A stretch of 63,695 nt of DNA, the filler included, from Collodictyon triciliatum (taxonomy: Eukaryota): assembly GCA_043381765.1 (NCBI GenBank). It is 6 parts of 6 records of this genome, joined end to end, with 100 filler letters (N's around TTAATTAATTAA, not from the genome) between each part and the next. Parts side by side here need not be neighbours in the genome. Positions count along the whole stretch, not along the records: positions 1 to 28,079 come from JBHJMP010000400.1; 5 more parts are not named here. The stretch is one strand, 5' to 3'. Of this stretch, positions 1-63,695 are shown piece by piece. The notes beneath the pieces were generated by a model. It was given only the letters and a program-made list of their open reading frames with translations. It was not told the DNA's origin and did no database searches. Made by a program: the position numbers and the translations under genes. Every line of letters starts with the position of its first letter. Within the stretch, counting starts at the first letter, position 1.

Positions 1-41
<41 letters not shown>

Positions 42-66
42 AAAAAAACAAAAAAACAAAAAAACA

Positions 67-97
<31 letters not shown>

Positions 98-578
98 CAA
101 AACAAAACAAAACAAAACAAAACAAAACAAAACAAAAAAACAAAAGAAACACCTAGTACATATCGAGAAGAAATGAATGAAAGAAAAAGTGGATAGTCTG
201 GTCTCGTTCAGCCCAAGGTGTAGCCACAATAAGAGAATGCATAAAGCAGAAAATAAGATGACTTCAAACCACAGGGAAGGAGGCGAAGAAAAGATGAACC
301 CACGAAATATGGCCCACGGAAGCCAACAAAGAAGGCCTCCTGCAAAGAGTGATCAACTTGGTCACCCGCGAGAAGGGACTGAAAAGGTTGGCTTTTTTGT
401 TTTTTTTTTGTTTTTGTTTTTAGTTCACTTTGAGTTTACTTGAAAACTGCGGTTAATAAGTCTTCGCTGTTTGCTCGACTTCGCCTCTTTCTTCTTCTTC
501 TTTTCCCCTTTACTTTCTTTCATTTCCCTTTTCTCCCTTTATCATATGAAACAATGACCCCAACGCAAAAGAGTTAAT

Positions 579-3500
579 ATGAGTTGTCTGCGATTCGAGC
601 GAATGTTTACCGCAAGACTTTCATTTGCATTATTGATATCCAAGCATATCCGCTCTATTAGTTTAGCCTCCGATAGACATTCTCTCGCTCGTTTATCCGT
701 ATTTCTCTCTTATTACCATTCCCTTTTCGCTACATATACATAACAATCGGTGTTGTTGATATAGACTGCAAATCTCGCTATCCCAAGAGACATTCCCGAC
801 TACATCGCCGGCTATATCCATCAGTGTAGTATAATCGGCGTGGATGTGCTCGATGACGTTCTCTCCTCTCTGGATGAAGCGCGTTCTACAAACATTCTTG
901 ATTTATCAAAGTCACATAGGCGAATCGTATGTGTTATAAAACAAAAGAAAACAAAAGAAAACAAAAGAAAACAAAAGAAAACAAAAGAAAACAAAACAAA
1001 AGAAAACAAAACAAAAGAAAACAAAACAAAAGAAAACAAAACAAAAGAAAACAAAACAAGAAACAAAACAAGAAACAAAACAAGAAACAAAACAAGAAAC
1101 AAAACAAGGAACAAAACAAGAAACAAAACAAGGAACAAAACAAGAAACAAAACAAGAAACAAAACAAGAAACAAAACAAGAAACAAAACAAGAAACAAAA
1201 CAAGAAACAAAACAAGAAACAAAAACAAAAGAATAAAACTATCGACCGGCCACAAATACATCTTACGTATCATCGATAATAAAGAAACAAACATATTAGT
1301 GAACAAAATTGATCACAATAAAAGGCCAAATTTACACAAGAACATTAATTGGCGTGCCATGACTGAAGGCGCGAGTATTCAGTAGCAGTTTTTTTTTTCT
1401 TTATTCACCTGGATAACTATTTTATTTGTTAAATAGGACGATTCCCAGATTATGTGCCTTGCCTCATCACTTGTACATAGCCCGTGGATATCAACCATTG
1501 AGATAGCGAATCAAACCGTCTCGGTCGCTGGTGCGATGGAACTCGGCACTGTTTTGCACCGTACATTTTACATTTGCATTTATGCTCCTTTTTTTTTTTT
1601 TTGGAACTTCTTCCTTGAATTTAAAAATAAAGTTAAAAAGACGTCCTTCTTGACAATTTTCTATGGTCCAATTATTATCCCTTCAACATCTGATAAATAA
1701 TATATTTTTCACTTTTCTTCTTCAGAGAACCAATCCATTACGAAAATTAACATGGGAGGAAATGATATACGAAGTGAGGGTCTTCTTGCGTTGGTATCAC
1801 ACTTTGAAACTCATAGCAGCCTCATTGAGCTTGGAATCGCATCGAACAATGTTTGAATCTACTATATAATACAACAGAAAATTCTCAGCTGAAACACAAT
1901 TCACTACACCAAAAAACAAAAAAATAAAAATAAATAAAGTTTCCACACACATGTAAGCATCTTGAAGAATAAATTAACTTTTTGTTTGCCCAATAAAAAA
2001 AAACTATTTATTTACACGGTCTGCATATTTTCCTATGATTATCACAGATAGGAAACCATGGAGCTGCTGGGTTGGCACGTTTTATGTCATTGCCAACTTG
2101 CAAACTTCAGATTTTAGACTTGAGGCACAATAATATCAAGCTCGACGGCATCGAGCGACTGGCTATTGGGTTGAAAGTAAGTGTGTTTTTCTCCCTCTCT
2201 TTAATCCGTAGGATAATCATTCCTAATTAATATGTCATATTCGTTGCACTTGTTAAAGATATACCATTTAGCATGTCAAAATTTCGAATCAGGATATGAT
2301 TAACAATATTTAACTTTGTCTTGGCTCGAATCAATTTCTGTATTCGATGTAGGCTAATGAAAATTTACATACTCTGAATCTGAGATTTAATCAAATTCGA
2401 GAGCAGTAAGATATCAAATTAGATTTTATTTGACATATTGTACAAAATCAAGTTATGGACTGTTTCATGCTTATTTGGTGCATGTGCGTGGGTGATTATA
2501 GAGGATGTGCCGTGCTTGGGAGTTGTTTGATGAAGAATCAATCCCTAACGAGCTTGGATATCGGAGCAAATGGGTAAATATCTGTTGGATCTGGGCACAA
2601 TAAGTTTCCTTTATGTTTAGGGTCATACATTTATTTCAATCTTTCCTTTCCAGAGTTAAATATAATGTGTAACTTTATGTATAAATGCATAGTATATCCG
2701 ATGAAGGAGCACGCAGTTTAGCAGGTAGGCATATATGTGGCATTCGACTAAGTTACTTATTAAAGCAATCACTGATGTCATTCAAAATATTTCTTTCTAT
2801 AGCCGGCCTTTCTGTGAATAAATCACTGAAGAAGATTAACTTGCGGAGCAACGAAATACGTGACGATGGGTTCATAGCTTTGCTTGAATCTCTGAAAAGG
2901 TCTTCATTAAGTCAATCAATCATGAAATACATTCATACACACGGAATTAGAGATTCTCTCCTTTTTTTTAAAAAAAAAACCGCCTGATTACCCATAATTG
3001 TAATAGAAATAACACGCTTACTGCACTCTACCTAGGAAATAACAAACCATCAAAGCTAGGTAGAAGAATAATGAACTATTTCATTTTAATAAAAATATTT
3101 GATTGCTGTGAGTTGCTCTTCAGCATGACATTATTTTTTTTTTCCTTTATTCGATTCAATTCAGCATGACATTATAAAGTTTCTCAAGTTGCAAAGAATG
3201 AAACGAGTTTATAAATAAAAATCGATATGATGACTTTTAGCCACTAATAAATTCATTTTAATAATAACATGCACAGTTTGCTCGTCATTAAGTCTAGTCG
3301 TCACCCTGAACAACAGAGTTTCTCAATTAGACCTTCAGGTAATTACCTGCACGGTTTAATTTTAAGTTCTTCGTTAAACAAAAGAAAAAATACTACTAAA
3401 AACAAACAAACAAACAAACAAACAAACAAACAAACAAACAAACAAACAAACAAACAAACAAACAAACAAACAAACAAACAAACAAACAAACAAACGGGCT

Positions 3501-6500
3501 AAATTATTGTCTCCAGGGTCTTCGAGTAGAGCCACAGAGTGTTCAGACGATATCAGAAGCTCTGTCTGCGAATAACGGAATTAAGGTGGGATTATTGTTT
3601 TAAACTATTTATAAATTTAAGATACCCTCACTGGCTTTTTTTTTTTTCGATTCGGATGACATTTGTAAATGGAAAAAGTAAAATTGTTTCATCCGTTATC
3701 TAGGAACTCGTCATTGATTTGCCTCCTGATATCCGTGATAGGGTTGATTTCCGTCAACCATGTCTTCACTTATCGAAAATTATTATTTTATTAATATTTT
3801 TTCTATGAAACGAGAGATCGATTCTGACACTATCGGTAATGTTTTATCAACAGTTTATGAGTATTCTTCAAAGGAGGTGGCCCGAGGCTTATTTTGTTGA
3901 TATTCCACCTGCTTCAGGGTATGTACAACTTTCCTACAATTTCATTACGCATAATTTCCTCGTATCAGATAATAGAATTGTAACCAATAATTAGGAACGA
4001 GGCTGGCCATGCATGCACAGTGCGAATCCACCGTGATGGCATCCTTCATAATTCTGACCAGACATGGAACTCTATGACGCATAATACAACAATCGAGCAA
4101 TATATCCCTCATCCAGATCGTATGTTTGTATATATATATATTAAATTTGTTCATTTGATTTGTACTCATTATCATTTCGTGAATAATATATACTCGATTA
4201 AAAACTATATCTTATATTGCACTTCATAAATGGATGCATATCTAAAATTCATTAGAACTCCTTCCTCGACATGCATCATTGAAAAGCTTCACTGCCGAAC
4301 ATTTGGTAAGTGTTGTCATTCAATGTCCTTTTTTTTTTTTTTTAATAACAACAATAGTAATAACGATAATGAGAACGATACAACTCCAACGATACAGCAC
4401 AGAATTAAAAAAAAATCATTTATTCATCCCCTTTTTTCATGTTTTAGGACACGAGTGGAGCCAGATATCACCCCAATTGTATTAATCAATATATATATAT
4501 ATTTAACGTGAACTTTTTTGTTTTTTTCAGTATGTCTAGAAATGAAGTAATTAATGCCAACCTACTAAAAAATTAAAAAAATAGATTCTTCCTTGGGTGC
4601 CAATGGTACAGTTATGGTATACATTTCTTATCGTCATATCTGTAGATAGTTCTTAATATTTTTTATTTTATATCTATTTTTTATCTCCTCATACTCTGCC
4701 TACAATTTGAATTTAGGGTGCCAATTCTTCATCCCTTACAAACTTAAGTACTTTCCCTGTACATCGAGGAACCCATCTCGGACATAGTATGCTTTTTTTT
4801 ATTTTTAGTATATTCAACTAAGTGTTCTGGTTAATATATATATATTAGTTTTCAGGATATTTTGGCTGGGGTAATTCATTGATTTGCCTAAAAATAAAAC
4901 AGATCAACAGCCAAAAGTAGACATCAATGGCAAAAAGCCAAAGCCCAGTTTTCGAAATGAAACAATGACCCCAAATGTTTGTAGCTATGAATGTTTTGAT
5001 TTATTCTTTTGATTCATCTAAGTTGCCTGACTGCATTTTTTTTTATCTTTTCTATATAAAAATGCAGAATATATACGAAACTTAAATTCACACAAAGATT
5101 TCCATAACAACTTCAGAGTTTCAGTGAAGAGAAGCCCGAACGCGGTCCCTCTAACGCACCAGCAAAGTCACTCATATCAACGAATCAAGTGCTTGTGAGC
5201 CCTGCATCAAATTTTTCAGGTTCACTACCTGCATATTCTTAGTACTATAATATGTATAAATCCGCACAAACACACAGAACATCATATTGATAATTAAACG
5301 AGTATTGCATCAACTTTAAATGGTGTTGATCGAATAGAATCTGTAAACAGACGTCAGTCGGGATATCCGCAACAAAGCCAAGAGTATTATTTTTTTTTTA
5401 ATGTTTTTACGTATATTTATAGTTCTGCTCCGTTTTGATATTCCTTCATCAATTATCAAAACACCATTGTTTTGCTATGTTTTGTTATGTTTGCTCTTAA
5501 AAAAATAGAATTTTGTTACCATGATTATCACACTATCACCCAGCAAATTTCTAACAAATAACAATTTCAAAATATTCCGGTGTAGTCTCCAAACACAAGG
5601 CCATGTATATAACCCGGCGATAGCAGATGTAAAAATATACTTATTCATCCAATATTTCATATTTGACATTCGTATATAAGTGTTGATTATAGCGATTTCG
5701 ATTCAAAAAAGAAAGAATAATTTCATTATGAATACCTCGAAGCGAGCGACCCCCAATCATTTCATCGAAATCCTCCATTAGGTGGACTTAAGCCAAAGCA
5801 TCACAGGGCAAAGCTTGGATGTCGCATCCCTTCTACAATTACGCGACCAACTGGCCCATCAGTATTCATCGTTCTCGAATGTAATGAATATTCTTATCTT
5901 ATTATTGTACTCTCTCTCTCTCTACCCATTAAGAAATAATCTTTCTTATTTTCTCTACGGGATTTTTCGTGCTAAGTCTCCTTTATTTACATTCCCGAAT
6001 AAACCTATTAAGCACGTCGCACAGCAAATCAACCAACTCCAAGAAGACCAGCATACATTCACGGAGCTCTACCAGACACAAATGCGCGCACTGGACGAAG
6101 GTCATCATGATGATATCCAAATGATTATGGAGAAAATGCAAGAAGTCTCTCAAACTCATGAACAACTCGTCGAGATTCACGTAAAAAAATAATAATGAAA
6201 AATGAAAAATAAAAAATGAAAAAAGAAGAAAAAAGCAAAAGCAAAAGAACCCCGACAACATATATATTTCTCCTTTCCCCAACTCACTCAGATTACATCG
6301 CGACCCAGAAATCAAGCATGCACGACATCCGCGAGGAGCAGCAGCTTCTCTTCCAGGGAATCCAGACACAATTCAACCAGCTGCTCACAAACACCGAGAA
6401 GGAGCTGCAGATTCTGCGCCAGCACCAGCGCCAAAAGAAAGCAGCAGACGCATCAGCCTCCGACCAGCTGGATGCGCTTCTGCCTCAGCGCCTCGCAGAC

Positions 6501-6905
6501 ATGACCGACCACATCGCATCACGCGTCGCGCAAATCCTTCGCCCAGACTTTGAGCGCAATCTGACTCTGCTTTCCCAGCAGCAGTCGCGGGCCGTGGCCG
6601 ACCTGGAGTCGCGTCTGGAGAAAGTCCATCGCCGTGTTGTGGCTCTGGAGGGAAACCGCAGGCCGACTCCATCTCGTGCGAATGCGAATGCGAATGCGAA
6701 TGTGAATGCAAGTGTGAATGCAAACGCATCAACGAGCAGCCCGAAATCCGCGGCCAGTGAGGTCTGGAACACAAAGATGGAGGCGCGAGTTGCGGCCATT
6801 CAGAGGAGGCTCGAGTTGCTTGAGACCACGGTCAAGGAGGAGCAGGCTGCGTCCATGAGTGCTTTGGAGGCGCTTTTGAGAGACGGCAACGCGTCTCATC
6901 GCTGA
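579..6905 (+). CDS. Multi-exon RNI-like (NLRC3-type, ~28-aa) leucine-rich repeat protein with low-complexity linker and C-terminal coiled coil
   Basis: GT-AG spliced exons give repeats such as NQSITKINMGGNDIRSEG, KLQILDLRHNNIKLDG, NENLHTLNLRFNQIREQG, NQSLTSLDIGANGISDEG and NKSLKKINLRSNEIRDDG. Terminal exons 5782-6905 encode a coiled coil ending in TGA. The start codon and the exons between 3.7 and 5.7 kb are uncertain, and this could be two genes. Confidence 0.7.
938..1230. repeat. Compound intronic microsatellite (AAAAC/AAAAG; ACAAGAAACAAA)n
   Basis: Tandem repeats inside an LRR-gene intron. Confidence 0.95.
3119..3175 (-). mobile_element. Micro-insertion of LINE B 3' tip with 16-bp TSD (intron of LRR gene)
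   Basis: TTCAGCATGACATTAT is duplicated around (T)9-CCTTTATTCGATTCAA. Confidence 0.85.
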
Positions 6906-7059
6906 GTTCTTTCTCTTGTGCGCGCCTGTGTGTGTCCTGTGTGAATCGAAATACTGCTTTAATCTGTCTGCAACAGGCTTTGGCTTTATCCTAGAATTGC
7001 TTGTGTTGGAACCGGTGATAATGAATTATTCAATGACCCTCCTGGAGCTTTGCGTTTCA

Positions 7060-7190
7060 TTTGTTTGTTCATTTGTTTGTTTGTTTGTTTGTTTGTTTGT
7101 ATGTATGTATGTATGTATGTATGTATGTATGTATGTATGTATGTATGTATGTATGTATGTATGTATGTATGTATGTATGTATGTATGTAT
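7060..7190. repeat. (TTTG)n(TATG)n microsatellite
   Basis: Direct observation. (TATG/CATA)n also occurs at 43596-43893 and 53010-53121. Confidence 0.95.
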
Positions 7191-7350
7191 GTGTTGATTG
7201 ATTGCTATTTTGGTGTGAATGATACGCAAGGGTGGTTATCCGGATTTTGATGCGATTTATTGCTAAAAGTATTCCGTGCTCTTTAATCTATGTCGGGGAC
7301 TTTGGGACTTTTTTCTTTATTCTTGATGGATAAAGAAAAATACAGGGCAA

Positions 7351-9025
7351 TCATGCGAGATAATGATAAACAGTAGTATCAGCCTTGTCGCGTTCAAGAT
7401 ATTCTCGCTCAATCAAACTTTCAATGCGTTTCTTTGTATCTAATGTCTGTGTGATTTCATGTAAATAAAATAAGTTTGGAGGATTTTCTTTTCAATTCCA
7501 TTCATTTCCATGTTATTAATATTTTATGACGTTTGTTCCATGTTTTTTTTTTTATTATTAAAATATATAAAGCGTGCGTATCTTCTTTTTTTTTTTCATA
7601 AACCCTCTGAATGGTGAGATTTAAACAGCATTATTTTATGGCTCACTTACGGTGATTGGAAACTTGACTTGGCCTACAAGCTCGGCAAAGAGAAGATTGT
7701 AGTTTAAAACTTTCCGTGTTTTCATGATTCGAACAATTGCAGCGTCAATCTTAATACAACGGAAACAAAAGAGAGTAAACCATATGAATTCACGGACATT
7801 CGATCCAATATGTATTTACTGTGATGCTTTTGAGTGCATTAAGTAACGAATAGGAAGACGCTGGACTTTTTATTAAAATATTTGATACTTTTGAATATCT
7901 TCTATTTACAAAGCATCCATATTTACTTGGTATTGTCTGTCCTGTGCAACTTTCTCGTTGGTTGCTTGGTTTTCCTCGGGCTACATTTATATATATGCAT
8001 TTATCTTTAAAAAAAAACTATATATTATTTAATAATCAAATTATTTTAGTAAATTCAACTAGTCTTGTATAAAAAAAATGATGCATGTCATTATACAAGA
8101 TAGAAAAAAAAGCGTGAGATTCTTTTCTTTTTTTTTTTTTTCATAACCTACCGTCTCTTTCAGCTGGATGGAATTAATCTTGATTTTGTATAGCTTGTGT
8201 GAAAAGTTTGAATTCACAGTAAAGGTATCCCCGCTCTTTACATCGGGCCCCTAGTCAGTATATATATGTATATAACTATTATTTTTATTCACAACATCAT
8301 TTTCACAGAAGGAATTGATTCTACAATCAATACGAGGACGCGGATATATAAAAGGAGAGGAGAAATATGAAAAGGAAGGGAAGGTGATGAAAAATTAAGC
8401 GGTTTTTCTGAAAGAGGCTGTCCCAAAACTATGAATGTCACCTTTGGTTCTTTCGTCAACACACGGACCTTGCCACATGCTAGAGATTGCAATAGCCGTG
8501 GAAGTTCTTTTCCATCTTTTATTTAACATGTTTAGAGTCTTATTTTATAATCACCCAGACGGTATGAATAAATATATACACATAATATATAAACAAGAAG
8601 GCGAATATGGGAAAGATTGGCATTTATAGTACATCGTGGGAGTTCGTTTCCCGCGGTATATGAATATTAATCATGTTATTTGCTATTCTAAACTACCTAT
8701 GCGCGTTGCCTCGAGAATCTCGTCATAAGTCAATTGTTGGTGTCCATTAAAGAGAAGAAGGACGCATGTTTGAAAAAACGAAAGAGTAAACTCTTTCACT
8801 TCCTGTGATACACATTCTAGTAAGTTCTTCCGAGGCCAACGAAGAAAAATGATATAAAAAAAAAGAAGTAAAAAGTAAAAGTAAAAGTAAAGCATTACTT
8901 TTTGGAAGTATCCTTTCACTACGCAGTGACCTATTCCATGTTGCCATTGCAGCTGCCTACCAGCGTGGGCGGATTTGTAATAATCCACGAATGCTTCTTG
9001 ATAAGGGGCCAACTTCAGATGTTTT

Positions 9026-9123
<98 letters not shown>

Positions 9124-12100
9124 CAAAATGTGGCCAGTTAATTAAAAATTCAAGATATGAATACTATCTCCTAATTCGATTAAGTTTGAAGTAAACACAA
9201 TTTTTTTCTTCAAAATTTATTAAATTAGATAATGATGGTATAATTTTAATACTTCTCTAGGGATGGTGACAGATGCCGGCGGTTCTGTAATCCAATATGC
9301 AGATGAAATAACATGAACATACATATCCACATTTTTGGGAAGTGACGAAGCGATTCGAGACTGAGGTAATAAAAAAAAATCCATGAGAGAATGTAAAAGA
9401 AAAAAGTTGTTTAATCGCATGAGGAAAATGAATTATGGAAAGAGTCATGATGAAGTGGTTCAATCTTACTTCAAGCCTATTAAAAATTATACCGAATTAA
9501 AGCTGTCCATAATATCTTTCGATAACTCAATATCCTTGAACATTCCCTCCAATTTCATTGTGAAAGAGCTTCCACACTCTGATGATCAATTTTTTTAAGA
9601 CAATAAACATAGATAATGCAAATAGAGTACTCTATCAAAATTTCAACACTCAACGTGCATTTCATAATTAACTAAGCATTAAGACCTCAGAAATAATAAT
9701 AAAAAACCGAAATATACCTATTTTCAATTTTGCAATCATAGATTTCTCCAGTTCTGTTGACGCGCTTTTTTCGAGCAGCAGCCTTTTTCCTAAATCCTTC
9801 TTGTAGAAGGCCTCGAACACATCCTTTCCTATTCAATTTTTTTCCAAATAGATATGTTACGTATTTGATACACTCGTGTCAGCAGTCTGCCGTATGAATA
9901 TATGTACCTTGTATATATCTGAACAGAATCAAGACTTTATCCATCAATATTTCCATCTCAATATCAGAAGATTCCTAGTTTTTATTGATTTTTTTTAACA
10001 TTGGTATCTTAATGAATCGAATAAAGGAAAAAAAAACATTGGTATCTTAATATAAGGATTCAGGATGAGCTATAAGTGCATATCAAATAGTCACAATACT
10101 GAAAACTGTCCTAATTAATTGTAGATAAAATACAATTTACTTTATTTCCAGAGCGCAATTTACTGTCGATGAATTTGGCTGAGGCAAAAAAAAATGTTGT
10201 CATTTTTTTAAAATTAAGGAGGCTGATTCGTATATTTAATACAATACCTAAGGAAGTACCCATAAAAAGTGAAATATGCACATTTAAAAAGGATTACCAA
10301 TCAATTCTGCTGTTTTGCTTTGCTTCACGTTGATGAAATGTTCAAATGAATCCTATGAAAAAAATGAAAAAAATGAAAAAAATGAAAAAAAATGAAAAAA
10401 AAATGAAAAAAAGAAAAAATGAAAAATGAAAAAGAAAAAAGAAAAAAGAAAAAAAGAAAAAAAGAAAAAGTAAAGATAAAAATAAAAGAAAAAAGTATGT
10501 AAATTCACTATTATAATCCAGTCACAATGTGCATAGATGACTTCAATATGGCCCTATTCTGTGCAGAGAGGGGAATACCTTTATGGTATTTGCAAACATA
10601 TCTGATGAACGGAAGCATTCTTTCGTAATGGAATCTAATTTGTCCTTGAAATCTAGCAATTCCTGCACAAGAGTCGAATCCCTGTTCGCATCCTGCACCA
10701 TTCCACTTCCAACAGTCTATTTAGGATATTGTATATATTATTAGTTCTCCAAAAACACTGCATGTAAATATTAATAAAGAGATACCTTGATGTAGTTCGA
10801 GAAAGCTTGCTTTAATATGTCTAGCTTTTGAACTCGACTAAAAAGAACGAATATGCGGCCAATATCTTCTAATCTGGCTTGGGTAAGAAGGCCAGGGAAG
10901 CCTGTAACCGCAGTTAAAAATTAATCTCAGAAGGTATACGTGTATTCCTTGAAAAAAATCGGTACTGGGGAAAAAAAAAAAAGAAAGAGGAGCTTCGCAT
11001 CACCTTGAAGTATTGTAAAATATTGATTCGTTATCAAATTAGTATCCATAATATCCATAATTTCTTTCCGAGATAACGATGAAAGAATTGTTTTAATGCG
11101 TTCGGACTCTTCGCGAATCCTCTTCTCGCAATGAACAAGATAATCTGCAATCTGGGTTGGATTTCAAATTTTAGCTGTCTAAGCTAACAGGCCAATAAAT
11201 AAGATAAGAATTTAAAGAAATTAGACGTATTTGTCACCGCGATGCTGAAATAAGAAAAAGGTCCTTAAGGGACATCTAGGGAGAAAAATTACTAGGAGAC
11301 TTTGAATACAATGATTTCCTTCATCGCGATAGTAAGATTGAGTTTCAGAAAGTAAAGTCGGCTGAAGGAATTTCTCGTATAACTACGATGTAAATAAGTT
11401 AGTTCTCTGGAAGTCTTAATCACAAGATAAATATATTGTCTGCAACATACATATTATATTGATTGCGTTTATTATATAGTTAATAATAAGATACCTGTAA
11501 GTCCACCATCATTTTAACAGAATCTGCGAGCAAGGGGACATTAATGTGCTGGCCATCTCTTTATTCAAAAAAGGGAGTTAATTTCCAATAGTGTTTTTTC
11601 CCTCTTATTTGTATAAAAAAAATACAGATTATGTATCGGTTTGATATGGTTTGTGAAATCAGCTCATGCCTGTGTTGGAGAATAAAATGCAGTATATATT
11701 CACTAGTTTTCTGCTCGATCTTGTCAACCTCACGGAAGTTAGATTGAAATAGATGAACACCCAAATCGTATATAGATTTTAAATCCTTTGAGGATTTTAT
11801 GTATGTTCTGTCTAGAACTAGGAATATTTGGCGAATCATCGACTATGAAGGTTGGTTATACATCAATCGATTAGAAAAAATAACATCAACAAAATACTAA
11901 GGCAAAATAAAATAATATTCGTAATAGTGAAAACATTTTTTTTATTGCAGATTAAAAATACTGCCAAAAATTTTACAATTTTGCCGCAATAATCAACCCA
12001 TATTGAATTCAAAGATGAAAGATATTGCAAAGGGTCTGCTGATTTACTACAAAACAAATGTAGCGGAAGTTACTGGACACGTACATTATTAAAAAGAATA

Positions 12101-12914
12101 GGGAATAGGGAATAGGAATGCAATTTCAAGAGACGAAATGTTGCTTGTTGCAGTTTCTTTCACAATGAAGAGGAATAAATTTTACAGAGCTCGATGCAAT
12201 ACTGCTTCAGAAGCCTGTTGATTAATCAGGGAATAAACCATATCGAAAAGTTTTTCTTCCTTCTTACTATCGCAAAGGATTTTCACAGCCTGCATTGATA
12301 AAAAAAAAAAAGGGAAAAAGAAAGAAACGACGATCACATATTAAGTTGATAAAATAAAAACAATATATATGGCGTTTGCATATATTACGAAGAGAGAAGG
12401 AAAAAAAGGAAACGATTTCTTGCCTGGTAAAGCTGCTCTAGTGAAAAAAGGGCAGGTTTATTCTCCTGGATACAACGCACCGACTCTCGAAGTATTCGAA
12501 ACTTTTCCTCCTCATTAACTACCTTTGGTTTGACTACGCGATGTAAAGTAATAAAAAAAAATATGCGGTTAAACTCGGGAAGATAATAAAATGCTAAACC
12601 TAAACAAGTTAATCCCATGCATCAGGAGAGTTTTAAGAGCATTAAACATTGAATACGATTATAAAAGTAAAAAGAAAAAAAGAAAAAAAAGAAAAAATTA
12701 CTGAACCAAAGCAAAACCGATATACAAATAAACAAGTATGTTTGCGAATATATCGAAAACTATGCAAGACATGGAGATCGTGGAGCCATAATACAAATAT
12801 TGCAGAAATAAAATACTCACACCCGACATTAACGACGAAGCTTTCGACGGGTTTTTGAGCTCTTACGCCACGGGCCTGCGCCTCCTTCTGAATTCCTTCC
12901 AAAGGGCGCTTCAT
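7351..12914 (-). CDS. CUL4: Cullin-4 (about 21 exons)
   Basis: The spliced product contains [90 protein letters not shown], the neddylation motif [13 protein letters not shown], and [21 protein letters not shown]. Confidence 0.93.
9029..9123. repeat. (AAT)n microsatellite
   Basis: Direct observation. Also at 19557-19672, 40881-40964 and 42543-42636. Confidence 0.95.
9997..10051 (+). mobile_element. Micro-insertion of LINE B 3' tip with 17-bp TSD (CUL4 intron)
   Basis: AACATTGGTATCTTAAT is duplicated around GAATCGAATAAAGG-(A)7. Confidence 0.88.
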
Positions 12915-14632
12915 ATTTTTTTATCTTCCTTCAACACGATTCACCTTTCCTTCTTTTACAGCATTTGTAAGTACTCGAATGTAATCAAAGGTAATAACAG
13001 ATCGGCTTCTGTGTCTATAATGCTTTGGGAACAGCGTGGGTTTGATGAGCAGTTTCTCTGTGAAGCTTCATTCTCAAACATGCGCTCGTACAAGAAGGGG
13101 AAAAAAATATGGTGGGATGTGGTCGGAGCGAAGAGAAATATTTTATTTTCCAGATTAAAATATAATATCTGGAATTTATAATATATTACGCATATTCAAA
13201 TTAATTTTGCATATATTATTTTACAAACTAATATTTATATTCTATAGTATATTTATTTATATTTAATTTATGTGCACGAGGATGTTTACATAGATGGTAA
13301 TTTCTTAAATGTTGGATTGGCAACATCTTGAACAATACCATACGTGGACAGCCAGTTCTAATATGTAGCGAGATATGAATCAATCGATTGCCATCGAATC
13401 CAACTAAGTTACGGCGACACAGTGGCATCGATTCGAGCGGCTGTCCAAAAGCAGACAATTTCCACATTTGCCTAATTCTTCCCAAAGCAGCCTAGAGAAC
13501 ACCTGTGCATGTGTCCAAATGCAGCAATTCATCCAAGCGAAACCTTGGAAATTTCCACGAACAGAATTTCGCCAGAATCGCACCCGCGCAGCACAACAGA
13601 ACAGAATCCTTCCTTCATTTTGATTCCGCTCCGCCGAAGCGCATTAACAAATGCAGAGGCCACCGCAAAGACCGGCGCACCGATCAGTCGCAGACCGCAA
13701 ATCACCCACAACACACAAATCACAGCGAGAATCCGCCAGGTCGCCAGGCAATCCGAGAGANNNNNNNNNNNNNNNNNNNNNNNNNNNNNNNNNNNNNNNN
13801 NNNNNNNNNNNNNNNNNNNNNNNNNNNNNNNNNNNNNNNNNNNNNNNNNNNNNNNNNNNNNNNNNNNNNNNNNNNNNNNNNNNNNNNNNNNNNNNNNNNN
13901 NNNNNNNNNNNNNNNNNNNNNNNNNNNNNNNNNNNNNNNNNNNNNNNNNNNNNNNNNNNNNNNNNNNNNNNNNNNNNNNNNNNNNNNNNNNNNNNNNNNN
14001 NNNNNNNNNNNNNNNNNNNNNNNNNNNNNNNNNNNNNNNNNNNNNNNNNNNNNNNNNNNNNNNNNNNNNNNNNNNNNNNNNNNNNNNNNNNNNNNNNNNN
14101 NNNNNNNNNNNNNNNNNNNNNNNNNNNNNNNNNNNNNNNNNNNNNNNNNNNNNNNNNNNNNNNNNNNNNNNNNNNNNNNNNNNNNNNNNNNNNNNNNNNN
14201 NNNNNNNNNNNNNNNNNNNNNNNNNNNNNNNNNNNNNNNNNNNNNNNNNNNNNNNNNNNNNNNNNNNNNNNNNNNNNNNNNNNNNNNNNNNNNNNNNNNN
14301 NNNNNNNNNNNNNNNNNNNNNNNNNNNNNNNNNNNNNNNNNNNNNNNNNNNNNNNNNNNNNNNNNNNNNNNNNNNNNNNNNNNNNNNNNNNNNNNNNNNN
14401 NNNNNNNNNNNNNNNNNNNNNNNNNNNNNNNNNNNNNNNNNNNNNNNNNNNNNNNNNNNNNNNNNNNNNNNNNNNNNNNNNNNNNNNNNNNNNNNNNNNN
14501 NNNNNNNNNNNNNNNNNNNNNNNNNNNNNNNNNNNNNNNNNNNNNNNNNNNNNNNNNNNNNNNNNNNNNNNNNNNNNNNNNNNNNNNNNNNNNNNNNNNN
14601 NNNNNNNNNNNNNNNNNNNNNNNNNNNNNNNN

Positions 14633-17017
14633 CCAACTGAGCAGACTGCCCATACCGAATGCGGCATCCCTGATTCAGCAGGAGGAAAAGGAGATTCCGG
14701 GTTGCTTGTGCCGCGAAAGGTATTGTACCTCCTCTGGAGACAAAGAAGAGATAATAGATGTAAAAAAAAAATGACACATGCTTGTATGAGTGAGTGACGA
14801 ATTTTGTTCCTGATATTTCCTTTTTTTTCTTTTTGTTGATGTTGATAATGGTAGGTCTCCCGGTTCTGGCTGCCTGATTCCAATGGTGTAACGCACGAGT
14901 TCCTCTTGGTTACCTTTGATGAGCCTGTCCCTATGTCGCTTCAGCCCCATGTTAGCACTAAGGGGTCGTCGCCAACCCACTCTCCATCTGCAGCTGCAGA
15001 GGATATCGGGTCGAGGATTCGCCTGGGATTGAGCGTGCTAAGCTCCATCATCAAGGTTTGTCTGTCGTAGCCCTTTTGCTTGACGGATCTTTACTTTTCT
15101 CTTTTGATAATATTCGTTTTAGAGTCATATCTATATGACAAATCCTATTGGTTTATGATAGGGGTTCGTAATTATACCAAGAAATGCCCAGGATAACAAC
15201 TACTTTTTCATTTCATTTCAATACTCTTGCGCTAATCATTTGCTTATTCATTTTGGTTCCACTTCAAAGTTTCCCTTTGGTAATCATGAGTCTTTTTTGT
15301 CTTTGTATTGTTCGTAGGACACCGCAGATGCTATGATTACCATCACGGCAAACGGGACAGTTGTCTCTTTCAATCCTGCTGCTTCAAGAATATTTGGTTA
15401 TCAAACATCCGAAATCGTGGGGCAGAATATAAATATTCTAATGCCCGAGCCTCACAGGTTTTTTCTTTTACTGATGCAAACAAGAAATTGTAACATACAC
15501 CAAATCATTGTGGGTACACCTTACTTTTATTATAGCACATTTCATCTAAGCGTTTGTCTTTGGTTTCTCTTTCTTGGTCTCATATTCCATTGATTATTAG
15601 GGAAAACCACGATTCATACTTGAGGAATTACCAGGCCACTGGAGAGGCCAAGATTATTGGAGTTGGTCGAGAAGTGGTCGCAGTCACGAAAGAGGGTGAA
15701 ATGATACCAATTCATTTATCCGTCAGTGAGATTAAACTGCAAGACTCTATATTCTATGCGTAAGTGGCACCATCCAACTATAGCCCTTGGTATACATACA
15801 CTATTCATAATTTTTTCTCTTGCTTCGACGCACTGTTATGCCACATTTATGGCTATCAATTTGATGTCTCCTGATGTCTGACACAGAGGAATTCTGCGAG
15901 ACTTAAGAGAGGTGAAGAAAGCAGAAGCCTCCGTCGCAAAGGAGCACGCTTTGCTTGCTTCGATTATGGACGCTGCAAACGATGCTATTCTAACTATCAC
16001 TGGGAACGGAATCATCGTGTCGCTGAACAAAGCAGCCTGCTCCATCTTTGGCTATAAGCAGGCAGAGTTGATTGGACAGAATATCAAAAAGCTGATGCCA
16101 GCGCCATACAGACAGCAGCACGACGAGTATTTGAGCGAGTATCTACGCACGGGTAACTCAGAACCTTATTGTCTAGAACAGAAAAAAAATGTATAAGGAC
16201 AAAATACACATATTCGATAAAATATGAGGGGATTAGAAATCCATTATCCTGCACAAAATTGAAAGGAAGATTAAAAACAGAATAAAAATAAGGAGATTAG
16301 AATAAACCGTACCATACTTTGAGTTTTCCCCTAAGAGCATGACAACCCCAGGAAAGGCCAAAATCATCGGCATTGGAAGAGAGGTTGTCTGCCAGAGGAA
16401 AGACCTGTCTGAGTTCCCAGCTGATCTGAGCGTCAGCGAAGTCCGCGTCGGAGACAATGTCTTTTTCACGTAAGGAACCCCACCACAAAACTGTTCTGCC
16501 ACAACCAATCCATTTCTCTCTCGACTGTGGCACATTCTCTCGACCTGCGCGTGATGCAGCCATCGCTCAGCAAGAGGCCTTCTCTTCTCAGCACTCACCC
16601 ACTCCTTCCAGGGGCATCCTGCGAGACCTCACGGAGCGTAAGAAGGCCGATTCCCAGATTGCCAAAGGGGATGCCATCGTGCGAGAAGTGCTGATGAAAT
16701 CGGAGCTGCTGACAAAAATCAGCAACATGTTTGGGGAGAAGGAAAGCGTGGCTGCGGTGGCGGAGGAGTTCAAACTCAAGATTGCAGACGTAACATCCGA
16801 GATGGAGAAGCAGTTTGCGCTGATCCAGCGGCGCCTGTCGGAGAACGAGGGCAGGCTCCGGAGGCAAGAGAGCAGCCTCAAGGCCGTGGATCAATCCGTG
16901 CGCCGGTGGGTGGGCTTCAAGCAAGAAACCTACTCCAAGCTGGTGAGTGTGCTGGACTCTGCCTTTCAAGGGATTCATCTGTCCCAATTCCCGCAGGCAA
17001 GTGCAGCCGAAGATTGA
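14633..17017 (+). CDS. Protein with two tandem FixL-type heme-PAS domains and a C-terminal coiled coil (5' end in gap)
   Basis: PAS1 reads [57 protein letters not shown]. PAS2 reads [42 protein letters not shown]. Introns are GT-AG and the stop is TGA at 17015-17017. Confidence 0.88.
16227..16302 (+). mobile_element. LINE A 3'-UTR micro-insertion (PAS gene intron)
   Basis: CCATTATCCTGCACAAAATTGAAAGGAAG plus an A-rich tail between AGG(G/A)GATTAGAA repeats. Confidence 0.75.
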
Positions 17018-17461
17018 CGTGACCACCCCGGAAAGGAGAACGCTTTTGCACAGCTGTAAAGAAAAGTGCGCATGGCGACAAAAAAGAAGGCAAGAAGAAG
17101 GATTGGTACATCCGTGCACGGTTGATATTGAATATGCCTTACCTTTGTCGCTTTTATATTTAGATATACTTTCGAATATGTGATATGTCACGTTCCCCTT
17201 TTTTTGTTCTTTTTTTTTCTCCTCACCACCTGGTGCATTCACTTGAAAGCAAAACCACGATGAATTCGTTGATGGTATTTTCCGACTCATCCGTCGAAAC
17301 CCTCCTCGCCTTGGAATCCAACCCCGTCACGTCGGGAATGGATTGATTTGTACTGTCACACCGCAATAAAATGATTGTGCTGATGAACGATACTTATCCC
17401 TCATTCCCTTTCGTGATAGGCACACGCGCGGCAAAAGCCGGAAAAAGTCTCTCAACAATCC

Positions 17462-18060
17462 ACACTTTGCAGCAACGGTGATGAATCCATTGGGCACACA
17501 TTTGTGCAATGTCCCTTCGCTCAAAACCTGCGCAAAACAGCCAGCGAGATTCTTCGACTGACACTTAAGACGACTGCGGCTTTTGGCCCAATCCAGGCGA
17601 TATTTGGCCCTCTGCAACAACTGCGTCCAGAGGCAAAAACATTCTGGGCAGTGACGCGAGGCCATTTGCTATGGACTATGTGGATAGCACGCATATACTT
17701 ACGCAAAGCAAGACTCAACAACCAGCCACCCATTCCTGATAACAGGCTGAATGACATCATACAAATCTCTTTCCTCAATAGCTTCCTTTGCTACCTGCAC
17801 GTTCTCTACTACTCAGACCCCGTGAGAAGAGACATATGTGAAAGGAGGCTGAGAAAGGTGATTAAACCTCGCCTTGTATCCCTCATGCAAGCACAAGACC
17901 CAGGCTACAGGCCAAAGTGCTGCAGGATGCAATTCCTGATAACAGACTACTTCTCCGCCACCCGGCCACCAAGTAGCGCCCATGCAAGCGATGGCTGGCG
18001 AACCAAAGCAAATATCTTCACCATCCTGCACAAAATTGGGGAAGAAGAATAAGAAAAGAA
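17462..18060 (+). mobile_element. 5'-truncated non-LTR retrotransposon (LINE family A): ORF2 C-terminus plus 3' UTR and A-rich tail
   Basis: Starts within the CCHC/zf-RVT motif (LCSNGDESIGHTFVQC). It is nearly colinear with the copy at 57445-58029 and homologous to the C-terminus of the RT ORF at 38654-39913. Confidence 0.88.
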
Positions 18061-18699
18061 AGAGGAAAGCTGCTTTTGGTAATGCACCAACATCTCCTTT
18101 GAAGACTACTTTCATACTCTCCTTCAGTCTCAATGACAAGAGGCACTCGCACTTTGGAATAATCATCCTCATGAAATTCGTTGCTATTTAGCAAATGGGG
18201 ATGTGGCTGATTGGACTCTGTGAGGGGAATGGAGAGATTCATCAAAATGAAAAATAGGTATACGGAGAGTCAAATATACGCCATTCAAAAGTGAATGACA
18301 TGCCTCATCGAGTTGTCAAACAAGACATCATATCAGGAATAGACTGACGATAGTACAAATATACATGACAGTTTGAATAAATATTAAAAGGAAAGGAAAG
18401 GAAAGGAAAGAGAAAAAATAAAGGAAAGGAAAGGAAAGGAAATGAAAGGCGATACGTAGTTAACACTCGTCCTCAATCTCAATATAAACTAGCGAAATAA
18501 GACAGATACACATCCCTGCCTCCTTTCTTTTTTCCTTTCTTCGATGTATATTAGATTTGTTAAATAAGTACTTTAAAAGGAAACAAAAACGGAATAAAAA
18601 TCCAACATTTCCTTTGAACGTTGTTATTGGAATAATCATAAATATTTTTTTTTGTTTTCTTGCTCTTCTGGTTTAGTTTAAAGTATTTTTTTTTGAGGG

Positions 18700-23466
<4,767 letters not shown>

Positions 23467-24560
23467 CGATAGACGCTGCGGCGACTTAGACAGGCACCTT
23501 CTTTTCTTTTCTGAACTTTTTTTTTTTCTGCAGTTTGTCATTATTATTACCATTATCATTATCATTGCGTATATAATCCCCATAAAAAGGCCAGACTGAG
23601 AAACACACCGAGTCATTCTCCCCAAAGCACGAACCAGTCGCAGGCAAGGAAGGGATTGTGATGAGCCAAGGCTGCGAGTTATGACGGACGTGTGATTCGT
23701 TGAGTGTCAACACTTGAAAGTGGCAAACGCATCACTGCTTCAGTCCTTGAGCGCATGAATGAGCAAAATGTGGATGAGCCCGTACCGTAATAAAATCATA
23801 TACCAGTGATCACGTTAAATTATATATAATTGTGACATTCTGTCAGTTACATAGTCGATTTGACTCTAATATTGCCTATTTATAGACTTGTATTATATTT
23901 TCCAGATATATTGAACGCCACAGCAACCACAAACACAATAGCGCTTATCAGTGTCTGCGGTTTTGTCCTGGCATGTGATTGCGAAAGCAGAAGTGTGTGA
24001 TGCGGCCTAGAACTGGTGCAAGCGGGTTTATTAGGTAAGGCGCGTCCAATCAACCGACAGACGAACATCCAACCAAGCACATATTTCTTGGATATATTTT
24101 TTCTATCATCTGGTGCTTTTTGGAAAAGTGGTGGGATGGGGAAAGGAAAACGGGTGCGCTGGGATTCAGAATCGGTAACAAAAGCATCAAACGTACCACC
24201 TAACAACCATATCTCGTTACTTTCATAATTTAATTTTAATTTCTTGGCCATTATCGTAAATCCAATACACTGACATGAAAAGAAAAAAGAAAAAAGAAAA
24301 AAGAAAAAAGAAAAAAGAAAAAAGAAAAAAGAAAAAAGAAAAAAAGAAAAAGAAAAAGAAAAAGAAAAAGAAAAAGAAAAAGAAAAAGAAAAAGAAAAAG
24401 AAAAAGAAAAAAAGAAAAAAAGAAAAGAGAAAAAGAAAAAAAGAAAAAGAAAAAAGAAAAAGAAAAAAAGAAAAAAAAGAAAAAGAAAATGGAAAGGAAA
24501 AAAAAGACGAAGGAGCTTGACTACACATGCACAGAATTGCGCGCAAGTGATAATACAGAG

Positions 24561-25532
24561 TCAATTGTCGTTCGGACTTCCCGAGCGACCGTATATGCGG
24601 GCCTCAATGTCATCTTTGGTTAGATTGACAAACATGCGGGAGGATGAGGAGCGCTTCGGTCTGCGCACGGACTCGAACCCAGGATGCTGCTGGTCAAAGA
24701 GCGAGCGAGCCTCACTGGCCAAGTGCACATAGTGCTCTTTGCAGTCTGCAGGCAGCGCTTTCCAAACTGCGCCCAGGATGGTGGCAAGTGCGCGGGTGGA
24801 AACATCGGGATATTCGGCACGGTATATATCACGCCAGTCGTTGCAGAACAGAATGTATGCATTGAGCGGCGGATTGGGTGTCGAGGTTGTGGCAGAGTTT
24901 GTGGCAGAAGTGCGCATGCGTCGAAGGGCTCGGCGTGATTGCTGTTGGGACGGCATTGTGGCCAGAAGTGCTGTATGCAGAGAGGCTGCTTGTGCGGAGA
25001 TGGACTGCCCTTTTGCGTCTGACAAGTCTTGAGGGGCGAGCAAGCATCGGTGTTTGTGCAGAATCTCTGACGGGAGAATCGGAGTCTCTGATGACAGACT
25101 GATTAGTGTGTCTGCTGGCGATTTCGTTGGTGCGCCGAGTGACAGGCAGATGGGCGTTTGGAGGGATAGGTTGATTGGCGATTCGGCGGAGGGATTAAAA
25201 GGGGCGGGCAATGAAGGGATGATTGGCGTGCTAGACGGTGTGATGGTTAAGTTGGACGTGTCGCTATGTGGCAGACCGAGATTCTTTTTCAGCTGGGCAA
25301 CGACAGCCGCGAGTGACTCTGTAAGATGCGTGTCTGGCTGTGGTTGTGGTTGCAGCTGTGGCAGACACTGTGGTTTTGGTTGTGGCTGTGGTTGTGGCTG
25401 TGGCAGAGGAATCAGCAGGCCGGATGGATGGTATAGCCACTGGCAGAGTGGAGCGGTTTGGCCCATGCGAGGTTTGATGGAGACGATGGGCATGTTTGTT
25501 TCTTTTGTGCTGTCGCTGCTTGAAAGACTCAT
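24561..25532 (-). CDS. Single HMG-box protein (SOX/MATA-like) with Pro/Ser-rich N-terminus
   Basis: 323-aa ORF containing PNPPLNAYILFCNDWR..EYPDVSTRALATILGAVWKALP..KEHYVHLA..FDQQHPGFESVRRPKR. An upstream exon is possible. Confidence 0.85.
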   Translation of the reverse strand: MSLSSSDSTKETNMPIVSIKPRMGQTAPLCQWLYHPSGLLIPLPQPQPQPQPKPQCLPQLQPQPQPDTHLTESLAAVVAQLKKNLGLPHSDTSNLTITPSSTPIIPSLPAPFNPSAESPINLSLQTPICLSLGAPTKSPADTLISLSSETPILPSEILHKHRCLLAPQDLSDAKGQSISAQAASLHTALLATMPSQQQSRRALRRMRTSATNSATTSTPNPPLNAYILFCNDWRDIYRAEYPDVSTRALATILGAVWKALPADCKEHYVHLASEARSLFDQQHPGFESVRRPKRSSSSRMFVNLTKDDIEARIYGRSGSPNDN

Positions 25533-26414
25533 CTGCTGTGGCGTTTCTATGTCGTTCTCGGCCTTCTTTCGCCCTTGCTATTTTTTTTTTGTCTTCTTGG
25601 TTGCCTCTGGCGCTGCCTGCTTTGACGATAATTATTTTGTTGTTTAGTCGTGGTTGATCGTGATACTTATATGTTAATTTGGTTGAACGTAAGGCTTGTG
25701 CTGAGGGCTTTTTTTTTCTAGGTGTTGATTTGGACGGGGAAGGAATGAGCAACTGTTATTGGTGCAGAGGGCGGTGGATGTACAATGGAGCGAGAGTTTG
25801 TTAAGGACGGAGTCATTGCAGCGGCAGTTATATTTTCAGTCGATTAAAGGAACGTAAATAATCGCAGGGGTAGTTGTTTTGGGTGTTCTGCGCTAGAGTC
25901 TGTTTCTTTTCTTTGAATCAGGGCCGTGGTTCTTTTGATCGGCCGTTCTGCCTTCATGCTGTGTGTTTGTGGGTGTGTGGCTGTGCTTTTGTTTGGAAGA
26001 AGGGAAAGGTGGGCATTGGTGTGTGTTTGATGGGGAAATCAGATGGGGTTTTGGTTGAGAATAAAAGTGCTCTCTGAGCCACACAATCGTGCTTTCCTCA
26101 TTCATATATAAAAGAGCGATTTTAGAGGATTGAGTGTGTGGATCTGACCTGTTCGGAGGTGTTTTTGTAGATTCACTAATCACCTTTCCGATCAAAGAAT
26201 GATACACATGGATCCATTTCTTTATCATTTCCTTATTTCCACAAGTTTTCACGTTGTCTTTGCCTCCTCATCTCATTTCTGCCAATTTTCTGATGCTCTT
26301 GTTCCGCCATATATTCGATTAAGGATTCCAATCTAATCAAAGAAATACAGAGCATAGGGGAAACGAAAGGGATCTGATCCAAATTGCGGATTAATCTAAT
26401 CCTTATTCAACTAG

Positions 26415-26520
26415 TCCACAAAGTGATTCAAAAACAATCCACAAAGTGATTCAAAACAATCCATAAACTGATTCAAAAACAATCCATAAACTGATTCAAA
26501 AACAATCCATAAACTGATTC
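26415..26520. repeat. Minisatellite, about 5 copies of a 22-23 bp unit (ATCCAYAAASTGATTCAAAAACA)
   Basis: Direct tandem copies are visible, with no spacers. Confidence 0.9.
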
Positions 26521-27737
26521 GACTCAATCTGTAAGCATGCACGGACAGCATCGAGTTAATCAAATGAATTGGTGAGTAGGCGAATCATGGTACTAACCAA
26601 AGAACAAAGGCCATTCACAATCGCCTTCTTTTGCACACACACGACAATCGCCACCAAAGTGATGCATTTTGTCAGCCAGTTTGTTGCGTTGCGCTCACCC
26701 ATTAGCATGTGCTCTGCTTTCCTCTGGCCCGCCCTCTTTATACACCACATGCTTTCTTCAAATTTCATTTGCACTCGAGCAAGACCAGAAAAAAGGCGGA
26801 AAACAACCCGTGCACGGTTTCCCTCCTATTAAGTCTTTTTCCCCTCCCATTTTATACACCCGCAACGCGACGCCAACCACAACGCGTCGCCCTTTTCTGT
26901 TGCACTTGTTCTTTTTCCAAAGCTCTTTCGAAATTGCCTTTCGCGGATAGCACCTACTCTTCCCCATATTCGGATGAAAGAGACAAATATTCTCTAAAAA
27001 ATCAAATATAGTTAAACGACCACCAGCATCCCACTTTCGGAATCTCCTACACACTGCTACTTAGAGAAAAGGCTTCACCATATGCGGGCTGCTGTTGCCC
27101 GACCAACTCTCCAAATCACATGCTAATCTTCTTTTTTCATCGCAATGTCCGTTCTGAGACGCACGTTTCGATGAATTCGGACTTTAAGATGCTTCCAAAA
27201 TGTGATGCGATAAGGTTTGATGAAGTTTGTTTTGCGTCTGCGATGCACATGGTGACGCACTTGGTTTTTTTAAAAAAGGATAAATTCCGAAACGGGGGCG
27301 ACGCTGTTCAACTGTTTGGCCATTTCTGGTAACTTGGTTTCTGTGAAGACATACCAAGTATATCGAAATATTCCGAAAGAGTCACATATACCTATATGGA
27401 GAATATTCCGCAAATATACAATTTTTATTTCCTAATTAGATATCCACATAAAGCTATCTCGAATAGTCTTTTACATTTAATGCACTGCATAAAATATACC
27501 ATATAATTATCAAATGTGGAATCTAAAACAATATGAATCTTTGGCCTCACCGCTGTGATGATCACGATTTCCATGATTCTGCGCCCGGCAACTCGGCGAG
27601 ACGGGTGCAGAGGCCGATCAACGGGCTTATCCCACAACTTTGATAGTCCTTACGCCGACTCATTTTTCTTTCCTTCCTTTTCCTTCTTTTCCTTCTTTTC
27701 TTCTCTATTCTTTTCTCTCAACACTGATGCAGAAGAA

Positions 27738-27806
27738 ATGGTCACGATCGACGAGCCGCCGATTTTTTCCTCGCCGACGGAGGAGGCTGCGTCGGAAAAG
27801 GCCCTG
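27738..27806 (+). CDS. Possible first exon of a gene cut by a contig break (possibly a TPR protein)
   Basis: GC-rich MVTIDEPPIFSSPTEEAASEKAL is followed by a GTTTGG donor and intron-like microsatellite sequence. Confidence 0.3.
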
Positions 27807-28079
27807 GTTTGGAGCTTTGCATGATAGACTTGCTTTTAGGCATTTGATTGAAAAGAGTCCTCTATTTATCGGCAAACATGGTTCAAGTTTATGCCGCTGT
27901 GTTTTCTTTTGTCTCTTATGTTTTAAACCAGCACTCATCGTTCTACAATTTGCTGTTATTATTTTTATTTTTATCATTATCATTATCATTATCATTATCA
28001 TTATCATTATCATTATCATTATCATTATCATTATCATTATCATTATCATTATCATTATCATTATCATTATCATTATCAT

Positions 28080-28179
28080 NNNNNNNNNNNNNNNNNNNNN
28101 NNNNNNNNNNNNNNNNNNNNNNNTTAATTAATTAANNNNNNNNNNNNNNNNNNNNNNNNNNNNNNNNNNNNNNNNNNNN
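28080..28179. other. Artificial contig spacer N44-TTAATTAATTAA-N44 (also 40781-40880, 46574-46673, 52769-52868, 58030-58129)
   Basis: The same 12-mer, with stops in all six frames, is centred in 100-nt N blocks. Genes are truncated at these points. Confidence 0.95.
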
Positions 28180-28908
28180 AAAAAAAACAAATTACCAATT
28201 TTTTATTTGGTTTCTTTCCCCCGCCAAATTTTTTTTTTTTTTTTTTTTTTTTTATCGAGAAGGCTATTCAAATAAGCTCACGAATCACCGGGTAAGCCTA
28301 AATTTTTCGCGTGGTCGCAAATATTGTGATGAAATGCAGTTAGTGATGGTCTCTGCAGAGGTGAAGATAGAGTCATACCTTGATTTTGATTTTTTTCTTT
28401 TATCTCGACCACCTGGTAAATGAGATCGATATCTCAAAGATTATACCCAAAAAATATTTAAGGACAAAGAAAGGCGGACCCTCGAGAAAATAAATGAAAG
28501 AAAATGAGACAAACGAAAGAAAATGAAATTATACAAATCCCATCATCGGATGGCACTGGCTCAGACAAGCGAGTATGTAAAAAAAAACACAACCCAAACA
28601 GAAAGCAGCGGACACCCCAACATGTTTATCCCTTGTGTGCGTCCCTTTGCTGAAACCTTCTTTTCTGCCTCACGTCCCGTTTACTTTGATTCTTTTCCAT
28701 TCATCTTTAGCGAATAGTACTTTGCGGGTTTCCCCTCCTTTTCCTTTTTTTCTTCTGGGGGTTGCTGCACAGACCGGGTGTGAGGCCCTGCTGCCCCTCC
28801 AAAACTTTGGAGCTTCTAGCGCTCTCTTTACAATTATGAAAGAATCACTGAGGAACTCGCCTAGGAGGAGCGAACAACGAGATATTACAGCGGGGGAAAA
28901 GCCAGAGG

Positions 28909-32218
<3,310 letters not shown>

Positions 32219-32584
32219 TAAAGATGACATCGCACACAAACAGAAGATAGATACGAGACACAAAGTATCGTACCAAGAAAGACATTAGATTCGCCGAAGA
32301 ACACAAGCTAGTTCAGCCCCCTTCGGCGATTTTTCGCCAGCCGTGCGGCATGCCTTTCTTTCGTCAAGTCTTCCCTTACGCCTACTTATCGCCATTTTCG
32401 GCCACAGAAGCAGATGTTTTGAGCCAGCTTGTGCAGGTTGGAAAAGAAAAAAAAGACTTTTGAGAAGAGGTTTCTGGTTGGGTTATGTAGCTTTTCACTG
32501 GCACAGAACAAAGCCCAAGGACATGAAATGTGGCTTGGTGTTAGGGCTTCGAAACCATCTTACTAGCTTTGCAAATCACAAAGG

Positions 32585-35500
32585 ATGAACCGGCCGATCG
32601 CTTCTCTCCCAATAGCTCCAGGTCTTCGAGCGAAGCTTACCCATGCTGGATTTCGCATATGGAGAGATATCTCCTCTATGAGTGCTGCAGAATTGGCAAA
32701 GGGTATGCGTCCTGTTTCCGTTCGAACAATGACGCTTAAAAAAATGAAAAATGAAAAATGAAAAATGAAAAATGAAAAAAGAAAAATGAAAAAAGAAAAN
32801 NNNNNNNNNNNNNNNNNNNNNNNNNNNNNNNNNNNNNNNNNNNNNNNNNNNNNNNNNNAAAAAAGAAAAAAGAAAACAAGAGAAAAATAAAAATTAAGCA
32901 TACTTGTTAACAAGGCTTGATATGGCTTTTTCCTCGGATGGTTGTATAACGGGTCTACATATTAACAAATAGCCCAACTTCAAACACACCCATACATCGG
33001 TAGTACATATATATGAAATGATATGCAAAAGCAACTGGTATGAGGCACAACTTTCTTTTGTCTAATTGCTTTCTTGCTGATGCCTTACTTATTCGCAACG
33101 AACGGCGACTCAAGAATCACTTTGGCACGACCACCGGCCTGGGGCTTGTTTTGTGTGGGTTGAGTGCTCATCCTGGGTGCGTCGAACTAGACAACAAGGG
33201 ATCGTGGTTGTGTTTTATGCTGATTGATGTGTCGCGCAATTAAACAGACAATTAAACAGGCAATAAAACAGACAATAAAACAGACAATAAAACAGACAAT
33301 AAAACAGACAATAAAACAGACAATAAAACAGACAATAAAACAGACAATAAAACAGACAATAAAACAGACAATAAAACAGACNNNNNNNNNNNNNNNNNNN
33401 NNNNNNNNNNNNNNNNNNNNNNNNNNNNNNNNNNNNNNNNNNNNNNNNNNNNNNNNNNNNNNNNNNNNNNNNNNNNNNNNNAAAAAAAAGAAAAAAGAAA
33501 AAAGAAAAAAGAAAAAAGAAAAAAGAAAAAAGAAAAAAGAAAAAAGAAAAAAGAAAAAAGAAAAAAGAAAAAAGAAAAAAAGAAAGAAGACTCTAAATAT
33601 GATGACTGCCGGGCTTTTTTTCTCAGGTGTTGTGTGGTTGGGGTGGTTGTCACCTTTTCCTCTTCTTTTTTCCTGCTTACAGTAAGGAAAATAATGATAT
33701 CACACCTCAAAGCATGATTCCTTTTAACTTCGTTACGATGAACAAAGCATTATTATTTTCGCGCTCTTTCTTCAGAAAAAAAAGTATCATTATCTTTCAT
33801 TCCGATGCATCAGTTTCTTCTTCATTCCGACAAGAAATAAGCCCGAAAATATCACATTTCTACAACGTTGTTTATTAAAGAACCGGCCAAATGATTCGCA
33901 TGCAGAAATCGGAGTGCCTCCAGAAGAAGCTGTCAGCATCATACGGTCCGGAAAAGACGCAGATGGTGCACCCAAAAATATAACTGCAGGTATATAATTT
34001 CAATGGTAGAAAATGCAGTGAGACTTGCATATCCGAATTTCAATGATTTAGAGTAGAATATTGGCACCTAATTCAAGGTGTAATAAAAATGTGCTCAAAC
34101 CATTCACAAATATTCACTTAAAAACATAAAGGATTATAATAATCTTCATAAAATCCTTCCTTCCCTTGAATCGAATCATAATCATAATCATAATCATAAT
34201 CATAATCATAATCATAATCATAATCATAATCATAATCATAATCATAATCATAATCATAATCATAATCATAATCATAATCATAATCATAATCATANNNNNN
34301 NNNNNNNNNNNNNNNNNNNNNNNNNNNNNNNNNNNNNNNNNNNNNNNNNNNNNNNNNNNNNNNNNNNNNNNNNNNNNNNNNNNNNNNNNNNNNNTCATAA
34401 TCATAATCATAATCATAATCATAATCATAATCATAATCATAATCATAATCATAATCATAATCATAATCATAATCATAATCATAATCATAATCATAATCAT
34501 AATCATAATCATAATAATTATAATTATAATCTACACCCATTTTACCGTAATTTGGTCTATAAAATCCAATACCGGCAACTAAATTATATCTTTCAAATGA
34601 CAAGGAAAATCAGCGTTGGAGTTGTTAAAGAAAGAGCGTGCCATGGTACCCATTACGACATCGTCTGATCTACTTGATATGATACTTGGTGGTGGAGTGG
34701 CGATGAATAAAATTACAGAGTTTTGTAAGTTTCAAACTTTATGAATAAATGGTAGACTCATGATTAGCTCACAGTTTGAACGCGACACCATACTTTATAT
34801 ATCATTATTTTTTAGTCTCTCCCCAACCACGGCTGGATGTAAACAACGATTTAACTGTGCATAGGTGGTGTTCCTGGGATCGGAAAAACACAACTTGGGT
34901 GAGAAATGGATTATTTCGTTAGACTGGAATTTTTGTAACATGACTATTACCAACTAACTGTATATGCTAAAGCAATTAATTGCGTGTACCATAGAATTCA
35001 GTTGGCACTAAATGTACAAATACCGAATGAACTTGGAGGAGCGCAAGGGGAGTGTATTTACATAGGTCTCAACTTAAATATGACACAACTTTAATAATTT
35101 TCGAGGTTATTTTCACATTTTACGGCGATATATAGGGATATACGCCCGACTTAGTTATAATTCAATATAATTTGAATCAATTGAAACAGACACAGAAGGA
35201 AGCTTTATCCCAGACCGAGTTTATGAAATGGCGTCGCATTACATACTTTGCATGAAGAAAAGAAGAGATTTACATAGGAAGTCACCCCAATCAGGTTCAT
35301 ATATCACCTCTAGTGCGTTTTCTTTCTCGGTATTACCATGAAATCGACCTCGTTTACTTTATTTTACAGAATGGATTAAACAATCTAGATGCATCAGAAC
35401 ACTATTGTCAAATATCAAACGAAGAAGGTTCAAAGCCGGAGCAAATTCTCTCAAAGATTCATTACTACAGAGTTAAAAATATGGCAGAACAGACTTCATT

Positions 35501-36436
35501 AAATTGGGTGCTACCACAGTTTCTTTCACAACACCCACAGGTTCATAATTCAGATTCCGGTCGCAACAAATGAAAATATAACTGCACGAAAAAAAAATCA
35601 ATGCTTGTCTCTTGATGGTTAAAAAGCAATCCTTATATTTATTACAGTTATTCATTTGGTTGATTCTTCCAGTAATTCCTTCTTTTCTTCTACGACCTCA
35701 GGTTCGCCTGATAATTTTGGATTCGATTACATTCCACTTCCGACACGATTTCGAAGATATGGGACAAAGAAGCAGACTTCTGCAAACAACAGCACAGAGC
35801 TATCTTAGTATGGCCGAGAAATTCAATCTTGCGGTACGTCGATTTCTTTACCCTTACATAGGATTATCCATGTGAGATTTTACAAAAACAATTGAAATTA
35901 TAATTTCAGATGAAGCTGTAATAAAAAAGTAATTCAAAGGTTGTTATGATGAATCAAGCTACCACTAAAATCGACAGTGATGAAGATGCTCACCTTACAC
36001 CCGCTCTTGGTAGGATTGAATACGGAGGATTTGTCTATCCACTTTTTTTTGCCTTTGACTCGAATAAAGGAAAAAATCTATCCACTTTTTGTTGGCCAAT
36101 TTTTTAATTGAAGAACCAAAATTATGCGAAAAAAAAGGAGAAAGTTGGGGACACACATGTACTCACAGAGTGATTCTGTACTGGGGTAAAGGACAACGCC
36201 AGGCTTACTTATCCAAATCACCATCTCTTCCACCGCAATCTGTGTCATACCAGGTTATAAGCATTATAAACATAGAGGCTACAGACCGTTGTTTATCTTC
36301 TATGGTTTTTATTTTTATTTTTTATTGTCACATGATTAAAATATAATTTTACCGAACTTAGATTTCAGAAAAAGGTATTTGTGATATTAGCGCGCCAGAT
36401 TCACAAGAAGCGCACGCAAAGAAACTTCGACCATAG
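32585..36436 (+). CDS. RAD51C: RAD51 paralogue C
   Basis: Motifs [25 protein letters not shown] (Walker A), [52 protein letters not shown] and [17 protein letters not shown]. Stop is TAG. Confidence 0.93.
34174..34512. repeat. (AATCAT)n microsatellite spanning a gap
   Basis: Direct observation. The complementary-type (TTATCA)n tract is at 27971-28079. Confidence 0.95.
36034..36090 (+). mobile_element. Micro-insertion of LINE B 3' tip with 14-bp TSD (RAD51C intron)
   Basis: TCTATCCACTTTTT is duplicated around ..CTTTGACTCGAATAAAGG-(A)6. Confidence 0.8.
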
Positions 36437-36451
36437 AGTCCATGTGTAATC

Positions 36452-38183
36452 TTAATCGAAGTTGACTGCAAACCACAATGGATGAATGAATATAAAATCG
36501 CATAGCCCACTATTATAATTACAAGCTATACACCAAAACAATTTCTTCATCATGGATTGATTTATATATTCAGTTAAGGCCGCCACAGATGGGAATTCTA
36601 GGCTGGCATATTCTTTGATTTTCCTTGAGAGTATCTCCATCATTATCTAGAATGGATGTGATCTCTTTTGAATCAGGTGATTCCATCCATTAGATGTGGC
36701 TGTTAAACATGCCGGGGATATCTGGCGTGTGAACAGCAACGAATACACTGAGCAGTTTCCCTTCTATAAGTGTAATATCTCTGTAGAAAAAAGTACTGAT
36801 GTGCTCGCACTTTCCAATCAAACAACGGAATCTGCTTGTTATCTGAATGCAGACTGGATTTAAATATTCAATTTTCCCCCCTTTTGTTCGATTCAAAGGA
36901 ATCTGGATATTCATTTAATAGACTTTCTCACATTTTCCAAAATATTGTCTTGTGTACCACTGTTACAACAATAACAACACCAACAAATACAACTATAATA
37001 ACAGTATCAAAAATATTGGCAAAACAAGTGGCAAACCACTATAAAGTAAAAGAATTTAAAGTTACGAAATCATCTCCAGGCTCTGCCAATCGAGCCATTT
37101 TGATGTTTGCGGCGACCACATAATTTAGTTTGATATTCGTGAGTGATTCAATTAGAATATGTAAATTGATGTAAAAAAAAAAAGCAGAGAAAGAAGAGAC
37201 TTCAGTATTATATCGAACCAGGTTCTCCGTGGCAATCATAAATGAACCGATGATTCCCTATGAAGTCGGCATTGCCACATGAGGTTATCATAGAAGTACA
37301 AACAAAGAAACAAAGAAACAAAGAAACAAAGAAACAAAGAAACAAAAATATTCAATTACAAAAACCTATTAAACCAAAAACAGTTAATCCATAATCAACC
37401 GAAATGCTAAACTTTAGTCCTTCATATTCCCTAGTCTTGCTGAGGCAGACCATCACTCACTTTACCTGACCATTTCCATTACACCAGTCCGTTAACTATG
37501 ATATTAAATACATGTTATAGCTGATTATTATTATTATTATTAATGATTTTCGTTTGCCTTACCCGAAAAGAAAACTCATGACATCTCTCTGAAATGTGTG
37601 TAGCGTCTGATTTGGAAAATTCTTTTTCTCTTGGGATAACCTACGTTTTGTGAAATAATTGTTTGCATAAGAACCAAAGCCAACATCTCCACCATCCTGC
37701 ACAAAATTGAAAGGAAGAATAAAAAAAATAAATTATTTGCATAAGAATTAATGGGAAAAAACAGTGAATATTCTATTGGATTGCATAATGGATATATTAA
37801 TAGGAAAGCAAATACATACAATTGCAAAACTACTCGATAACTTGATATCATCCATCCCGAAAGAATCCGATATGGTTTCAATTATTTTCACAATATCTAG
37901 TAAGCTTTATTAAGTACCTCTTTGGATGGGATTCACACAAATATGATTTTATTCGTAACATCGTGAAGAAAACATATTGAATTTTATAATAAATCTACAC
38001 ACCTGAAATCATATCGAAATGTTTTCTTTCTGTAGACAAACAACCTTAATGAAAAGAACATTTGAGCAATGCCATTACAACACAGGTTTCAGAAATTGTT
38101 TGGCTTGAAGAGTGTTTAATTCTTTTGAGTTGCAGAATAGGTCATCGTTAGCACTGACAACAAAGCTTCTTCATTCTTTTCAT
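36452..38183 (-). CDS. Unidentified small multi-exon protein
   Basis: A chain of phase-compatible GT-AG exons gives ..STERKHFDMISDIVKIIETISDSFG..SFAIVIPREKEF..FSFRLTDWCNGNGQGIIGSFMIATENL.. No recognisable domain, and both ends are uncertain. Confidence 0.4.
37657..37747 (+). mobile_element. LINE A 3'-UTR micro-insertion (intron of unknown gene)
   Basis: CCAAAGCCAACATCTCCACCATCCTGCACAAAATTGAAAGGAAGAAT(A)n between AATT(G/A)TTTGCATAAGAA repeats (17 bp). Confidence 0.88.
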
Positions 38184-38551
38184 TTTGTTCTACCACGTCG
38201 CCTACACCCTAAGAAACATCAACAAGCAACACAAATCTCAAATGTATGGATAGTTGAATCAAAATGTGTCCGTTATGTCACTGTTCTGTACGTATTTTTT
38301 GAAGTTCGATTCCATATATACATAATAAATACCTTCTTCATTTGCTTCCTGTCCACGTATTCTTTCCGACAAGAGAAATCCTGAGAATAAGTAAAAATAG
38401 AAAGCAATAAAAATGGCACAATATACAAGATTATGCTGCCCCACATAACCTGTCATGGGGCAACCCTATCATTTTAATATCACTTAGCTAAGAGCGCGGG
38501 CTGAGAGGCAGTAATTGAGCAATTCATGACATTTATTATCCAAAGATGATA

Positions 38552-40780
38552 TTTTTTTTTCCTTTATTCGATTCAAAGTGTAGCGAGGTTATGCCATACA
38601 AAGGGGCGGGATGGGAGCGCATGGGAGAGAGCAAACGCGAGCAGGAGAAGACACTACCGTGGAGAGGGTAGCACTGGAAAGAAGTCAGTGATAGCGAGTT
38701 GGTCAGGTGGGCGTCCCAACTGGTTGATTGGATGCGTGGGTAGCAGTGGTTGGATGTGCTGTGGAAGATATCGCACGACACATTCCCACATCTCTCTTTG
38801 CTTGCGGTCAGAGTAGCGAAGAATGCGGGCGTGTTCCAGCAGGCTGTTCAGGAAGCTGTATTGCCCGAGGCTTTCAAGCCTGGATACATTGATTTCTCGT
38901 TCGGGTGAATCATTAGAGCGAGTGAATGCACGCACACTCCATAAGGACCACTGCATATGTCCCCTTGTGACTGCCCAGAGCATTCTAGAGTCGTGGGTCA
39001 TTTGGTAATGTGCGCCAAACAGGATGTCAGACGCGCTGAGTCGGCTGGGAGCATAATCAAGCTCAGAGAGCATCTTGTCGGTAGATTCTGTCACTTTTTG
39101 AGCAAGAGAGCACTTCACAAATGTGTGTTCGATAGAGTCATCTCCACTATGGCACATGGTGCATTCTGGAGAGGTCGTTGCTGCATGGACTACGCGCGCA
39201 CCTATCCACAGCTCTCTGTTGGAGATATTGAGAAGTAGGGCGCGGTGCTTCGGGAGTAGCTGAGGTATACGGGCTTGCTTCCAGCTTTTGACTATCGGCG
39301 GGTCTATAATGCCTATAGTTTCGGCCCAACGACTCATTTTCTCCGGTTTGTAGGGATTTGGACTGATGATTTTATATCGAAACAGCTTGGAGTACGCCAT
39401 GGCCATCGAGAATTGCGGAGAGTCAGGTGTAATGGACCGCCTTTGGTTCTTCAGGTGAAAGAAAAATGGCGACGGCGCTCCGTATGAGATGGGACGACGT
39501 GAGCGCCATTCTCCTTTGTTGTTCAGGACGGCTGTGGTTGGGGTTGCATTCGTAGAGTGGAATATCGTTGCATTTTTCGGCGGTGTGAAGCTCCCATCCT
39601 TTTGGAATGTGACTTGTTGCAGGATTAAGGAGCTGTTTCCTTCTCTCGACTTGATGATACAGAAGCCTTTTGCTCTATCCCAGCAAAGCTGGCCTGTAAC
39701 AGCATGCAGTTGGGTAGAATCGCACATTTCACAGTTTTCATACAGAATCTTCCACCGCGCTAGTAGCGGTTCGGGCGTGTTCGGTGGTGGTGATGGGATT
39801 CTGCTCTCACAGAGCTGTGCCTTGAAGTTCGGGCATATGAGATGGATGAGATGCCACATTCCACGCTGCCAGAATCCTTTCGGATGGGTAAGCATATCTG
39901 TCCACCATCTCATCGTGAGCGATGCCTATGAAATGCCAGGCGTTATGAGTCCCAGTCCTCCCTCCGTAGGTGGCTTGGAGAGCGTCTTGATTTTATATTT
40001 TTGATTATTCGTAGTGATGAAGTTGCGACTGATATCTTCCAGCTCCTTCAGCCTTTGGGGATTCAGCAAAGTGCCTTTCATGTTGTAGATAAGGGTCGAC
40101 AACATCACTTGGTTCCACAGCCTTACTTTTCCCACACCCAAGAGATGACAGTTGCTCCACACTGATATTTTCGATTCGATGTCCTCAACCAGACTTGTCC
40201 ATTTGTTATCCGATTGTGGACCGAATATGATACCAAGATACTTGAGTGGATGTGACAGTGGCTTCCACACAATGTTTCCTGGAAACACAAGTCCATCCTG
40301 AAACCCAAAATGAATTCCATCTGTCTTGTCGTAGTTGATTTTCCCGCCGACAGCTCGTGTGTATTCTTGCATGCATTTGTTGGCGAGTGTGGCGCCTTCG
40401 GGAGACCGTATGATGAATGCTGTGTTGTCTGCATATTGAAGTAGCAGTTGGTTGCGCACCTTGTTTTGGTTTCGAAAGTGCTTTGCAAGGCAGTCAGCGA
40501 CAAAGTTGAAGAGCAGTGGCACAAGTGGGCAGCCTTGATACACCCCGCTCTGTCTTTGAATTGCATCCGTAGGTCCGTGTGCCGTGAGTACCCTCGCTGT
40601 TGCATTGTCTTGCAGTTTCTTGATAAGACTGGTGAATCCGGTACAGAAGCCTCTTTTCCGTAGGATGGTTTCCAGTGCTTCGTGGTTCACATAGTCGTAT
40701 GCTTTCTCCAGGTCGTAGAAAATCATAGCGTTGGGTGTCCCGCTTACTTGATATTCCATGTACTCTTTGTTGACAACCCA
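38552..40780 (-). mobile_element. Non-LTR retrotransposon (L1/Tx1-like LINE family B), inactivated ORF2 (RT plus zf-RVT), 3' UTR and poly(A); 5' part lost at contig break
   Basis: RT motifs YDLEKAYDYVNH, GVYQGCPLVPLLF, QYADN (catalytic YADD altered), KINYDKT, KYLG and EGGLGL. CCHC motif CTMCHSGDDSIEHTFVKC. There is an in-frame TAG at 39926-39928. The element ends GAATCGAATAAAGG(A)9. Confidence 0.93.
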
Positions 40781-40913
40781 NNNNNNNNNNNNNNNNNNNN
40801 NNNNNNNNNNNNNNNNNNNNNNNNTTAATTAATTAANNNNNNNNNNNNNNNNNNNNNNNNNNNNNNNNNNNNNNNNNNNNATAATAATGATAATAATAAT
40901 GATAATAATAATG

Positions 40914-40960
<47 letters not shown>

Positions 40961-40963
40961 AAT

Positions 40964-40995
<32 letters not shown>

Positions 40996-41128
40996 ACAAA
41001 ACAAAACAAAACAAAACAAAACAAAACAAAACAAAACAAAAAGGAATAAAAAGGAATAAGTAAATGGTAAAATTCACCTTAAGAGTATTAAAAGTCTAAC
41101 AATTCACAACGCGTCGAAAAGGTTGATC

Positions 41129-42540
41129 ATGAGCTCACGGGAGAAAACGTTGGAGGAGGTGTTGGGATTGAATACTGTCAATCAAGTCCAGCCTTTGGAA
41201 GACTACACAAGGTTAGAGATACACGGCAGGAACCTCACACACTTTCCTGAGAGAATCTGTAGTCTCACAAAACTGGTTGAGCTTGCCTTGACGCAAAACA
41301 AATTCTCGGCCATCTCACGGAATATATCAAGGCTCACAAGAATTCAAAAGTTAAACTTATCAAACAATCAGATGTCAACCATACCTGCTGAAATATCGCT
41401 ACTAAGTCATTTAACCAGACTCAGCATTTCGGGCAACAATATATCCCTGCTTCCTCTGGAGCTTTTTAACTTAGTCCGGTTGGCCGACATAAGCGCAGTG
41501 TTGATTCAACTTACCTCCTTACCCAACCTGATTTCAAAGATGCAGCTCTTGTCACGTCTGAATTTATCCAATAATTGCATCCAATCATTGCCCAAAGAAA
41601 TATCACATTTGGTTCGCTTGGAGGAGCTCGACATATCGGAAAACCAACTCACTTCGATACCAATGGAGATGTCTTGTCTGATAAATCTCAAGGAACTTTT
41701 AATGTCTACAAATCAGATTCATTTCTTGCCGAAGGAAATATCGGTTCTTGTTAACCTCACATGGTTGAATATTCGAGATAATAGGCTAACGAATCTTCCA
41801 GATGGAATATCTGGATTGACGCAACTTCGAGATTTTATTTTATCAAATAATTTCATTTCACTCCTTCCCGTAGAGATATCTGGGTTAAAAAGCTTAAGAA
41901 GATTTGATGTGTCATCCAATCCTGTGGTTTTGTTAGGAGATGGAATACCAAGCCTCACACAATTAAAACAACTACTCATCAATAATACGCCTATTTCCTA
42001 TTTACCAGAAAATATTTCTTTTTTAACGCAATTAACTCTGCTTAACATATCCAATATTGGCCTGTCTGCTCTACCGAAATGGATATCAACACTCTCAGAA
42101 ATATTAACACTTGATGTTAGTGGCAACCCGGTAAGACAATGTCTCATGACATGATATTTTCCCTTCTTAGAAAAAAGTTACTAAAACTTTTCTTGCATTT
42201 TTTTTTTTTGCTTCCTTCATCGTTTTCTGTATAAATTTTCGAAAATACTACCATTCAGATGACAGAGTTGCATGCTGCGATAACGAATATGAAACAGCTA
42301 GACCAGCTACAAATCGAGCATCAAGGAATCGTTAATATCGTTAGAGCACCTTACAAATTGACTTGTCTTCCCTGTTGGGAAAATGCATTTATTCCATATG
42401 GCCAAAAAGAGCAGGGGATATCAGCATCTCTGAAGAAATTGCAGCTCTATGGCCCTGTAAGAAAATTCAACTAATTATTTACATACTTATGGAATATTCA
42501 TTTCTTTTGAAAAAAAAGGGGGTGTATTATCTATTTTGTT

Positions 42541-42636
<96 letters not shown>

Positions 42637-42836
42637 TATAAGGAAGATGAAATGATAAATTATGGGTGGAGTCCTTCTATAAGGGACCACAGCATTCTTC
42701 AGCTTAACTTTTCGGCGAGGAAAATATCTTCGTTACCAATGGAAGTGTTCTACTTTACACATTTACTAGAGCTATTCGTTTATGATAACTTGGTATCATT
42801 TTTCATTTAGAGAATTCCTCCTTGAATTTCTAGGTT

Positions 42837-42913
<77 letters not shown>

Positions 42914-44818
42914 TTAAAGACCCTTAATTGACATGCTTACCTTCTTTATTTTTATATTTAAAAAATGATTTAATAGATCGAAGAGCTTCCACCATGGATT
43001 ACAGTGCTTGACAATCTCAAAACCTTGCATATAGAAGATCCAAAATCATGGTTCCCTAAAAGAAAAATACAACTAGTCCCACATGGGTTGGCTAGAATGA
43101 AATGTTGGAATAAGTCGTGGAATGGAAAACTTAAGTTTTACAATTGGGTATCTGCTTTATTTCGCAAATATTTAATTAAATATATTGAATTAGTTGAGCT
43201 ATATTTCACTTTACGTACTATAGGAGGCAGATGCAATAAAGCATGATTGGTTACCTACCGAAAGCGAAATATTGAAGCGAAACTACTTGGATTTTTCAGG
43301 ATTAGGAATAAGACATGTTCCTATTGCAGTGAAGATGCTTGTAAACATGCGCTATCTGAATCTAAACGCTAATCAGGTGGTGTAAATATTGTTTTAATTC
43401 AACCATTATGTGTATTTTATTCTTACGAGGTATGCGCTAAACCAGTTAAGCGAGCTTCCTGCCTCCTTATGTATTCTGACATCGCTCGAGCATCTTCATG
43501 TCTCCAATAATGAGGTATGCCATCTTGCTTTTTTTTTTTTGGAATTATGTTCGTATATTTTTTCCTCTAACTTTAACTATTCGAATGTCTCATTTCATAC
43601 ATACATACATACATACATACATACATACATACATACATACATACATACATACATACATACATACATACATACATACATACATACATACATACATACNNNN
43701 NNNNNNNNNNNNNNNNNNNNNNNNNNNNNNNNNNNNNNNNNNNNNNNNNNNNNNNNNNNNNNNNNNNNNNNNNNNNNNNNNNNNNNNNNNNNNNNNATAC
43801 ATACATACATACATACATACATACATACATACATACATACATACATACATACATACATACATACATACATACATACATACATACATACATACATCTGTGC
43901 TTTCTAGTTCCTTTTTTTTTTTTTTTTTGTATCACAGCATTATCAACAAAAAAAATGTCAGATAACCAGCCTTCCTGAAGATATGATCGCCTTTCAAAAG
44001 CTTAAAACTTTTACGGCTAATACCAATAAAGTATGTTTCATACCATCCAAAAAAAATATCAACGAGTCAATAATTGACCCCTCACTTACACAAAATTAGA
44101 TTACTAGTATTCCAGAAGCTGTTTGTGGGATATTAACGATAGAATCGATTGATTTGTCACATAATCATGTAAGAGCTTTTTTTTTTTTTACTTTAAAAAA
44201 TGTGATGGAAATAACGGCTTCAAATTTTGACTGTAACCATATTACTAGATATCAAGCCTTCCTAATTTGCAGGAACTAAAAAATTTAAGTTCTCTATCAC
44301 TTGAGGATAATTACTTTTCAGAATCTGCACAATACTTTCTTGATTGTGTAGAGATATGCCGAAATGAAATTGATTGTTCCAGAAGGTCGATTCTTGAAAT
44401 ACCTGAGGAACTCATATTCTTACCAAAAAAGCCGAGGCTGAACATATCGAAAAATAGGGTGAAGCGTTCTTTTATTTTTTTCTCGTTTTTTTTTATTAAT
44501 GTAAAAAATGAAATAAAAAATAAGAAAATGTAGTATTATTATGGGTTTAAACTGTTCCGAACTCTTTTAGATTAAAAATCTGCCAGAATGCTTGTTTACG
44601 ATGACATGGATTGAAATATTAGATGTCTCAGATAATTTAATTGTTTAGTCCCATCATCAGTCCCGTTTTCTTCTCCTTTTTTCCTCGCAGAATGTACTGA
44701 TCGGTGTATCAGCATAATTCTTTTTACGCCGAAACATTCATCTATAATCAAAAGCAACAAATTTCGTCCGCAAGCTATCGAGTCGAAAGTTGAAGAAATC
44801 ATCAATAAAGCCTCATGA
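41129..44818 (+). CDS. Large leucine-rich repeat protein (23-aa typical LRRs)
   Basis: A 1-kb first exon carries about 13 LxxLxLSxNxLxxLPxEI repeats, followed by phase-0 GT-AG exons with more LRRs. The last exon is uncertain. Confidence 0.85.
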
Positions 44819-45032
44819 ACTATATATAAAAGAAAGAATATAATAAATTCGATGATAGCTCACTTTTTCTTTTTGAGAATATCTTACTTTTAAGGAAAGA
44901 GTGATATTCAATTTATTTCAAGAGAAAGGAGATATTAGGAAGATAAAAGGTTCACCATGGTTATGCATTGAATCGTATTCAAGGGACATTTTTGTTCCAT
45001 GCCCATGGTAACCTCCCGCCTTCAGTTAGCTT

Positions 45033-63695: not shown

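Follow-up and report, generated by a model that had tools for sequence, protein, structure and literature searches.

Among the closest described counterparts of the element reported here is the human L1 retrotransposon, for which a requirement for PCNA is established (PMC10830420, PMC5371812, PMC7617806), while the site of contact is disputed between an internal 'PIP helix' and a 'PUB' surface on the wrist (PMC10830420, PMC7617806). To elaborate, the human ORF2p displays a canonical-looking PIP box, delimited as residues 404-419 or 407-415, between the endonuclease domain (EN) and that of the reverse transcriptase (RT), just as the sequence-only reading of the present locus had stated, and this PIP-like helix packs against the palm and fingers (PMC10830420, PMC7617806). 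A 2025 structure paper argues that 407-415 is not the PCNA contact and places the latter instead, with support from pull-downs, on the non-canonical wrist surface (PMC7617806); therefore, a match to the consensus alone can mislead. As to what the clamp might contribute, the cited passages propose that PCNA recruits RNase H2 to human L1 or guides the complex to suitable DNA (PMC10830420, PMC7617806).

The PIP box itself is defined as Q-x-x-[ILM]-x-x-[FY]-[FY] (PMC5371812, PMC8871960), and such motifs typically lie in disordered regions (PMC8871960). A peptide-library study featuring the Pogo-derived QKKITDYF and the Cdt1 peptide QRRVTDFF ties a threonine and an aspartate at positions 5 and 6 (T5-D6, the 'TD' type) to high PCNA affinity (PMC8191301). 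A PIP box that combines TD with a basic residue at position +4 behind the core constitutes the PIP degron, as given in the relevant sections of PMC8871960 and PMC3152358. On the side of mobile elements, transposon enzymes with clamp-binding peptides include those of Pogo, Tigger and Lemi1 along with bacterial IS transposases (PMC5371812). The Pogo transposase binds PCNA via its PIP box, and the functional relevance of that motif remains unclear according to the same review (PMC5371812). Our own literature search, judged mostly by titles and the beginnings of abstracts and conducted for the most part outside subscription journals, turned up no retrotransposon protein described as having a PIP box or PIP degron at its C-terminus.

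The window, by which we mean the whole stretch of 63,695 nucleotides of Collodictyon triciliatum DNA that was analyzed, contains three LINE 3' ends, these being the only ones recovered by tblastn with eight related proteins: two copies of a family A and one of a family B, all of them 5'-truncated or cut by a gap. The two family A copies belong to one repeat family (17468-18064 against 58029-57440, 89.95% identity over 597 bp), and both are truncated downstream of the RT. Copy 1 (17420-18064, +), delimited by its ORF and by the match to copy 2, is a 5'-truncated 3' end with a zf-RVT knuckle, a helical C-terminal domain, a tail, a short 3' UTR and an A-rich end; copy 2 (57440-58029, -), whose 5' side is cut off at 58030 by an N gap, contains one internal stop. 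The ORF of copy 1 (17420-18052; P0001, 210 aa) begins with the Cys/His knuckle, whose match to zf-RVT is weak (residues 10-36, E 3e-4, below the Pfam cut-off), and its frame is broken by one extra A near 17443 relative to metagenome contigs and to P0002, a better-preserved family A member from the databases. Because P0001 retains the knuckle and P0002 has the precomputed domain PF13966 (zf-RVT), the family A copies are assigned, in accord with the sequence-only reading, as the 3' ends of a non-LTR retrotransposon ORF2. A host gene with repeated PAS domains (15318-17017, +; PAS fold E 6.7e-14 for 15882-16196) precedes copy 1 in the same orientation, some 400 bp away; the stretch MP.P....HD.YL..Y..TG of this gene resembles FixL-type sensor PAS domains.

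Both copies encode the PIP-degron-like peptide that had been attributed to them from the sequence: in copy 1, caa ttc ctg ata aca gac tac ttc tcc gcc acc cgg (17930-17965, +) yields QFLITDYFSATR, and in copy 2 the counterpart, caa ttc ctg att acc gat tac ttc tcc acc acc cgg (57573-57538, -), yields QFLITDYFSTTR. The core QFLITDYF (17930-17953, + in copy 1; 57550-57573, - in copy 2) differs by three synonymous changes between the two. It is followed in copy 1 by SATR (17954-17965, +), with the basic residue at +4 completing the literal PIP-degron pattern, and in copy 2 by STTR. The core fits Q-x-x-[ILM]-x-x-[FY]-[FY] with T5 and D6 in place, so that the claim of a literal PIP box with TD and an arginine at +4 holds for family A under the definitions given in the cited parts of PMC5371812 and PMC8871960.

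The position of this peptide within the protein depends on where the ORF ends. In copy 1, TGG at 17996-17998 (+) lets the frame run on for 18 codons, as far as 18052; the equivalent triplet of copy 2 is TAG, and the database proteins P0024, P0027 and P0010 stop there as well, after ...HA(N/K)(D/N)G. Further, in the aligned metagenome contigs A in place of G at 17997 is the majority state in all four runs (depth for A 4.63/4.63, 41/45, 2.2/2.2 and 12.6/15.6), and loose contig ends past 18038 enter A tracts, reading AAAGGAAGAATAAAAAAAAAA.... On these grounds, the stop of family A is TAG at 17996-17998, mutated in copy 1. The ORF2 of the family thus ends in ...QFLITDYFSATRPPSSVHANDG, and 14 residues separate the core from the true C-terminus, the protein closing with QFLITDYF-SATRPPSSVHANDG before the stop; about 50 nt of 3' UTR and then poly(A) follow. 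The placement 'near the ORF2 C-terminus' in the sequence-only reading was accordingly right, and the family TAG sharpens it.

Family B (38552-40780, -), delimited by Pfam matches, ORFs and its 3' end sequence, comprises a partial RT, an in-frame stop at 39923-39925, a zf-RVT, a helical C-terminal domain and a tail; a 3' UTR of about 100 nt and an A run (38552-38560) follow, and the 5' side is cut by a gap at 40781. The upstream part matches RVT_1 (E 3.4e-17), and the 423-codon frame at 38654-39925 (P0013) matches zf-RVT (E 1.6e-7); upstream of it, beyond a single in-frame stop, lies another frame of 300 codons. A six-frame scan located the core QLAITDFF (38678-38701, -), which closes the 423-codon frame together with PVLPSPR and a stop at 38654-38656, giving the C-terminal end QLAITDFFPVLPSPR. 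The homology between families A and B spans the knuckle through the tail, with about 29-34% of residues identical. As a side note, this diverged, L1-like copy of family B has only one in-frame stop in about 2.2 kb and is apparently inserted beside an LRR gene (41060-42154, +).

Relatives outside the window were sought in several collections. With P0001 as query, HMMER searched 1.84 billion representatives and recovered 10 proteins with E <= 0.001; a word-indexed search with alignment A1 narrowed 3124 candidates to 13 proteins, with no new tails, and 8 further members came from the 90% clusters of eight of the proteins so recovered. A search for near relatives of P0001 returned one protein, lacking the tail, and the protein search found no longer relatives of P0001. 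In the JGI metagenome contigs, a protein-pattern scan produced 131 pattern matches with 0 confirmed, and a 21-nt exact pattern produced 0 matches; in the ESM Atlas, the hits were clusters with zf-RVT in part of their members (16%, 70% and 24% in the three best) and one cluster without a common family. Two of the lineages so recovered end like families A and B: P0003 in QSVITNFFSIIPNPG (47% identical) and P0005/P0022 in QTAITD[FY]FAVLHPPSNP (35% identical). The zf-RVT is above the Pfam cut-off in P0013, P0003 and P0005, and the stop comes 7-9 residues behind the core in B, P0003 and P0005. These relatives are short ORFs on environmental contigs of at most 2.1 kb, possibly from one species or a few close ones; therefore, the five lineages considered below are paralogous LINE lineages and not five hosts. 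Among the window copies and database relatives we saw no full-length or demonstrably active copy, and the APE-type endonuclease region lies beyond the reach of every one of them.

Sixteen tail-reaching sequences were aligned, 14 of which are assessable, P0011 being left out of the tally because its insertion starts within the motif and P0021 because its frame is lost before it. A canonical PIP box is present in 11 of the 14 assessable tails and in four of the five lineages, with TD in nine of the canonical tails and TN in two. Seven of them are from family A (QFLITDYF in six, QFLITNYF in one), and the remaining cores are QSVITNFF in P0003, QTAITDFF in P0005, QTAITDYF in P0022 and QLAITDFF in B. 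In family B and two database lineages, Q-x-x-I-T-[DN]-[FY]-F is thus retained at the equivalent position, a stronger conservation than had been claimed from the two family A copies. The three non-canonical tails are those of P0004, one residue short, P0007 (QTLLLISF) and P0006 (QYFNTPFF); the last is the sole representative of its lineage, in which the motif may be dispensable, or the copy may have decayed. In P0011, an NCBI-sourced predicted ORF, the inserted family A sequence starts partway through the motif (...F-SATRPPSSAHANDG) and the family stop is read as a sense codon; it exemplifies a very short 5'-truncated family A copy fused into another frame.

How much weight a match of this kind can bear was gauged with 300 shuffles and with how often each residue occurs in the six-frame translation of the window itself (123,175 positions). 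The bare PIP consensus is expected 9.3 times per window and observed 14 times; because it is so common, it means nothing by itself, and the weight of the sequence evidence is placed on the TD-type core and its conservation. The core Q..IT[DN][FY]F is expected 0.008 times per window (4 occurrences in total in the 300 shuffles) and observed three times, and the degron pattern Q..[ILMV]TD[FY][FY]...[KR] is expected 0.002 times (none in the 300 shuffles) and observed twice.

Conservation, measured as pairwise identity with one representative per lineage (A, P0003, P0005, B and P0006), drops and then rises again along the C-terminus. The folded part has 247 of 624 identical pairs (39.6%), the 28 linker columns behind an invariant Trp 31 of 280 (11.1%), the eight motif columns 46 of 80 (57.5%) and the seven columns past the motif 16 of 70 (22.9%). 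Q1, T5 and F8 are invariant across the five representatives, and the motif window ranks sixth among 102 eight-column windows, ranks 1-5 all falling in one block of the folded core. The spacing from the invariant Trp to the Q is near-constant (28, 31, 28, 28 and 30 residues in the five representatives); therefore, the motif is positionally homologous rather than an alignment artifact. We take a conserved core within a diverged linker to be the pattern of a selected short linear motif, in this case one that looks like a 'TD' PIP box of the p21/Pogo type. The codons tell of the level at which selection probably acts. Across copy 1, copy 2 and B, the Ile is encoded by ATA/ATT/ATC, the Thr by ACA/ACC/ACT, the Asp by GAC/GAT/GAC and the last Phe by TTC/TTC/TTT. 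Between the two family A copies, the core shows three synonymous and no non-synonymous differences, as against 16 synonymous and 24 non-synonymous differences (omega 0.43) in the whole shared ORF, the within-family codon evidence amounting to three substitutions and thus to small numbers. Among the better-supported differences in the metagenome contigs, a set apart from 58 less-supported ones, just two fall in the core, namely 17941 A>T and 17944 A>C; each is synonymous and represents the majority state, which falls short of proving invariance. Together, these patterns suggest that selection acts on the core at the protein level. A signal at the RNA or DNA level was considered and rejected, because the residues are kept while synonymous codons vary among the three copies. 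Separately, a Pro at +6 (column 428 of alignment A1; 17969-17971 in copy 1, 38660-38662 in B) is invariant in the five lineages though +1 to +5 vary; the PIP and degron rules as laid out in the cited sections of PMC5371812, PMC8871960 and PMC3152358 do not account for it.

The structural setting was approached with an AlphaFold2 model of the last 228 residues of B, built on 12 aligned sequences (mean pLDDT 61.5). It has a helical domain at about 57-200 (block mean pLDDT 70-91) and a tail at 202-228 with pLDDT <50, within which a short helix (214-218) corresponds to the QLAIT of the motif. The model thus predicts a disordered tail for B, and from its homology with B we infer the same for the tail of family A. 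Foldseek with this model against the PDB found nothing at E <= 0.001. In a full-library structural alignment (VIA), prenyltransferase helices came out on top (Z 8.5-9.0) and human L1 ORF2p (9hdo_A) third, with a Z of 7.3 that is middling for helical folds (rmsd 4.6 Å over 140 residues, model 48-205 on 1118-1265, the C-terminal domain with the human CCHC). Because of this middling score, we use the match only as a pointer, and a weak one, to a possibly L1-like C-terminal architecture of B.

The reading that we consider probable is that the motif is a canonical 'TD' PIP box of the high-affinity type, borne on a disordered tail of about 25-35 residues that directly follows the C-terminal domain of an L1-like ORF2 protein, and serving in PCNA docking. 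We read the tail as a putative PCNA tether because its core is of the p21/Pogo/Cdt1 type, because transposon-encoded enzymes offer precedents and because human L1 needs PCNA. In function, such a tether would be analogous to the human interaction, yet its build would be that of a canonical disordered peptide. From the motif match, its terminal position, its conservation and the predicted disorder, we infer PCNA binding and a role in retrotransposition. Briefly, the tail PIP box would dock the reverse transcriptase/endonuclease on DNA-loaded PCNA, and the docking would bring the retrotransposition complex to, or hold it at, replication forks or repair intermediates. PCNA may also bring helper enzymes to the bound complex, along the lines proposed for human L1.

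Set against the described systems, the element shares with human L1 ORF2p a non-LTR ORF2 and an L1-like build (RT, CCHC/zf-RVT knuckle and helical C-terminal domain). However, the human PIP helix is internal and packed, and its contact is disputed, whereas the motif here is canonical, of the TD type, terminal and predicted to be disordered; human ORF2p is without such a C-terminal tail. With Pogo, Tigger and Lemi1, the element has in common a transposon-encoded enzyme with a canonical PIP box. The Pogo-derived QKKITDYF and the family A QFLITDYF are the same at Q1, I4, T5, D6, Y7 and F8. In Pogo, too, the PIP motif is C-terminal, but the protein is a DNA transposase and not a reverse transcriptase. 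Bacterial transposases and TnsE are alike in being mobile-element enzymes with a short clamp-binding peptide that couples transposition to replication (PMC5371812), and unlike in that they address the beta sliding clamp with a QL[SD]LF-type motif and employ a different transposition chemistry. If the docking reading is true, the roll of clamp-binding mobile elements (Pogo, bacterial IS transposases and TnsE) would gain a retrotransposon with a canonical motif. Clamp capture would then appear as a recurrent need of target-primed reverse transcription that is met by different structural solutions, and the tail would offer a simple peptide-level system in which to test the role of PCNA for LINEs.

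The alternative that fares best, though it is still unlikely, holds that the tail docks a partner other than PCNA, be it a reader of FF-type or PIP-like peptides or, by an intramolecular contact, the body of the RT. An island of conservation shows selection and not the identity of the partner. Human ORF2p itself provides a case in which a PIP-like box packs on the palm and fingers while the PCNA surface is proposed elsewhere (PMC10830420, PMC7617806), and the invariant Pro at +6 lies outside every PIP rule in the portions of the sources cited. Against this, all four defining PIP positions are kept along with TD, and the motif sits in a terminal tail predicted to be disordered, where true PIP boxes are usually found (PMC8871960), unlike the buried human helix.

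Also to be weighed is the second half of the original claim, in which recruitment to PCNA and a degron were put forward as one: the PIP box of family A would be a complete CRL4-Cdt2 degron, such that the PCNA-docked ORF2p is ubiquitylated and destroyed, making for a self-limiting element coupled to replication or repair. Docking appears likely from the sequence, as set out above; the degron we regard as quite unlikely, with the basic +4 confined to family A among the lineages with an intact core. In its favor, family A matches Q-x-x-I-T-D-Y-F-x-x-x-R exactly and keeps the +4 Arg in six of its seven canonical tails. Moreover, the transfer of TD and a basic +4 to Fen1, a stable PIP protein, was reported to suffice for its proteolysis via CRL4-Cdt2 in Xenopus (Havens & Walter 2009, cited in PMC3152358), and therefore a literal match has some predictive value. 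Like the CRL4-Cdt2 substrates Cdt1, p21 and Set8, family A has its PIP box in a disordered terminal region and pairs it with TD and a basic +4 (PMC8871960, PMC3152358); unlike in these, its +4 residue is not kept in sister lineages and its +3 residue is not basic. To wit, the sister lineages with an intact core have Pro (B and P0003) or His (P0005/P0022) at +4, and the only basic residue there outside family A is the Lys of P0006, whose core is degenerate. The full pattern appears in five of the 14 assessable tails and in one of the five lineages. Since +1 to +5 otherwise vary freely, drift would be expected to leave a basic residue in a single lineage, and the +4 Arg of family A is most simply seen as a lineage-specific residue in a freely varying flank. 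Further, +3 is Thr in family A, and a basic +3 also matters in human cells, going by the cited part of PMC8871960; in addition, selection would hardly favor a self-destruct signal in a selfish element. The composite scenario, wherein an L1-like clade captured PCNA independently via a terminal PIP box and the gain of the +4 Arg in family A then made a working CRL4-Cdt2 degron, seems to us distinctly improbable. If it were true, a reverse transcriptase destroyed on chromatin after engaging PCNA would constitute a built-in, replication-coupled limiter of retrotransposition. Families A (+4 R) and B (+4 P) form a natural matched pair for the degron reading.

The notion that the motif is functionless, a remnant of common descent in a tail that decays slowly or else a signal at the nucleic-acid level close to the element's 3' end, is very improbable: although all the sequences are fragments of transposable elements, visible decay affects several copies and the data are few, the linker has fallen to 11% identity around a core at 57.5%, third codon positions differ among the three window copies with the residues unchanged, which speaks against an RNA or DNA signal, and a core expected 0.008 times per window occurs three times.

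To our knowledge, 5' truncation is universal in LINEs. The earlier speculation that the motif contributes to the extreme 5' truncation of these insertions is therefore rejected, such truncation being general to LINEs and more probably due to host cleavage of the RNA or of intermediates (PMC10830420).

Some minor features of the window and of the metagenomic data may be recorded here. Fragments of about 60 bp at 30251-30315, 37672-37738 and 55872-55931 are 86-93% identical to one another and to the final ~50-60 bp of copy 2 (57437-57495, in the 3' UTR/tail); they are either extremely 5'-truncated insertions or parts of another repeat that has the LINE 3' tail. Metagenome runs that contain portions of the element carry the labels freshwater, lake and subsurface, their word shares not exceeding 0.24. 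The window is rich in assembly gaps, often as paired 44-N blocks, and at 58130-58280, 42430-42640 and 43600-43900 it includes a poly(A/T) tract of about 150 bp between N gaps, long AAT/ATT runs and a microsatellite of the ACATACAT type.
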